This document shows, one piece after another, positions 1 through 64,000 of a stretch of 64,000 bases of DNA (within the stretch, counting starts at the first letter, position 1; each line of letters opens with the position of its first letter). The notes beneath the pieces were generated by a model that was not told where the DNA came from, made no database searches, and was given only the letters and a program-made list of their open reading frames with translations. The stretch comes from Gammaproteobacteria bacterium (lineage in GTDB: Bacteria; Pseudomonadota; Gammaproteobacteria; Tenderiales; Tenderiaceae), in NCBI GenBank assembly GCA_016200485.1, contig JACQEP010000001.1, positions 9,901-73,900 on the forward strand, in the 5' to 3' direction. A program made the translations under genes and the position numbers.

Positions 1-2240
1 TTCTTCAACATATCTGCGGCCGCAATCACTTCACGCAGGATCGTACCTGATCCCATCAACTGCACCTTGCGCTTGCTATCACCACCGGCGCGGAACAAAT
101 ACAAGCCCTTGATGATACCCTCTTCCACACCTGCCGGCATGGCCGGATGGACATAGTTTTCGTTCATTGACGTGATGTAGAAGAACACATTTTCCTGCTT
201 GGCAATCATGCGCTCCAAACCGTTATGAATAATCACGGCCATTTCATAACTGAATGTCGGATCGTAGCTGACGCAGTTTGGAATTGTACCCGCCAGCACC
301 AAACCATGACCATCTTGATGTTGCAGACCTTCACCCGCCAGTGTGGTACGACCCGCGGTGGCACCGATCAAGAAACCGCGCGCTTGCATATCGCCCGAGG
401 CCCACGCCAAATCGCCGATGCGCTGGAAGCCGAACATCGAGTAATAAATGTAGAACGGAATGGTGCTGACACCATGCGCACTATACGACGTCGCCGCCGC
501 AATCCAGGATGACATCGAGCCCGCCTCATTGATCCCCTCTTCCAGGATCTGGCCACTCTTGTCTTCCTTATAGAACATGATTTCGTCTTTATCCTGCGGC
601 GTATAGAGCTGACCGACCGACGAATAAATCCCCAACTGGCGGAACATGCCCTCCATACCGAAGGTGCGCGCCTCGTCAGGCACGATCGGCACGATATGTT
701 TACCGATGTTCTTGTCACGACAGAGAATAGTCAGCATCCGCACATAGGCCATTGTGGTCGACATATCACGATCACCGCTGCCTTGCAGCAGCGGATCAAA
801 TACCGATAACGGCGGAATCTCCAGCGGCGTCACTTTATCGATACGTGTCGGCAGGTAACCTCCAAGCGCCGCACGGCACTCGCGCATGTGTTTCATTTCC
901 GGGCTGTCTTCAGATGGCTTGTAATACCTGCCTACTGCTGCATCTTCATCGCTCAATGGAATATTGAAGCGGTTGCGAAAGGCCAGCATTTCATCGGCAT
1001 CAAGTTTCTTCTGTGAGTGTGTACGATTCTGCGCCTCACCTGCGGCGCCAATGCCGTAACCTTTAACGGTTTGCGCCAGAATAACCGTCGGCTGCCCCGT
1101 ATGATTCACTGCGGCATGATAAGCAGCGTATACCTTGTGCGGGTCATGACCGCCACGGTTCAAGCGCCAGATATCCTCATCGGACATCTTGGCCACCATC
1201 GCCTTCAATTCAGGATATTTACCAAAGAAATGCTCGCGCACATAGGCGCCATCTTTGGATTTGTAATTCTGCAAATCGCCATCGACGACTTCCATCATGC
1301 GCTGGTGTAACAAACCATGCGTATCCGTCGCCAGCAGCGGATCCCAATAGCTACCCCACAGCACTTTAATAACATTCCAGCCCGCGCCACGGAAACTGGC
1401 TTCCAGATCCTGCACAATCTTGCCATTACCACGCACCGGGCCATCCAGACGTTGCAGATTGCAATTCACCACCCAAATCAGATTATCAAGTTTTTCACGG
1501 CCCGCGAGTGAAATCGCCCCCAGGCTCTCCGGCTCATCGGTTTCACCATCGCCCAGGAACCCCCACACCTTGCGACCCGTGGTATCCGACAGGCCGCGAT
1601 CTTGCAGATACTTCATGAATCGCGCCTGATAAATCGACATGATCGGCCCCAGGCCCATGGAAACCGTTGGGAACTGCCAGAACTCCGACATCAAATGCGG
1701 ATGCGGATAGGATGACAAACCATTGCCATCCACTTCCTGACGAAAACGATCCAACTGCTCCTCCGTCAAACGCCCCTCAATATAGGCACGCGCATACATA
1801 CCCGGCGCGGCATGGCCCTGGAAATAAATCAAATCACCGCGAGTGACATCGTTTGGGCCATGCCAAAAATGGCTGTAACCCACATCGTACAAGGTTGCTG
1901 CCGAAGCGAAGGTCGCGATATGACCACCCAACTCCGTACTCTTGCGATTCGCCTTCACCACCATCGCCATCGCGTTCCAGCGGATGTAGCTGCGAATCCG
2001 GTCTTCCAGCGCCTGATCGCCGGGAATCTGCGCTTCAAGGTGCGGCGGAATCGTGTTCACATAGGCTGTGTTTGGCGAATACGGCAGGTTCGCACCCGAA
2101 CGGCGCGCCTTGTCGATCAACTGCTCGAGCAAAAAGTGAGCCCGCTCGACGCCCTCGTTTTCAATCACCGATTCCAGCGCTTCAATCCACTCCTGGGTTT
2201 CCACGGCGTCGATATCGGGTAACTGTGTTTGCTGAGACAT
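1..2240 (-). CDS. aceE: Pyruvate dehydrogenase E1 component, N-terminal ~746 codons; the 3' end runs off the window start
   Basis: Absent from the ORF track because no stop lies inside the window. Hand translation of the reverse strand from the ATG at 2240-2238 gives MSQQTQLPDIDAVETQEWIEALESVIENEGVERAHFLLEQLIDKARRSG...GGHIATFASAATLYDVGYSHFWHG. The window edge reads ...MPAGVEEGIIKGLYLFRAGGDSKRKVQLMGSGTILREV. Both are typical of AceE. The + strand ORFs listed for 225-2257 are short R/H/P-rich shadow ORFs. Confidence 0.9.
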   Translation of the reverse strand, partial: MSQQTQLPDIDAVETQEWIEALESVIENEGVERAHFLLEQLIDKARRSGANLPYSPNTAYVNTIPPHLEAQIPGDQALEDRIRSYIRWNAMAMVVKANRKSTELGGHIATFASAATLYDVGYSHFWHGPNDVTRGDLIYFQGHAAPGMYARAYIEGRLTEEQLDRFRQEVDGNGLSSYPHPHLMSEFWQFPTVSMGLGPIMSIYQARFMKYLQDRGLSDTTGRKVWGFLGDGETDEPESLGAISLAGREKLDNLIWVVNCNLQRLDGPVRGNGKIVQDLEASFRGAGWNVIKVLWGSYWDPLLATDTHGLLHQRMMEVVDGDLQNYKSKDGAYVREHFFGKYPELKAMVAKMSDEDIWRLNRGGHDPHKVYAAYHAAVNHTGQPTVILAQTVKGYGIGAAGEAQNRTHSQKKLDADEMLAFRNRFNIPLSDEDAAVGRYYKPSEDSPEMKHMRECRAALGGYLPTRIDKVTPLEIPPLSVFDPLLQGSGDRDMSTTMAYVRMLTILCRDKNIGKHIVPIVPDEARTFGMEGMFRQLGIYSSVGQLYTPQDKDEIMFYKEDKSGQILEEGINEAGSMSSWIAAATSYSAHGVSTIPFYIYYSMFGFQRIGDLAWASGDMQARGFLIGATAGRTTLAGEGLQHQDGHGLVLAGTIPNCVSYDPTFSYEMAVIIHNGLERMIAKQENVFFYITSMNENYVHPAMPAGVEEGIIKGLYLFRAGGDSKRKVQLMGSGTILREVIAAADMLK

Positions 2241-2543
2241 TGGCTCCAACCTCTTAAAAAATTCAATTTGCCAGGCTAATAGACAGGGCGAGCGATGAAA
2301 ACGCAATCCCAAACGTTAGACCCCAAAACTGTAAAAATATCAGTGGTATCTATTTATATTTAAAGGGCCTATGGCCCTAGCCGCCTGGAAAAAGGCGATA
2401 TGATCGTGTTTTTGGCCGCCGAGGTCAAGGAAATTGCACTTTCGACCCACGTCGCGAATGTATAAATTTATTTAAAATACAGAAGGTTATTAATCCCCTC
2501 AGGAAGGACGGGGCTGCGATGATGGCGCCAGGGTTTAGGTTAG

Positions 2544-2596
2544 GGAACCTCTGATTAATCCGCTGAAGCAGCGTCTGCGGATTAATCAGAGGTTCC
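2544..2596. repeat. Perfect 20-bp inverted repeat with a 13-nt loop, downstream of pgi
   Basis: GGAACCTCTGATTAATCCGC (2544-2563), loop TGAAGCAGCGTCT, GCGGATTAATCAGAGGTTCC (2577-2596). It lies 48 nt past the pgi stop. There is no U-tract on either strand, so it is not a canonical intrinsic terminator. Confidence 0.8.
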
Positions 2597-2643
2597 TTAG
2601 GTGCAGAGTAGATATGCCACGCCCCGGCTAATCCACCTTAACA

Positions 2644-4302
<1,659 letters not shown>

Positions 4303-4349
4303 TTATGGTTTTATTATCTGCCCCTACATTGCCCGCGTAAAGGGCTAAA

Positions 4350-4470
4350 TGTAGGGTGGGTTAGCGTTTTTTGCGTAACCCACCAAGCATTGCGCAGCAA
4401 CACAAAACATTTTTTATGAGTGCCTAACGGCACACTTGGTGGGTTACGCCTTCGGCTAACCCACCCTACA
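4350..4470. repeat. Two inverted copies of a REP-like palindromic element between zwf and pgi
   Basis: Copy A (4350-4387) is TGTAGGGTGGGTTAGC-GTTTTTT-GCGTAACCCACCAAG. Copy B (4435-4470) is its reverse complement with loop CGAAG instead. Each copy holds an internal 9-bp stem, GGTGGGTTA/TAACCCACC. A partial piece, CCCTACA, sits at 4322-4328. Confidence 0.75.
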
Positions 4471-4482
4471 TTTATTTATATT

Positions 4483-5991
4483 CTAGTAAGCCTCAGAGCT
4501 CACGTCATTGCCATCGACATCCAGCGAGTGCCGCCAGAACTGATCCTCGCGATCGAACAGCCGGTAGGTGCCTCGCGGCCCCCAGGTGCCGGCGGTATAG
4601 GTATTGATGAAGTCCCGTTCCATCGACCAGACCTTGAGGATCGGGTCCACCACGCGCCAAGCCCACTCCACTTCATCGTAGCGCAAAAACAGCGAATGGT
4701 CGCCCTTCATCACGTCCAGCAACAAGTCTTCATAAGCATCGGCGATTTTGGCGCTCTTGTCATGATAACTCGCATCCAGACTGATGAGGCGTGTCTTCAT
4801 CGCGGTACCGTATTCCTTGACATTGATCTCCATCTTCAGGCAATCGTTAGGCTGAATACCGAGCATGATCCAGTTGGACTTGAATTGCTCAACCGGCGTA
4901 TCGCGGAACAATTGCTGCGGTGGATGTTTAAAACGAATGACAATTGCTGATTTGGACTCCGCCAGACGCTTGCCGGTACGCACGTAAAAAGGCACACCTT
5001 TCCAGCGCCAGTTATCAATGTAGAGTTTGAGCGCAGCATAAGTCTCGGTGGTGCTGTTCGGTGCCACACCCTCTTCTTCAAGATAACCCGGCACCGGCTT
5101 GCCATCGACATTACCGTGAGAATATTGGCCGCGGAAGGCATGAGCATGCACTGCGTTTTGCGGAATCGGGCGTACTGATTTCAGCACCTTTACCTTTTCA
5201 TCACGCAACGATTCGGCATCCATGCCCGCCGGCGGCTCCATCGCTACCAGGGCCAGCAACTGCATGAGATGGCTTTGGATCATGTCACGCAGCGCGCCGG
5301 CACCATCGTAATAATCGGCACGATTGCCGATACCCAAGGTTTCGGAATGTGTTATCTGCACGTGGTCGATGTAATTGCGATGCCAGAGCGGTTCCAACAA
5401 TAAATTGGAAAACCGAAACACCAACAGATTACGCACCGTGGCCTTACCCAGGTAATGATCGATGCGATAAATCTGCGATTCATCCAGGAAACGGCTCAGT
5501 CCCTTTTGCAAGGTTTGCGCGCTGAGCAGGTCGTAACCAAACGGTTTTTCGATAATAACGCGGCGCCAGCCCTCGCGTTGTTGCAAGAGCTCGACTTTAC
5601 CCAGATGCTCGATCACCGGACTGAATTCCGCAGGACGGATTGACATATAGAACATGGCATTGCGCGAAAAATGCTGCTCTTCCACAAAACGGCGGCGCAG
5701 ACCTTCATACATGCCGTCATCGTTGAGATCGCCCTGATGATAATACAGCCGCTGCGCAAAACGCTCGAAGACTGCGCGATCAAACCCTTGCGGATATTTT
5801 TGATTCAACATCTCCGCCACGGCTTCAATCCATTGCTCGCGACTCCATGGCCGCCGCGCAATGGCAAGAATCGTAGTCTCGCCCGGCAAGCGGCCCTCGG
5901 CTTCCAGCCGGAACAGCGCCGGCATTAATTTGATGCTGGAGAGATTACCGGTCGCGCCAAAAATGACGATGGTGCAAGGCTCAGCCTTCAT
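4483..5991 (-). CDS. zwf: Glucose-6-phosphate 1-dehydrogenase
   Basis: 502-aa ORF with an N-terminal IFGATGNLS dinucleotide-binding motif, EKPFG, and the RIDHYLGK signature. Confidence 0.95.
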   Translation of the reverse strand: MKAEPCTIVIFGATGNLSSIKLMPALFRLEAEGRLPGETTILAIARRPWSREQWIEAVAEMLNQKYPQGFDRAVFERFAQRLYYHQGDLNDDGMYEGLRRRFVEEQHFSRNAMFYMSIRPAEFSPVIEHLGKVELLQQREGWRRVIIEKPFGYDLLSAQTLQKGLSRFLDESQIYRIDHYLGKATVRNLLVFRFSNLLLEPLWHRNYIDHVQITHSETLGIGNRADYYDGAGALRDMIQSHLMQLLALVAMEPPAGMDAESLRDEKVKVLKSVRPIPQNAVHAHAFRGQYSHGNVDGKPVPGYLEEEGVAPNSTTETYAALKLYIDNWRWKGVPFYVRTGKRLAESKSAIVIRFKHPPQQLFRDTPVEQFKSNWIMLGIQPNDCLKMEINVKEYGTAMKTRLISLDASYHDKSAKIADAYEDLLLDVMKGDHSLFLRYDEVEWAWRVVDPILKVWSMERDFINTYTAGTWGPRGTYRLFDREDQFWRHSLDVDGNDVSSEAY

Positions 5992-6902
5992 TCACCGCCC
6001 CTCTTCACGGCATGACCGCCAAAGGCATTGCGCATCATCGACAACAGACGGTATTCATAACCTTCCTGATCCTGACTGGCAAAACGCATTTGCAGCGCCA
6101 GACTCAATACCGGTGCCGCGACGCCTTGGTCGATGGATTCAATCACCGTCCAGCGGCCTTCACCGGAATCGGCAACATAGGGTACGACATCCTTGAGATT
6201 CTGATCCTGCTTCAGGGCATCGGCCGTCAAATCCAGCAACCAGCTGCGCACCACCGAACCGTGACGCCACAATTCCGAAATCTGTGCCAGATCGAGATTG
6301 AATTCTTTCTTGCCGCGCATCAAGGCAAAACCTTCGGCCATCGCCTGCATCATGCCGTATTCAATGCCGTTGTGAATCATTTTGGTGAAGTGACCCGCGC
6401 CTGCAGGCCCGACATGCGCCCAGCCGTAATCCTTGCCCGGCGCCAACACCTTGATCGCTGGTTCGATGGTGCGCACTGCACTCGGTGTGCCACCCACCAT
6501 CAAACAGTAACCGTTCTCCAAACCCCAGACACCGCCAGACGTTCCGGCATCGACAAAACCGATACCATGCTGCTCCAGCAGCGCGCCACGGCGTTGGCTG
6601 TCGTGATAATTGGAATTACCACCGTCGATGACAACATCACCTTGCTCCAGCAACGTGATCAATTCTTCAATGGCCTGCTCGGTCGGCGCCCCTGCGGGCA
6701 GCATCAACCATACAACACGCGGTGCTTTCAATTTTGTCACCGCGTCCGCCAGCGAGCTGGCTGCAATCATGCCTTCTTCTTTGACCAGAGTTTTAACGAT
6801 GTCTTGCGAGCGGTTAAAACCGACCACCTCAACTCCCCCTCGGCGCAAGCGGCGTGTCATGTTGCCACCCATCTTGCCCAAACCGATCATTGCCATCCGC
6901 AT
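5988..6902 (-). CDS. gnd: 6-phosphogluconate dehydrogenase, decarboxylating, short (~300 aa) type
   Basis: 304-aa ORF with the N-terminal Rossmann motif MIGLGKMGGNM and overall Gnd/YqeC-like sequence. Its stop overlaps the zwf start as ATGA (5988-5991). Confidence 0.85.
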   Translation of the reverse strand: MRMAMIGLGKMGGNMTRRLRRGGVEVVGFNRSQDIVKTLVKEEGMIAASSLADAVTKLKAPRVVWLMLPAGAPTEQAIEELITLLEQGDVVIDGGNSNYHDSQRRGALLEQHGIGFVDAGTSGGVWGLENGYCLMVGGTPSAVRTIEPAIKVLAPGKDYGWAHVGPAGAGHFTKMIHNGIEYGMMQAMAEGFALMRGKKEFNLDLAQISELWRHGSVVRSWLLDLTADALKQDQNLKDVVPYVADSGEGRWTVIESIDQGVAAPVLSLALQMRFASQDQEGYEYRLLSMMRNAFGGHAVKRGGE

Positions 6903-7088
6903 TGGATTATCCTCTCAAAAAAACATTTCGACCTTACCTGGTCAACCCCAACAAACCCTACTTAGAAAAGAATAGACAAACTTGGCCGGATCTTTTTCAA
7001 TATCTTGCTAGCTGAGTCTTGATTCTATCTATATGGTCGTCTAATTAGCGGAAAACTTAAGAATAAACGGATACACTACCTCATAATT

Positions 7089-8573
7089 ATGAAAAAAATT
7101 TACAATATTTTATTTGTCGCCAGCGAGGCGCATCCGTTAATCAAAACCGGCGGCCTGGGCGATGTCGCGGGTAGTTTACCACCCGCCCTCAAGGCACAGC
7201 ATCACGATGTACGCATCATCATGCCGGGCTATCGCGCGGCAATGCAAAAGGCAGAAAAACTGTGTTTTGCGAGTTTGAAACTGGAAGGCGTCCCGGAAAC
7301 GGTGCGGTTGCTGACCGGCAAACTTCCCGGCACCAATGTCCAACTCTATCTAGTAGATTCACCCGCCCATTTCGACCGCCCCGGCGGCCCCTATCTCGAC
7401 CCGGATGGTCATGACTGGGGCGATAATGCCGAACGCTTCGCCACCTTTGCCCAGACAGTAGTCAGCGTTGCTCTCAACAAAGCGGGGCAGGACTGGATAC
7501 CCGACATCGTTCACTGCAACGACTGGCAAAGTGGACTGATCCCGGCCATGCTCTCGCTTTATCCGCGTCGTCCGGCAACGGTGTTTACCATCCATAATTT
7601 GGCCTATCACGGCCATTTTCATAAGGACACCTTCGCCCTGCTGTCACTCCCGCATCAACTATGGGGAATTGACGCCCTGGAATTTTATGATGGCCTCTCC
7701 TTCATCAAAGGCGGACTGGCCTTTGCTGACATGATCAATACCGTGAGCCCGACTTACGCTGAGGAGATCCGCACCCCGGCCTTCGGTCACGGCATGGAAG
7801 GGCTGATCAATCATCGCGGCGACCGGCTACGCGGCATCCTCAATGGCGCCGATTACAAGGAATGGGATCCAGCCACTGATCCCCGTCTGACCGCGCATTT
7901 CGATGCCCGCCACCTCAATGGCAAGGCCACCAACAAACAACACCTGCAAAAACAATTTGGGCTGCGACAAGATCCCAAGGTACCGCTACTGGCCACGGTT
8001 GGGCGCCTGGTCGAACAAAAAGGCGTGGATCTGATCATGGCCAATCTGCCACGGCTCATCGAGCTCGGCGCCCAGATCGCCATTGTCGGCAGCGGCGACA
8101 AAATAATGCAAAAAGCGCTACAGGATTTTGCCAAACCCTATCCCTCGCAAATCGGGGTCTTCATCGGCTTCAACGAGGCACTGGCGCATCTGGTCGAGGC
8201 CGGCGCCGACATGTTCCTCATGCCCTCACGCTTTGAACCTTGTGGATTGAATCAGATTTATAGCCTGCGTTATGGCACGGTACCGATTGTGCGCCACACT
8301 GGCGGGCTGGCAGACACCGTGATCGATGCCAGCGAGGAAAACTTCGCTGCGGGCGCCGCCACCGGTTTTACCTTCGACCACGCCACCCCGGAAGCGCTAC
8401 GCATAGCCATTGATCGTGCCGTCGATTGTTACCGTCATCAGCCCCAGCGCTGGCAGAGCCTGATCACCAATGGCATGAAGCAGGATTTCAGCTGGCACCA
8501 GAGCGCCAAGCACTATCTGGACCTCTATGCCGAGGCGCTGAGCCATCGCGACCGCGCCGTCCACGCGGGTTAA
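7089..8573 (+). CDS. glgA: Glycogen synthase (ADP-glucose type)
   Basis: 494-aa ORF with N-terminal SEAHPLIKTGGLGDVAGSLP (KTGGL motif) and C-terminal GT1 features (PSRFEPCGL). Confidence 0.95.
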   Translation: MKKIYNILFVASEAHPLIKTGGLGDVAGSLPPALKAQHHDVRIIMPGYRAAMQKAEKLCFASLKLEGVPETVRLLTGKLPGTNVQLYLVDSPAHFDRPGGPYLDPDGHDWGDNAERFATFAQTVVSVALNKAGQDWIPDIVHCNDWQSGLIPAMLSLYPRRPATVFTIHNLAYHGHFHKDTFALLSLPHQLWGIDALEFYDGLSFIKGGLAFADMINTVSPTYAEEIRTPAFGHGMEGLINHRGDRLRGILNGADYKEWDPATDPRLTAHFDARHLNGKATNKQHLQKQFGLRQDPKVPLLATVGRLVEQKGVDLIMANLPRLIELGAQIAIVGSGDKIMQKALQDFAKPYPSQIGVFIGFNEALAHLVEAGADMFLMPSRFEPCGLNQIYSLRYGTVPIVRHTGGLADTVIDASEENFAAGAATGFTFDHATPEALRIAIDRAVDCYRHQPQRWQSLITNGMKQDFSWHQSAKHYLDLYAEALSHRDRAVHAG

Positions 8574-8657
8574 CCCCGTCGCTACTTAATGGGTGTATAA
8601 TCCTGGCCTTTTGTTGGGCCGGACTCTTCCCGGCGACACCCACAACCGCGATCACAT

Positions 8658-11453
8658 GTGAGCCTCATGACCGATACCAAGCTGCGTGCCCGCGTCAAAT
8701 TGTTTGGCAACACGCTGGGCAACATTCTGCGCGCCCAGGCCGGCGGCCGTGTCTATGCCTCCGTCGAAGCCCTGCGCAAGGGCTATATCGACCTACGTGA
8801 AGAGCCGACGCCACAAAAACGTAAACGCCTGGCACGCCTGATCGACAACCTCGATCCCGCCACCCTCACGCAAGTGGTCCGTGCCTTCAGCATTTATTTC
8901 AGTCTGGTCAACATCGCCGAAGAAGCCTCGCAGCATGAACAACGCCGCGCCATGCTCCGCGCCAGCGCGAAAAAGCCGCTTTGGGTCGGCTCTTTCGATG
9001 CCACGTTGCGCGAATTCAAACAGGATAATTTAAGCCCCGAACAGGTTCAGACCATTCTCGATCATATGGCTTATTACCCGGTCATTACTGCGCACCCCAC
9101 CGAAGCCAAGCGGCGAATGGTAAAAGAATCGATGCGCCGCATTTTCATTATCAGTGAACGCGCCATCGATGATCGCCTGAGCAAAATGGAACGTGAAGAC
9201 TTTGTGCGCCAGCTTGAAAGTGAAATTCAAATTCTGTGGAAGACCGACGAGGTGCGTGTTCAGCGCCCCAAGGTCGAAGACGAAATTCGCGGCGGAATCG
9301 GTTATTTTCAGGATTGCTTGTTCGAAGCAGTGCCCACCGTGTATCGCTTTCTCGAACGCGCATTAAATCGCGTCTATGCCGAGGAAAATCATAACTTCGA
9401 GGTACCGAGCTTCCTACGCTTCGGCTCCTGGATCGGCGGTGACCGTGACGGCAACCCCAATGTCACTCCTGCTACGACCGTGTTTGCTATCCAACTCCAG
9501 GCCCGCGCCGCGCTCAGCGAATATCTCAATCGATTAACAGAATTAACACGCATCCTGACGCTATCAAGTTCGCTTTGCCATCCGTCCCGAGCCTTTGCCG
9601 AATCACTGGAAAAGGATGAACCGCTGTTTAGCTTGGCGTTCCCCGGTGATCCGCAGCGCTTTAGTAATGAGCCCTATCGCCGAAAACTGTTCCTGATGCG
9701 TTATCGTCTCGAACGAAATCTCACTGCCGTGCGTAAAATGCTGGGTGAACCGGTACATGAAAGCACTTGGCATCCTTATGAAAACGAACATGAATTACTG
9801 CAAGATCTTTACTTAATCCGCGACTCGTTAATCAGCCATGGTGATGGCAATATCGCCAATGGCAAACTTAAAGACTTAATCCGATTAGTAGAAACCTTTG
9901 GTTTCTTTCTGATGCATCTCGATGTGCGGCAAGAATCTGGCCGCCACACCAGCGCGGTCGCCGAATTGCTCGAACAAGGATTTGACAACACCACTTACAA
10001 TAATCTCGACGAAGCGCAACGGCTCAACACACTCTCTGAGCTGATCGTCAACAAACGCATACCGACCATTGATCGTGAACGTCTGACACCCGCGACACGC
10101 CAAACGCTGGAAGTGTTTGATGTCATGCGCCGCATGCAACGCGAAATCAGCCCGCGCGCCTTCGGCAGCTACGTCATCTCGATGACACATGCCGCCAGCC
10201 ACGTGATGGAAGTCATGTTCCTGGCACGCCTGGCCAATCTCGCCAATCCGGCCGAACAACGCTGCGATATTCGTATCGCGCCATTGTTTGAAACGATTGA
10301 AGATTTAAGCCACATCGAATCGGTGATGGAGCAATTGCTCGGCAATGCCACCTACCGCCAGTTAATCGAGCACTCTGGTAATCTCCAAGAAGTCATGCTC
10401 GGCTACTCCGACTCCTGCAAGGACGGCGGCATTCTTGCCTCCAGCTGGAGTCTGTACGAAGCACAAATCAAGATCACCACGATTGCCAAGCGACATGACA
10501 TCAAATGCCGCCTGTTTCATGGCCGCGGTGGTTCTATCGGCCGCGGCGGCGGCCCCACGCATGATGCCATTCTCTCGCAACCGGCAGGTACCGTCTTCGG
10601 CGAAATCAAATTCACCGAACAGGGTGAAGTCTTGTCGTATAAATACAGCAACCAGGAAACCGCCACCTACGAACTCAGCATGGGCGCCACCGGCCTGATG
10701 AAGGCCAGCCGCTCCCTGGTCACACCGCACAAGCAGGAACCGGAGGAATACCTCGAAATCATGCGCACGCTGGTACGTGATGGTGAACAGGCGTATCGCG
10801 ATCTCACCGACCACACACCGAAATTTCTCGATTATTTCTACGAAGCCACACCACTCAGCGAAATCGGCCTGCTCAATATCGGATCGCGTCCTTCGCATCG
10901 CACCAAAGGTGATCGTTCGAAGAGTTCCGTGCGCGCCATCGCCTGGGTCTTCGGCTGGGCGCAATCACGCCACACCCTGCCTGCCTGGTATGGTATTGGT
11001 ACCGCCCTCGAACGCTGGTGCAACAACTCGCCGGAGCGAATCTCCACCTTGCAAGCGATGTATCAGGACTGGCCATATTTCCGCGCCCTGCTTAGCAATA
11101 CCCAGATGGCCGTGTTCAAGGCCGACATGGGCATTGCCGCCGAATATGCCGAACTCTGCCTCGACCCCGAGACCACAAACAGCATCTTCCCCCGGATACG
11201 TAACGAATACGACCACACGGTCAAAAACTTCCTCCGCGTCGCCCAGGCCAACGCGCTGCTCGAGGATAACCCGACCCTGCTCTGGTCACTGAATCGGCGT
11301 AACCCTTATCTGGACCCGCTCAACCACATCCAGATTACCCTACTCAAACGCTACCGCGACACCAATCTGCCGGAAGAAGAACGCGCTGTCTGGCTCGATC
11401 CGCTGCTGCGCACCATCAACGCCATTGCCGCCGGGGTACGAAACACAGGTTAA
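8658..11453 (+). CDS. ppc: Phosphoenolpyruvate carboxylase
   Basis: 931-aa ORF with TAHPTE, GYSDSCKDGG, FHGRGGSIGRGGGP and the C-terminal GVRNTG signature. The listed start is a GTG. The in-frame ATG at 8667 is an equally plausible start. Confidence 0.95.
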   Translation: MSLMTDTKLRARVKLFGNTLGNILRAQAGGRVYASVEALRKGYIDLREEPTPQKRKRLARLIDNLDPATLTQVVRAFSIYFSLVNIAEEASQHEQRRAMLRASAKKPLWVGSFDATLREFKQDNLSPEQVQTILDHMAYYPVITAHPTEAKRRMVKESMRRIFIISERAIDDRLSKMEREDFVRQLESEIQILWKTDEVRVQRPKVEDEIRGGIGYFQDCLFEAVPTVYRFLERALNRVYAEENHNFEVPSFLRFGSWIGGDRDGNPNVTPATTVFAIQLQARAALSEYLNRLTELTRILTLSSSLCHPSRAFAESLEKDEPLFSLAFPGDPQRFSNEPYRRKLFLMRYRLERNLTAVRKMLGEPVHESTWHPYENEHELLQDLYLIRDSLISHGDGNIANGKLKDLIRLVETFGFFLMHLDVRQESGRHTSAVAELLEQGFDNTTYNNLDEAQRLNTLSELIVNKRIPTIDRERLTPATRQTLEVFDVMRRMQREISPRAFGSYVISMTHAASHVMEVMFLARLANLANPAEQRCDIRIAPLFETIEDLSHIESVMEQLLGNATYRQLIEHSGNLQEVMLGYSDSCKDGGILASSWSLYEAQIKITTIAKRHDIKCRLFHGRGGSIGRGGGPTHDAILSQPAGTVFGEIKFTEQGEVLSYKYSNQETATYELSMGATGLMKASRSLVTPHKQEPEEYLEIMRTLVRDGEQAYRDLTDHTPKFLDYFYEATPLSEIGLLNIGSRPSHRTKGDRSKSSVRAIAWVFGWAQSRHTLPAWYGIGTALERWCNNSPERISTLQAMYQDWPYFRALLSNTQMAVFKADMGIAAEYAELCLDPETTNSIFPRIRNEYDHTVKNFLRVAQANALLEDNPTLLWSLNRRNPYLDPLNHIQITLLKRYRDTNLPEEERAVWLDPLLRTINAIAAGVRNTG

Positions 11454-11466
11454 CAATCTATTCAGC

Positions 11467-11497
11467 TCCGACATCCATGATTTCATGGGGTGTCGGA
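11467..11497. terminator. Hairpin between the convergent ppc and membrane-sensor genes
   Basis: TCCGACA (11467-11473) pairs with TGTCGGA (11491-11497), with an inner CATG/CATG pairing. It sits in the 66-nt gap between two convergent stops. The U-tract is weak. Confidence 0.4.
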
Positions 11498-11519
11498 ACA
11501 CTTTGCGCCCGATAACCCT

Positions 11520-12506
11520 TTAATCACCCACCACCGACTTTGAATTATTCACCAATCCCGGCCTCTGGATAGACAATAACAGCGCCTCAGCTCGCGCACC
11601 AAGATACACATAAATACCCAGACCGATCAGTAATCCGACTGCCGCGACCATCATCCACACTGCGGGCACCAAAGTTGTTATATTCCCCAATGCTGCCTTA
11701 AACATTAACAACAATGACTCGATTGACACCGCCACAAGTATAGCCGCGATAAATCGCGTAATAGTGCGCCGCGTCGAGCTGTGGCGGAAAACATCTTTGT
11801 GCATTAACACTTCTTCTTCCAGTGTCGTCTTTCCCAAATCGAATACCGCCAGCGCCAAGGTCAGAAAAATAATCACGCCGAATGGCTTCAAGCGATGGTC
11901 ACCGCCTTCGGCTTCACCGCGGAATAGCTCACAAATCTCTGTCCAGGCGGAAAATAACAGCACACCCACCACGAAAAAAAGCCCGATTACAATCGCACTG
12001 TAAATTCCCTTGAACAATGGCTGAAATCTGCTCCGCGCACCATCCCCCATCAGGAACTCAATCACCCCGGCCACATCCACTTCCAGCACCAAATAATCAT
12101 CGCCGTTATCCTCAGGATTCGGCCAGCGCACAGCGGCGGCGACACACAACTTGCGATTAGTAGACGACAGAAACGGCTCGGTCACCACTACACTGGAAGA
12201 AGCGCGCGCCAAACGAAAATAAGGCCGCTGACTTCGATCACGACCTTGACCGCTATAGGCCTTGGGATGCTTGCTGCTCACCGTAATATTGTCGCTGGTC
12301 TGTATTCCCTGTGAATTCAGCACGAACAATATCTCTACAAAAGGATAAGCCCCGCTCAGCCGCTCCATTGCACGGCACTGCGCTGCCTTATCTTCGAGAA
12401 TACGCTCTTCACCCAAACTGTTGAGCATCGAAGCCATCAATTCGTGAATGGCATTGCGATACTCGTGATAACGTTCGATAACGCTGATATAACTGGCAGT
12501 ACTCAT
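11520..12506 (-). CDS. Uncharacterised protein: N-terminal Cache/PDC-like sensor domain fused to a 4-TM membrane module
   Basis: The N-terminal ~170 aa carry a Cache-like pattern (FVLNSQGIQTSD...GRDRSQRPYF...VVVTEPFLSSTNRKLCVAAAV). No TM helix precedes this region. Four hydrophobic helices follow it. I chose the start at M19 (ATG ending at 12506), which is preceded by AGGGAG. The ORF is open up to 12560. Confidence 0.6.
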   Translation of the reverse strand: MSTASYISVIERYHEYRNAIHELMASMLNSLGEERILEDKAAQCRAMERLSGAYPFVEILFVLNSQGIQTSDNITVSSKHPKAYSGQGRDRSQRPYFRLARASSSVVVTEPFLSSTNRKLCVAAAVRWPNPEDNGDDYLVLEVDVAGVIEFLMGDGARSRFQPLFKGIYSAIVIGLFFVVGVLLFSAWTEICELFRGEAEGGDHRLKPFGVIIFLTLALAVFDLGKTTLEEEVLMHKDVFRHSSTRRTITRFIAAILVAVSIESLLLMFKAALGNITTLVPAVWMMVAAVGLLIGLGIYVYLGARAEALLLSIQRPGLVNNSKSVVGD

Positions 12507-12664
12507 GCAAACTCCCTTTCTGCAATCTAATACCCCAAAGTAATGCAGAAAGTTTGCCAACTACTTATTACATTGATATGACAAGAAAATTGTTCTTCAT
12601 CGAGCGCGAAAATGCACCACTATCGTTCACATCGAGACTTGCTGGCCCATTACTGGACGATTTT

Positions 12665-12696
12665 CAAAAAGAAAAATGCCCGCCAGGTGGCGGACA
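12665..12696 (-). terminator. Probable intrinsic terminator of panD
   Basis: The reverse strand reads GTCCGCCACCTGGCGGGCATTTTTCTTTTTG. This is a CCGCC/GGCGG stem followed by two U-runs, about 30 nt after the panD stop. Confidence 0.5.
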
Positions 12697-12722
12697 TAAT
12701 CTGAAGATAATACGAGCTTATT

Positions 12723-13106
12723 TTAAGACGCTTTCTGCAGCGGAATCTTGTCACTGCGACTGGTAATGCGGTTATCGCGATCGACGTAAATCAAATTCGG
12801 CTTGAAATTGGCCAGTTCTTTTTCATCGAGCGTGGAATAGGCGCAGATGATGACCAGATCATCGGGGCTGGCCTTATGTGCGGCAGCGCCATTGATGGAA
12901 ATGATGCCGGTACCGGCTTCGGCGCGAATAGCATAGGTGACAAAGCGTTCGCCGTTATTGATGTTATAGATGTGGATCTGCTCGTACTCACGGATACCCG
13001 CAGCATCCAACAAATCACCATCAATGGCGCAAGAACCCTCGTATTGCAGCTCGGAGTGGGTGACCCGGGCCCTGTGGATCTTGGTTCTCAACATGACGTG
13101 TTGCAT
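12723..13106 (-). CDS. panD: Aspartate 1-decarboxylase proenzyme
   Basis: 127-aa ORF colinear with PanD, including the YEGSCAID self-processing site. Confidence 0.9.
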
Positions 13107-13344
13107 TGTGTCTAAAGCTCCTCCTCGACCGACATACCTAAATATTTTGACCCTGCGTCTGGCGCAAGGTTCGCCATTATCCAGATTTATCGGCAGCTGA
13201 TCAATTGTAGGTTAGTTCTATAAATGCGATCAAGCCGATGATGGCACCAAAAGTAGGCGCAAGCAGGCGAAAAAGCGGGGGCTACACGCAGTAAATGAAC
13301 ATTTTGAGCCCGTTTGCAACGCCGCCAGCGCGGCTTCAGCGCAT

Positions 13345-14184
13345 TTATACCTCAACATTATCGATGAGGCGGGTTCCACCCAGCCAAGCGGCAACGAGGA
13401 CCACCAATGGCTTCCCAACCTCAACAGTGGCGAGGTTATCGGCGCGGCGGATACTGAAATAGTCCGGCCGGAAACCATGAGCCTGAAGTTCGGCCATCCC
13501 TGTTGCTTCGATCCGGGCATAGTCCTGATCACCCGCCCGCAGGCGGTCCACGGCCTGTTTCAGGCTACGATAAAGGACGACGGCCTGCTCCCGCTCGGCA
13601 GACGAGAGATAGCCATTACGCGAGCTCATGGCCAGGCCATTGGGCTCACGCACTGTATCCAGCCCAATGATTTCAATCGGAAAACAGAGATCGGCCACCA
13701 TCCGGCGTATAACCTGGAGCTGCTGGTAATCCTTCTTGCCGAACAGGGCCAAATCCGGCTGCACGATATTGAACAGCTTGGTGACAACGGTGGCGACACC
13801 GGCAAAATGGCCCGGGCGGAAGGCGCCGCAAAGCCCTTCGGAAACCTCAGACACTTCCACCTTGGTCGCCGCCTGCTGACCTTGGGGATAGATCTCGCCA
13901 ACCTCGGGCAAGAACAGCAAATCAGCCCCCACGCCGCGCAGAGCGTTGGTGTCAGCCTCCAGCGTTCGCGGGTATTTGGCGAAATCTTCATTCGGCCCAA
14001 ATTGCAGTGGATTAACGAAAATGCTCACCACCACCCGGTCAGCCCGCTGCTTCGCCGCCGTCACCAGCGCCAAATGACCGGCATGGAGATTCCCCATCGT
14101 CGGGACGAAGGCGATCTTCTGCCCATTCCCCTTCCATGTCGCCACCTGCGAGCGGATATCCGCAATCGTGTGCCCGATGTTCAT
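13345..14184 (-). CDS. panC: Pantoate--beta-alanine ligase
   Basis: [10 protein letters not shown] motif. A start at the internal ATG (14184, [13 protein letters not shown]...) gives the canonical spacing to that motif. The ORF is open to 14211, but that extension lies inside the 36-bp repeat. Confidence 0.9.
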
Positions 14185-14186
14185 GC

Positions 14187-14288
14187 CGTCAAGGCCCCTT
14201 TCAACCGTCACCTACCAAGACCTGAAACAAGCACAACAAACAACTCGTGTGTCGTCAAGGCCCCTTTCAACCGTCACCTACCAAGACC
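14187..14288. repeat. Perfect 36-bp direct repeat (two copies) immediately upstream of panC
   Basis: CGTCAAGGCCCCTTTCAACCGTCACCTACCAAGACC occurs at 14187-14222 and again at 14253-14288, with a 30-bp spacer. Copy 1 ends 3 nt from the panC ATG and contains its likely RBS (reverse strand GAAAGGGG). Confidence 0.85.
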
Positions 14289-14507
14289 GGTAATGGTATT
14301 ACAGATCTCCACCTACTTCACGACTCATACCAACCCCCTTGACGCTCCCAAATTCTAATTGGGACTATAACAATGATAAATTGGTGGTATAAAATTGGAA
14401 GAAACGAAAAGGTGGCCTTGTCATTGGAATCAGAGAAATGAGGATACGTTTGAAATTGCGGCATAGGAGTCAAAGTGGGAGGGGGTATATCTACAAATAT
14501 AAAGCAG

Positions 14508-15722
14508 TCAAAGCCCTTTACACGAGAACCCTTCACCCGCCGATTCCACGGCCTGATAATCGATACTAATGCGACCGCCCGACAGCGGACGAAACTGCAC
14601 GTCGGCGAAGGCTACGTGATCGGGATGATCACGATAGCTTTCCACGACCTTGGGATGCGCGAAGCGCACCAGCCAGCAGTAGCGGTACTTCGCCTCTTCC
14701 CTTTGCGCGCGGCCGGTAAAGACGCGGCGTACGCCGGGGATGGTAGCGAGCACACGCCGGCCTTCGGCCATCATCGCTTCGATCTGCTGTTCGTCTCCAT
14801 CATGCGCGTTGTAGATGATGAGATGCTCCACTTCGTTCCAGGATGACACCTCGGCGAACACGGTATCGGCGCGCCGAGCTGCGCCCCACACGTTCAAGCA
14901 GCGCTCCGCTTCCCTGCTAACCACCTCAGTCACGCCCTCATTCAAGGCGGCCGCGCCTGCCGTGGTGTTTTCCAGGCAGTTACTTCGCATGCGCCGCGCC
15001 GCAAGCCGCGACAACGCACTGTAGTAATTAATCCGCGCCGCGCCTCGATCAATCAGGCAGGCACACTGCGCATCCGTTAAGCCACTGCCGCCGTGAATAA
15101 CCAGCGGAACACCGACTAATCTATTGATGTGCGCCAGGCGCTCCAGATCCAACTCGAAACGAAATTGTCCCTGACGGATACCGTGCGCAGTGCCGATCGA
15201 GACCGCCATAAAATCCACTTTTGTCTGGCGCACATAAAGGCGCGCTTCATCCGGTGAGGTGTAAATGCCCTGCGTTTCTTCAGCGGAGTCATCACCAGCA
15301 TAGCCGGCCAAAACACCCAATTCGCCTTCCACCGGAATCCCGCAAGCATGCGCGGTTTGCACCACAGCACGCGTCAATTCGACATTTTGCTCGAAGGAGA
15401 GTTGCGAACCATCGATCATCACGCTATTGCAGCCGTGACGAATGCCGCGGACGACGCATTCCAGATCAGGGGCGTGATCCAGGTGCAGCGCAACGGGCAC
15501 GGAACTGCGCCGCGCACCAGCGACGGCAGCGGCGATCAGCAGTTCAAAATCATAATATTTGAATTGAGGGACGACGAAATTCAGAATCACCGGGGCGCGG
15601 CACTGTTCTGCGCCGCGCAAAACGCCTTGCAGAAAATCGAGGCTAACAATATCAAAGGCGCCCACCGCATAATGGTTGCTGTAAGCGTGGTATAGCAGCT
15701 CGCGCATATTCACTAACGCCAT
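14508..15722 (-). CDS. Class II (metal-dependent) ketose/fructose-bisphosphate aldolase fused to a C-terminal Dabb (stress-responsive alpha/beta barrel) domain
   Basis: The N-terminal ~290 aa start MALVNMRELL...AVGAFD and retain HLDHA, GELG, SIGTAHG and IHGGSG. The C-terminal ~95 aa (nt 14550-14834) read VEHLIIYNAHDG...IPGVRRVFTGR...YCWLVRFAHPKVVESYRDHPDHVAF, a Dabb pattern. The start at 15722 is preceded by AGGAG. The ORF is open to 15755. Confidence 0.8.
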   Translation of the reverse strand: MALVNMRELLYHAYSNHYAVGAFDIVSLDFLQGVLRGAEQCRAPVILNFVVPQFKYYDFELLIAAAVAGARRSSVPVALHLDHAPDLECVVRGIRHGCNSVMIDGSQLSFEQNVELTRAVVQTAHACGIPVEGELGVLAGYAGDDSAEETQGIYTSPDEARLYVRQTKVDFMAVSIGTAHGIRQGQFRFELDLERLAHINRLVGVPLVIHGGSGLTDAQCACLIDRGAARINYYSALSRLAARRMRSNCLENTTAGAAALNEGVTEVVSREAERCLNVWGAARRADTVFAEVSSWNEVEHLIIYNAHDGDEQQIEAMMAEGRRVLATIPGVRRVFTGRAQREEAKYRYCWLVRFAHPKVVESYRDHPDHVAFADVQFRPLSGGRISIDYQAVESAGEGFSCKGL

Positions 15723-15775
15723 GTTTCGCTCCTGTGACGCTGGTGGCTGCCGCATGCCTCACTGCGGCACGTTGT

Positions 15776-16174
15776 TCATTGCGACTTGTTCTTGAGTCGC
15801 TCGTTCAGGGCCTCGTTCAATGAATCCAAAACTGAACCCATCACCAGACCGGCAAAGCGATGATAGAGCTCTAACGTACAAGATACCGGCGTCTGCAAAT
15901 CGCTTCGGCCCTGGCTGGCGAAATCCTGCCACGCCATTACCGGTTGATCCTCGGCAGTGGCGTCCACACACAACCAGATCCGATCATCCAATATCACCTC
16001 GAGACCGCGATGTCCCGGTACCGCCACTCGCAATGGTGTACCTAGCCGTTTCAATCCCAGTCGCATATGGTCGTAAACCGATGCCTCGATAGTCTTGCGC
16101 ATGGTGCGCAGTGCCAGTGGTGTTGTTCGACTGGGCAAGATCGCCGCCTCCGTTTCACTTCTACCCATCGCCAT
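15776..16174 (-). CDS. Hypothetical protein (132 aa) between cbbX and the aldolase gene
   Basis: It is the longest ORF in this gap and has the same orientation as the operon. Its ATG is preceded by GAAGGG and overlaps the cbbX 3' end by 14 nt. Composition is balanced and non-repetitive. I recognise no family. Confidence 0.45.
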
Positions 16175-17087
16175 CGCTTCGCCCTTCGCTGAATACTCGG
16201 CTGGCCAATACGTCCTCTGCCTCGATTGAGATCAAATCGGTCTTGGTAAGTTTCTTTTTAGGATTGGCAAATAGCCGGTTGGCCTGACGCAGGCGCGCAC
16301 GGTCCAGGGCGTTGCGCACCGAGCGGGCGTTGGCGAAGTGTGGCTGGGTCATCCGCAGCTTGAGGTATTCAGAAAACGCTTGCTCGCCGTTTGGGGTGAA
16401 GCGATAGTTCTGGCGGACCAGCATGAGCTTGGCGATTTGCAACAGTTCCTGCGCCGTATAGTCTGGAAAATCGACGTGATGGGCGATGCGCGAACGCATA
16501 CCAGGATTGCTTTGGAAAAACTTATCCATCTTGTCCTTGTAGCCAGCCAGGATCACCACCAGATCGTCGCGATTGTTTTCCATGACCTGCAACAGGATCT
16601 CGATGGACTCTTGTCCGTAGTCGCGCTCGTTTTCGGGTTTGTACAGATAATAGGCTTCATCGATGAACAGCACGCCGCCCATCGCTTTCTTGATGACTTC
16701 TTTCGTTTTCGGCGCAGTATGACCAATGTACTGACCGACAAGATCGTCGCGCGTCACCGTGACGAGATGACCTTCGCGCACGTAGCTAAGCCGCTTTAAT
16801 ATCTCACCCATGCGCATCGCTACCGTAGTCTTGCCAGTACCTGGATTGCCGGTGAAACACATGTGCAAAGTTGGCGTCTCGGCGCTTAACGAAAACTGCT
16901 TGCGCAGACGATCGACCAACAGCAGCGCTGCAATCTCGCGGATGCGAGTTTTAACGGGCTTGAGACCGATCAGTTCCTGGTCGAGTTTATCCAGTATCTC
17001 CTGAATATTGGAGGCCTTGAATTCGGCCTCCAGATCCACTTGTGTCTCGTCCCCAATGTCGATTTGCGAAGACTGGCTATTACTCAT
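16161..17087 (-). CDS. cbbX: Red-type RuBisCO activase, AAA+ ATPase CbbX
   Basis: 308 aa with Walker [12 protein letters not shown], Walker B VLFIDEAY, and CbbX-typical [22 protein letters not shown]. It lies directly downstream of cbbLS. Confidence 0.9.
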
Positions 17088-17159
17088 GCAATGGTTTCCT
17101 GTTTTAACGACAAGTGGTGGACCTTAAGGCCCACCACCGTTTTAGTCGCCTACTTCAAA

Positions 17160-17594
17160 TCAATACCGTTCTCCTTCCGGTTTATCCGTGGCATAGCTAT
17201 GCACGGTGTAGCGGATATTGCGTCCCTCTGTCTCATGCCGCACTAGCCCGAAACCTGGCTCGTTCTTGGGGCGGTTGACAAGAAACGACATGCGGGGCGT
17301 TTCCCAGCCGCGTGTGGAATCGAATGCCGTGACCCGGACGTAATGATTGGAAAAGGTCTTGCGGCAGTTGTTGATCTCCATGAGGATCCCCGCTGGATCC
17401 TTGAGATCGAACATGGGCATGCCGAACATTTCCCAATAGGTGTTGCGTGGATGCGGATCGTCGGTGTACTCGACGTTTACAGCCCATCCGTTTTTGAGCG
17501 CGTATTTGATCTGCGCGGTGATCTGCGCATCGGTCAGATCGGGCAGAAACGAAAACTGCCCCTGCGTAATGCGATTGCCGTGATTGGTCATCAT
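17160..17594 (-). CDS. cbbS: RuBisCO small subunit, red-type
   Basis: 144 aa with [15 protein letters not shown]...[11 protein letters not shown] and the extended C-terminal region typical of form IC/ID small subunits. Confidence 0.95.
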
Positions 17595-17618
17595 GGTAAT
17601 TTCTCCTGTATTCCTTGT

Positions 17619-19118
<1,500 letters not shown>

Positions 19119-19180
19119 TTAATGCGAGACGGTGTGCTCTAGCCGGATTGACTATAGGGAGGATCTACGATAAAAAACAC

Positions 19181-19217
19181 TTAATAGTTTTTATTGTCAT
19201 GATTTACTAGAGTAAAT
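19181..19217. promoter_or_regulatory. Candidate LysR/CbbR operator motifs in the cbbL-cbbR divergent region
   Basis: TTA-ATAGTTT-TTA (TNA-N7-TNA form) is at 19181-19193. The palindrome ATTTACT-AG-AGTAAAT is at 19202-19217. Both lie in the 118-bp AT-rich intergenic region. Confidence 0.4.
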
Positions 19218-20196
19218 GGTTGGCATGCACCTCACCCTACAACAATTGCGACTCTTCGAATCGGTTGCGCGCCTGCGCAACTTCACGCGCGCGGCCGAGG
19301 AACTGTTTCTCACTCAGCCAGCGGTGTCGATCCAGATCAAACGACTCGAAGACAGCGTAGGTCTTCCGTTGTTCGAGCAGATCGGCAAGCGGATTTATCT
19401 CACCGAAGCAGGGCAGGCGATGTATCAGGCGGTCCAGGATGTGCTGGGGCGACTCGAGACCATGAAGGATGAGGTGCTGAATCTGCAAGGTGTCATCGGA
19501 GGTCCGCTCAGAATCTCGGTAGTCACTACCGCAAAATATTTCATGCCACATCTACTGGGGGCCTTCCTGCAGGCGTACCCACGAGTTGAACCCCATCTGT
19601 CGGTAACCAACCGGGAAAAAGTCATCCAGCGTCTGACGGAAAACAAGGATGACATGGTCATCATGGGCCACATCCCCGACGATCTGAATGCCGAGACGCA
19701 CCCGTTCCTGGAAAACACGTTGGTGGTGGTCGCCAGCCCCCAGCATCCGCTCGCACGCAGCAAACGCATTCCCCTGCAACGCATCGCGGAGGAACGGCTG
19801 CTGGTGCGCGAATCCGGATCGGGCACGCGGCAGGCCGTAGAGCGCTTATTCGTAAAGCAACAGCTGGAGATCAATCCCTACATGGAACTCGGCAGCAGCG
19901 AGGCAATCAAGCAGGGCGTCATGGCGGGCTTGGGGATATCGGTGCTGTCGCTCTACAGCCTGCGTCTGGAACTGGCGGGGCACCATGTGTCGATTCTGGA
20001 CGTCGAAGGATTCCCCCTCCGCTATCACTGGCATGCCGTGCATCTCAAAGGCAAAAAGCTGTCGCTCGCCGCCAGGACGTTTCTTGAATTCATTCTCAAG
20101 GAAAGCAGCCGCCTGTTGGAAAACACGACGGCCAATGTAAAACAATACAGCACGGACGCCGCCGCTAAGCCGGCACGCGGCAAGCCACGACGCTAA
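19216..20196 (+). CDS. cbbR: LysR-family transcriptional regulator, CbbR-like
   Basis: N-terminal HTH (LQQLRLFESVARLRNFTRAAEELFLTQPAVSIQIKRLE), divergent from cbbL. The ATG at 19225 is an alternative start. Confidence 0.85.
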   Translation: MVGMHLTLQQLRLFESVARLRNFTRAAEELFLTQPAVSIQIKRLEDSVGLPLFEQIGKRIYLTEAGQAMYQAVQDVLGRLETMKDEVLNLQGVIGGPLRISVVTTAKYFMPHLLGAFLQAYPRVEPHLSVTNREKVIQRLTENKDDMVIMGHIPDDLNAETHPFLENTLVVVASPQHPLARSKRIPLQRIAEERLLVRESGSGTRQAVERLFVKQQLEINPYMELGSSEAIKQGVMAGLGISVLSLYSLRLELAGHHVSILDVEGFPLRYHWHAVHLKGKKLSLAARTFLEFILKESSRLLENTTANVKQYSTDAAAKPARGKPRR

Positions 20197-20198
20197 AC

Positions 20199-21002
20199 TT
20201 ATTCAAACGTATGCGCGCTATCCGGAAACTTACCCGCATGCACGGCATCCACAAACGCAGTGACGGCGCCGCGGATAGTGCCTGCTTCGAGAAAGTTTTG
20301 GGCAAAACGCGGCGTCTTGGGTGAAATGCCGAGCACATCGTAAAGCACCAGCACTTGACCATCGCAATTGACACCGGCACCAATACCGATCACCGGTACC
20401 GATACCGCTTGTGTAATCTTTGTCGCCAGCGCGGCGGGCACGCATTCCAGCAGCAGCATATCCGCCCCCACCTGCTCCAACGCAATGGCACTCTCGAGCA
20501 TTGCCTGAGCAGCGGCAGCCTCGCGGCCTTGCACTTTGTAGCCGCCAAGTTTGTGGACTACCTGTGGCTGCAAACCAAGATGCGCGCACACTGGAATACC
20601 ACGCAGTGCCAATTCACGCACCAATTCCAGCTGCATACCGCTGCCTTCGAGCTTGATAATCTGGGCGCCGCCCTCTTGCATCAAGCGCGCGGCATTGATG
20701 AACGCTTGTTCGACAGTAGCGCTGGCCATGAATGGCATATCCACCATCAGCAACGCATGATGGCAACCACGCGCCACGGCGCGACTGTGATAGATCATGT
20801 CGTCCATGGTCACCGGCACAGTGGTGTCCTGTCCCTGAATCACCATCCCCAGCGAATCGCCGACCAGAATCACATCGACACCACACTCGTCGAGGATGCG
20901 GCTGAAACTGGCATCATAGGCGGTCAGGCAAGCGAACTTCTCAGCTGCGGCCTTCATCTGCCGCAAACGGGTTAACGTTACTGGCGCCTGCTGTTTAGAC
21001 AT
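20199..21002 (-). CDS. panB: 3-methyl-2-oxobutanoate hydroxymethyltransferase
   Basis: 267 aa, colinear with PanB (LTAYDASF..., VGDSLGMV, KLEGG). Confidence 0.95.
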   Translation of the reverse strand: MSKQQAPVTLTRLRQMKAAAEKFACLTAYDASFSRILDECGVDVILVGDSLGMVIQGQDTTVPVTMDDMIYHSRAVARGCHHALLMVDMPFMASATVEQAFINAARLMQEGGAQIIKLEGSGMQLELVRELALRGIPVCAHLGLQPQVVHKLGGYKVQGREAAAAQAMLESAIALEQVGADMLLLECVPAALATKITQAVSVPVIGIGAGVNCDGQVLVLYDVLGISPKTPRFAQNFLEAGTIRGAVTAFVDAVHAGKFPDSAHTFE

Positions 21003-21014
21003 GATTATTTCCCG

Positions 21015-21668
21015 TTATCTGTCGTCAAAAGGCAAAGGATTGAAGTAATGACGGCCGCTACGCGTCTTGGCCACTTGTTCTAACAACGCATTGTAGTCCA
21101 TTTCGTTATTGACGAGATCGATCTCAGCGGCGTTGACGATCAACAATGGCGACGCGGCATAGTGATAAAAGAAACGGGCATAGGCATCGACCAGACGTTG
21201 CAAATAGGTGCTGTCGATATGTGCCTCATAATGACGATTGCGGCGGCTAATACGATCCAACAGCACCGGCACCGGGGCTTGCAGATAAATCACCAGATCC
21301 GGTGGTGGCGCCTGTACCGCCAATAATTGGTATGCCTGCTCATAGAGCGCGAATTCATCATCGTTGAGCGTGATTTGCGCAAAGAGCCGATCTTTTTCGA
21401 TCAGAAAATCGGCGACCCGTACCGGTTGAAACAAATCGCCCTGTTGCAGTTCGCGTAATTGATTCACGCGCTGAAACAGAAAAAATAACTGCGCCGGCAA
21501 GGCGGCGTGACGCGGATCTTTGTAGAAACGTTCAAGGAATGGATTGTCTTCCGGTTCTTCCAACATCAGCTCAGTATTGAACGAGGCCGCCAGCCGCTGC
21601 GCCAGACTGGTCTTGCCGACGCCGATCGGCCCTTCCACTACGATATAGCCCGGTCTATCCACCTTCAC
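21015..21668 (-). CDS. Deoxynucleoside kinase family protein
   Basis: 217 aa with P-loop VVEGPIGVGKTSLAQRLA and dNK-like layout (ERF..., DR...). Confidence 0.8.
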   Translation of the reverse strand: MKVDRPGYIVVEGPIGVGKTSLAQRLAASFNTELMLEEPEDNPFLERFYKDPRHAALPAQLFFLFQRVNQLRELQQGDLFQPVRVADFLIEKDRLFAQITLNDDEFALYEQAYQLLAVQAPPPDLVIYLQAPVPVLLDRISRRNRHYEAHIDSTYLQRLVDAYARFFYHYAASPLLIVNAAEIDLVNNEMDYNALLEQVAKTRSGRHYFNPLPFDDR

Positions 21669-22169
21669 TCATTCCTCAATTACCAACCGCTCCAGACCTT
21701 CGCGGGGACAGGCCACCGCCAGGGTCTCCAGACTTTGATTGTCCGGCAACTGGAGCTTGGGTGCAATTTCAAATAGCGGGATCAGGACAAAATTTCGTTC
21801 CAGCAGCCCGGTGTGGGGCACGGTCAGGTCCGGGGTCGTGATCACCTGATCACCATACAGCAACAAATCAAGATCCAGGGTTCGTGGGCCCCAATGTTGC
21901 TCGCGCACTCGACCATGGCGTTGTTCTATTGCCTGCAAATTCGCGAGCAAGTCCTGCGGACTCAGGCGCGTGATCAATGCCGCTACCGCATTGATATAAT
22001 CTGGCTGTGGCGGTCCCAGCGGCACGCTGCGATACAAACTGGAAACTTGCTGCAGTTGTGTTGCCGGAATATTGGCCAGATCAACACAGGCTTGACTCAA
22101 ATGACGCTCGGGATTGTCAAGATTGCTGCCGAGGCCAATGTAGGCCACGACTTCTTTATTCACTGGCAT
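21669..22169 (-). CDS. folK: 2-amino-4-hydroxy-6-hydroxymethyldihydropteridine diphosphokinase
   Basis: AYIGLGSNL...R..RWGPRTLDLDLL pattern. I chose the start at the internal ATG (22169, MPVNKEVVAYIGLGSNL). The longer ORF, open to 22250, would overlap pcnB extensively. Confidence 0.85.
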   Translation of the reverse strand: MPVNKEVVAYIGLGSNLDNPERHLSQACVDLANIPATQLQQVSSLYRSVPLGPPQPDYINAVAALITRLSPQDLLANLQAIEQRHGRVREQHWGPRTLDLDLLLYGDQVITTPDLTVPHTGLLERNFVLIPLFEIAPKLQLPDNQSLETLAVACPREGLERLVIEE

Positions 22170-23556
22170 GTTTCTTGGCAGTGTTCTTGCGACCACTACG
22201 ACGCCGGCCACCGCGCCGGGCACGAGGTCCGCCCGATGAACATTCATCAATCATCATCTGACGCCGTGATTCATCCGCAACCTGAAATTCAGTCCACCAA
22301 TCCGCCAGTGATTGTTCCGCCTCACCTGCATCCACGCGCAACAACAGGAAATCATAAGCCGCGCGAAAACGTGGATGTTCCAGTAAACGATAGGCGCGGC
22401 GCCCGCTACGATTGATCAGGCGTGGCTGTAACTGCCAGATCTCTACCATTGGCGTGCTAAAGCGGCGCGGTAGCGCAGTCGCAGCCAGTTGTTGTTCGAT
22501 CACAAAATACGCAGCGGAGGTTAAGGCCGGCAATTCATCTTCACCCGATTCCATGCGCCGCTGCATTTCCATGCGCACTGGTTCCCACAATAATGCGGCA
22601 TACAAAAATGCGGGGGTGACTGGTTTGCCTTCCGCGATACGGCTATCGGTATTGGCAAGCGCCCGCAATACTAACGTCAAAGGGAAATTTTGTTCTTCCT
22701 GCGCCAGGCTGACTTCGGTCTGCGGGAAGAGGTGTTCGAACAAGTGATAATGGCGCAACAACTCGAATGTTTGCACCGCACAACCGCCCAGGAAAAGTTT
22801 GAGCACTTCATCGAACAGACGGGCAGAGGGAATATTACTCAGTAAATGTCCCAGCTCATAAATCGCCTTCTCAGAATCGGCGTCGATGCGAAAACCGATT
22901 TTGGCGGCAAACCGCACGGCACGCAACATACGCACCGCGTCTTCACGATAACGCTGCAAGGGGTCCCCGATCATGCGCAATACACCGGCTTCCAAATCAT
23001 TCATGCCACCGGTGTAATCAACGACCGAAAAATTCTCGATGTTGTAATACAGTGCGTTGACAGTGAAATCGCGGCGCCAGGCATCTTCTTCCAGGGTGCC
23101 ATAGACGTTATCGCGCAGAATACGGCCGTCTTCTTCGACTTCCAAACCGCCGTCCTGCGCATCATCAATGCCACGGCCACGAAAGGTGGCGACCTCGATG
23201 ACTTCACGCCCGAACAACACGTGGGCCAGGCGAAAACGCCGTCCGATCAGACGACAATTGCGAAATAGCGCTTGAACTTGTTCTGGATGGGCATTGGTGG
23301 CGATATCAAAATCTTTGGGTTCACGACCAAGCAACATATCGCGCACACTGCCGCCGACCAGATAGCCTTCATAACCGGCATTCCGCAGCCGGTATAAAAC
23401 CTTGAGTGCTGGCTCGCTGATATTGGCGCGCGAAATATTATGCTCCGCACGTGCGATAACGCGCGGATCAGCGCCCGTCCCTGACTGCATCTGCTGCTTC
23501 CCTGAATCCATTTGCCGTCCCAAACCGCGTGCGGCCTGCCGTAACCAATCTAACAT
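22156..23556 (-). CDS. pcnB: Poly(A) polymerase I
   Basis: 466 aa with the nucleotidyltransferase motif GGSVRDMLLG..PKDFDI and a basic C-terminal tail. It is in the classical pcnB-folK arrangement. Confidence 0.9.
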   Translation of the reverse strand: MLDWLRQAARGLGRQMDSGKQQMQSGTGADPRVIARAEHNISRANISEPALKVLYRLRNAGYEGYLVGGSVRDMLLGREPKDFDIATNAHPEQVQALFRNCRLIGRRFRLAHVLFGREVIEVATFRGRGIDDAQDGGLEVEEDGRILRDNVYGTLEEDAWRRDFTVNALYYNIENFSVVDYTGGMNDLEAGVLRMIGDPLQRYREDAVRMLRAVRFAAKIGFRIDADSEKAIYELGHLLSNIPSARLFDEVLKLFLGGCAVQTFELLRHYHLFEHLFPQTEVSLAQEEQNFPLTLVLRALANTDSRIAEGKPVTPAFLYAALLWEPVRMEMQRRMESGEDELPALTSAAYFVIEQQLAATALPRRFSTPMVEIWQLQPRLINRSGRRAYRLLEHPRFRAAYDFLLLRVDAGEAEQSLADWWTEFQVADESRRQMMIDECSSGGPRARRGGRRRSGRKNTAKKHASE

Positions 23557-23915
23557 TGCCGGTCCAAACCTACTACTCCGTTACTCACTCGCTCGTATTA
23601 TATAGGGATTCTCTAAATTTTGTTAATTTTCGTTTATTTTTTATTGACTTACAGGCACATAACCTTCCACCAAGGGGGCCAACACCCGGTGCCATATGGC
23701 AAAAATGAAGACTAAAGGGGACCAAATCACGTGGCAAGCAGTATTCGCGTGGTTGTTACTCGCCGATAGGCGCGGCAACTCTATTTCCTACCTGTTTCGG
23801 GTGCCAAGTGATTATAATTGCCCCCATTACGATTACGATAACCGTGAATTCCATCGCGCCAGGCTTGTTCGGCCGTGAGACAGGCGTAAATCAACGACGA
23901 AAGGATGCGAGCACT

Positions 23916-25544
23916 TTGACAGCGAGCTTTGTACGACTTACGGTGATCGTTGCCGCTGTCATTTGGTTTGCGTTACTTGGCTATCGCGATTTGGTCGAGC
24001 CCGACGAGGGCAGGTATGCCGAAATCCCGCGCGAAATGGTGGCCTCCGGCGATTGGGTCACCCCACGGCTGAACGGGTTCAAATACTTCGAAAAACCGGC
24101 GCTTCAGTACTGGGGCACTGCGATCGGCTTCGAGCTTTTCGGTTTCAGCAATGCAACCGCACGGTTGTGGCCTGCGGTACTCGGCTTCCTCGGCGCGTTG
24201 TGGGCAGGTTATGTTGGCCGACGCCTCTATGGCAAAACGGCTGGCTTCTACGCGGCATTAATCACCCTCAGTAGTTTGCTGTATGTCGGGATGGGACATC
24301 ACCTGACACTTGACATGAGCGTATCGGTATTCCTGGCGCTCGGCATTGGTAGTTTGGCGCTGGCCCAGCACCATCGAGAAGATCCAGCCCATGTGCGCCG
24401 GTGGATGTTGGTAGGCTGGGCAGGACTGGCACTGGCGACCCTGAGCAAGGGACTGATCGGACTGGTACTACCGGCGGCGGCCATTGTTATCTATAGCCTA
24501 TGGCAACGCGATTGGGCGCTCTGGAAACATCTCCACCTGGGCAAGGGCCTTTTGTTGTTTCTGGCAATCACTGCGCCCTGGTTTATCGCCGTCAGCCTGG
24601 CGAATCCCGAGTTCGCTCACTTTTTTTTCATCCATGAACACTTCGAACGCTACACCACTACGGTTCACCACCGGGATGAGCCGGTCTGGTACTTCATCCC
24701 CATTTTCATCGGTGGCACCCTGCCCTGGCTTGCGATCGTTTTGAAGAGTGTATTCCGGCCCCAGTTCGCCTGGTGGCCGCAACCCAACACCGGTTTCGAC
24801 ACCGAACGTTGGTTGTGGGTCTTTGCCATCGTCACTTTCGCGTTCTTCTCGGTGGGCCATTCCAAGTTACCTTCCTATATACTGCCCATGGTGCCGGTGA
24901 TCGCGATCTTGGCCGGGAGGCGGTTAGCGTTGGAAGGCATTAGCAAAATCGATGCTGGACTGATACTGGCCCTTGCTGTCCTGCTCTTGGTACTTGCTGC
25001 CCGGATCACGCAGTTCGCCGATACGCCAGCCTTGGTGCAGATGCATTTGAATTATCGCCCCTGGCTGTTCGCAGCGGCGGCTACGCTGGGGATTACTGCA
25101 ATCTTCGCTTTCGGCGCCAAACTGCAGCCGAAGCGAATTGCGCTGGTGGCGGTGTTGGCATTGTTGTCATTTCAGATGATCTTTTGGGGCTTTCAGTCGC
25201 TGGCAGGGATTCGTTCAAGTCGCGCCATGGCCGATGCCATTCAGGCGAATGTAGCGGCAGGGACAACGGTTTACTCGGTTGAAATCTATTATCCGCAATC
25301 GCTGCCCTTTTACTTGCAGCAACCGATCAGGCTTGTCGCATTCAAAGGTGAGCTGGAAATGGGAATAGATCAAGAGCCAGAGCGCTGGATCGCGTCCAGC
25401 GAAGAGTTTGTAAAACAGTGGCAGAAAGAGAATCAGGCAGTGGCGATTATCGATCAAAATATTCTTGATCGATATCGTTCACAAGGGCTTTCGATGCGGG
25501 AAATTTTCCGCGATCCACAACGAATAGTGGTGGTAAAACAATGA
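23916..25544 (+). CDS. arnT: 4-amino-4-deoxy-L-arabinose (Ara4N) lipid A transferase-like glycosyltransferase (ArnT/GT83)
   Basis: EPDEGRYAEIPREMVASGDWVTPRLNGFKYFEKPALQYW is the ArnT-type N-terminal loop, followed by many TM helices. I chose the TTG at 23916 (AAAGGA upstream) because it gives an E. coli-like N-terminal length. The ORF is open to the GTG at 23808. Confidence 0.8.
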   Translation: MTASFVRLTVIVAAVIWFALLGYRDLVEPDEGRYAEIPREMVASGDWVTPRLNGFKYFEKPALQYWGTAIGFELFGFSNATARLWPAVLGFLGALWAGYVGRRLYGKTAGFYAALITLSSLLYVGMGHHLTLDMSVSVFLALGIGSLALAQHHREDPAHVRRWMLVGWAGLALATLSKGLIGLVLPAAAIVIYSLWQRDWALWKHLHLGKGLLLFLAITAPWFIAVSLANPEFAHFFFIHEHFERYTTTVHHRDEPVWYFIPIFIGGTLPWLAIVLKSVFRPQFAWWPQPNTGFDTERWLWVFAIVTFAFFSVGHSKLPSYILPMVPVIAILAGRRLALEGISKIDAGLILALAVLLLVLAARITQFADTPALVQMHLNYRPWLFAAAATLGITAIFAFGAKLQPKRIALVAVLALLSFQMIFWGFQSLAGIRSSRAMADAIQANVAAGTTVYSVEIYYPQSLPFYLQQPIRLVAFKGELEMGIDQEPERWIASSEEFVKQWQKENQAVAIIDQNILDRYRSQGLSMREIFRDPQRIVVVKQ

Positions 25545-25912
25545 CCATGACCGCATTTGCTTTGATCATCGTCGGCGTATTGCTTAACGCCGTGGCGCAG
25601 TTGGCGTTAAAAGCGAGTGTCACCGACATCGGCGCGATCGAGTTGAGTTTGAACAATGCGCTACCGACCACCGCGCGTTTAATGAGCGAGCCTTGGCTGT
25701 GGGTCGGTTTGTTTTGTTACGGCATCAGTGTTGTGGTGTGGATTCTGGCGTTATCCCGAGTGGATGTCAGCATCGCCTATCCGATGCTGTCCATCGGCTA
25801 TGTGGTAAACGCCGTCGCCGCCTGGCAATTGTTTGGTGAAGCTTTGGGACCCGGCCGTCTGATTGGCATTGGGGTCATCATTCTTGGCGTGTTCATTCTT
25901 GCGAGGTCATGA
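25541..25912 (+). CDS. Small 4-TM EamA/SMR-like protein, ArnE/ArnF-type flippase subunit
   Basis: 123 aa with four hydrophobic helices. It has 4-nt overlaps with both arnT and arnB. Confidence 0.7.
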   Translation: MTMTAFALIIVGVLLNAVAQLALKASVTDIGAIELSLNNALPTTARLMSEPWLWVGLFCYGISVVVWILALSRVDVSIAYPMLSIGYVVNAVAAWQLFGEALGPGRLIGIGVIILGVFILARS

Positions 25913-27024
25913 CAGTGTTACCGTTTACGCGCCCCACCATTGAAGCTGATGAAATAAAAGCGGTCACCGACGTATTTCAATCGGGCTGGCTTGCCTCTGG
26001 CCCGAAAGTGCTCGCGCTGGAAAAAGCGCTGGCCGATTATGTTGGTGGCGGCGTGCAAGTACGCCTCTTCAATTCAGGTACCAGCGCGTTAGAGGCGTCA
26101 CTGCTGGCCGTGGATATTGGTCCCGGTGATGAGGTGATCGTACCGGCGATCAGTTTTGTTGCAACCGCCAATGTCGTGGTACGCGTTGGCGCCACACCGG
26201 TGTTTGTCGATGTCGATCTGCGCAGCCGCAATCTGGACGCGGAAAAAGTCGCAGCTGCCATCACCTCCAAAACCCGTGCCGTGATCCCGGTGCACTTCGC
26301 CGGCCTGGCAGTCGACATGGGTCCGCTGTATGCATTAGCCAAACAACACAAGTTAGTCGTGATCGAAGATGCCGCGCATGCCATCGGCACGGATTACCGT
26401 GGCAAAAAAATCGGCGCCATGGGCAATCCAGTTTGTTTCAGTTTTCATCCCAACAAAAACATGACCACCATCGAAGGTGGCGCGCTTGCCAGCGCCGATC
26501 CGGCGTTCATCAAGCGCATCGAACGCATTCGTTTTCATGGCATTGAACGCGATGCCGAAGGTACGATGGATGTGCCTGAATGGGGCGGCAAGATGAACCT
26601 GCCTGATGTCGGCGCCGCGCTGGGTTTAGTACAATTGGCTAAGCTCGACGGTTTCAATGCCCGGCGAAAACAATTGGTGGCGCACTACTTTGAGCGGCTG
26701 CGTGAATCAGACACACTCGTGTTACCCGCGGATGGCGAAGGTCATAGCTGGCATATGTTCTGTGTCTGCATCGACTACACTGCGCTAGGCATTACGCGTA
26801 AACAAGTGCAAACCGAATTGCAACAACAAGGCATCAATACCGGCATTCATTACCCGGCAATGCATTTGTTTTCGCTTTATCGCCGCCTCGGCTATGGCGA
26901 GGGAAATTTCCCGGTAGCAGAACAGATCGACGCCCAGACTTTGACTCTGCCACTGTTCCCGGCGATGAGCGAAAGCGATGTCGACCATGTCTGCGCTGCG
27001 CTGCTGCGAATCATCGGCGGCTAA
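25909..27024 (+). CDS. arnB: UDP-4-amino-4-deoxy-L-arabinose--oxoglutarate aminotransferase (DegT/DnrJ/EryC1 family)
   Basis: 371 aa with the PLP aminotransferase pattern (SGWLASGPKV, NSGTSALE, FSFHPNKNMT) in arn cluster context. Confidence 0.85.
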   Translation: MTVLPFTRPTIEADEIKAVTDVFQSGWLASGPKVLALEKALADYVGGGVQVRLFNSGTSALEASLLAVDIGPGDEVIVPAISFVATANVVVRVGATPVFVDVDLRSRNLDAEKVAAAITSKTRAVIPVHFAGLAVDMGPLYALAKQHKLVVIEDAAHAIGTDYRGKKIGAMGNPVCFSFHPNKNMTTIEGGALASADPAFIKRIERIRFHGIERDAEGTMDVPEWGGKMNLPDVGAALGLVQLAKLDGFNARRKQLVAHYFERLRESDTLVLPADGEGHSWHMFCVCIDYTALGITRKQVQTELQQQGINTGIHYPAMHLFSLYRRLGYGEGNFPVAEQIDAQTLTLPLFPAMSESDVDHVCAALLRIIGG

Positions 27025-27048
27025 CACTCAACCTCTGGTACCCGATTA

Positions 27049-28011
27049 ATGAATTCTCCCGAACTGTCCATCGTCATCCCTATCTATAACGAGCAGGAAG
27101 TGCTGTCGACCTTGTTCGCGCGCCTTTATCCGGCGCTGGATGCGCTAAAGCGCAGTTATGAGATCGTGTTTATTGACGACGGCAGCCGCGATCGCACGCC
27201 AGGCATGCTGCGCGCTCAACACCAGGTGCGACCGGATGTGACAAAGGTGATTTTTCTTCGTGCCAACGCCGGACAGCACGCGGCGATCACGGCCGGTTTC
27301 GAACATGCAGCAGGAAAATACATTATCACCCTCGATGCAGACTTGCAGAATCCACCGGAAGAAACCGCAAAGTTACTCGCCGAACTCGACAAAGGCTACG
27401 ATTACATCGGCACCATTCGCCGCATGCGTCGCGACAGCCGCTGGCGTCACTATGCCTCAAAGGCAATGAATTGGCTGCGCGAGAAAATCACCAGCATACA
27501 CATCTCAGATCAAGGCTGCATGTTCCGCGGCTATCACCGCGATGTGGTACAAGCCGTGCTTGCTTCCAACGAATCGCAAACCTTCATTCCCGCGTTGGCC
27601 TACATGTTTGCGGGCAAGCCGACCGAAATCGTGGTGGAACATGAGGAACGCGCGGCCGGCGAATCCAAATACTCACTGTTCAAGCTGATCCATTTGAATT
27701 TTGATTTGATGACCAGTTTCTCACTGCTACCATTGCAGGTCTTCTCGCTGATTGGCATCGGCATCTCCATCGTCTCCTTCGTGTTCGTGATTTACTTGAC
27801 ACTACGCCGCCTGATCCTCGGACCGGAAGTCGAGGGTGTATTTACCTTGTTCGCCATCGCCTTCTTCTTAATTGGCATTCTGCTGCTCGGTGTTGGCCTG
27901 CTGGGTGAATATGTCGGCCGGATTTATGTGCAAGTGCGGCAACGGCCACGTTTTCTCATCGGTACCATTCTGGAACCACAGCCTCAACCACAATCCGGTC
28001 AAGATTCATGA
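27049..28011 (+). CDS. arnC: Undecaprenyl-phosphate 4-deoxy-4-formamido-L-arabinose transferase (GT2)
   Basis: 320 aa starting LSIVIPIYNEQE, with DDGSRD and LDADLQNPPEE and two C-terminal TM helices. Confidence 0.85.
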   Translation: MNSPELSIVIPIYNEQEVLSTLFARLYPALDALKRSYEIVFIDDGSRDRTPGMLRAQHQVRPDVTKVIFLRANAGQHAAITAGFEHAAGKYIITLDADLQNPPEETAKLLAELDKGYDYIGTIRRMRRDSRWRHYASKAMNWLREKITSIHISDQGCMFRGYHRDVVQAVLASNESQTFIPALAYMFAGKPTEIVVEHEERAAGESKYSLFKLIHLNFDLMTSFSLLPLQVFSLIGIGISIVSFVFVIYLTLRRLILGPEVEGVFTLFAIAFFLIGILLLGVGLLGEYVGRIYVQVRQRPRFLIGTILEPQPQPQSGQDS

Positions 28012-28940
28012 TCGACCGTGCGCCGCGGGCCGTTGTCTTTGCCTATCACAACGTGGGCGTGCGCGGTTTGGCCGCGCTGCTGGCGCAAGGTGTTGAGGTA
28101 ATGTTGGTCGTGACCCACACCGACAATCCGAACGAAAATATCTGGTTTGATAGCGTCGCCGAACTGGCGCGTCTGAATAACATTCCCATCATCACGCCGG
28201 ACGACCCGAATAGCGCCGCGGTGATCGACCAGGTGCGCGCCTGCCAGCCCGACTGGTTGTTCTCATTTTATTACCGCCACATGCTCGGCACAGTGTTACT
28301 CGACTTGCCGGCCAAAGGGGCATATAACCTGCACGGCTCGTTATTGCCCAAATACCGCGGCCGCGTGCCGGTGAATTGGGCGGTGATCAAAGGTGAACGC
28401 GAGACTGGCGCCAGCCTGCACCGCATGGAAATCAAACCGGATGCCGGCGCGCTGGTGGATCAGGAACCGGTGGCGATCCTCGCCAACGATACCGCCCACG
28501 AGGTATTTCAGAAGGTCACCTGGGCGACGGAAAAGTTATTGTTGCGCTGTCTGCCGGGGTTATTATCCGGAACGATACGGGAAACACCGTTGAATCTGGC
28601 CGCAGGCAGCTACTTCGGCGGTCGTCGCCCCGAAGATGGCGGGGTAGACTGGACAGCCAGTGCATGGGAGATTCACAATCTGATACGGGCGGTGGCACCG
28701 CCCTACCCCGGGGCATTTACCGATATCGGCGGGAACAGACTCCAACTGCTCGGCAGTTATTACCGGGACGAAGCTGCCAGAGAAACGAAAACACGCCTCT
28801 ACTGGCAAGACGGCCGCTGTTGGGCCGATTGTTGTGACGGCAAGCGATTATGTCTGACCACAGTCGCGATTGACGGCCAGCAGCTCGATATTGAAAGTTT
28901 TCGCCGCCACTTTGGCACGGTTGAATTAGCCATTTGTTAA
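28008..28940 (+). CDS. arnA: UDP-Ara4N formyltransferase, equivalent to the ArnA N-terminal domain as a separate gene
   Basis: 310 aa, colinear with the first ~300 residues of E. coli ArnA (VVFAYHNVG..., FSFYYRHML, NLHGSLLPKYRGR.P.NW). Confidence 0.85.
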   Translation: MIDRAPRAVVFAYHNVGVRGLAALLAQGVEVMLVVTHTDNPNENIWFDSVAELARLNNIPIITPDDPNSAAVIDQVRACQPDWLFSFYYRHMLGTVLLDLPAKGAYNLHGSLLPKYRGRVPVNWAVIKGERETGASLHRMEIKPDAGALVDQEPVAILANDTAHEVFQKVTWATEKLLLRCLPGLLSGTIRETPLNLAAGSYFGGRRPEDGGVDWTASAWEIHNLIRAVAPPYPGAFTDIGGNRLQLLGSYYRDEAARETKTRLYWQDGRCWADCCDGKRLCLTTVAIDGQQLDIESFRRHFGTVELAIC

Positions 28941-28968
28941 CCACGCATTTTTAACTGAGACGAAAAAT

Positions 28969-30012
28969 ATGAATGTTTTGATTTTGGGCGTTAACGGTTT
29001 CATTGGTCATCACCTGTCACAACGCATCTTGAAGACGACGAACTGGAATGTCTACGGCATGGACATGCAGTCCAACCGTCTACAAAGTGTGATCGATCAT
29101 GAGCGTTTCAACTTTTTCGAGGGTGACATCACCATCAACCACGAGTGGATCGAATATCATGTCAGAAAGTGTGATGTGGTGTTACCTTTGGTGGCCATCG
29201 CAACGCCTGCCACTTATGTCCAAAATCCGCTGGCAGTGTTCGAGCTCGATTTCGAAGCCAACCTGCCGATCGTCCGCCACTGCGTCAAATACAAAAAGCG
29301 CGTGATTTTTCCGTCGACCTCCGAGGTCTATGGCATGTCCAGCGACGCGCAGTTTCACCCCTACGAATCAAATCTGGTACTGGGACCGCTGACTAAACCA
29401 CGCTGGATTTATTCCTGCGCCAAGCAATTAATGGATCGCGTCATCGCCGCCTACGGTCAACAACAAGGTCTGGATTACACGCTGTTTCGACCCTTCAATT
29501 GGATCGGTTCCGGCCTCGACAGTCTGCACACACCGAAGGAAGGCAGCTCGCGCGTAGTGACGCAATTTCTCGGCCATATTGCGCGCGGTGAAACAATCAA
29601 ACTGGTGGATGGCGGCCGCCAGCGCCGCAGCTTTACCAACATCAGTGATGGCATTTCAGCGCTGATGAAAATTATTGAGAATAAAGACGGCTGCGCATCA
29701 GGTAAGATTTACAACATCGGTAACCCAAGCAACGATCTCTCAGTGCGTGAACTGGCAGAATTGATGCTGGAGATCGCGCGCGACCTTCCCGAATACACGG
29801 CGGGCGCCAAAAAAGTGAAGCTGGTGGAAACCTCTTCCGAGCAATATTACGGCAAAGGCTATCAAGACATTCAAACTCGCGTGCCATGGATCGAAAACAC
29901 CAAACAGGAACTCGACTGGGCACCGCAGGTCACAGTGCGTGACGCGCTCCAAGGTATTTTCGAAGCTTATCGTCACGAGGTCGCTGACGCCCAAGCCCTG
30001 CTCGACGAGTAA
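28969..30012 (+). CDS. arnA: UDP-glucuronate oxidative decarboxylase, equivalent to the ArnA C-terminal domain as a separate gene
   Basis: 347 aa, colinear with the E. coli ArnA C-terminal half (VLILGVNGFIGHHL, HEWIEYHVRKCDVVLPLVAIATP, PSTSEVYGM, PRWIYSCAKQL). Confidence 0.85.
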   Translation: MNVLILGVNGFIGHHLSQRILKTTNWNVYGMDMQSNRLQSVIDHERFNFFEGDITINHEWIEYHVRKCDVVLPLVAIATPATYVQNPLAVFELDFEANLPIVRHCVKYKKRVIFPSTSEVYGMSSDAQFHPYESNLVLGPLTKPRWIYSCAKQLMDRVIAAYGQQQGLDYTLFRPFNWIGSGLDSLHTPKEGSSRVVTQFLGHIARGETIKLVDGGRQRRSFTNISDGISALMKIIENKDGCASGKIYNIGNPSNDLSVRELAELMLEIARDLPEYTAGAKKVKLVETSSEQYYGKGYQDIQTRVPWIENTKQELDWAPQVTVRDALQGIFEAYRHEVADAQALLDE

Positions 30013-30023
30013 TCCGTTTCAGC

Positions 30024-30923
30024 GTGCAGATCGCACTCAAAGTTGATGTTGATACGTATCGCGGGACGCTGGAAGGCGTCCCGGCCTTATTGCGCCTGTT
30101 TGAACGGCATCAAGTCAAAGCCACTTTTCTATTCAGTCTCGGGCCTGATCATACCGGCCGCGCATTGCGTCGCGTTTTCCGGCCCGGCTTTTTAGCAAAG
30201 GTTAAACGGACTTCCGTCACCAGTCATTACGGCTTGAAAACACTGATGTACGGTACGCTGCTGCCGGGACCACATATCGGCCGTCGCTGCGGCCACATCA
30301 TGCGCGCCGTCGCACAGGCGGGGCATGAAGTCGGCATCCATTGCTATGATCACATTCGCTGGCAAGACTTTGTCGCCAAAAAAGATGCGCTGTGGACGCA
30401 ACGTGAAATGCAACGCGCAATGGATGTCTTCGAACAAGTCTTCGGCCGGCGCGCCGACGTGATCGGCGCTGCGGGCTGGCAGATCAATCCTCACGCCTTA
30501 ATACTGGAACAACAATTTGGCTTTCGTTATGCCAGCGATGTGCGCGGCAGTGCCGCATTTTTTCCAGTCATGAATCAACAACGTTCTAACTGCCCACAAA
30601 TCCCAACTACGCTTCCCACGCTGGATGAACTGCTGGGACTGGACCACATCGACGAAACCAACGTCCACCAACGCGTGTTCGACGCCAGCCGTACCCCCCT
30701 ACCCAACGGCCATGTCTATACCCTACACGCCGAACTTGAGGGCATGAAATTACTACCGGTGATGGAGCGGCTGCTGCAGCAATGGCAGGCTGCGGGCGAT
30801 AACATCGGCACACTGCGCGATACCTATGCGAGCTTGAATCTCGCTTCACTGCCGCAACGGCAGGTAATCTGGGCCGAGCTGCCGGGAAGATCCGGATTGC
30901 TGGCGGTTGAGGGTATTAGTTAG
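30024..30923 (+). CDS. arnD: 4-deoxy-4-formamido-L-arabinose-phosphoundecaprenol deformylase
   Basis: 299 aa with a GTG start, colinear with ArnD (LKVDVDTYRGTLEGVP..., GIHCYDH, YTLHAELEG). Confidence 0.85.
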   Translation: MQIALKVDVDTYRGTLEGVPALLRLFERHQVKATFLFSLGPDHTGRALRRVFRPGFLAKVKRTSVTSHYGLKTLMYGTLLPGPHIGRRCGHIMRAVAQAGHEVGIHCYDHIRWQDFVAKKDALWTQREMQRAMDVFEQVFGRRADVIGAAGWQINPHALILEQQFGFRYASDVRGSAAFFPVMNQQRSNCPQIPTTLPTLDELLGLDHIDETNVHQRVFDASRTPLPNGHVYTLHAELEGMKLLPVMERLLQQWQAAGDNIGTLRDTYASLNLASLPQRQVIWAELPGRSGLLAVEGIS

Positions 30924-31119
30924 TCAAAACCAGTTTATAGACGATTCACAACAGATTTCGTTCAGCGAAATACATTCTAATTTTTAGGCCACTGCGCCAC
31001 GACACAAGAGTTTTATAGATCGAGGAACCTTGTTATATAAAACATGGTCACATCTCCAGTTGCGCCATTTCGGTTCGTCAGTTTAACAATTAGTTTCAAA
31101 TAATAGTCTGGAGCATCCC

Positions 31120-31686
31120 ATGTCAAATGACCACTTTCATGTCCACAGCGCTCATGAACACGAAGTTGAACACCAAGCACACAAAGGTGTTGGATTGGCT
31201 CAATACGTTGCCATTTTCACCGCGATACTCTCTGTCTGCGGTGCGGTGATCAGCTACCAGGGTAGTGCAACTCAAACAGAGGCAATGCTGCTAAAAAACA
31301 ACGCCGTGCTGAAGAAGGCGGAGGCAACGGACCAATGGTCTTTTTATCAGGCCAAGAGCAACAAAGGCCACCTGATGGAACTCGCCATGGAGATTGACCC
31401 GAGCAAGGCTGATCAATATCACTCCAAACTGGAGAAATACGAAAAGGAAAAATCCGAGATCAAGACCAAGGCTGAAGCCATTGATCTTGAAGCCCAAAAG
31501 GCTAATCAACAGAGCGAATTACTCATGGAGCCACATCATCGCCTGGCCGAGGCCATGACCTTTACCCAAATCGCCATCGCTCTCGCATCGATCACTATTC
31601 TGACACGCAAGCGATGGTTGTTTGTCATCGCCGGCACATCGGCGACTATAGGACTAATGCTCTGGGGGCTCGCGCTCACGGCATAG
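31120..31686 (+). CDS. DUF4337-like membrane protein
   Basis: 188 aa with a His-rich N-terminus, one TM helix, the motif ATDQWSFYQAKSNKG, a coiled region and a C-terminal TM pair. Family assignment is from memory of the pattern only. Confidence 0.55.
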   Translation: MSNDHFHVHSAHEHEVEHQAHKGVGLAQYVAIFTAILSVCGAVISYQGSATQTEAMLLKNNAVLKKAEATDQWSFYQAKSNKGHLMELAMEIDPSKADQYHSKLEKYEKEKSEIKTKAEAIDLEAQKANQQSELLMEPHHRLAEAMTFTQIAIALASITILTRKRWLFVIAGTSATIGLMLWGLALTA

Positions 31687-31834
31687 GTCGACTGGCCATA
31701 GCCGCCAGCTTATGCACTTACATTCTTTTACATTCATCCACAATCGTGTGATTCGCGGCGAGAGGTAATTCGTATACAGTTAGTTCATCGGGATACCCCC
31801 CGATTAATTTTAACCTAGCACCAGGAGATAATTT

Positions 31835-32065
31835 ATGAAGAAGATTATTGCAATTGCCTCGGCCGCAGCTCTGTTGTCCGCTTTCGCCATGCCCAGTATG
31901 GCCGCAAAGAAATCTCCAGAGGAAGCTTGTAAAGTCCATGCGGAAAAGGACAAGATCTCTGCTGACAAAATGGATGCCTACCTAAAAACCTGCGTTGAAA
32001 AACATAACAGACATCACGGCCACACCGCGAAACCAGCAGATACCGCTGCTTCCACTGCCAAATAA
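31835..32065 (+). CDS. Small secreted protein with one PsiF-like repeat
   Basis: 76 aa with signal peptide MKKIIAIASAAALLSAFAMPSMA. The two Cys (CKVHAEKDKISADKMDAYLKTC) have the same C-to-C spacing as an E. coli PsiF repeat. The tail is His/Ala/Thr-rich. A strong terminator follows. Confidence 0.5.
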   Translation: MKKIIAIASAAALLSAFAMPSMAAKKSPEEACKVHAEKDKISADKMDAYLKTCVEKHNRHHGHTAKPADTAASTAK

Positions 32066-32084
32066 ACTTCACAAGCTTTTCCGC

Positions 32085-32117
32085 ATAAACAGCCTCGCCT
32101 CTGGCGAGGCTGTTTAT
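32085..32117. terminator. Bidirectional intrinsic terminator
   Basis: ATAAACAGCCTCGCC (32085-32099), loop TCT, GGCGAGGCTGTTTAT (32103-32117). This is a 15-bp perfect stem with A/T runs on both sides, between convergent genes. Confidence 0.8.
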
Positions 32118-32725
32118 TAGCGCTTAAACGTCTCCACCCACCATTGCGGAGTCGCAGATTCCACTTCCCCGCTTTCCTGAATTTTGTTAGCCAGTTCCAG
32201 TGCAGCCATCCCCGGCGCTGAAGCGATCAAATAAATATTATTCTCCTGCAGTACGGCGCGTACGACACGCAACTGCCAGCGTTGCGCCCAAGCATCGATC
32301 TCGGCCTTTTTCCATACCAATGGAAATCGCACCACCACACCACCGCCGAGACTTAAACGAGGGCCACCGACCGCTGAACGATAAAACACCGGCGAGAACG
32401 TGATAGCCGTTGATTTGGCAGCAAGGCTACGTGTAAGTGTGGGTGCGTCCTGCCCTGCCTCAAGCCGCCAATAGCGCACTTGACCACGCGATTCGATCAA
32501 CGTGGCCTTCGGCGCCAATGCGCGCAGCGCGGCGCTGGGCGCTGCATCGGCCGCGGCGAATTCGGCGACTTCGGAATTGCTGACATAAATCTCACGCCAT
32601 CGCTCGCCGTCATAATATTTCAGCGGCGCCGTGCCTGCTGCCGTTGAGATCGCGGCGCCGGATAGTCCTGCCTGACAGCCCCAACCGAATAATGCAATCA
32701 GGCAACTCCATAGCAATCGTTTCAT
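32117..32725 (-). CDS. Secreted protein, candidate external chaperone / propeptide-like partner of the adjacent S8 protease
   Basis: 202 aa with a signal peptide, starting 12 nt after the protease stop. It has two internally similar halves ending ...ITFSPVFY and ...VESATPQWWVE. The second half (VVVRFPLVWKKAEIDAWAQRWQLRVVRAVLQENNIYLIASAPGMAALELANKIQESGEVESATP) resembles a subtilase prodomain (I9-like) pattern. Confidence 0.5.
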   Translation of the reverse strand: MKRLLWSCLIALFGWGCQAGLSGAAISTAAGTAPLKYYDGERWREIYVSNSEVAEFAAADAAPSAALRALAPKATLIESRGQVRYWRLEAGQDAPTLTRSLAAKSTAITFSPVFYRSAVGGPRLSLGGGVVVRFPLVWKKAEIDAWAQRWQLRVVRAVLQENNIYLIASAPGMAALELANKIQESGEVESATPQWWVETFKR

Positions 32726-32737
32726 CTGTTGCTCCTG

Positions 32738-34360
32738 TTAATTGGCGCGGCCATAGATACGCAAGGCCCAATTCTGGAAATCACCAGTAAAATAAGTTGC
32801 ATTGAGATCTGCTACCGTCAGGCGCCATTTTCCAAGTGAACTCTCTCCCATATGGCGCACACTGGTAAACACCCAATGATCGTAACGCTGCGTGCAAATG
32901 TTGGTAAGCGAGGGACAATTATGCTGTTCCGCCAGGACGCTCTGCCCGCCGCTGGGCGCTGTCAGTACAATTTTCAGATCACCGGGGGACACATGGTTAG
33001 CGGCGGTAAATTCGATCTCGACACGCTCGACAACAATATCGCTACCAATAGTAATCTCACTGAAAATCCCCGTGGGGTCGTTATCGGGAATTTGGAGGCC
33101 GGAACTGGCGCTGCCGATCACCATCACCTGCGCCCCGACATTAACCCAGGACTTTGCCAAATTAACCGCAGCAGCAGCATCCACGACACCAAAACCATAT
33201 TTATGGTTGATGTGATATTGAGGCTGCCCAGCCTTGTTGTGGGTTACCGTCCAATCAGAATCTGTTGGATGATTCTTGCGCGCGCTTTGTGCCAAAATCA
33301 GCGGCACATCGCGCCAACCGAGATTAGGATTAGCCTCTAACATCAATGCCACAATACCGGAAACCAGCGGCGTGGCGGCCGAGGTTCCGGCAAAAGCCCC
33401 CGTATAACTTTGGTCTGCATAATCAACTGCATTATTCCCATTCGCGAGATTAATGGTATTGTTATAACCTGAAGCCCCGGTGACATCCGTCGTCGTCAGT
33501 CCAATTGATTGCCCACCCGGCGCACAAACCAACAGGTTAGCACCCTTCTCAGAATAATCGGTCTTGGTGCCTTGCTCACCGACCGCACACACTGCGATCA
33601 CATGCCGATCATTGGCTTGATTATCGTAATTGCTGTTATCGACATTGTTCTTACCACCATTGCCTGCAGCCCAGACATAGATCGTACCCTTGCCGCCACG
33701 CCCAGTCGTAACACCGGCTTGAATTGAGTCGCGCCAAAGTGTATCGGGTGTCGAAATCACTTCACCGCTACCATCGCTGTTATCACCCCAGCTGTTGCTC
33801 GACACCGAGACGCTATTGGCATTCAACGTCATCGCTTTGGCCATATCTGAGGTCGATACAGGGTTCGTCCATAACAGGTTATAACCCGCCAAGGTGACGC
33901 GCGGCGCGGCGCCGCGTCCGCCGATATTGTTACCGGCACTGGCACCAATCAATCCTGCGACTGCGGTACCATGGCCTTGAGACGGATTCGTGGGCGAGGG
34001 ATCGTGACCACCCGTCTTGAAATCGTAGCTTGATGTCAGCGAAACATTGGCAGAGAGATCAGGATGCTTAATCTCAAGACCATCATCGACCACCGCTACT
34101 GTCACGCCCTGCCCCCCGGAACCTGCATTCCACACCGGCAGCACATTGATATCTTCACCCGGAATTGTGTTGAAAAACTGACCTTGATTGTATAAATGCC
34201 ATTGATCTGCGAATAGCGGATCATTGCCGAGCAAGGTACCATATTGTGCCGGCACGATAGATGCACTACTGCTACCTCCACCGCCACCGCCACAACTCGA
34301 GAGAGTTACTACAATGAACGCAATGACTCCGTGCCGCCACACGGCAATCTGTCGTGACAT
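32738..34360 (-). CDS. Kexin/furin-like S8 serine protease lipoprotein with a C-terminal P-domain and no N-terminal prodomain
   Basis: 540 aa with lipobox LSSC followed by a Gly/Ser linker. The mature-type start DPLFADQWHL follows directly. Catalytic motifs are VAVVDDG, GHGTAVAG, SNSWG, AAGNGG and AGTSAATPLVSG. The P-domain pattern is GDLKIVLTAPSG...GKWRLTVAD...WALRIYG. Confidence 0.9.
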   Translation of the reverse strand: MSRQIAVWRHGVIAFIVVTLSSCGGGGGGSSSASIVPAQYGTLLGNDPLFADQWHLYNQGQFFNTIPGEDINVLPVWNAGSGGQGVTVAVVDDGLEIKHPDLSANVSLTSSYDFKTGGHDPSPTNPSQGHGTAVAGLIGASAGNNIGGRGAAPRVTLAGYNLLWTNPVSTSDMAKAMTLNANSVSVSSNSWGDNSDGSGEVISTPDTLWRDSIQAGVTTGRGGKGTIYVWAAGNGGKNNVDNSNYDNQANDRHVIAVCAVGEQGTKTDYSEKGANLLVCAPGGQSIGLTTTDVTGASGYNNTINLANGNNAVDYADQSYTGAFAGTSAATPLVSGIVALMLEANPNLGWRDVPLILAQSARKNHPTDSDWTVTHNKAGQPQYHINHKYGFGVVDAAAAVNLAKSWVNVGAQVMVIGSASSGLQIPDNDPTGIFSEITIGSDIVVERVEIEFTAANHVSPGDLKIVLTAPSGGQSVLAEQHNCPSLTNICTQRYDHWVFTSVRHMGESSLGKWRLTVADLNATYFTGDFQNWALRIYGRAN

Positions 34361-34362
34361 GA

Positions 34363-35427
34363 TCAGCGCACCCGGCGCATCAATAACGCCGCAATGCCCA
34401 GGAATAACAGTGGCGCCACTGATACCGCCACCGGTAGCGGAAAGTTATATACCAGGCCCAGTTGGGCAATGGTTTGATCTGCCAGATAAAACCCGATGCC
34501 TAATAACACACCAAAAAAAATCCGGGCACCAATCCCAACCGAACGCAAAGGTCCAAATACAAACGGCACCGCCAGAAAAACCATTACCGCGATGACAAGG
34601 GGAGAAATCGCTTTTTTCCACAAGGAAAGTACATACTTTGTCGCATCCAAACCATTCTTCTGTAAATATTCAATATAGTGATAGGTTCCCACCACCGACA
34701 AATACTCTGGTTGTATCGCAACTACACTAATCATCTGCGGCGCCAGCATAGAGCGCCATTCAACCCGTTCCGGATGGGTAGTCTGAACGCTTTGTCCGCT
34801 CAATACGCTGCGTGACACATCCTTGAGCACCCAGATTCCATTCTCGAAATCCGCATGTTTGGCCTGCGTGATTGCGCTCATCTTATGGTTCACATCGAAT
34901 TCATAGATCGATACATTCGCAACGGATTCCGCTGCCAATACATCCTTGATATGAACCACGGCGTCACCATCACGCGCCCATAACCCCATCTCGCCATGAA
35001 AGCCGACTTGTTCATTAAGCGCGTTGGCGCGCAAACTTTGCGCCTTGATTTCACTGGCTGGCGCCACAAACTCGCCGATAATAATCATGATTACCGTCAA
35101 CAATAACCCAGCCTGCATGGCGGACCAAACAATGCGCCATACCGAGACACCCGCAGCACGAATCACAATCAGCTCGCTATTGCCTGCGAGAATGCCCAAT
35201 CCGATAATACTGCCAAGCAATACCATTAGCGGAAACATCTGATAAACGATGTTCGGCATTAACATCAACGTGTAAATCCCTGCCTGCAATGCGCCGTAAT
35301 TGCCGCGTCCGATATCGCCAAATTCACCAACGAAACTGATAAACCCGAACAATGCCATCAGCACTACCGTCACCACTGCAGTACTCTGCAACACAGTAAG
35401 CGCAATATAACGATCCAGAATACGCAT
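34363..35427 (-). CDS. lptG: LPS export ABC transporter permease LptG
   Basis: Canonical start MRILDRYIALTVL at the ATG ending at 35427, overlapping the lptF stop by 1 nt (TAATG). The 51-codon upstream extension in the ORF track lies inside lptF. Confidence 0.9.
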   Translation of the reverse strand: MRILDRYIALTVLQSTAVVTVVLMALFGFISFVGEFGDIGRGNYGALQAGIYTLMLMPNIVYQMFPLMVLLGSIIGLGILAGNSELIVIRAAGVSVWRIVWSAMQAGLLLTVIMIIIGEFVAPASEIKAQSLRANALNEQVGFHGEMGLWARDGDAVVHIKDVLAAESVANVSIYEFDVNHKMSAITQAKHADFENGIWVLKDVSRSVLSGQSVQTTHPERVEWRSMLAPQMISVVAIQPEYLSVVGTYHYIEYLQKNGLDATKYVLSLWKKAISPLVIAVMVFLAVPFVFGPLRSVGIGARIFFGVLLGIGFYLADQTIAQLGLVYNFPLPVAVSVAPLLFLGIAALLMRRVR

Positions 35428-36536
35428 TAACCCGCCTCGTGGATTGCAGCACGTCGCAGTCGCGCCGCCGCCAATTGCCCTTGAGCCTGCATGATCAACA
35501 CAATAACGATCACCGCTGCCACCAGCGCGTGAATAATCCATAATCCGTATTGCGGTGGGATTGAGCCTTTTTCCAGCCAAGAGCGAGCGACGCTGAGCGT
35601 ATTGTTATAAATCACATACACCAGTATCCCGACGAAGAATTTGGCAAAGCGGCCCTGCCTCGGGTTAGTACGACTGAGAAACACCGCCAGCATTGCCAGC
35701 AGCACCGTGGAGACCGGCATCGACCAGCGCCATTGCACTTCCGCCTTCGCCCAAAGATCTCCCGCTTGCATCAATTGCAGCGTACTCATCGCCGCAGGAG
35801 AACCACTGACGTCACTCACAATCTCAGACTCTTTTACGCGCACACCATGGCGCTTGAACTCGATGACGCGAAAATCGGCGCTGCCCGGATTACCTTCGTA
35901 ACGATATCCGTCTTCCAGCACCAGATAACTACCGCCATGCACTGGATCAACCAGGTGTTGCGCCCGTGGAGCAACGATGACATTCTGCCGCTCAGCATTA
36001 TTCTGCTGGATAAACACATTTTCCATGTTAATGCCATCATCCGCCAGCCGTTCGGCATAAAACACCAGCTTGCTATTGCTGAGTTCACGGAACTGGCCAC
36101 CCACCACCATTTCCAACCCCGATGTCGATTCCATCTGTTTACTTAGCCTAAAACGCTCGGCATTCGCCCAAGGGCCGAGAAACAACGACAGTGACGAGAC
36201 TACCAAAGAAAACCCGAGGGCAACCCAGAACACCAGCTTGGCGACGCGCAAGGGACTCACGCCACAGGCGAACATGGCAGCCATCTCGTTATCTTTATAA
36301 AGACGACCCAGCGCCAACAAGACCGCCAAATAGAGCGCCAGGGGTAACAAGATCACCAGGGCATCAAGCGATTTCAAGGCCAGGAGCAGGAATAACACTT
36401 TGCCATTGACATCGCCGGCCGCCACTTGCCCGAGCAATCGGGCAAACCAGGTGCTGACAAAGATCAAAAACAGCACGGTCGTCACCGCAATCAGGGTGCC
36501 GAACAGTTCTTTGAACAAATAGCGCTCAATGATCAT
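35427..36536 (-). CDS. lptF: LPS export ABC transporter permease LptF
   Basis: 369 aa starting MIIERYLFKEL with YjgP/YjgQ topology, divergent from pepA as in many gammaproteobacteria. Confidence 0.9.
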   Translation of the reverse strand: MIIERYLFKELFGTLIAVTTVLFLIFVSTWFARLLGQVAAGDVNGKVLFLLLALKSLDALVILLPLALYLAVLLALGRLYKDNEMAAMFACGVSPLRVAKLVFWVALGFSLVVSSLSLFLGPWANAERFRLSKQMESTSGLEMVVGGQFRELSNSKLVFYAERLADDGINMENVFIQQNNAERQNVIVAPRAQHLVDPVHGGSYLVLEDGYRYEGNPGSADFRVIEFKRHGVRVKESEIVSDVSGSPAAMSTLQLMQAGDLWAKAEVQWRWSMPVSTVLLAMLAVFLSRTNPRQGRFAKFFVGILVYVIYNNTLSVARSWLEKGSIPPQYGLWIIHALVAAVIVIVLIMQAQGQLAAARLRRAAIHEAG

Positions 36537-36750
36537 CGTCGCCCAGAACTATGTAACAAGTAAGTGGAAAAATGCGGGGATTTGAGTAAACTTGTCCAAT
36601 ATACCCGATTTTTGAAATTTAACACTATCATACTGGCTGAAATTAAAGGACATAAGTTTCAGTTTTGAGCGGCCATCAGGAAGCAGGATTGCAATGTTTA
36701 ATAATAACCCGTTTCGATCAGGGTAACGGAGTTACCAGGGAGCACATGTC

Positions 36751-38247
36751 ATGGAGTTTACTGCAAAAAGCGGCCACCCAGAAAAGCAACGCACTGCTTG
36801 CTTGGTGGTAGGTGTCTTCGAACCGCGGCGGTTATCGCCCGCTGCCGAAAAACTGGACGAGGCCAGCGGTGGCTTCATCTCCAATTTGCTGCGTCGCGGC
36901 GACCTGGAAGGGAAGCTGGGGCAGATTCTGTTTCTGCATAATGTACCCAACACTCTTTGTGACCGGGTATTGCTGGTTGGCTGTGGCAAAGAACGTGATT
37001 TACACGATACCCAATACCGCAAAATCATCGCCACGGCGGCCAACACCCTGAATGAAAGCGGTGCGATGGAGGCTGTGTGCTGCCTCACCGAGATCCACGT
37101 CAAAGGTCGCGATGGCCACTGGAACATCCGCCAGGCCGTCGAAGCCTTTGAAGATGCGCTCTACACCTTTGATCAGTTCAAATCGAAAAAAGACGCGGCA
37201 CGCCGCCCACTACGCAAAGTGGTGTTGAGCGTGGGCAGCCGCCGCGATCTGCCCGATGGTGAGCGCGCCGTGGCCGAGGGCTATGCCATCGCCCAGGGCG
37301 TGAAACTAACCAAGGATCTCGGCAACCTGCCAGCTAATATCTGCACGCCGACTTATCTGGCAGAACAGGCGCAACAACTGGCCAAAGACCACGCCGGCAT
37401 CCAGTGTGAGGTGATGCACGGCAAGGAGATCGAGGCCTTCGGCATGGGCTCGTTCTGGTCGGTCGCCAAGGGCAGTCGCCAGGAACCCAAATTCATCACC
37501 TTGCGCTATCAGGGCGACAACGCTGAGCAAAAGCCCATCGTCCTCGTTGGCAAGGGGATCACCTTCGATTCTGGTGGCATCTCCATCAAACCTGCAGCGA
37601 ACATGGACGAAATGAAATACGACATGTGCGGCGCGGCCAGTGTCATCGGCACCTTCCGGGCGATGGCGGAATTGAAGTTGCCATTAAACGTGATTGGCTT
37701 AATCCCGACCTGTGAAAACCTGCCCGACGGCAACGCCAATAAACCAGGCGACATCGTCACCAGCCTTTCGGGTCAGACCATTGAAGTGCTGAACACTGAT
37801 GCTGAAGGGCGACTGATCCTGTGCGACGCCCTCACCTACGCCGAACGTTTCGAGCCGGAAAGCGTGATCGATATTGCCACCCTGACCGGCGCCTGCGTCG
37901 TCGCCCTCGGCAAGCATGCCTCGGGGCTACTCGGCAACCACAGCCCGCTGGTGAATGATTTGCTCGACGCCGGCAAGACCTGCGGCGACCGGGCCTGGGA
38001 ACTGCCGTTGTGGGATGAATATCAGGAACAGCTCAACAGCCCCTTCGCCGACATGGCCAACATCGGCGGCAAAGAGGCGGGGACGATCACCGCGGCCTGC
38101 TTCCTGTCGCGCTTTACCAAGAAGTTTCATTGGGCGCATCTGGATATCGCGGGCAGCGCCTGGCGTTCGGGCGACAAGAAAGGCGCCACTGGCCGGCCGG
38201 TACCCTTGCTGACGCAATTTTTGCTTGATCGTTGTGCGGCGAAATAA
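36751..38247 (+). CDS. pepA: Leucyl aminopeptidase
   Basis: 498 aa with [11 protein letters not shown] and the NTDAEGRL signature. Confidence 0.95.
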
Positions 38248-38258
38248 GTGCCAACTCA

Positions 38259-38338
38259 CCACGGAGGCACGGAGAAGAGCTATTCTGAGGCTGGCTGATT
38301 TGTCCTTCACAAGCTCTGTGACCTCTATGTCTCTGTGG
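38259..38338. repeat. Imperfect palindromic intergenic element (GGAG/CAGAG-rich arms)
   Basis: CCACGGAGGCACGGAGAAGAGC (38259-38280) is roughly complementary to GCTCTGTGACCTCTATGTCTCTGTGG (38313-38338). It has the same style as the element after valS. Confidence 0.5.
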
Positions 38339-38351
38339 TAAATTTTAAAAC

Positions 38352-38807
38352 ATGACGCGCATAGACTTTTACGTCCTGCCTGACGCCAGCCCAAAGGGAC
38401 GGGATCTCTTCGCCTGCCGTCTGGCGGAAAAGGCCTATCGCCTCGGCCATAGCGTCTATATCCAAACGGCGGATGCCGCGCATGCCAAGGCGCTGGATGA
38501 ACTACTCTGGACCTATGCCCAAAACAGTTTTGTGCCGCACGGTATTGATGGCGAATCGCCAGACCCGGAGGCCCCGGTACTGATTGGCAGCACGCCGGCC
38601 TTACGCAATCCGGAAGAGGCGCACAAGCGCGAGGTATTAATTAATCTGGCGCCGGAAGTACCGCTGTTTTTCAGCACTTTTGCCCGCGTCGCCGAGGTCG
38701 TGAATCAGGAAGAACAATGCAAACTGGCGGGCCGCGAGCACTACCGCTTTTATCGTGACCGAGGGTATAGCCTCGAAAATCACACCATCAACCCGGGCAT
38801 GACATGA
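38352..38807 (+). CDS. holC: DNA polymerase III subunit chi
   Basis: 151 aa starting MTRIDFYVL with HolC-like sequence, in the conserved pepA-holC-valS position. Confidence 0.85.
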
Positions 38808-41800
38808 GCGCTAAGACACCCACTGAACCGCCTCACTCATCCGGGCTGCCAGACATCCTGGCCAACGATCCGCTGCCGGTACTTAGTGAAGTTGTCCCCA
38901 CACCGCCTCAAACCGCGCCACGCCCGGCCCCGCCGGCAGCGGAATCGAACACCGTCCTGCCATCGTTGGTAAAGCTGGTGGATTCCTTGGTCAGTCGCCG
39001 CATGGACCTAATCGCGGCGCAAATTGAAGCGGAATTGAGTACCAGTGCGCACCCGTTACTGGGGCAACAGATCGCCCGCGCTATCCGCAGCGCCAATCTG
39101 CACGACGCGCCGGCCGCCACTGAAGCGGCAATTGAACCGGCAACTCCAACGCCGAACCCGAATACGTTACAATCCCGCCCTTTGAAAGCGAAGGAAGTGT
39201 CAGCAGTGCAAGCACCAACATCAGACAGCCTGGATAAGACCTATAACCCTCACGCCATCGAACAAACCTGGTATCAGCGCTGGGAAAAAGCAGGGCATTT
39301 CAAGCCGAGCGGCCAGGGGCAATCGTATTGCATCATGATCCCGCCGCCGAATGTCACCGGCAGCTTGCACATGGGCCACGCCTTCCAGGACACGATCATG
39401 GATGCGTTGATTCGTTATCACCGCATGCGCGGCGACAACACGTTGTGGCAGGCGGGCACCGACCATGCCGGGATCGCCACGCAAATGGTGGTCGAGCGCC
39501 AGCTCAACGCCCAAGGCAAGACACGCCACGATCTGGGCCGCGACGCCTTCATCGAACAAGTCTGGAAATGGAAGGCCGAATCCGGCGGCACCATCACCCG
39601 CCAATTACGGCGCATGGGCGCCTCGCTCGACTGGAGCCGCGAGCGCTTCACCATGGATGACGGTCTCTCTCACGCCGTGCATGAAGTGTTCGTCCGCCTC
39701 TATGAAGAAGGTCTGATTTATCGCGGCCAGCGTTTGGTGAATTGGGATCCGGTGCTACACACTGCCGTCTCCGATCTGGAAGTGATTTCACAGGAAGAAG
39801 ACGGCCAGATCTGGTACCTGCGTTATCCATTGGCCGGTGGCAGCGAACATCTGGTCGTCGCCACTACTCGTCCCGAAACGATGCTCGGCGACACCGCTGT
39901 CGCCGTGCATCCGGAAGACGAACGTTACAAACATCTCATCGGCCGTGAGATCACGCTGCCGCTGACCGGTCGTCGCATCCCGGTGATCGGCGATGATTAT
40001 GTTGACCCTGCCTTTGGCAGTGGTTGCGTCAAGATTACTCCGGCACATGATTTTAACGATTACGCCATCGGCCAGCGTCATCAATTGCCGATGATCAACA
40101 TCTTCACTGATGACGCACGCATCAACAACGTACCGCCAGTGCAATATCGCGGCCTGGATCGTTATGAGGCGCGCAAAAGAGTCGCCGCCGACCTGGAAGC
40201 ACTCGGTTTGATTGAGAAGATAGCGCCGCACAAATTAATGGTGCCGCGTGGCGATCGCTCACACGCAGTGATCGAGCCCTATCTCACCGATCAATGGTTC
40301 GTCAAAGCTGGCCCACTCGCTGAACCCGCAATCAAAGCGGTGGAAGAAGGCAGGATTCGCTTCGTGCCTGATAACTGGAAGAACACCTATTTCGATTGGA
40401 TGCGCAACATCGAAGACTGGTGTATCTCGCGCCAGATCTGGTGGGGCCATCGCATCCCGGCCTGGCATGATGAACATGGCAATGTCTTTGTCGCCCGTAG
40501 CGAAGAAGATGCTCGTGCCCAGGCGCGCGCCAAACATGGCGACGATGTATTGCTTACCCAGGATACCGACGTGCTCGATACCTGGTTCTCGTCGGCGTTG
40601 TGGCCATTCTCCACGCTCGGCTGGCCGGAACAAACACCGGAGCTGAAAACTTTCTATCCGACCAATGTCCTGGTCACCGGTTTCGACATCATTTTCTTCT
40701 GGGTCGCGCGGATGATCATGATGGGCCTGAAATTCACCGGCGAAGTGCCGTTCCATGAAGTCTACATCCACGGCCTGGTACGTGATGCACATGGCCACAA
40801 GATGTCGAAATCAAAAGGCAATGTGCTCGATCCCATCGATCTGATTGACGGCATTGATCTCGAATCATTGGTCAAAAAACGCACCTCTGGCCTGATGAAG
40901 CCGGAAGACGCCCCCAAGATCGAACAGGCGACACGCAAGGAATTTGCGGAAGGTATCGCACCCTATGGCACCGATGCGCTACGCTTCACCTATGCCGCGC
41001 TCGCCTCCACCGGCCGCGATATCAAATTCGATCTTGGCCGCATCGAAGGTTATCGCAACTTCTGCAACAAGTTGTGGAATGCGGCGCGTTATGTGCTGAT
41101 GAACACTGAAGGACAGGATTGTGGCCAGCAAAATGGCGATATCGAACTCAGCCTTGCCGATCGCTGGATTTTGAGCCGCCTGCACCAGACCACCACCCAA
41201 GTCACGCAATCGATCGATAATTACCGCTTCGATCACGCTGCGCAGGCAATTTACGAATTCCTGTGGAATGAATATTGCGACTGGTATCTCGAACTTTCAA
41301 AAGTCGTACTCAACAATCCCAACAGCAGCGACGCCGCCAAACGCGGCACGCGCCACACCTTGGTACACGCACTCGAAGCGATCCTGCGTCTCGCCCATCC
41401 GTTGATGCCCTTCATCACCGAAGAGATCTGGCAACGCGTGGCACCACTCGCCGCCAGGCAGGGCGACACCATTATGCTACAACCCTACCCACGCACCGAT
41501 GAATTCACAACAGATGCCAACATCGAATCCGAAATGCGCTGGGTGATGGATTTTATTCTCGGCGTCCGCACCATTCGCGGCGAAATGAACATCGCCCCCG
41601 GCAAACTGCTGCCCGTGCTATTGCACAACGGTTCTACCGAAGACGCGGCACGCCTGGAACACAGCCGCGCCTATCTTAACAACCTGGCGCGGCTCGAAAG
41701 CATCACCTGGCTGACACCTGACACCACACCACCGGAAAGCGCGATCGCCCTGGTCGGCGAAATGAAAATCTTGATCCCAATGGCAGGGCTGATCGACAAA

Positions 41801-42001
41801 GACGCCGAGCTGGCACGACTGGCAAAACAGATCGAGAAACTGCAAAAAGATTTGGAACGCACCGAAGCCAAACTCAGCAACGAGAGCTTTGTCGGCAAGG
41901 CCCCGGTTGAGGTTGTTGATAAAGAGCGGCAAAAAATCGCCGAAATGCGCGCCTCGCTGACGCAGTTACAGGAGCAACAAGCGCGGATTCAGGCGCTTTA
42001 A
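38804..42001 (+). CDS. valS: Valine--tRNA ligase with an in-frame ~134-codon N-terminal extension
   Basis: The canonical ValS body starts at ...[18 protein letters not shown]. It has the HIGH motif (SLHMGHAF), KMSKS (HKMSKSKGN) and a C-terminal coiled coil. The ORF opens at an ATG overlapping the holC stop (ATGA). Alternative canonical-length starts are the GTGs at 39197 and 39206, after GAAGGAAG. Confidence 0.9.
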
Positions 42002-42014
42002 GTTTGAAAGATCT

Positions 42015-42147
42015 AACGCGGAGACGCAAAGGCGCAGAGAAGAAAAATTAAATATGGAATAAGATACCTGTTCCTGTAGTCGCTGCTACATCGACAAACT
42101 CGGCGGTTCCGACAAGAATTTCCTCTGCGTCTCCGCGCCTCTGCGTT
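42015..42147. repeat. MITE-like element: ~28-bp imperfect terminal inverted repeats flanking ~76 bp
   Basis: AACGCGGAGACGCAAAGGCGCAGAGAAG (42015-42042) faces TTCCTCTGCGTCTCCGCGCCTCTGCGTT (42119-42147). About 22 of 28 positions are complementary. It is followed by a T7 run just after valS. Confidence 0.55.
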
Positions 42148-42249
42148 GGATTTTTTTAAAGGGTGTTAACCATCCACTTGCGGCTTGAAGCGACGGCAAC
42201 TTCTCGACTACACTGATTTACCGCTTTATCGGGGAGAAAGATCAAGATC

Positions 42250-42699
42250 ATGGATCGGATCGTTACACTCGGCCTGACCGCCACCCTGATCGCCGCGCTG
42301 TTTTGCGGCAGTCACCTCGCGCGCGCCGAAACCACTTCGCTACCCGTCGTTGAGCAAGGCGTCATCGGCGGTTCAGTCTCCCGCGCCACCTTCACCAGCA
42401 GCGTGGTCAATCGCGAACCCATCGACAAAATTTCCGAATTGCGCAACGACCAGCGCTATGTCTATTTCTTCTCGGAACTCAAGGGGATGACCGGACGCAC
42501 CATCAGCCATCGCTGGGAATATGGTGGCAAAATCATGAGTGAAACAAAATTTGATGTCGGTGCCCCTCGCTGGCGCGCGTGGTCAGGCACCACCTTATTC
42601 CCCGAGCAAACCGGAGAATGGACGGTCTCTGTCATCAATGACTTGGGCGAAACTATTTATTCCGCCAAGTTACAATACCTTGATAAAAAATCTCCGTAG
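42250..42699 (+). CDS. Secreted DUF2914-like protein
   Basis: 149 aa with a signal peptide and the pattern REP...YVYFFSELKGMTGRTISHRWEYGG...WRAWSGTTL...GEWTVSVINDLGE, typical of DUF2914 as I recall it. Confidence 0.6.
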   Translation: MDRIVTLGLTATLIAALFCGSHLARAETTSLPVVEQGVIGGSVSRATFTSSVVNREPIDKISELRNDQRYVYFFSELKGMTGRTISHRWEYGGKIMSETKFDVGAPRWRAWSGTTLFPEQTGEWTVSVINDLGETIYSAKLQYLDKKSP

Positions 42700-42700
42700 A

Positions 42701-42718
42701 GGCGATTCATGAATCGCC
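42701..42718. terminator. 18-bp perfect palindrome between the convergent DUF2914 and prfC genes
   Basis: GGCGATTCATGAATCGCC lies in the 26-nt gap between the two stops. There is no clear U-tract. Confidence 0.4.
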
Positions 42719-42725
42719 CCTAGAA

Positions 42726-44306
42726 TTAATGTTCCCGCGTAGCGAGAAATTTGATCTCCGGCCAGCGTTCCATCGTCAGCCCAAGATTAACTTTCGTCGG
42801 TGCAATGTAGACCAACAGATCGGCCCCATCCAGCGCCAGATTATCTGCCGCCTTCAGCTTGAATTCCGCCAACTTCTTCGGATCATCGCAGACCACCCAA
42901 CGGGCGGTAGCCACTTGCACCGGTTCGAATACACATTCAACCTTGTATTCATCTTTCAACCGATGCGCAACCACATCAAACTGCAACACCCCCACCGCAC
43001 CCAAAATCAGATCGTTACGATTGAGCGGTTTAAACAATTGGGTTGCGCCTTCTTCGCACAATTGCTGCAAGCCTTTTTGCAGGGCCTTCATTTTCATTGG
43101 ATCGCGCAACTGGGCACGACGAAACAGTTCCGGCGCGAAATTGGGGATACCGGTAAACTTCAACTCTTCGCCTTCGCTGAAGGCATCGCCGATCTGAATC
43201 GTACCGTGATTGTGTAACCCGATGATGTCACCGGGATAGGCCTCTTCGACATGCTCGCGCTCCGAAGCCATGAAGGTGATGGCATTGGAAATCTGCACAT
43301 CACGCCCGATACGTACATGGCGCATTTTCATCCCCTTGTGATAACTGCCGGAACATACGCGCAAAAAGGCGACACGATCGCGATGTTGCGGGTCCATATT
43401 TGCCTGAATCTTGAACACGAAGCCGCTGAATTTCTCTTCGTCCGGCAACACCATGCGCGATTCCGCCTGCCGTGGCTGCGGCGGCGGCGCCCATTCGGCG
43501 AAGGCATCCAGTAATTCTTTAATGCCGAAGTTGTTGATCGCGGAACCAAAAAATACCGGCGTTACTTCACCACGGCGATAGGCGTCAAAATCAAATTCAT
43601 TGCTGGCACCGCGCACCAGCTCGATCTCGTCACGCACCTCAGCGGCAAATCTGCCCCACAGCTCATCCAGACGTGGATTATCCAAACCCTCAATCACCTC
43701 ACCCTGTTGAATCTTGCCACCATGCGTGGCGCTGAACAGATGAATACTGTCGTCGTACAGATGAAATACGCCCTTGAAGCCCTTGCCCATGCCGATCGGC
43801 CAGGTGATCGGCGCACAACGAATCTTGAGGATGCGCTCAACCTCATCCAGCAATTCAATCGGTTCGCGGCCTTCGCGATCCAGCTTGTTGATGAAGGTGA
43901 TGATCGGCGTATCGCGCAGCCGGCAAACTTCCATCAATTTAATCGTGCGTTCTTCAACACCCTTGGCGCTGTCGATCACCATCAGCGCCGAGTCCACTGC
44001 CGTCAGGGTGCGGTAGGTATCCTCGGAGAAATCTTCATGCCCTGGCGTGTCGAGCAAGTTGATGATCTTGCCGTTATGCGGGAACTGCATCACCGAAGTG
44101 GTGACGGAGATTCCGCGTTGCTTTTCCAGCTCCATCCAGTCCGAGGTTGCATGCCGCGCTGCCTTACGGCCCTTGACGGTTCCGGCAAGCTGAATGGCCC
44201 CCCCAAATAACAACAGCTTTTCGGTCAAAGTGGTCTTACCCGCATCGGGGTGGGAGATGATGGCAAAGGTACGACGCCGCTGCGCCTGTTCAAGATATTT
44301 AGACAT
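42726..44306 (-). CDS. prfC: Peptide chain release factor 3
   Basis: 526 aa with the GTPase motifs [26 protein letters not shown] and NKLD, and overall RF3 colinearity. Confidence 0.95.
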
Positions 44307-44402
44307 GCTTGAGATTAAGTGATTACTAAATTTAAATGGGGTCTAATTTTACCTGTTTTTGCTTGAATTTTCCCGATCAATTCCATCCCAACCCGCCAAG
44401 GT

Positions 44403-44451
44403 TTGACATTCCTAAAAAAGCCAATTAACATGTATTCTTAATACATGTTAA
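44403..44451 (+). promoter_or_regulatory. Sigma70-like promoter overlapped by a 27-bp palindrome resembling an NsrR operator
   Basis: TTGACA (44403-44408), N17, TAACAT (44426-44431). The palindrome TTAACATGTATT-CTT-AATACATGTTAA spans 44425-44451, with perfect 12-bp arms. It lies about 100 nt upstream of glbN. Confidence 0.5.
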
Positions 44452-44549
44452 GCTGATCCCGTAAACAGACGATAGCTTCAGGCAATCACATCGTTTTGCG
44501 GCCGACCTTGCTTATCGGCCGCTCCACTAAACCAAAAAGGAGACTATGC

Positions 44550-44915
44550 ATGAGTAGCTTGTACGATCAACTGGGCGGCGACGCCGCCGTTAACGCCGCT
44601 GTCGACATCTTCTATCGCAAGGTGCTGGCCGACAAACGTATCAATCACTGGTTCAAAGACACCGACATGGCCAAACAGGCGTCCAAGCAAAAAGCCTTTC
44701 TGACCATGGCCCTGGGCGGTCCCAACAAATATTCCGGCAAAGATATGCGTGAGGGTCATGCCCATCTGGTCAAGAAGGGCCTGAGCGACAAAGACTTCGA
44801 CGCCGTGCTGGAGAATCTTGGCGCCACCCTGAAAGAACTCAAGGTACCCGATAATCTTATCGCCCAAGCCGCCAAACTGGTTGAAAGCACTCGTAAAGAT
44901 GTCCTAGGCCGTTAA
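44550..44915 (+). CDS. glbN: Group I truncated haemoglobin (trHbN)
   Basis: MSSLYDQLGGDAAVNAAVDIFYRKVLAD...FLTMALGGPNKYSGKDMREGHAHL carries the 2-on-2 globin pattern (B10 Tyr, proximal His). The ATG at 44550 is preceded by AGGAG. The ORF-track start at 44496 adds 18 basic residues and is unlikely. Confidence 0.85.
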   Translation: MSSLYDQLGGDAAVNAAVDIFYRKVLADKRINHWFKDTDMAKQASKQKAFLTMALGGPNKYSGKDMREGHAHLVKKGLSDKDFDAVLENLGATLKELKVPDNLIAQAAKLVESTRKDVLGR

Positions 44916-44932
44916 TGTAGCCCCCCAATCCC

Positions 44933-45901
44933 ATGCCGAAAGTCAGACTCGGAGATCACGAATATCTCCTCGCGGAAAATGAGTCGATACTCCAGGGTCT
45001 GACCCGGCATGGGGTTACCATTCCATCCTCGTGCCAGAAAGGGATATGCCAGACCTGTCTGATGCGTGCCATTGCCGGCACACCCCCGGCGGAATGTCAG
45101 GAAGGACTTAGCCCCACGCAAAAACAACAGGGCTATTTTCTTGCCTGTAGCTGCAAGCCGAAAACTGATTTGACGATCGCCCTCCTCGACGACAGCGCGC
45201 GCAACAAGATGCAGGCACGCATCACTGACAAGACCCTGCTCAGCCCAAGCATTATGCGCCTGCGCTTGCAGCCCGAAAAATCGTTCGATTATCGCGCGGG
45301 TCAGTTCTTGAATCTGCATCGGCCTGATGGATTGATTCGCAGTTATTCTATCGCCAGCATCCCTAGCGAGCCCTTTCTCGAACTACACATTGAGCGCCTT
45401 GATAACGGCAAGATGAGTGGCTGGATTCACGATGAGGTCACTGTGAATACCGAGGTTGAGATCGATGGCGCCCACGGCAATTGTTTTTATCTCGAAGGCA
45501 ATCCCGAACAACCGCTGCTGCTGATTGGTACGGGATCTGGGTTGGCGCCATTATGGGGCATTTTGCGCGATGCCTTGGCGCACAATCACCAAGGTGACAT
45601 CCATTTGTTTCATGGTTCACACAGCCGGGACAAACTCTATCTGGGTGAAGCATTACGCCAATTAGCGCGCGACTATCCCCAAGTTCACTACACCCCCTGC
45701 CTCTCTGGCAGCGAACAACACGGCTATGCCCATGGCCGCGCCAATGAGCTTGCGCTTGCGCAACTAGGGTCATTAAAAGGTTGGCGAATATTTTTGTGCG
45801 GCCATCCGGAGATGGTCAAAAACACGCAAATGGAGGCTTTTCTGGCAGGCGCCTCGATGCAGGATATCTACGCCGATCCGTTCACGATCAGCGCAAGCTG
45901 A
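44933..45901 (+). CDS. Ferredoxin--NAD(P) reductase-type flavoprotein with an N-terminal plant-type 2Fe-2S domain
   Basis: 322 aa with the cluster motif C-x4-C-x2-C...C (SSCQKGICQTC...ACSC), FAD motif RSYSIAS and NAD(P) motif LLLIGTGSGLAPL. It has BenC/MMO-reductase-like architecture and starts 17 nt after glbN. Confidence 0.8.
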   Translation: MPKVRLGDHEYLLAENESILQGLTRHGVTIPSSCQKGICQTCLMRAIAGTPPAECQEGLSPTQKQQGYFLACSCKPKTDLTIALLDDSARNKMQARITDKTLLSPSIMRLRLQPEKSFDYRAGQFLNLHRPDGLIRSYSIASIPSEPFLELHIERLDNGKMSGWIHDEVTVNTEVEIDGAHGNCFYLEGNPEQPLLLIGTGSGLAPLWGILRDALAHNHQGDIHLFHGSHSRDKLYLGEALRQLARDYPQVHYTPCLSGSEQHGYAHGRANELALAQLGSLKGWRIFLCGHPEMVKNTQMEAFLAGASMQDIYADPFTISAS

Positions 45902-45903
45902 AC

Positions 45904-46518
45904 CTAACCCGCTTCTTGGTCGATATCGTCCGCAAGGTTTGACTGTTTTACATCCGTATTATTTTCAACATCACGCCGCCACGGATATTCCTGTCCCAAA
46001 AGCCTGTTGATTACAACAGCGGATATGAGCAGTATCAGCACATTCAACATCACTGGCGCCAGCACAAACCAGTAACCTAGCGAATGAATGCTGTTCCCAC
46101 CAATCACTGCCGAAATTGCTGCCGCACCACCAGGTGGATGCAAACTGCGGGTCAGCAACATCAATAAAATCGCGCCCGCCACCGCCACAGCGCCCGCCAG
46201 CATGTGATTGGGAATGTACTGGGCACAGGTCACACCAACTGTCACAGAGACCAGGTGCCCCATAAATACCGGGTAGGGCTGAACCAGAGGGCTATGAGGC
46301 GCAGCGAACAATAGCACCCCCGCTGCTCCCATTGAGGCTACCAAAATTGGTACATCCTGCCCCGACAATACCGAAGCGCTGACCATGAACACCGCCACTT
46401 GCGCCAGAAAGGCTCCCAGCACCGGGATCAGGATTTCCTTCATGGAACGTTTTGGAATTACGTCCATCCCCAACCAGGATGCACAGGCGCAAAACCAGCC
46501 TCGCTTTGGTTTGGTCAA
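45904..46518 (-). CDS. HPP-family integral membrane protein (family includes nitrite transporters)
   Basis: 204 aa, about 4-5 TM helices, with the eponymous SLHPPGGAAA motif. The start could be an internal Met (MDV... or MKE...). Confidence 0.75.
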   Translation of the reverse strand: MTKPKRGWFCACASWLGMDVIPKRSMKEILIPVLGAFLAQVAVFMVSASVLSGQDVPILVASMGAAGVLLFAAPHSPLVQPYPVFMGHLVSVTVGVTCAQYIPNHMLAGAVAVAGAILLMLLTRSLHPPGGAAAISAVIGGNSIHSLGYWFVLAPVMLNVLILLISAVVINRLLGQEYPWRRDVENNTDVKQSNLADDIDQEAG

Positions 46519-46817
46519 TTAAACGCTCCTAATTCGAATATTTAAAGTTAGATATAAAATATCAATTTCTATCCCCTTCCCAAATTTTTATCGACCGCTT
46601 TTCAACATCCTAAACATCCATCAAAGAATTAAAGTTTTAAACGGTTCTTCCGAAACCCTATTTAGTAGCATGAAATCACTAATTTACATATCGCAACATA
46701 TAGAAATTACCGTTCGTGCCTCATACTCGCACGAACGAAGTCGATGCATCATCAGCAGTTGCAAACTGAATAAAACGGACTACGTTCGACGAACAACACA
46801 GGGATAGGACAAGATTC

Positions 46818-48047
46818 ATGCAGCACCAGGATCAACAACCTTGGCTCAAACCAGTTGCAACGCTCATGGCGACACTTGGTTGCCGCCACTTCGTGACGTT
46901 GACCGGCATTTACGTCATCACAATTATCACAGTACTGGGTTTGATGACACTTGGAATATTGGCTTCACCGTCGCCAACTGATCTTGGTACCTTCATCATT
47001 CTGTCAGTTACATCGATTATTTACCTGCTGTGTGGCTTTCTTGACTATCTTCGCACCCAGGTCTGTGCGCTTAGCGCGCAGGCGCGTGAACTTTCCGCTG
47101 GCCAGTTCGGCAATGTAACTTACTCCACGGGCAACGACGAATTGAGCATGTTCCAGAACTGCCTGGCACAACTGGCGAAAGATCTGGAACGTATGCTCAA
47201 CCGAATTGGCGAAGCCGCAACCGAGTCCCATGCCGCAGCGCGGGCCGAAACCGAGATCACCAAACGTACGTCCGCAAGCGCCACCAATCAGGCAGCCCGC
47301 GTCTCAGAAATCGCCACTGCAATCGAACAAATGTCCGCCAGCATCAACGAAGTCGCAGACCAGATAAAAGTCACTGAACACAATGCCAAAACAACTCAAG
47401 ACCTGGCCAATCAAGGCACCGCCATTATCCACGACACCGTCAACTCGGTACACAGCATTGCTGATACCGTCAGTCAGGCCGCAACACAGGTTACAGCGCT
47501 GAGCGAGCACTCAAAAGAGATCGGGAAAATTATTGATGTTATCGAAGGCATATCTTCACAAACCAACCTCTTGGCTTTAAATGCCGCGATTGAAGCTGCC
47601 CGCGCCGGCGAGCATGGTCGAGGATTTGCTGTCGTATCGGACGAAGTACGGCAGCTTGCAATCCGTACCCATGAAGCCACTGAAAAAGTCAGCACCATGA
47701 TCACTGGCGTGCAAGGCGAAGTTGGCAAAATCATCAACAGTTTCCGCAGCATCGAAGGTGAAGTCACACGCAGCACCGAGATGGGCGACCATGTTAATCA
47801 AATGCTGTCTTCGATCAATGATGGTGCCAATACAACCGCCAACCATATGCATAGCGCGGCGATCGCAATCACCGAGCAATCCTCTGTCTGCGCCGACATT
47901 GCCCGCAATATCGAGCACATCAGTCAACTCGCGATCGGCGCCAGCGCTGATGCCGGCGAAACACTGGATACCTCACTCTATCTTGAGTCACTCTCGAACC
48001 AGGTGCTACATCAATTAACCGGCCAGTCAGCGGCTGAGGGGCAATAG
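46818..48047 (+). CDS. Methyl-accepting chemotaxis protein lacking a periplasmic ligand-binding domain
   Basis: 409 aa with two TM helices separated by only ~8 residues (SPSPTDLG), a HAMP-like linker, and an MCP signalling hairpin ([36 protein letters not shown]). Confidence 0.9.
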
Positions 48048-48050
48048 CAG

Positions 48051-49028
48051 ATGGCAATGACAGCCTCATTATTGTTCACATTAATTTTCTTCGGTTGCAT
48101 CATCTTTCTCTGGCGCCAACGCCAACAGGTCGTCTATTTGGAAACTATTATCCGAGGGATGAGCCATGTCGAACTCGCCCGCAATCTACTGGAACATCTG
48201 CCGCAACATCGCGGCATGGCCAATGCGCTGCTGAATGGCGATAAAAGCTTCCAGGAAAAAGCCTGTACGATGCAATCCACCATTGATCGTGACCTGGAAG
48301 CGCTTAAAACCGCCATCAGCAGCAATGCCGGACAATCAGTCATCAATACTCATCAGACGCAACTGGAAACAGGCTGGAAAAGCCTGAAAAGTGATCTCAA
48401 GGGATTAAGCGCTGCCAGTAGCTTTGAGCGCCATACCGCCTTGATAACACAGGTAATCTATCTCATCAGTGATATCGCCGATGAAATGAGAATCACGGCC
48501 TACCCGGATGAAACCATGCGCCCTATCGTGCATGCCAATTTAATGGTTTTGCCAACCATGGTCGAAATTTCCGGCCAGGCGCGAGGCATTGGCGCTGGCG
48601 TCGCAGCCAAAGGCAAAATCACAACTGCACTCCGCATCAAAATCAAATTTCTCCACGAACATCTTAATACCGCCCTGCTCGATGCCCACCGTACCATCGA
48701 AACCAGTCTCAATCGAGTTAAGGACAAACTTCATTTTGATCTTTCCTCGCTCCAGGCCAGCCGCACAGCCACTCAGCGATTGCTTGACACCATCAAAGAC
48801 CAGTTACTCAAGGAGGAAGCCATCAGCATCTCGGCCTCGGACTATTTTGCCATCGGCTCGGCAGCATTCGACAATAATCTCCGGCTCTTTGATCAACTGA
48901 CCCAAGCGTTAAAGAAGGATTTACAGCAACGCGCACCCTCCCTCAAATCCGCCCATCTGCGGTCGATATTCTTCTGTGCAGGGCTGATGGCGGCCTCATC
49001 TGCCACTGGCTGGTGGTTACTGAGTTAG
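48051..49028 (+). CDS. Stand-alone NIT (nitrate/nitrite-sensing)-like domain protein bracketed by N- and C-terminal TM helices
   Basis: 325 aa. TM1 spans about residues 5-21 and the last TM about 305-323. The ~280-aa region between them has NIT-like landmarks (LPQHRGMANALLNGDKSF, HTALITQVIYLISDIA, VEISGQARGIGAGVAAKG, SASDYFAIGSAAFDNNL). There is no output domain. The start is 3 nt after the MCP stop. Confidence 0.7.
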   Translation: MAMTASLLFTLIFFGCIIFLWRQRQQVVYLETIIRGMSHVELARNLLEHLPQHRGMANALLNGDKSFQEKACTMQSTIDRDLEALKTAISSNAGQSVINTHQTQLETGWKSLKSDLKGLSAASSFERHTALITQVIYLISDIADEMRITAYPDETMRPIVHANLMVLPTMVEISGQARGIGAGVAAKGKITTALRIKIKFLHEHLNTALLDAHRTIETSLNRVKDKLHFDLSSLQASRTATQRLLDTIKDQLLKEEAISISASDYFAIGSAAFDNNLRLFDQLTQALKKDLQQRAPSLKSAHLRSIFFCAGLMAASSATGWWLLS

Positions 49029-49103
49029 ACAACCATAATTTCTGCACTTAATGATGGGAATCACCGTCGCTACCAATAAACGACGGCAACCGCAAGGATT
49101 TAG

Positions 49104-51539
49104 ATGATGATAAAAATTCTCGACCTGCCCGTACCACCCTTTAGCGCCCCGGACAACCCACCGGTACTCGCTGGCGCCAACACCACTGTTTTTCTACCCA
49201 ATGGCAGTCGCCTAGAGGGCAAACTGGAAGAATTTGATGGTGCTAAAGGATCGATCACGCTCATTGAAAACAATGGCAAAAGTTCCCGCTTAACCCTGAT
49301 CGAGATCAAGGCCTTACAGCTTAACGAACCATTGCAGTGGATGCAGGATACGGCACTCGACGAGACCAATCGGGCCAGCATGAAAATGCCCACCGACACG
49401 CAGGACTTCATTATCACCTTCAAGGATCGGAGTGTATTGCGCGGCAAGACTTATGGCTCTCGCGTTGAAAAGTTCGGAATTCATTTATTCAAACAACACA
49501 CAGCAAACCAATACCTACACCAATACATCCATATTTTTATTCCAAAAACGGCCATCGAGAGCAATCTCATCGGTGATCAATTAGGTCAAATCCTGGCAAA
49601 AGACCAAAAGGTTCCGCCAAGGGAAATCGAAGCTGCACTGATCGAACAAAAGGAAAACCGCGGGAAACAGATTGGCGATTTCTTAATCAGCAAAAAAATT
49701 ATCAGCACCGAACAATTGGAGCAGGCATTAAAACGGCAGAAATCAATGCCTCAGCTCAAACTGGGGGAGATATTGATCAGTGAGGCCTTGATCACAGAGG
49801 CACAACTCCAAGAAGCCCTCATTGACCAGAAAAAATCTCGGCGCATGCCGCTAGGTGAGCTTCTGGTTCAAAAAAAGCTCGTCACTCGCGAACAAATTCA
49901 ACAAGCGCTCGCCAGGAAGCTAGGCATCCCATTTGTCAATATCCAGGATTTCCAGGTCACGCCTGAAACCATACGCGTCGCCCCAGCTTCACTTACCTTT
50001 AAACATAAGGTCGTCCCGCTATATCAATATGAAGGGAAGATTGCAGTTGCCATCGAAAACCCCATGGACTGGGAAGCATTGGACGCCCTTAAATTTCACA
50101 CTAACAAATACATTGAGCCAGTAATGGCAACGGCCGAAGACATCAACTGGGCACTCCAATTTTATTACTCATCAGATGACGTCCTGACAAGCATCGATCA
50201 GTTGGCTGATCAGCAGGTTGAAGACGACAACTTTCTTGAGGAAAACATCCTCAATGCCAAAGAAGATGCCGAAGTTTCGGATAATATCGTCGTCAAAATG
50301 ATTAACAAAATCATACTTGATGCTTATCAGAAAGGGGTATCCGATATTCACATTGAACCATACCCGGGAAAACAGCGAACAGTCGTTCGTTTTAGAAAAG
50401 ACGGCGAGATGTTTAAATATCATGATTTCCCTCACCAATATCGAAGCGCATTAACCTCCCGCGTAAAGGTCATGGCACGCCTTGATATTTCTGAAAAGCG
50501 CAAACCACAGGACGGTAAAATCAACTTCAAGCAATTCGGCCCGGCGAATATTGAGTTGCGGGTAGCCACATTGCCTACCTCCAACGATCTGGAAGACGTG
50601 GTCATGCGCATCCTCAGCAGTGGACGCAATCTACCGATCAGTGCCTTGGGCTTAGAAACCTATAACCGGGACAGGCTACTAGAGGCAATCTCTCAGCCTT
50701 ATGGCCTATTCCTGGTCTGCGGCCCCACGGGATCCGGAAAAACAACCACGCTTCATTCCATCCTTGGGCATCTCAATGATGAGCAAACAAAAATCTGGAC
50801 CGCAGAGGATCCGGTTGAAATCACACAAGCGGGGCTACGCCAGCTGCAGATCAACCCCAAGGTAGGTCTGACCTTTGCCACAGCAATGCGCTCATTCTTG
50901 CGCGCTGACCCTGACATTATCATGATCGGTGAAATGCGCGATCCAGAGGCGGCGTCGGTCTGTATTGAAGCCTCATTAACAGGGCATCTCGTATTATCAA
51001 CACTGCATACCAACTCCGCCGCCGAAAGCATTATTCGCCTCCTTGATATGGGGATGGACCCATTCAATTTTGCGGATGCCCTGCTTGGAATTTTGTCACA
51101 ACGACTGGCGAGAACACTGTGCCCCAGTTGCAAGAAGCCGTATACACCTCATGACGAGGAACTCAATCACCTCGCTCGCGAGTATTGTGCCGAACTGGTG
51201 GGCTTTACCGCCAGTGCCGAAGAACTTCAGGCCACCGCCAACAAGAAGATTGCGGAATGGCGCGAAAAGCATAAAGGCAAGGACGGTCAGATTTCACTCT
51301 TCAAACCCATAGGCTGCCCGGAGTGCAACGAAACAGGTTATCGCGGCCGCATCGGTCTCCACGAACTGTTGGTTGCCACCCCAGAAATCAAGCACCTTAT
51401 TCTTGAGCGTACCCTCATTACTGAGATACAGCGCACTGCCATCAAACATGGTTTGCGCACGCTGAAACAAGACGGTATTGAGAAAGTATTACAAGGATAT
51501 ACTGACTTCCCACAGATTCGGGCGGTTTGTATTAAATAA
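49104..51539 (+). CDS. GspE/PilB/MshE-family secretion ATPase with an extended N-terminus
   Basis: 811 aa with Walker A GPTGSGKTTTL, Asp/Walker B DPDIIMIGEMRD, His box LSTLHTNSA, and a tetracysteine motif (CPSCKKPY...CPECNETGYRGR). Upstream of the T2SSE_N region are four 24-residue MshEN-like motifs and a 158-residue segment of unknown type. Confidence 0.9.
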   Translation: MMIKILDLPVPPFSAPDNPPVLAGANTTVFLPNGSRLEGKLEEFDGAKGSITLIENNGKSSRLTLIEIKALQLNEPLQWMQDTALDETNRASMKMPTDTQDFIITFKDRSVLRGKTYGSRVEKFGIHLFKQHTANQYLHQYIHIFIPKTAIESNLIGDQLGQILAKDQKVPPREIEAALIEQKENRGKQIGDFLISKKIISTEQLEQALKRQKSMPQLKLGEILISEALITEAQLQEALIDQKKSRRMPLGELLVQKKLVTREQIQQALARKLGIPFVNIQDFQVTPETIRVAPASLTFKHKVVPLYQYEGKIAVAIENPMDWEALDALKFHTNKYIEPVMATAEDINWALQFYYSSDDVLTSIDQLADQQVEDDNFLEENILNAKEDAEVSDNIVVKMINKIILDAYQKGVSDIHIEPYPGKQRTVVRFRKDGEMFKYHDFPHQYRSALTSRVKVMARLDISEKRKPQDGKINFKQFGPANIELRVATLPTSNDLEDVVMRILSSGRNLPISALGLETYNRDRLLEAISQPYGLFLVCGPTGSGKTTTLHSILGHLNDEQTKIWTAEDPVEITQAGLRQLQINPKVGLTFATAMRSFLRADPDIIMIGEMRDPEAASVCIEASLTGHLVLSTLHTNSAAESIIRLLDMGMDPFNFADALLGILSQRLARTLCPSCKKPYTPHDEELNHLAREYCAELVGFTASAEELQATANKKIAEWREKHKGKDGQISLFKPIGCPECNETGYRGRIGLHELLVATPEIKHLILERTLITEIQRTAIKHGLRTLKQDGIEKVLQGYTDFPQIRAVCIK

Positions 51540-51551
51540 GGCTTGTTCAGA

Positions 51552-52154
51552 TCACACCATGCGCGCGTGCCACTCTCGAACGGCACGCGCAATCAATAGC
51601 AGCAACAACCATGTGCCATAAAATAATGGCAGACGTAAATCCGCCTTTACCAGCCAGAAATAATGAATCACACCCAGCGTTGCCGCGAGGTAAACGAATT
51701 GATGCAATTGCTGCCAACGAGGCTTCCCCAGCCAATTTACAGCGCGATCAAAGGATGTTGCCGCCAGCGGTATCAGCACCAGAAATGCAGAAAACCCTAG
51801 CGTAATATACGGCCGTTTAATTATATCTTTATAGATTTCTGTCCAGTCGAAAAATTGATCAAGAACGATATAACTTAGAGCATGCAGCATCGCGTAAAAA
51901 AATGTATAAAGCCCTAACATCCGCCGAAACCGGCCCAGCCAGAACCACTCAAACCATCCTCGCAACGGGCTAATCGTCAGTGTAATCAGCAAAAACCGCA
52001 GCGCCCAGTCTCCGGTACGGTGCGTAATTTTTTCTATGGGATTGGCTCCCAAGGCGTGATGATAGGCATCCCAGGCAAGAAAAATAGCGGGCATCAGACA
52101 GAACACAAACAAGATCAGCTTGAAAATAAACAGCTGTCTCTCGGTTAACTTCAT
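51552..52154 (-). CDS. msrQ: Protein-methionine-sulfoxide reductase haem-binding subunit
   Basis: 200 aa, a YedZ-like 6-TM protein with conserved His, directly downstream of msrP. Confidence 0.85.
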   Translation of the reverse strand: MKLTERQLFIFKLILFVFCLMPAIFLAWDAYHHALGANPIEKITHRTGDWALRFLLITLTISPLRGWFEWFWLGRFRRMLGLYTFFYAMLHALSYIVLDQFFDWTEIYKDIIKRPYITLGFSAFLVLIPLAATSFDRAVNWLGKPRWQQLHQFVYLAATLGVIHYFWLVKADLRLPLFYGTWLLLLLIARAVREWHARMV

Positions 52155-52163
52155 GCGCTCTGA

Positions 52164-53111
52164 CTAGAAATTCTTTTTAAGGTCCATGCCCGCATACAGA
52201 CTCGCAACCTCATCTGCGTAACCGTTGAACATCAGCGTATCTCGCTTGAGAAATTCGCCGATCCGTCGCTCTCGGGCTTGGCTCCAGCGTGGATGATCGA
52301 CCTTGGGATTAACGTTGGCAAAAAACCCATATTCACTGGGCCCCGCCTTCATCCAGGTGGAGGTCGGCTGTTTTTCGAGCAGCCGGATCTTGACGATGGA
52401 TTTGATATTTTTGAATCCGTATTTCCAGGGAATCACTAGCCGCAGCGGCGCACCGTTTTGTCCCGGCAACGTCTGACCATACATCCCCACGGCCAACAAT
52501 GTCAGCGGATGCGTAGCTTCATCTATACGCAGCCCCTCGACATACGGCCACTCAAGCACGGCGCGCCGCTGACCTGGAAACTGTTTCGGATCAAACAGCG
52601 TTGTGAATTCAACATATTTGGCGCGGGAGCTGGGTTCAAAACGCTTGAGCACATCCGACAGGGGAACGCCGATCCACGGGATCACCATCGACCAACCCTC
52701 AACGCAACGGAGGCGATAAATGCGCTCTTCCAATCGATGTGGTTTAATCAAATCTTCCAAAGCCAACGTGCCCGGCTTTGCCACCTCCCCTTCTATGGTC
52801 ACGCGCCAGGGATCAGGTCGCATCGACCCCGCCAATTCGGCAGGCTCGTACTTGTCAGTACTCAGTTCATAGAAGTTGTTATAGGTGCTGGCGTCCTTGA
52901 ACGGGGTGAGTTCCTCCCCCTTAGGCAACTTGCCCTTGAGATAGCCATCCATGCGAATAGCGGCTTGCGCTTCCCCGGGGCCGCTACCCAAGACCGCGAT
53001 AGCGGCTGCCCCCAAGCTTAGCTCAATGAATTTACGCCGCGAAAGAAATAACGCTTGCGGCGTAATTTCAGATTCATGGCAAAAAGAAGGCTTATGGGCT
53101 TTAATCAACAT
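52164..53111 (-). CDS. msrP: Protein-methionine-sulfoxide reductase catalytic (molybdopterin) subunit
   Basis: 315 aa with Tat-type signal ([16 protein letters not shown]) and YedY-like sequence ([29 protein letters not shown]). Confidence 0.9.
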
Positions 53112-53219
53112 GCTTATACCTTACATCAGGATTTGGGTGATGCAATCCATACCTTAAAGCATCGGCACGAATTTACACAGTCATAAGCAATAGACTAAAT
53201 CTTTAACAATTTGTTACAA

Positions 53220-56200
53220 CTACCCCACCCAAACTCTGGCATTGCGGAACATCCGCAGCCAAGGGCCATCCTCTCCCCACTCAGCCGGGTGCCACGAATG
53301 CTGCACCGTACGGAAGACCCGCTCCGGATGCGGCATCATGATAGTGAAACGGCCATCGCGATTACACAATCCGGCGATCCCCTGCGGCGAACCATTCGGG
53401 TTCAGCGGATAGGCCTCGGTGGGCCGACCATAATTGTCGGTGTAACGCATCCCGACCAGTTCCGCTGCCAATAGCTGCTGCGCACCCTCGGCGCCACGAA
53501 ACTCGGCGCGGCCCTCGCCGTGGGCAATCGCAATCGGCAACCGTGAACCCACCATGCCCTGGAAGAAGATCGAGGCCGTCGGCTTGATCTCGACTGTCGC
53601 AACGCGTGCCTCGAACTGCTCCGAGGTATTGCGCACAAAACGCGGCCACAACTCGGCACCCGGTATCAATTCGTACAGGTTGGACATCATCTGACAGCCA
53701 TTACACACACCCAGACCAAAGGTATCCACGCGAGTAAAGAAGCCCTGAAACTCATCCCGCGCCCGTACATTGAACAGGATCGACTTCGCCCAACCTTCAC
53801 CGGCGCCAAGCACATCACCATAGGAGAAGCCGCCACACGCCACCAAGCCCTGAAACTCGCGCAAACTGACGCGGCCGCTGAGAATGTCGCTCATGTGGAC
53901 ATCGACGCTGCTGAAACCAGCGCGATCAAAGGCGGCTGCCATTTCAACATGGCCGTTAACCCCTTGCTCGCGCAACACGGCGATCCGCGGCCGCTTACCA
54001 CCAAGGATAAACGGTGCCGCGATATCTTCCTGTGGATCGAAACTCAGTACCGGTTGGATACCGGGATCTTTGACATCCAACAGTGCATCAAATTCCTGCT
54101 GCGCGCATTCTGAATTATCACGCAGCGCCTGCATCTGGAAACTGGTTTCGCTCCAGATGCGCTGCAAATTCACGCGACTGTCAGCAAATATTTCCTTGCC
54201 TGCATGACGAATCACAATTCGGTCATCATTACTTGGACGACCAATCACATGGCTATAACGCCCCAACCCGGCATCATGCAGTGCCTTCATGACTGCTGCG
54301 CCATCGGCAGCACGCACTTGAATGACCGCACCCAACTCTTCATTGAAAAGAATCGCCGCCGGGTCCGTGCCCAGGGCATCCACGTTCAAGGCAATGCCTG
54401 CATGCGCAGCAAACGCCATCTCGCAGACAGCGACAAATAATCCACCATCGGAGCGATCATGATAGGCCAGCAACAAGCCACGCTCGTTGAGCGCCTGAAT
54501 CGTGTCAAAGAAAGACTTCAATGCCTGCGGATCGTCAAGATCCGGCGCATAATGGCCTACCTGTTTATAAACCTGCGCCAAACATGAACCGCCAAGCCGC
54601 TGCTGCCCCTTACCCAAATCAATCAAGATCAATTCCGATTCACCCTGATCCAGCCGCAACTGCGGCGTCAGCGTCTTGCGGATATCCACTACTGGCGCAA
54701 AGGCGGAGATGATCAACGACAGCGGCGCGGTGACACTACGTTGCTCGCCATGCTCACTCCACACCGTCTTCATCGACATAGAGTCCTTGCCGACGGGAAT
54801 CGTAATTCCGAGCTGCGGGCACAATTCCATGCCCACGGCTTTGACTGCTTCATACAAGCCGGCATCTTCTCCCGGATGACCCGCGGGTGCCATCCAGTTT
54901 GCCGATAACACTACGCGTTTTAGCTCAGGAATACGTGCTGCGGCCAGATTGGTCAATGCTTCAGCCACCGCCATCCGCGCCGAAGCAGCATGATGCACCA
55001 GCGCCAGCGGCGTGCGTTCACCCATCGCCATCGCTTCGCCAGTATAGGTTTCGTAACCTGTCGCCGTCACGGCCACATCGGCCACCGGCACTTGCCATGG
55101 CCCCACCATCTGATCGCGCGCGACCAAGCCGGTCACGCTACGGTCACCAATAGTGATCAAAAAGTTCTTGCTGGCGATTGTCGGCAGGCGCAATAAACGC
55201 TGCGCAGCATCCTTGATATCGATCTTGCGCGTTTCAAATTCCGGTTTATGGAACGTGCGATGCTGCACATCGCGCAACATTTTCGGCGGCTTGCCGAGCA
55301 ACACCTCCATCGGAATATCGATTGGCGTGTTGTCAAAGTAACCATCACCCAGCACCAACTGCTGTTCCGTAGTCGCCTCACCGATCACCGCGAAGGGCGC
55401 ACGTTCGCGCTCACAGATGGCTGCGAATCGCGGCACATCCTCGGCCCGCAGGGCAAGCACATAACGCTCTTGCGCCTCGTTACACCAGATTTCCATTGGC
55501 GACATGCCCGGCTCATCACTGTGAATGGTGCGCAACTCAAAGCGCGCACCACGACCTGCATCATTCACCAATTCCGGCATCGCATTCGACAAACCACCGG
55601 CGCCGACGTCATGAATCGATACAATCGGATTGTCGTCACCCAATTGCCAGCATTGATCGATGACTTCCTGACAACGACGCTGCATCTCGGGATTGCCACG
55701 CTGCACTGAGGCAAAGTCCAGATCTTCCGCGCTGGCACCGGTGGCCATACTTGAAGCGGCACTACCACCGAGGCCAATCAGCATCGCCGGCCCACCCAAC
55801 ACCACTAACTGCGCGCCCTCTTGAATATCATGCTTGGCAACATGTTCGGCTTTGATGTTACCGACGCCACCCGCCAACATGATCGGCTTGTGATATCCGC
55901 GCACTTCGTCACCCGTCGGTCCCGGCACTTTTTCTTCAAAGGTACGGAAATAGCCGCAAATATTGGGACGGCCGAATTCGTTATTGAACGCCGCGGCGCC
56001 AATCGGACCATCAAGCATAATCTGCAACGCCGAAACGATGCGCCCCGGCTTGCCGTGATCCGTTTCCCATGGTTGTTCAGCACCCGGAATCCGTAAATTC
56101 GAGACCGAAAATCCGCACAGGCCGGCCTTGGGTTTGGAACCACGCCCCGTCGCGCCCTCATCACGGATCTCACCGCCGGAACCCGTTGCTGCACCTGGAA

Positions 56201-57119
56201 ACGGCGCGATTGCAGTGGGATGATTATGCGTCTCCACCTTCATCAGGATATGCGTCGCTTCGCGTTGATATTGATATTCACCTGTTGCCGGATCGGGATA
56301 AAAACGCTTCGACTCGAAACCCTCGATCACCGCCGAATTATCTTTGTACGCCGACAACACCGCTTCAGAGTTCTGCTGGTAGGTATTTTTGATCATCTTG
56401 AACAGCGACAATGGCTGTGGCTTGCCATCGATTTTCCAATCGGCATTGAAAATCTTGTGGCGACAATGCTCGGAATTGGCCTGCGCGAACATCATTAATT
56501 CGATGTCATTCGGATTGCGCCCAAGCGCTGTGAAATTCTCGACCAGATAATCGATCTCATCTTCGGCCAGCGCCAGACCCCAGTCACGATTGGCACGCAC
56601 CAGCGCCTCGCGGCCGCCACCCAGCACATCCACGCTGCGCAATGGCACCGGATCGGCCTGTTGGAACAGACGCTCGGCCTCGTCGATGTTATCAAACACC
56701 ACTTCGGTCATGCGGTCATGAATCAGTGGCATCACCGCCGCCAGCTCAGCTCCCGTCAGCGGTCTGTCATCCTGCGTGGTGAAATAATAGGCAACTCCCC
56801 GTTCCAGACGCCGAATCTTGTCCAGCCCGCAATTGTGAGCGATGTCCGTCGCCTTGCTCGACCAGGGCGAAATCGTCCCCGGCCGCGGCACCACCAGCAA
56901 CAACTGCCCGCCCGGGGTCTCCACCGTCAGCCGTGGCCCGTACTCCAGCAGCCGCTGCAACAACCCCAACTCGGCTCCCTCAAGATGCTGATCCAGATCG
57001 GCAAAGTGCATGAATTCGGCATACACATGGCTCAGACTCGGCACCTTGGCGACCAAGGTCTGGGTGAGCTTTTGCAACCGAAAGGGGGAGAGAGCCGGGG
57101 TACCGCGCAGCTGGAGCAT
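53220..57119 (-). CDS. purL: Phosphoribosylformylglycinamidine synthase (large single-chain type)
   Basis: Canonical start [18 protein letters not shown] at the ATG ending at 57119, with the C-terminal glutaminase motif GVCNGCQM. The 26-codon extension in the ORF track is not PurL-like. Confidence 0.95.
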
Positions 57120-57293
57120 TAGAGAATCCTGAATCCGTCTGGGGAAAGGCGGTATTTTACTTGATTCAGAGGCTTGCGGCGAATGGAAGACATCCATTAC
57201 TCCCCCGCTTGCCTGAGCCCCCTTCAGGCCGTATCATCGCCACAACCATAATAAATCAAGGCATATAAGCCTTTTCTGGGGAGAGCACATTCC

Positions 57294-58823
57294 ATGTACA
57301 AGATTCTGGGCGCCGTTGCGCTGCCGTTGGCCGTATTGTTGCTGTCAGGTTGTGGCGGTGAGACCACCGCTGAAAACAATTCGCAACAAGATCAACCTGC
57401 GCAAACCACAACGCCTGCCGCGACCACAACCTATGTCACGACCAAGGCGTTTGTCGCGTCGCTTCAGACATCTGGACCAACCGCAGATGCCGACCCGGCA
57501 CCCGTCCCCACTGCCGACGAGATGGCGGACATCGCTAGTTTCAATAATGAATTTGCTATCCGCCTCTTGCAGAATCTGACGGGAAGCGGCAGCACTGCCT
57601 TCGCTGTTCACAGCCGCATACAACAGTTAGCCATGCTGACTACAGACGCCAACGACTCACAAAAATCGCAGACCATTAAACTGCTTGCCGGCAATATCGA
57701 TCAAGAACAAATCGGCAAATTGTTACCTGATTTAAACATGACATCGCTACTCAATACCGCTTCCACTGCTCAGGACGGCGGTTACTTATCAAAGTTCTCG
57801 ACCTGGGGACAAGAGAATTTTTTATTTCCGGAATCTTCTCTCAAGGCACTGAACAGCAATTTTGGCTCCGAGGTTTTCGCCGTCGATTTTACCAATGACC
57901 CCTATGGCACCAACCTTCTGATTGAAACCTGGCAATCTCAACTCACAGGCTATGTGACCAACATCATCAACACCACCGATAAAACCAGATTGGCCTTTTC
58001 CAGCGCCAACAGACTCAACAGCAACTGGCTCAGCAATCCCGCATCGATAACTCAAGGCGACTTCCATGGCACCAACATCGTCACCATGAATTATTTTGAT
58101 CTGAGCCAGAACGCACTCATCAAAGAGACCTCTGATTTTGTTGCGGGTGAATTCCCCCTGGAAAAAGGTAACAACCTATTCTTGCTAATGCCGCACAGCG
58201 CAGCATGCCCCTCGACGCCAGCGATCGCAAATAATGCACTAGCCTTTGACCACCCCTTTGCGTTCTTCGTTATTAACAATCAAACGGGATTGATCATCTA
58301 CTCCGGCCTTTATAGCAAACCCGCTGCTGACGCATGTGACGCCAACGCTATGGCAGGCTTCTTGAGCAAACTAAGCACCAACTCTCTAAAAATCACCCGT
58401 GGCCAGTTAACAGCCACCCAACAAACACTGTATGTGCCACAGTTTAATTTTGGCTACATAGAATCTATCCCTGGAATACAACCACCACTAAACAGCGATG
58501 CATCATTCTTATACTTCGATCACTTCACCAGCAAGATAGCAATCCTGCTCGACAACCAGGGCATCACTATCAGCAGCGGCAACCTTACCGCTGTAAACCT
58601 GCATGAATCCTTTGCCTCTTCGAACGCAGACATCAAAGGTGTTTACGTGGGACAAAATATGAACGCTACTGTCGGACAGGAATTTGGTTATCAGAACTTC
58701 GACAACATCAGCGATGCATTGGCCCTGATCAGCAAGTTTGGTTTGACAGCAGGGTCGACAAGCGGCACGAGCGGTTGGCCAGCCGTCTTCGGCACCACTA
58801 CGACTGACGGTATCGGATTCTAA
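57294..58823 (+). CDS. Serpin-fold lipoprotein with non-canonical segment order and a C-terminal tail
   Basis: 509 aa with lipobox LLSGC and a Thr/Pro/Ala linker. A serpin-like N-part follows (FNNEFAIRLLQNL...SEVFAVDFTND...NLFLLMP). The serpin C-terminal signature AFDHPFAFFVINNQTGLIIYSGLYSKP then sits at residues 317-343. It is followed by another 166 residues containing LYVPQFNFGY and SKIAILLDNQGITISSG. Confidence 0.7.
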   Translation: MYKILGAVALPLAVLLLSGCGGETTAENNSQQDQPAQTTTPAATTTYVTTKAFVASLQTSGPTADADPAPVPTADEMADIASFNNEFAIRLLQNLTGSGSTAFAVHSRIQQLAMLTTDANDSQKSQTIKLLAGNIDQEQIGKLLPDLNMTSLLNTASTAQDGGYLSKFSTWGQENFLFPESSLKALNSNFGSEVFAVDFTNDPYGTNLLIETWQSQLTGYVTNIINTTDKTRLAFSSANRLNSNWLSNPASITQGDFHGTNIVTMNYFDLSQNALIKETSDFVAGEFPLEKGNNLFLLMPHSAACPSTPAIANNALAFDHPFAFFVINNQTGLIIYSGLYSKPAADACDANAMAGFLSKLSTNSLKITRGQLTATQQTLYVPQFNFGYIESIPGIQPPLNSDASFLYFDHFTSKIAILLDNQGITISSGNLTAVNLHESFASSNADIKGVYVGQNMNATVGQEFGYQNFDNISDALALISKFGLTAGSTSGTSGWPAVFGTTTTDGIGF

Positions 58824-58841
58824 CCGAGTTGCTTTAGTCAT

Positions 58842-58877
58842 AAACGACAAGGCCGCTCTCAAGCGGCCTTGTCGTTT
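58842..58877. terminator. Bidirectional intrinsic terminator
   Basis: AAACGACAAGGCCGC (58842-58856), loop TCTCAA, GCGGCCTTGTCGTTT (58863-58877). This is a 15-bp perfect stem flanked by A/T runs, between the convergent serpin-like and haemerythrin genes. Confidence 0.75.
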
Positions 58878-58900
58878 TAATCTTCCGCTTCACCCAAAGC

Positions 58901-59308
58901 TCAACTCAACGTCTTGTCCTTCAAAAACGCCGCCAGTTGCGTATCGATCTTCATAATGTGCCTAACCAACCAGTCCTTTAAAAACAACATCACGGCCTCG
59001 GTCACGTTACCTTCATCCTTCCGGTATCGCTCAACCTGTTTTTGAATTTCATGTTTGAAGGCATCGTGCGCCTTCTTATGATTAGCATAATCAGGATAGC
59101 CATACGCACGCATCATTTCTTCTTCGACGAAGAAGTGGGTCTTGGTGTAGTCCACCAACCCCTCCAGCACCTGCCCCACCAAATGCCGCCCCGAGGCCTC
59201 ATCCAACGCCTGTTGCAGCGAATTGATGTATTCGATCAGTACCGCATGCTCGCGGTCCATCAGACGGTTGCCGACCCGAAGACTATTATTAAATTCCAGG
59301 TTTGACAT
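58901..59308 (-). CDS. Bacteriohaemerythrin
   Basis: MDREHAVLIEYIN...HFFVEEEMMRAYGYPDYANHKKAHDAF...WLVRHIMKIDTQL carries the haemerythrin His/Glu/Asp iron-ligand pattern. I chose the start at MSNLEF (59308). The ORF is open to 59341. Confidence 0.85.
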   Translation of the reverse strand: MSNLEFNNSLRVGNRLMDREHAVLIEYINSLQQALDEASGRHLVGQVLEGLVDYTKTHFFVEEEMMRAYGYPDYANHKKAHDAFKHEIQKQVERYRKDEGNVTEAVMLFLKDWLVRHIMKIDTQLAAFLKDKTLS

Positions 59309-59443
59309 AGCGATTTTTCCCCACGTTGAATAAAAACCCATTTCCCCCAGTATAACGGCCAGGCCGTTATTTCCATGAGTATATCGTGGAAAGCAAAAAC
59401 TACCCGGAAATGGCTTTGTCTAGCGATAAGATCAGTTTTTTAG

Positions 59444-60052
59444 CTATTTCTGCGAAGGTCGACGCAAAATCAATCTCACCACGGCGCCCGGCCCGACGTG
59501 ATATTTACCTTCGTTCAGTTCAACAACGCATTCTTCCAGCAGTTCGATCTCTGCGCCGCTGAAATCCTGCGCCAACAATTCGGCAGAAAACAAGGCATCG
59601 ACATTGGGCGGACCGCCACTGCGATAATTCAGTTGGTTTTTGTTGAACGCTTCAAGAATTAATACACCGCCCGGTTTCAATGCCGCCAACATCGATGCAT
59701 GCATCCGTGGCCGGATTACCGAGGGGAAATGCAGATAAATAGAAACAACAGCATCAAACTCCGATTGTGGCCACTGCCATTCAGTCAAATCCTGACACAG
59801 GGCCTGCAAGGGCACTCTGAATTGCACGGCCAACGCCTGCGCCCTGTTAACACCCGCCTGGGCATAATCAACGGTGGTAACGTCCAATCCCTGCTGCGCC
59901 AACCACATGCCATTCCGGCCTTCGCCATCACCCGCCACCAGCACCTTCATCCCTGGCTCCAAATGCTGGCATTGCGAAACCAAAAATTCATTTGGTTCTA
60001 GACCATAGGCCAAACCGTCTTCGGAGTAGCGTGCTTCCCAGAATTCTTTCAT
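59444..60052 (-). CDS. Class I SAM-dependent methyltransferase
   Basis: 202 aa with motif I VLVAGDGEGRNGMWLA, a spacing of acidic residues typical of small-molecule methyltransferases, and LKPGGVLILE. Confidence 0.8.
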   Translation of the reverse strand: MKEFWEARYSEDGLAYGLEPNEFLVSQCQHLEPGMKVLVAGDGEGRNGMWLAQQGLDVTTVDYAQAGVNRAQALAVQFRVPLQALCQDLTEWQWPQSEFDAVVSIYLHFPSVIRPRMHASMLAALKPGGVLILEAFNKNQLNYRSGGPPNVDALFSAELLAQDFSGAEIELLEECVVELNEGKYHVGPGAVVRLILRRPSQK

Positions 60053-60093
60053 CTATGCTACCTACACTAAAAATCTCGCGTGAACCATTTACG

Positions 60094-60115
60094 AAAAAGC
60101 CACCCGAAGGTGGCT
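60094..60115 (-). terminator. Intrinsic terminator of purC
   Basis: The reverse strand reads AGCCACC-TTCG-GGTGGCT followed by TTTTT, about 20 nt after the purC stop. Confidence 0.75.
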
Positions 60116-60136
60116 CTTGTTTGACATCAATTTACC

Positions 60137-60853
60137 CTACGCAGGCAATTCCACACCCAACCGCGCAGCGACTTCTTCATAGGCCTCAACCACGCCACCC
60201 AAGCCCTGGCGGAAGCGGTCTTTGTCGAGTTTTTTCCGGGTTTGCGCGTCCCACAGGCGGCAGCCATCGGGGCTGAATTCATCGCCCAAAATAATTTCGC
60301 CGTGGAAGCGGCCGAATTCGAGCTTGAAATCGACGAGCAACATACCGGCATCGGCGAACAGTTTTTTCAGCACATCATTCACCTTTAATGTCAGTGATTT
60401 CATGCGCGCCAGCTCCGCCTCAGTTGCCCAGCCAAAAGACAATACATGCGATTCATTAATCATTGGATCATGCAGCGCATCGTTCTTGAGGAAGAGTTCG
60501 AAGGTCGGCGGATTGAGTTCCTGGCCTTCGGTCACACCCAAACGCCGCACCAAGCTACCGGCAGCATAGTTACGCACTACGCACTCGACCGGCACCATCT
60601 GCAAAGTTTTCACCAGCGAATCGGTATCCGACAACAATTTTTCAAAATGCGTTGGCACACCGGCTTCGCGCAATTTGGTCATGATGAAGGCATTGAAGCA
60701 GTTATTAACCATGCCTTTGCGCGCGAGCTGTTCTTTTTTCTCGCCATCGAAGGCGCTGGTGTCATCGCGGAAGTGCATGATCATCAAATCGGGATGATCG
60801 GTGGTATACACCGATTTCGCTTTGCCCCGATACAGTTCTTTACCTTTTTGCAT
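60137..60853 (-). CDS. purC: Phosphoribosylaminoimidazole-succinocarboxamide synthase
   Basis: Start [16 protein letters not shown] at the ATG ending at 60853, preceded by GAAGGA. The sequence is SAICAR synthetase throughout. Confidence 0.95.
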
Positions 60854-60897
60854 AGACAAATCCTTCACTTTTGATCTCAGCACTCACGGCCTGCTAC

Positions 60898-60925
60898 TCC
60901 CCTCTCCCACGAGTGGGAGAGGGGA
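60898..60925 (-). terminator. GC-rich hairpin (REP/terminator-like) downstream of the MBL hydrolase gene
   Basis: TCCCCTCTCCCA-CGAG-TGGGAGAGGGGA is a perfect 12-bp stem. A partial third arm, GGAGAGGG, sits at ~60953. Confidence 0.55.
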
Positions 60926-60969
60926 CTTAAGATTTCTTTCTTAACTTAACAAGGAGAGGGAACTTGAAT

Positions 60970-61731
60970 TCAAGCAATACTCCGCCAATCCAATCCTTCA
61001 TCCTGCATTGCTACTTCAATCCACTCGGACTCACAACCCACTACTTGCGCCAGTGCTTGCTGCGCCAGACGCGGCGAGTTGTTTTCCTCGCTCAAATGCG
61101 CGGCTACTAGATGTTGCAGGCGGCCATGTTCCAACCGGCTCAGCAGTTCTGCCGCTTGTGCATTACTCAAGTGGCCGTGACGACCGCCGACGCGTTGTTT
61201 GAGCGAATACGGATAACGCCCGCCAATCAACATATCCAAATCGTGATTACATTCCAGCAACAATGCATCGCAGCCGCTCAATTGCGTTTCAATATGCGGT
61301 GTCCAGCACCCCACATCCGTCAACACCCCAAACCGGCGCTGCCCGTCGCTGAACACAAATTGCGCGGGCTCCCAGGCATCGTGCGGTACCGGGAAGGGTT
61401 GCACCTGAATATCACCGATAGAAAAAGCCTCGTGGCTATTGAACAAATGCAAGTACGGCAAGTGGGTTATTTTAGCGTGCCGGGCGGTGCCAGGGGTAGC
61501 GTAAACCGGAAGTTTGTAATGACGGGCCAGGCGCTCGACACCGCCGATATGGTCGCCGTGCTCGTGGGTGACGACAATGGCGCTGAGTTCCTCCGGCGTC
61601 CGCCCCAGGCGTGCCAGGCGGCGCCGGGTCTCGGTCAGTGAAAACCCGCAATCCAGCAGCACGGTCGTCCGCCCGGTTTCTATCAGGGTACCGTTGCCAC
61701 GGCTACCGCTGCCGAGCGAGGCAAAACGCAC
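60970..61731 (-). CDS. MBL-fold metallo-hydrolase
   Basis: 253 aa with the HxHxDH motif (VTHEHGDHIGG) and N-terminal LGSGSRGNG. Confidence 0.8.
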   Translation of the reverse strand: MRFASLGSGSRGNGTLIETGRTTVLLDCGFSLTETRRRLARLGRTPEELSAIVVTHEHGDHIGGVERLARHYKLPVYATPGTARHAKITHLPYLHLFNSHEAFSIGDIQVQPFPVPHDAWEPAQFVFSDGQRRFGVLTDVGCWTPHIETQLSGCDALLLECNHDLDMLIGGRYPYSLKQRVGGRHGHLSNAQAAELLSRLEHGRLQHLVAAHLSEENNSPRLAQQALAQVVGCESEWIEVAMQDEGLDWRSIA

Positions 61732-61733
61732 GG

Positions 61734-62762
61734 TTATTTAATGAACTCCAGCAACCGATTCAACACTTGCGCAGCGACTGAATCTTCCACCGGCTGCCCA
61801 TCCGACATAAGCACAACCAGCTTGCCCTCTTCCAGGCTCAGCACCAACTCCCGATCCTGAGTCACGTTCTTGGTCGTGGTGAGGAAAGTACCTTCTTCAC
61901 GCGTACCCACAACCACCGGATAATTCACGCGATAACGGCTGGCGGCGGGTTGCGATTCGGTGACATTGATCGCGGCCCGATCCAGGGCCTGACCGACGCG
62001 GCGATACGCCCACTCCTTCGGCGCGCGAATCAGCATCACGGTACGCCCCTGCTGATGAACGATTTCATAGTGGGCATCCGTCACCTTGAACAATTGTTCC
62101 TGCGCGGTCGCTTCGTCCGCACCTAAAAACACCATCAAGCGTTTGAGTGTTTCCGCTTCCAGTTCGCGATCGGTTTCTGCCGGCATCCAGCGCACGGTTT
62201 CTTCGACGGCGACCTGCTGCATCCGCTGTTGCCCCAGAAACAGGGCGGTCGTCCCCGGTTCGGTGCCCGGCTCCAGCCGTACCCGGTATTTGACCTGGAC
62301 TGCCTTGGCGAACAAGTTGCTGAAGACTTTCTTGAAGACGTTGGCTGACGGCTGCTCCGCCCCCGGCTCATGCCAATCCGTATCCAGAATCATCAAATTG
62401 GGCTGGGTTTCCTTCACCGCCGGGCCATAATCAGCGAAATAACGCTGCACCCGCGCCCAAACCACCTTCGGCTCGTCCTTGACCTGCAACCAGAGCACGG
62501 CACCATCGCGCTGGAGCGTTACCCCGCTGAGGTCTACGGCCTTGGCATCGGCGACCTTCGCTGCAACAGCCTCGGCTGGCGCTGGCGCCTTCTCCGGAAT
62601 CTTGAGCGCATCCTGCTGCGGCGGCAGGGTCAAGCGTGGCGGCACTTCCAGCGGCGCCTCGGCCTGCGCTCCCTTGTAGGCCTGACGCTTCTCCTCGACG
62701 CTGCTGCAACCTGCCAGCACCACAGCCAGCGCGACGACCATCGCCTTACGACTCAGGCGCAT
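61734..62762 (-). CDS. bamC: Outer membrane protein assembly factor BamC (NlpB)
   Basis: 342 aa with lipobox LAGCSS. It is in the dapA-adjacent position with BamC-like segments (VWARVQRYFADYG, MILDTDW). Its start overlaps the dapA stop by 1 nt. Confidence 0.8.
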   Translation of the reverse strand: MRLSRKAMVVALAVVLAGCSSVEEKRQAYKGAQAEAPLEVPPRLTLPPQQDALKIPEKAPAPAEAVAAKVADAKAVDLSGVTLQRDGAVLWLQVKDEPKVVWARVQRYFADYGPAVKETQPNLMILDTDWHEPGAEQPSANVFKKVFSNLFAKAVQVKYRVRLEPGTEPGTTALFLGQQRMQQVAVEETVRWMPAETDRELEAETLKRLMVFLGADEATAQEQLFKVTDAHYEIVHQQGRTVMLIRAPKEWAYRRVGQALDRAAINVTESQPAASRYRVNYPVVVGTREEGTFLTTTKNVTQDRELVLSLEEGKLVVLMSDGQPVEDSVAAQVLNRLLEFIK

Positions 62763-63637
62763 CAGAGTATCCCTGCCTGGCGCATCGCCTGGCGTAGGAT
62801 CTCATGATGCTTTTCTGACAATACCGTCAACGGCAGGCGAATACCCCGCTTGATCAGCCCCATCTCGCTCAGCACCCACTTGACCGGGATCGGATTGGCT
62901 TCCAGGAACAGGTCTCGATGCAGCGCCTGCAGTGGCGCATCCAGCGCCTCGGCCTTGGCCCGATTGCCCGCCAGCGCCGCCGCACACATCTCGTGCATGG
63001 CGCGTGGCACAACATTGGCCGTCACCGAGATCGTCCCCTTGCCGCCCAGAAGAATGAATTCACGGGTTGTGGCATCGTCACCGCTATAAAGATCCAACGA
63101 ATCACCACACCGCTCAAGGATATCGCGGGCGCGATCCAGATTGCCGGTCGCCTCCTTGATCCCAATAATGTTGGAAATCTTCGCCAACCGCGCCACCGTC
63201 TCCGGCAACAGATCGCAGACGGTACGACCCGGTACGTTATAAAGAATCTGCGGAATCGCCACATCTTCGGCGATCTTCTTGAAATGCTGATACAAACCTT
63301 CCTGCGTCGGCTTGTTGTAATACGGGGTCACCAGCAGGCAGGCATCGGCCCCGCTCTTCATTGCGCTGCGGGTCAAATCAACTGCTTCGCGCGTGCAATT
63401 GGAACCGGTGCCGGCGATCACCGGCACCCGGCCACGGGCAAACAGTACAGTCTTGCGAATCACCTCGCAGTGTTCTTTTTCGTCCAGCGTGGGCGACTCG
63501 CCGGTGGTGCCGACCGAGACGATGGCATCGGTGCCGCTCTCAACATGGAATTCCACCAAGCGCTCCAGGGCCTCGTAATCGAGGGCGCCGTCATCCTGCA
63601 TTGGCGTCACCAGCGCAACCATGCTGCCGCGAAACAT
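62762..63637 (-). CDS. dapA: 4-hydroxy-tetrahydrodipicolinate synthase
   Basis: 291 aa starting [13 protein letters not shown], with [16 protein letters not shown] and the catalytic Lys region IGIKEATG. Confidence 0.95.
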
Positions 63638-63848
63638 AGACTCTTCTCCACTGCCTTAAAAAACGACCATGGTACTTGGCACCTGTGCCAATGACAAGCG
63701 CCGCCCCCGGGGGCGGAAGAGGGGCCCCACGACGGTGGGGATGGCCACTCCGAGGCGAAGAGCAGGGGCCCCGCACTAGCGGGGATGCGACCGCCGGCGG
63801 AGTGGCAATGACAAACCTGCAAACAACATGGAGCGGTAAAACAACACT

Positions 63849-63871
63849 GCGGGTGGCCGCTGGCCACCCGC
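63849..63871. other. Perfect 10-bp stem-loop in the dapA-gcvR intergenic region
   Basis: GCGGGTGGCC-GCT-GGCCACCCGC. On the reverse (dapA) strand it is followed by AGTGTTGTTTTA, which looks terminator-like. No upstream gene exists on that strand within the window. Confidence 0.4.
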
Positions 63872-63932
63872 CGCAATTCTGACGTATTATGTTAGAAAAT
63901 AGTCCACCAAGAAGGGTAGCCTTATTTCCACC

Positions 63933-64000
63933 ATGCTTAATTATTTAGTCCTGACTGCCGTCGGCAATGACCGACCCGGCATCGTCAACACATTGACCCG
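63933..64000 (+). CDS. gcvR: Glycine cleavage system transcriptional repressor-like ACT-domain protein, first 22 codons only
   Basis: MLNYLVLTAVGNDRPGIVNTLT matches the typical GcvR N-terminus and is divergent from dapA as in E. coli. It is truncated by the window end. Confidence 0.55.
   Translation, partial: MLNYLVLTAVGNDRPGIVNTLT

Follow-up and report, generated by a model that had tools for sequence, protein, structure and literature searches.

A group I truncated haemoglobin gene and an adjoining [2Fe-2S]/FAD reductase gene form a conserved pair predicted to encode a two-component nitric oxide dioxygenase

To our knowledge, the physiological reductase of group I truncated haemoglobins (trHbN) is usually described as unknown, and the kinetics of these globins have mostly been determined with heterologous reductases. 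In the nitrate-assimilation cluster of Bradyrhizobium, the single-domain haemoglobin Bjgb and the flavoprotein Flp are tied to NO detoxification. [quoted passage not shown] (2005; PMC1274295). The products of that operon were proposed to oxidise NO in the manner of the flavohaemoglobin Hmp, a prediction from comparative genomics (PMC1274295) that Gardner restated in 2012 and extended to FNR-like electron donors for truncated haemoglobins (trHbs) in general (PMC3820574, section 11.7). For HbN of Mycobacterium tuberculosis, a role in protection from NO is established, and the pre-A extension is proposed to assist its contact with a ferredoxin reductase (PMC3820574). Our literature search found no bench test of the glbN–reductase pair. 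The “novel haemoglobin” of Acinetobacter baumannii (PMC11836069) was considered as such a test and set aside, being a 3-on-3 globin with a different reductase.

Here, we describe a glbN–reductase locus from a gammaproteobacterium of the family Tenderiaceae, found within a 64,000-nucleotide stretch of contig JACQEP010000001.1 (hereafter, the window). The idea behind it is not new, as an NsrR-controlled glbN–ferredoxin reductase operon was predicted in 2005, and the locus is a further member of a widespread design. From comparisons of sequence and gene order, we read it as a probable NsrR-repressed two-gene operon encoding a two-component NO dioxygenase, and we put the probability of this reading at roughly 0.7.

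The features of the locus are collected in Table 1. By direct reading, glbN starts with the ATG at 44550, with AAAGGAGA just before it, and stops with TAA at 44913–44915; the reductase gene starts with the ATG at 44933 and stops with TGA at 45899–45901. An initial annotation of this DNA had placed a reductase gene 17 nt downstream of a group I trHb gene, and open reading frames, Pfam domains and PDB matches bore out both the coordinates and the identities. It had also described an HPP-family gene as convergent with the reductase gene 2 nt further on, which agrees with the minus-strand ORF found there, whose stop codon ends at 45904: because the stop codons of the two genes lie 2 nt apart on opposite strands, the genes are convergent. 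No terminator-like hairpin was found in 44250–46900, the glbN–reductase spacer included, and no Shine-Dalgarno-like sequence was seen in the 17-nt spacer ahead of the reductase start; glbN and the reductase gene are probably co-transcribed. To the left of the locus lie prfC, which is divergent, and valS, and to the right are genes for a methyl-accepting chemotaxis protein (MCP), a NIT-domain protein and a MshE/PilB-type ATPase (Pfam/NCBIfam).

Table 1. Features of the glbN–reductase locus (window coordinates)
Feature	Position	Strand	Basis
Sigma-70-type promoter-like site, TTGACA-17-TAACAT	44403..44431	+	Consensus match
Putative NsrR-type operator, 23-bp palindrome, core ATGTAT-N5-ATACAT	44427..44449	.	
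glbN, group I truncated haemoglobin, 121 aa	44550..44915	+	ORF reading, PF01152
Intergenic spacer, 17 nt, without terminator-like site	44916..44932	+	
Partner reductase, 322 aa, Fer2/FAD/NAD(P)H domains	44933..45901	+	ORF reading, Pfam
HPP-family membrane protein (putative nitrite channel), 204 codons	45904..46518	-	PF04982, 6.2e-46

Judged by its matches, the glbN product is an ordinary trHb of group I and has no pre-A extension. The Bac_globin domain (PF01152, 2.6e-19) spans residues 3–118, and the best solved relative in a PDB search was the group 1 trHb of Tetrahymena pyriformis (3AQ5, 1.2e-37). The other top matches were the cyanoglobins of Synechocystis and Synechococcus and the trHbs of Chlamydomonas and Paramecium, the group 1 matches ranging from 1.2e-37 to 7.5e-31; trHbs of groups II and III matched far more weakly. 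Pocket residues were placed via the alignment with 3AQ5, in which distal positions are marked by mutant entries of that structure, and comprise Tyr B10 (Y22), Phe CD1 (F35), Gln E7 (Q43), Gln E11 (Q47) and His F8 (H70). Both Gly-Gly hinges are also present (G9-G10 and G56-G57 in the same alignment). A pocket with Tyr B10, Gln E7 and Gln E11 is of the type tied to NO dioxygenation in group I trHbs (PMC3820574).

The reductase carries Fer2 (4.3e-12), FAD_binding_6 (2.8e-11) and NAD_binding_1 (3.7e-15) domains. Its plant-type [2Fe-2S] ligands are C34, C39, C42 and C72 (Cys-x4-Cys-x2-Cys...Cys), the flavin motif RxYS is R136-S-Y-S139 and the nucleotide motif GxGxxP lies in G199-T-G-S-G-L-A-P206, while the C-terminal part contains C289-G290 and the aromatic residue F317. 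These cofactor motifs are invariant or nearly so in an alignment of 24 orthologues, and both predicted proteins, the globin and the reductase, retain intact domains and catalytic residues. Among solved structures, GcoB (5OGX), T4moF (4WQM) and BenC (1KRH) come closest, followed by CarAd, Fre and the flavin domain of Hmp. The reductase had been called BenC-type in the initial annotation; the Fer2/FAD/NAD architecture stands, but the protein is not BenC, with which it shares that architecture only (137 bits against an equivalog cut-off of 430). It likewise falls below every other NCBIfam equivalog cut-off, including those for MmoC (134 against 500 bits), AntC (102 against 402) and PRK05713 (215 against 338).

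The pairing of the two genes is, on the evidence of genome comparison, not a matter of chance. We searched 301 genomes, drawn evenly from the class, with each protein, and counted as reductase orthologues those matches of at least 200 bits, the next matches (at most 164 bits) belonging to paralogous families. This gave 46 orthologues with 36–57% identity. A trHbN gene lay immediately upstream on the same strand in 39 of them, with gaps of about 10–170 nt; of the rest, three were fused to a trHb domain, three had no globin nearby and one was a fragment lying at the end of a contig. Another two pairs were interrupted at contig ends (L020 and L022), and with these added to the 39 adjoining pairs, about 40 of the 301 genomes, from many families, carry the unit. 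None of our conclusions draws on G039 or G296, two genomes flagged as unpublished. Among 80 loci from named genomes, collected by a pattern search from a narrower alignment of eight sequences, trHbN was directly upstream in 75, and two of the remaining five had no sequence there. The adjacency that the initial annotation had seen in one genome is thus kept well beyond it. Named hosts include Methylobacter marinus, M. luteus, M. tundripaludum, Methylomonas lenta, Methylococcus capsulatus Texas and Methylocaldum, as well as Candidatus Tenderia, MAGs of Chromatiaceae and, among the Armatimonadota, Chthonomonas. A second protein search found relatives of the reductase in L. pneumophila and seven other Legionella species, in Francisella and in Coxiellaceae.

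The Legionella protein allows the locus to be compared with the 2005 prediction directly. A 318-aa Fer2/FAD/NAD protein of L. pneumophila matched the reductase over its full length (39% identity, 6e-76) and clustered with the paired orthologues in our tree with 100/100 support. In a Legionella-like genome (locus L022), the order is nsrR, box, glbN and reductase gene. On identity, tree position and this locus, the L. pneumophila protein, the candidate lpg2536, is orthologous to the reductase described here. Some trHbN genes of the same clade stand without such a reductase, one of them (G044, locus L007) within a nirB-glbN-nirD-nasA cluster and two others (L010 and L011) beside an HPP gene, which indicates that the globin can also work with other donors.

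In three of the sampled genomes (L016, L017 and L018), single frames of 530–540 aa encode Fer2, FAD and NAD domains followed by Bac_globin. At least 599 protein clusters matched the fused globin region (E ≤ 1e-10), and among the 120 clusters listed, nearly all also bore the three reductase domains, some having Fer2 and globin only. In a maximum-likelihood tree rooted on the source genome's own paralogue, the fused reductases fell within the paired-reductase clade. The globin in the fusions is another, more divergent trHb, with 25–33% identity to the glbN product, so that the fusions support a partnership of the reductase clade with trHbs generally, not with this exact globin. We found no description of a Fer2-FAD-NAD-trHb fusion in a literature search. 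The order of the domains, Fer2-FAD-NAD-trHb, is followed by a C-terminal tail with four cysteines; we refer to the arrangement as a “reverse flavohaemoglobin”.

These comparisons bear on whether the reductase serves the globin at all. Its nearest relatives of known structure serve P450, toluene monooxygenase and benzoate dioxygenase systems as reductases, and three of its orthologues (L023–L025) have no detectable globin beside them, so the adjacency could reflect co-regulation only, with the reductase passing electrons elsewhere, for instance to an oxygenase or a further enzyme of the NO-stress response. We regard this as very improbable. Neither here nor in the other loci inspected does an oxygenase gene adjoin the pair, the order of the pair holds in many families and in at least two phyla, and hundreds of fusions join the reductase clade covalently to a trHb. 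Going beyond this locus, it is somewhat better than an even bet that the clade represents a dedicated trHb reductase and, jointly with its globin, the main substitute for Hmp in Hmp-less Gammaproteobacteria (for example methanotrophs, sulfur oxidisers, Legionella and Francisella), and that it is the source of the large ~530-aa “reverse flavohaemoglobin” family.

The region upstream of glbN contains the palindrome AACATGTATTCTTAATACATGTT, with a perfect core at 44430–44446. Against the published NsrR consensus, gATGyAT-N5-ATrCATc (PMC1274295), it matches at 12 of 12 core positions, with the flanking g and c exchanged for c and g; an NsrR-like box upstream of the trHb gene had been proposed in the initial annotation, and the palindrome answers well to that description. 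It is the sole perfect match to the NsrR core in the 3.06-Mb genome, in which we estimate that ~0.7 would be expected by chance. As about one perfect core is expected per 3 Mb, the weight of the box comes from its position and conservation and not from its presence alone. The palindrome overlaps the -10 element of the promoter-like site, which agrees with the sigma-70 consensus at 10 of 12 positions in a region no richer in such sites than shuffled sequence. Because it lies ~120 nt upstream of glbN and overlaps the palindrome, this site is likely the promoter of the operon.

The box recurs at other loci of this kind. The 273 kb of sampled loci hold 10 perfect matches to ATGyAT-N5-ATrCAT, every one of them no more than 190 nt upstream of a trHb gene. 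A perfect box preceded glbN in 9 of the 20 sampled and 25 of the 75 named pairs, and with one mismatch allowed, these counts rose to 14 and 39, respectively. The genome has four genes for Rrf2 regulators, and one of them (G000:C20, L003:1453-1902) matches the NsrR model best, but its 138 bits fall short of the cut-off of 182. This candidate is on another contig (C20) and is unlinked to the glbN operon here; in 30 of the 80 named loci, and in the sampled loci L022, L040, L042, L044 and L046, an orthologue of it lies no more than 2.5 kb from the pair, often divergent from glbN.

Other matches to the palindrome outline a probable small NsrR-type regulon in the source genome, comprising glbN and its reductase, a NirK-like gene and a gene for a tandem trHbN. 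Outside the locus, the matches closest to the palindrome are found 177 nt ahead of a gene for a two-domain, NirK-like copper oxidase (nitrite reductase) with a cytochrome c, and ~55 nt ahead of a gene for a 268-aa tandem di-trHbN. With these two as candidate NsrR targets, glbN would not be the sole target here, unlike in Legionella. The other one-mismatch matches to the core lie ahead of a C39-peptidase ABC exporter and of two ORFs without annotation; they look like chance occurrences and were not taken into the regulon.

The operator also bears on whether NO is the main business of the globin. It could instead act chiefly as an oxygen buffer or carrier for terminal oxidases and monooxygenases, or as a peroxidase, with the reductase serving as a met-haemoglobin reductase and NO detoxification being secondary. 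Many of the hosts are methanotrophs, in which trHbs, albeit of groups II and III, have been proposed as O2 carriers to methane monooxygenase (PMC11102522), and the source genome has several further globins. In a culture of Methyloprofundus, a group I trHb ranked in the top ten of all transcripts, a high expression that the authors of that study took to be a response to NO (PMC8788690). The conserved NsrR-type operator and the adjoining NsrR-like genes point to NO as the signal, and the candidate co-regulated genes in the source genome are NO-related. We therefore consider a role centred on oxygen or peroxide quite unlikely.

A further possibility is that the pair acts mainly as an NO reductase or a nitrite handler, through nitrite reduction by ferrous haem, at low or zero oxygen, with the reductase still recharging the haem. 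A like box ahead of the NirK-like gene suggests expression during nitrite reduction, typically at low oxygen, and genes for HPP (the putative nitrite channel), NIT-sensor and MCP proteins recur beside the pair in some lineages. [quoted passage not shown] The HPP match in the window covers 156 of 157 positions of PF04982, and in 8 of the 80 named loci, as in two sampled ones (L033 and L034), an HPP gene lies no more than 2.5 kb from the pair, a recurrent and not a constant association; in L010 and L011, the HPP gene comes directly after trHbN. Within the family, nitrite transport has been established only for members from cyanobacteria and plastids (cited in PMC7438415). No NsrR-like box was found upstream of the HPP gene here, the best candidate having four mismatches, so HPP is not placed in the regulon in this genome. 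We consider the low-oxygen reading unlikely. Against it stand the Tyr B10/Gln E7/Gln E11 pocket, with its ties to NO dioxygenation (PMC3820574), and the occurrence of the pair in obligate aerobes, methanotrophs and Legionella among them.

The source genome, which is 100% complete, yielded no flavohaemoglobin; the Hmp model hit only separate globin-like or reductase-like pieces, none of them above its cut-off. The reductase itself was rejected as an Hmp, as it scored 72 bits against the NF009805 cut-off of 432 and matched only model positions 158–381 (4.8e-20). Full-length Hmp was present in 15 of the 301 sampled genomes, none of which was among the ~40 that bear the pair; as ~2 overlaps would be expected and related genomes are not independent, this difference is suggestive only and not significant. 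Within one genus, the two systems were found in different species, the pair in G263 (Francisella-like, with 97% identity to a named protein) and Hmp in G065.

Overall, the conserved gene order, the fusions, the recurring operator and regulator, and the failure to find Hmp in the source genome make a split Hmp-like NO dioxygenase well supported by comparison. The initial annotation's view of the locus as a split flavohaemoglobin-like module is in keeping with the gene order, the fusions, and the recurring NsrR boxes and NsrR-like gene. We propose that, when NO is absent, an NsrR-like Rrf2 repressor, for which the gene on contig C20 is the candidate, would sit on the palindrome over the -10 element. 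NO would damage the Fe-S cluster of the repressor and cause its release. The oxy-ferrous trHbN would then convert NO to nitrate, leaving its haem ferric, and the reductase would re-reduce the globin by passing electrons from NAD(P)H through FAD and the [2Fe-2S] cluster to the haem. In this role, the reductase would stand in for the fused flavin domain of Hmp, with one extra Fe-S relay. Of these steps, repression by NsrR, direct electron transfer between the two proteins and NO dioxygenation as the physiological reaction are inferred from the comparisons described above.

If the reductase clade is indeed dedicated to trHbs, group I trHbs would have their physiological electron donor encoded beside them in hundreds of genomes, cultured strains included. 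The pair offers a natural donor–acceptor couple for trHbN, and its presence in cultured Methylobacter, Methylomonas, Methylococcus capsulatus and Legionella (and in Francisella, via identity to one named protein) makes the 2005 prediction testable at the bench. For the source genome, the locus is the probable NO-detoxifying system where a flavohaemoglobin was not found. The locus widens a known idea and introduces no new principle.

Comparison with known systems places the pair as follows. It shares with Hmp the pairing of a haem globin and an FAD/NAD(P)H module of the FNR type, in many cases with NsrR as the regulator, and the chemistry proposed for it is the same; the FAD/NAD part of the reductase corresponds to positions 158–381 of the Hmp model and to 1GVH. 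Unlike Hmp, which is one polypeptide with a 3-on-3 globin and is without a plant-type [2Fe-2S] domain, the pair consists of two polypeptides, its globin is a 2-on-2 truncated one and a [2Fe-2S] domain would sit between flavin and haem. The natural trHb fusions also reverse the domain order of Hmp, placing the reductase at the N-terminus and the globin at the C-terminus. HbN of M. tuberculosis likewise belongs to group I and has Tyr B10 and Gln E11 (1IDR, 1.1e-14), but it is far more distant from the glbN product than the cyanoglobins and ciliate trHbs are, it has the pre-A extension that the glbN product does not, and it is without an adjoining dedicated reductase. The reductases of oxygenase systems (GcoB, T4moF and BenC) share domain order and cofactor motifs with the reductase described here, which differs from them in pairing with a globin and having no oxygenase partner gene. 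Bjgb and Flp of Bradyrhizobium also consist of a globin and a separately encoded flavoprotein reductase, and differ in globin class, reductase family and regulation; the nirB-glbN-nirD-nasA cluster of G044 is a closer analogue of that system. The glbN-lpg2536 operon of Legionella shares with the locus a group I trHb gene (“cyanoglobin”) followed by a ferredoxin-reductase gene, an NsrR box and an hmp-less genome, and the locus differs from it in having an HPP gene that converges on the operon.

Reductase and truncated globin were found joined in one polypeptide in three sampled loci, in which Fer2, FAD and NAD domains precede a trHb domain. The C-terminal tail of all three fusions carries a conserved CxxC...CxxC, at least 599 clusters match their globin region, and shorter Fer2+trHb forms of ~300 aa also exist. 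One of the fusions (L016) adjoins a NirK-like gene. No description of the Fer2-FAD-NAD-trHb fusions was found in the literature searched.

Comparison of trHbN genes in other genomes revealed further settings. G044 carries a trHbN that belongs to the window globin's clade (58% identity) within an assimilatory nirB-glbN-nirD(Rieske)-nasA cluster from which the Fer2-FNR reductase is absent, and this globin is presumably served by the nitrite/nitrate reductase flavoprotein. Genes for HPP, a sensor-less MCP and a NIT-domain protein recur together as trHbN neighbours in the window (45904-49028) and in loci of G107 (L010), G289 (L011), G287 (L033) and G104 (L034). At both L010 and L011, HPP is encoded directly 3' of trHbN on the same strand, and a reductase gene is absent beside the two.

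Two sampled genomes have an interrupted trHbN: the genes at G126:C36:9943-10296 and G298:C4:126017-126374 contain stop codons or are split into two frames, and the adjacent reductase is intact in both genomes; this may represent globin decay or an assembly error. Within genus g67, which is Francisella-like based on 97% identity to a named protein, G263 has the trHbN-reductase pair and G065, another species, has a full-length Hmp instead.

The globin complement of the window's own genome (G000) is unusually rich for a 3-Mb genome. It includes up to three single-domain 3-on-3 globins, with PF00042 confirmed for one, a distant fourth trHb and a tandem di-trHbN (Table). Each domain of the latter has ~71–72% identity to the window trHbN, and ~55 nt upstream of the gene is an NsrR-like box that deviates from the core at one position. 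Similar tandem trHb genes occur in G068, G085 and G266.

Table. Globin genes, fusions and associated loci.
Feature	Location	Strand	Remark
Single-domain 3-on-3 globin	L129 = G000:C2:132919-133308		one of up to three
Single-domain 3-on-3 globin	L131 = G000:C16:34165-34554		one of up to three
Single-domain 3-on-3 globin	L132 = G000:C12:14886-15143		one of up to three
Globin-set locus of G000	L135:1860-2318	-
Fourth trHb of G000	C25:63268-63594		distant
Tandem di-trHbN, 268 aa	L006:2144-2950 = G000:C21:67643-68449	-	two group I trHb domains; outside window
nirB-glbN-nirD(Rieske)-nasA	L007:1402-6497 (G044)		trHbN inside
Fer2-FAD-NAD-trHb fusion	L016:3731-5353	+	~530 aa
Fer2-FAD-NAD-trHb fusion	L017:3167-4786	-	~530 aa
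Fer2-FAD-NAD-trHb fusion	L018:2665-4257	-	~530 aa
NirK-like two-domain multicopper oxidase	L005:3220-4323 (G000:C8)	+	outside window
Cytochrome c	L005:4313-5008 (G000:C8)	+	directly after NirK-like gene; outside window

Inspection by eye of the glbN 5' leader showed a GC-rich inverted repeat (window 44498-44522; GCGGCCGA, 9-nt loop, TCGGCCGC), placed after the operator and before the ribosome-binding site.

The second-best match to the glbN palindrome in the G000 genome is 177 nt upstream of the NirK-like gene. The NirK-like/cytochrome c locus is likely an NO source co-regulated with glbN.

Follow-up and report, generated by a model that had tools for sequence, protein, structure and literature searches.

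A sensor-less MCP and a NIT-only membrane protein, encoded by adjacent genes in the 64-kb stretch of DNA analysed here (the window), probably constitute a two-protein chemoreceptor, in which the NIT domain would lie in the cytoplasm and sense nitrite or nitrate, which would have arisen by excision of that domain from a fused receptor, and from which the ATPase encoded downstream would be separate. The split pair recurs in many uncultured proteobacteria, frequently near nitrite and nitric-oxide genes. Its real recurrent partners are an HPP-family gene, with globin and reductase genes farther upstream; this partnership was missed by the first-pass annotation of the window, in which HPP was treated as a bystander.

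Organization of the locus

The features of the window considered here are the following.

44550..44915, plus strand: truncated (bacterial-like) globin gene (Pfam Bac_globin, E 2.6e-19)
44933..45901, plus strand: Fer2-FAD-NAD ferredoxin-reductase-type gene (Pfam Fer2, FAD_binding_6, NAD_binding_1)
45904..46518, minus strand: HPP-family membrane protein gene (Pfam TM_HPP, E 6e-46)
46818..48047, plus strand: sensor-less MCP gene, 409 aa (Pfam MCPsignal, hydropathy)
48031..48053, plus strand: MCP/NIT junction (junction sequence)
48051..49028, plus strand: NIT-only membrane protein gene, 325 aa (Pfam NIT, AF2 model, Foldseek)
49029..49103, plus strand: NIT/ATPase spacer, 75 nt
49104..51539, plus strand: long GspE/PilB-family ATPase gene, 811 aa (domain assignments, structure model and fold search of the N-terminus)

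The ORF coordinates confirm the three same-strand genes originally described for this locus, with intergenic gaps of 3 nt (MCP to NIT) and 75 nt (NIT to ATPase), and the ORF and Pfam annotation bears out the neighbours then named, the HPP gene lying divergently on the upstream side of the MCP gene and msrQ/msrP convergently downstream of the ATPase gene. At the MCP/NIT junction, a GAGGGG Shine-Dalgarno sequence is placed within the last MCP codons; next comes the TAG stop, which 3 nt separate from the ATG of the NIT gene. This arrangement suggests that the two genes are translationally coupled.

The MCP matches Pfam MCPsignal (E 1.5e-40), has no sensor domain, and shows an NCBIfam CtpM-like match over residues 93-403. 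Specifically, it is composed, in order, of an N-terminal cytoplasmic motif of 15 residues, a TM hairpin (helices at ~26-48 and ~58-78 by hydropathy), a HAMP-like linker and the MCP signalling domain. The loop between the two helices, ASPSPTDLG, is 9 residues long, in keeping with the earlier description of a tiny outer loop and no ligand domain of its own. The same architecture is found in 18 further full-length partner MCPs, and many partner MCPs lack a full-length HAMP linker.

The NIT-only protein

The second ORF belongs to the NIT family. It scores 29.5 bits against PF08376 (gathering cutoff 24.9) and carries no output domain, as had been claimed, and its AF2 model (pLDDT 93.2) has NasR (4AKK) as the only significant PDB match in Foldseek (probability 1.00, TM-score 0.61, identity 13-14%), PilJ structures giving insignificant matches only in the fold search with this model. 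Across the NIT-only subfamily, Pfam NIT scores lie near threshold, from none to 45 bits. The 40 NIT-only homologues measure 221-337 aa, most of them 279-337. In the window protein, TM1 (residues 4-20) precedes the double four-helix bundle of the NIT domain, and a weakly hydrophobic helix lies at the C-terminus. In the family alignment 22 columns are invariant, the two putative ligand motifs PQHRGMAN (51-58) and GQARGIG (175-181) among them, and the invariant residues Q52, H53, R54, G55, E172, Q176, R178 and G179 fall on helices 1 and 5 of the AF2 model.

NasR, a NIT-ANTAR nitrate/nitrite-responsive antiterminator, shares the conserved arginines of helices 1 and 5, which form its proposed nitrate pocket, and its NIT domain is cytoplasmic and governs output through direct contacts between proteins (PMC7496416). 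NasR is a soluble protein that includes its RNA-binding output as a fused domain, whereas the window NIT protein is membrane-tethered, without an output domain and paired with an MCP. In McpN, the P. aeruginosa PilJ-type nitrate chemoreceptor (PMC6381276), a helical-bundle sensor of an N-oxyanion likewise signals to an MCP, with an arginine as key ligand contact, but McpN has its four-helix PilJ domain in the periplasm and fused to the MCP in one chain, while the window NIT protein carries a double bundle and is encoded apart from its MCP.

Conservation and origin of the split pair

The pair consists of a 385-416-aa hairpin MCP followed by a 275-335-aa NIT-only protein, and was found in the same gene order at 23 further distinct loci of Gamma- and Betaproteobacteria, down to 28-33% identity. 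Its hosts are Ca. Tenderia, Chromatiales, Woeseiaceae, Ectothiorhodospiraceae, Gallionellales (with two tandem intact copies), Sterolibacterium, an unclassified betaproteobacterial MAG (UBA9220) and Psychromonas sp. PT13. The junctions span -7 to +35 nt, many being 4-nt overlaps, and tight or overlapping start/stop junctions occur at no fewer than 20 pair loci. One MCP gene (L010) is frameshifted.

The nearest outgroup of the split pair is the canonical fused NIT-MCP (TM1-NIT-TM2-HAMP-MCPsignal; P. aeruginosa PA4520, and 632-707 aa in L019, L022-24, L036, L039, L041 and L042), in which the same NIT family is joined to an MCP signalling domain. An HMM built on the first 45 residues of the split MCPs matches the extreme N-termini of fused NIT receptors (E 6e-7 to 6e-4), and these outrank all unrelated ORFs in a 380-ORF background; the N-terminal cytoplasmic motif and TM1 are common to both forms. 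In addition, residues 57-398 of the window MCP align to the post-NIT region (TM2 to C-terminus) of fused receptors at 32-35% identity. These sequence comparisons indicate that the hairpin MCP N-terminus is homologous to that of the fused NIT receptor, pointing to an excision of the NIT domain. The fused receptor is one polypeptide, whereas the window pair is two, with the transducer gene ahead of the sensor gene; the proposal of a chemoreceptor split in this order is strengthened by the order kept at the 23 further loci, by the fused outgroup and by the fused-type N-terminal motif and TM1 retained in the MCP.

A comparable division of labour is found in the SRI/HtrI and SRII/HtrII systems of haloarchaea, where a hairpin MCP-family transducer, its extracellular domain small or absent, takes its input from a distinct sensor protein embedded in the membrane, and where the genes are adjacent and co-transcribed, the transducer gene first. 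The window pair resembles them in its separate sensor, hairpin transducer, adjacent genes and transducer-first order, and differs from these archaeal pairs, whose sensor is a seven-helix retinal protein, whose signal is light and whose contact lies within the membrane.

Topology of the NIT-only protein

Contrary to the periplasmic placement first proposed, the NIT domain is predicted to be cytoplasmic, a topology read from the positive-inside rule only. None of the 31 NIT-only proteins analysed has K/R before TM1 and each has 2-6 directly after it (e.g. IRRTKRRRQ in P0035); in total, 99 K/R fall in the 15 residues after TM1 and 1 after TM2. In the window protein, TM1 begins at residue 4 with no K/R ahead and WRQRQQ behind, and an in-frame stop lying 2 codons ahead of the ATG leaves no room for a longer N-terminus. 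The fused NIT-MCPs show the opposite bias at TM1, with a basic N-terminal segment that the window NIT protein lacks, 32 K/R before the helix and 17 after it within an acidic stretch. Since K/R ahead of TM2 are common in fused periplasmic NIT domains too, only TM1 discriminates topology.

TM2 of the window protein is weakly hydrophobic (KD ~1.2) and is missing from family members of ~287 aa, so that the notion of a NIT domain held between two TM helices is not confirmed. In the AF2 model TM1 runs on into the first NIT helix and the last NIT helix into TM2, the very arrangement of periplasmic sensor modules; the model geometry therefore suits either orientation.

The downstream ATPase

The third gene encodes a secretion/pilus ATPase, as annotated from the outset, matching Pfam T2SSE (E 2.5e-121) and MshEN. 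Two N-terminal SH3/Sm-like barrels (~25-73 and ~100-156, from a structure model and fold search) are followed by four tandem 24-residue MshEN-type c-di-GMP motifs (~159-273), a T2SSE_N/MshEN domain (273-359) and a T2SSE ATPase with the tetracysteine motif. MshE (V. cholerae), PilB (M. xanthus, PMC5544727) and GspE have the same T2SSE core with tetracysteine, MshEN and 24-residue c-di-GMP motifs, but the window ATPase is longer (811 vs ~570 aa), has four c-di-GMP motifs instead of two, scores below the equivalog cutoffs (PilB 555 vs 676 bits, GspE 474 vs 630 bits), is solitary, and carries the extra barrel pair, an N-terminal domain restricted to its own family (>100 full-length homologue clusters). 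The family is a widespread one of solitary GspE/PilB-like ATPases that probably bind c-di-GMP. The large ORFs of the entire window include no gene for a pilin, platform protein, secretin or peptidase and no che gene, which extends the earlier statement that pilin, platform, secretin and prepilin peptidase genes are missing nearby, and no pilin or platform genes lie beside the ATPase in 6 sampled contexts.

The ATPase is a solitary, independently conserved neighbour outside the conserved pair, and the proposed coupling of a GspE-family ATPase to the MCP and NIT genes is not supported, since beyond the closest clade the three genes are not conserved as neighbours. It follows the pair at only four other loci (L002, L003/4, L008, L010), all trio loci forming one clade with shared wider synteny from valS to purL, and 13 pair loci for which 4.7 kb or more of downstream sequence is available lack it. 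In each of 5 independently sampled contexts, the ATPase orthologue (54-64% identity) stands without the pair. In L044, which has the window synteny, a 64% identical ATPase comes straight after the reductase gene, and HPP, MCP and NIT genes are missing; L045 has HPP and no pair; more distant orthologues adjoin rpoA/rplQ or smc. The gap ahead of the ATPase gene is 75-166 nt, and a conserved ~60-nt element upstream of it is found in L003, L008, L010 and the pair-less L044. A terminator-like hairpin is lacking from the NIT/ATPase spacer in the window, where the one promoter-like match (49026-49055) is weak; the ATPase gene may thus be co-transcribed with the pair in this lineage.

Neighbouring genes of the pair

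By comparing 24 split with 13 fused loci, HPP was found near the pair in 10/24 vs 0/13 (Fisher p = 0.0067), globin in 9/24 vs 0/13 and the reductase in 7/24 vs 1/13; apart from that one weak reductase match, these neighbours belong to the split form only. HPP is the commonest conserved neighbour of the pair, and the HPP/globin association holds in under half of pair loci, which are phylogenetically non-independent. The HPP, globin and reductase associations survive rearranged gene orders (L011-L013, L015, L018, L030, L031), and a globin gene was located near the pair by tblastn in L003, L008, L010, L011, L012, L013, L015 and L018. The reductase, which scores 215 bits, under cutoff, against the NCBIfam iron-sulfur-binding ferredoxin reductase, is likely the globin's partner. 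In addition, L011-L013 carry a gene for an NsrR-like Rrf2 regulator. HPP has been described as a nitrite-transporter family (Maeda 2014, as cited in PMC7438415).

Alternative explanations

An unlikely but serious alternative is that the same split receptor holds its NIT domain in the periplasm, senses external nitrate/nitrite and signals to the hairpin MCP via intramembrane TM-TM contacts, like sensory rhodopsin II/HtrII. The ancestral fused receptors carry a periplasmic NIT domain, the continuity of TM and NIT helices in the model is that of a periplasmic sensor module, and a cytoplasmic contact surface on the MCP is so far hypothetical. However, the charge pattern around TM1, invariable in 31/31 proteins, would hinder Sec translocation, a signal-peptide n-region is lacking, TM2 is weak or missing in part of the family, the full-length HAMP linker that many partner MCPs lack is the usual relay for periplasmic signals, and the best structural relative, NasR, is cytoplasmic.

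We regard as quite improbable the original model, in which MCP, NIT protein and ATPase form one unit or operon in this clade and feed nitrate/nitrite chemosensory input into a pilus or secretion motor that binds c-di-GMP. In Pseudomonas, type IV pilus ATPases are under the control of PilJ-type chemosensory systems, a precedent to which the shared strand, the 75-nt gap without a terminator-like hairpin and the order kept at four other loci can be added; these are opposed by the confinement of the trio to one syntenic clade, the contexts of L044, L045 and the distant orthologues, the 13 pair loci without such an ATPase, and the gaps and upstream element that accompany the ATPase gene. It is even harder to credit that the NIT-only gene is a remnant without function, or codes for an unrelated membrane protein, left beside the MCP by an accident of decay after duplication of a fused receptor. 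The support for an origin by domain loss, the frameshift in L010 and the marginal Pfam scores fit such decay, but it is contradicted by intact ORFs of constant length down to 28% identity, by the invariant columns that include both putative ligand motifs, by the confident AF2 model, by the tight junctions and by the tandem copies in Gallionellales.

Proposed mechanism

The domain identities, the conserved gene pairing, the independence of the ATPase, the enrichment of neighbours and the charge bias are direct results of the analysis. For the preferred reading, a split receptor with a cytoplasmic NIT domain, we infer that the two proteins interact physically, and likewise the ligand, the topology and a connection to taxis. 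The ancestor would have been a TM1-NIT-TM2-HAMP-MCP receptor, of which one derivative lost NIT and the other kept little else. The NIT-only protein would act as the sensor, tethered to the inner membrane by a single N-terminal TM helix in N-out orientation, and the weak C-terminal helix may aid tethering in some members. Its cytoplasmic double four-helix bundle would bind a small anion, most plausibly nitrite or nitrate, through the arginine motifs QHRG (helix 1) and GQxRG (helix 5) as putative ligand contacts; against this, no binding of nitrate or nitrite was seen with the NIT domain of PA4520, a fused chemoreceptor (PMC6381276). A ligand-dependent contact of NIT with the adjacent hairpin MCP would then set the MCP signalling state and, in turn, CheA activity and motility.

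In conclusion, the neighbouring genes, namely those for the HPP nitrite-transporter family, the globin with its reductase and the NsrR-like repressor, suggest that the signal perceived by the pair is the intracellular nitrite/nitrate load, tied to nitrite uptake or NO detoxification.

A conserved MCP–NIT gene pair

The first-pass annotation had read three consecutive genes as one system, in which a methyl-accepting chemotaxis protein (MCP), a periplasmic NIT sensor and a secretion-type motor would be coupled. ORFs of 409, 325 and 811 aa are indeed present on the forward strand where it had placed them:

46818-48047, + strand, hairpin MCP, 409 aa; sole domain match MCPsignal PF00015, E 1.5e-40
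48051-49028, + strand, NIT-only protein, 325 aa; Pfam NIT PF08376
49104-51539, + strand, ATPase, 811 aa; T2SSE, E 2.5e-121, and an MshEN domain

The neighbourhood of these genes was surveyed in other genomes through a scan with one genome per species, which gave 36 loci, and contigs reached via individual homologues were added (comparison loci carry L numbers below). The loci sort into two classes. In the split class, a NIT-only ORF (273-326 aa) lies directly 3' of a 385-416-aa MCP showing a TM hairpin with a short loop; the fused class comprises the more distant matches, which are canonical TM1-NIT-TM2-HAMP-MCP receptors, mostly of 632-835 aa. Besides the window, the split class counts 23 distinct loci, whose hosts are Ca. 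Tenderia, Chromatiales, Woeseiaceae, Ectothiorhodospiraceae, Gallionellales, Sterolibacterium, an unclassified betaproteobacterial MAG (UBA9220) and Psychromonas sp. PT13. The MCP/NIT junctions range from -7 to +35 nt, with 4-nt overlaps in many loci; in the window, 3 nt separate the MCP stop codon from the NIT ATG, and a GAGGGG sequence lies inside the last MCP codons. The transducer-then-sensor order, which had been remarked upon as reversed in the window, recurs across the split loci. The conserved unit is the pair and not the trio: the pair recurs, while the ATPase follows it in the closest relatives alone, so that the idea of three conserved neighbours does not survive the survey. The conserved pair is real and, as far as our literature search of incomplete coverage reached, undescribed; no description of the long ATPase family was found in that search either.

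Some loci show peculiarities of their own. In Gallionellales (L006/L007 8001-9819 and L027 9890-11708), two tandem NIT-only genes (289 and 288 aa) follow the hairpin MCP, and an HDOD-HD gene lies divergently upstream. Among cultured organisms with complete genomes, Psychromonas sp. PT13 alone carries the pair (at ~1.874 Mb of NZ_CP195153.1); upstream of its pair (L038 6396-6719), a 107-aa ORF with the MCP N-terminal motif and TM1 matches the N-terminal profile of split MCPs (E 5e-12) and may be a fragment of a second MCP copy.

The hairpin MCP and its likely origin

The window MCP contains the PF00015 signalling domain and the hairpin-tip motif, the latter being kept in 19 partner MCPs, and its C-terminal 310 residues resemble CtpM-type receptors. 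Hydropathy places its TM helices at residues ~26-48 and ~58-78, with a loop of 9 residues between them. The flanks (residue 11 and R23 before TM1, RTQ after TM2) indicate an N-in hairpin devoid of a sensor domain. Pfam and NCBIfam searches, together with the length of the loop, reveal no ligand-binding domain of the MCP's own, periplasmic or cytoplasmic; the earlier reading is thus borne out on this point, MCPsignal being the only domain detected. MCPs that lack a sensor domain are a known class, to which the protein belongs.

In most partner MCPs outside the window's clade, the linker between TM2 and the signalling domain is shorter by 8-11 or more residues (L012-L033 alignment), the shortfall reaching 24 residues in L026, and a recognisable full-length HAMP domain is absent from these short-linker proteins. 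At L010 (7217-8403), the partner MCP is spread over two reading frames, with a frame change near 7582-7588, which is either a frameshift/pseudogene or an assembly error of the MAG.

A profile built from residues 1-45 of the hairpin MCPs matches the extreme N-termini of fused NIT receptors (L024, E 6e-7; L036, 2e-6; L023, 2e-6; L035, 2e-5; L037, 6e-4), and these five receptors outrank every unrelated ORF of a 380-ORF background. The remainder of the MCP aligns, with 32-35% identity, to what follows the NIT domain in fused receptors. Taking the two matches together, the hairpin MCP has the appearance of a fused receptor that lost its NIT domain by excision, and the NIT-only gene is a second derivative, in which TM1-NIT(-TM2) was retained. 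A simple gene split by a frameshift or a stop codon was considered and rejected, given that the transducer precedes the sensor and that the MCP keeps its own TM1.

The NIT-only protein is a divergent member of the NIT family

The 325-aa protein passes the gathering cutoff of PF08376 narrowly (29.5 against 24.9 bits, profile positions 2-227 of 239), in agreement with its first assignment to the NIT family. The scores of its relatives straddle the cutoff (45.4, 25.8, 24.8, 22.5 and 19.9 bits, and one without a match). Forty homologues were collected, of 221-337 aa and in the majority 279-337 aa, in which NIT is the sole domain or no domain is detected; in databases such proteins are often labelled "hypothetical" or, wrongly, "methyl-accepting chemotaxis protein". 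The alignment of 31 NIT-only proteins contains 22 invariant columns, concentrated in the related motifs PQHRGMAN (51-58) and GQARGIG (175-181).

The AlphaFold (AF2) model of the protein (pLDDT 93.2, pTM 0.88) is all-helical, with eight helices; TM1 is continuous with the first NIT helix, as is the C-terminal hydrophobic segment with the last one. When this model was compared with the PDB by Foldseek, the two chains of NasR (4AKK) were the sole significant matches (E 1e-5, probability 1.00, TM-score 0.61), the next match having E = 0.05 and PilJ and McpZ lying far down the list. Searching the PDB with a sequence profile made from the NIT alignment did not recover NasR, and its PilJ matches were insignificant. 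The model thus predicts the double four-helix-bundle fold of NasR, and the gene product is a real, divergent NIT family member.

As regards the ligand, the proposed nitrate pocket of NasR uses arginines on helices 1 and 5 (E175/R176) (PMC7496416), and the same two helices bear the invariant Arg motifs in the window model. On the other hand, no binding of nitrate or nitrite was seen with the NIT domain of PA4520, a fused receptor (PMC6381276). By analogy with NasR, we infer nitrate or nitrite as the candidate ligand of the window protein.

The NIT domain is predicted to face the cytoplasm

Charged residues around TM1 differ sharply between stand-alone and fused proteins.

Table. Lys and Arg residues (K/R) flanking TM1
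31 NIT-only proteins: before TM1, 0; in the 15 residues after TM1, 99 (mean 3.2, max 6)
12 fused NIT receptors (10 NIT-MCPs, 2 with other outputs): before TM1, 32, with the motif LNRLRYPxKF; after TM1, 17, with an acidic stretch

In the NIT-only proteins TM1 starts at residues 1-8, and a longer N-terminus of the window protein is excluded by an in-frame TAG two codons 5' of its ATG. Where TM2 exists, the tail after it has 0-10 residues and carries one K/R in total across the family. Applied to the charge bias at TM1, the positive-inside rule predicts that the stand-alone NIT domain is cytoplasmic, the opposite of the periplasmic location first proposed; the two topologies are discriminated by TM1 only, the flank before TM2 being basic in both classes. 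Of the two TM helices said to hold the domain, TM2 is weak in the window protein (KD ~1.2) and missing in the ~287-aa members. The lack of a full-length HAMP linker in many partner MCPs fits an input that does not arrive through TM2.

Genes that travel with the pair

Divergently upstream of the window MCP lies an HPP gene, and further upstream a bacterial-like globin and a Fer2-FAD-NAD reductase:

45904-46518, - strand, HPP gene
44933-45901, + strand, reductase
44550-44915, + strand, globin

In 24 split and 13 fused loci, the ORFs lying up to 7 kb from the NIT gene were all clustered without prior assumptions.

Table. Genes near the NIT gene in split and fused loci
HPP: 10/24 split, 0/13 fused (clustering)
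Ferredoxin-reductase-type protein: 7/24 split, 1/13 fused (clustering)
Globin: 6/24 split by clustering and 9/24 by tblastn, 0/13 fused
ATPase: 3/24 split, 0/13 fused (clustering)

HPP alone reached p = 0.007 in Fisher tests and any of the three p = 0.003, values which are indicative only, the loci being phylogenetically non-independent. The association is kept despite rearrangement, the genes being on the other side or strand in L012, L013, L015 and L018, and HPP lying downstream of the pair on the same strand in L030 and L031. A truncated globin and a reductase can serve as an NO dioxygenase, of which nitrate is the product. In L011-L013 (L011 1202-1630), an Rrf2-family regulator gene separates the NIT gene from the reductase/globin genes; among NCBIfam profiles the regulator comes closest to NsrR, an NO-sensing repressor (143 bits, equivalog cutoff 182). 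Nitrite transport has been shown for HPP proteins of cyanobacteria and of chloroplasts (Maeda 2014, cited in PMC7438415), and one HPP gene of Desulfovibrio is NO-induced (PMC5701242).

In L017 (2651-3667), as well as in L020, L021, L025 and L033, an FGE-sulfatase/SUMF1-like gene lies immediately downstream of the pair on the opposite strand; these loci belong to one gammaproteobacterial subclade without HPP and globin neighbours.

The ATPase is independent of the pair

The ATPase belongs to the GspE/PilB superfamily, yet it is the equivalog of no named member (PilB, GspE or MshE), its scores lying below the cutoffs for PilB TIGR02538 (554.8 against 675.65 bits), GspE TIGR02533 (473.6 against 630.25) and TfpB (415 against 850). 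The MshE-related c-di-GMP motif NF053729 matches in three stretches at 100 bits (cutoff 38). The MshEN motif is a tandem 24-residue unit, (R)LGxx(L/V/I)(L/V/I)xxG(L/V/I)(L/V/I)xxxxLxxxLxxQ, and four tandem copies of this type are readable at residues ~159-273, with the lead Arg replaced by Q, Q, K and P; from this motif, c-di-GMP binding is predicted as probable.

As first noted, pilus and secretion genes are missing near the ATPase: among the large ORFs of the 64-kb window there is no platform (PilC/GspF), pilin/pseudopilin, secretin or che gene. Nor is a pilin, platform or secretin gene adjacent in the contexts of the homologues at L044-L048, the sole exception being L047, with an AAA_22 gene and a secretin gene ~5 kb from the ATPase. 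The order pair then ATPase occurs in L002, L003/4, L008 and L010 alone, the closest relatives (NIT identity at least 40%), which also share the wider valS-to-purL synteny; at 13 pair loci whose downstream sequence extends over 4.7-10 kb, no such ATPase was found. More than 100 clusters of full-length homologues (770-840 aa; 53-91% identity at 99-100% coverage) come from SAR86, Pseudohongiella, Glaciecola and other Gammaproteobacteria. Specifically, L044 (ATPase 64% identity) carries valS, DUF2914, prfC, globin, reductase and ATPase, with purL a few genes on, which is the window synteny minus HPP, MCP and NIT; in L045 (60% identity), globin, reductase and HPP-CBS adjoin the ATPase and the pair is absent; the more distant orthologues adjoin smc or follow the rpoA-rplQ operon. 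On account of these pair-less contexts the ATPase stands on its own, and only a single lineage has the MCP-NIT(-HPP) module upstream of it. It is a solitary and, as its sequence motifs suggest, probably c-di-GMP-binding superfamily member, from a family of long ATPases labelled PilB, GspE or TadA without support.

A word-indexed search with the N-terminal 158 residues of the ATPase gave just two fragments; the exhaustive search used instead (52 representative clusters) showed this region to be almost confined to the N-terminus of its own family. It is predicted (pLDDT 83) to form two small five-stranded SH3/Sm-type barrels. Matches to tandem-Tudor and Hfq structures were taken to reflect fold class only, with tandem TM-scores of 0.2-0.3, so that no function was inferred from them, and a PilZ reading was dropped, no PilZ structure being among the 50 matches listed. 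Residues 10-54 (window 49131-49265), in the first barrel, match a repeat unit of two metagenome-derived proteins (P0168 and P0200), which occurs 15 times in the one of 1828 aa and 12 times in the one of 1196 aa.

Intergenic regions and the rest of the window

Promoter and terminator scans gave counts no higher than in shuffled sequence; in the 75-nt NIT-ATPase spacer there is no terminator-like hairpin, and the promoter match is at chance level. A conserved element of ~60 nt (ATATCTGCCATACTnGCC...CTTTAGAAT...ATCCGATCTA) precedes the ATPase at L003:5100-5238, L008:6395-6532, L010:9430-9567 and L044:7875-8012. It is kept whether NIT or the reductase comes before the ATPase, L044 carrying it without the pair, and it is absent from the shorter spacers of the window and L002. 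It is not taken for an RNA element, there being no Rfam match and no folding signal. The divergent HPP/MCP intergenic region (299 nt) contains a perfect 9-bp inverted repeat at 46711-46719/46729-46737 (CGTTCGTGC / GCACGAACG, 9-nt loop), not conserved in L003 or L008; no FNR/Dnr-type box was found in this region, nor a conserved operator in the alignment of HPP/MCP intergenic regions.

The rest of the window is housekeeping DNA of an autotroph. Downstream of the ATPase lie msrQ, msrP and purL, and elsewhere PGI, G6PD, PEP carboxylase, an Arn-type cluster, LptFG, valS and the following genes (16161-20196), which indicate that the source organism is a CO2-fixing autotroph:

17619-19097, - strand, RuBisCO large subunit
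16161-17087, - strand, CbbX-like AAA+
19216-20196, + strand, LysR regulator, divergent

Serpins are uncommon in bacteria; in the 509-aa protein at 57294-58823, part of a serpin domain is recognised (E 1e-14, profile positions 3-229 of 370). A subtilase with a proprotein-convertase P-domain is encoded separately at 32738-34360.

Discussion

All together, these data make it reasonably probable that the pair encodes a two-protein chemoreceptor to which the ATPase is unrelated. The membrane-tethered NIT protein would sense a cytoplasmic anion, probably nitrite or nitrate, and would modulate the adjacent sensor-less MCP by direct contact. Conserved adjacency and coupled junctions point to a possible SR-Htr-like complex of sensor and transducer. 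In NasR, the NIT domain governs output through direct cytoplasmic contacts (PMC7496416). The same pair with a periplasmic NIT domain, signalling through the membrane as in SRII/HtrII, is rather unlikely: the charge bias at TM1 points inward, and TM2 is weak or missing in part of the family. A functional unit made of the whole trio, restricted to the window's clade, would agree with the gene order kept there and is improbable in view of the ATPase orthologues that occur with no pair nearby; the MCP-NIT-motor system is not upheld, the ATPase being independent. That the genes are a decaying remnant, a reading into which the narrow PF08376 match might be drawn, is scarcely credible beside the invariant NIT motifs.

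Within the two-protein receptor, we put forward a broader scheme as a tentative possibility. The inward-facing NIT sensor would report to the sensor-less MCP the intracellular nitrite/nitrate level, set by HPP transport and by NO dioxygenation through the globin; the pair would be a bacterial counterpart of rhodopsin-Htr, having arisen by fission and topological inversion of a periplasmic NIT chemoreceptor. If true, "metabolism-dependent" N-oxide taxis would thereby gain a direct chemical route.

Precedents exist for MCPs that lack sensor domains, for NIT receptors and for sensors paired with separate transducers; new are their combination, the predicted inverted topology and the N-oxide gene context. 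Few of the common TM-hairpin-only MCPs have an assigned input, and the ligand of NIT, a frequent sensor domain, is not settled. An input would be assigned to one class of orphan transducers by a conserved NIT partner encoded in a gene of its own, and bacteria would offer, with this pair, an example in which sensor and transducer are two polypeptides. Under the predicted topology, evolution would have turned a periplasmic sensor module to face inward. In addition, the context of HPP, truncated globin with reductase and an NsrR-like regulator suggests taxis to nitrite/NO stress in sulfur- and iron-oxidising sediment autotrophs, a lead that is testable in the cultured Psychromonas sp. PT13.
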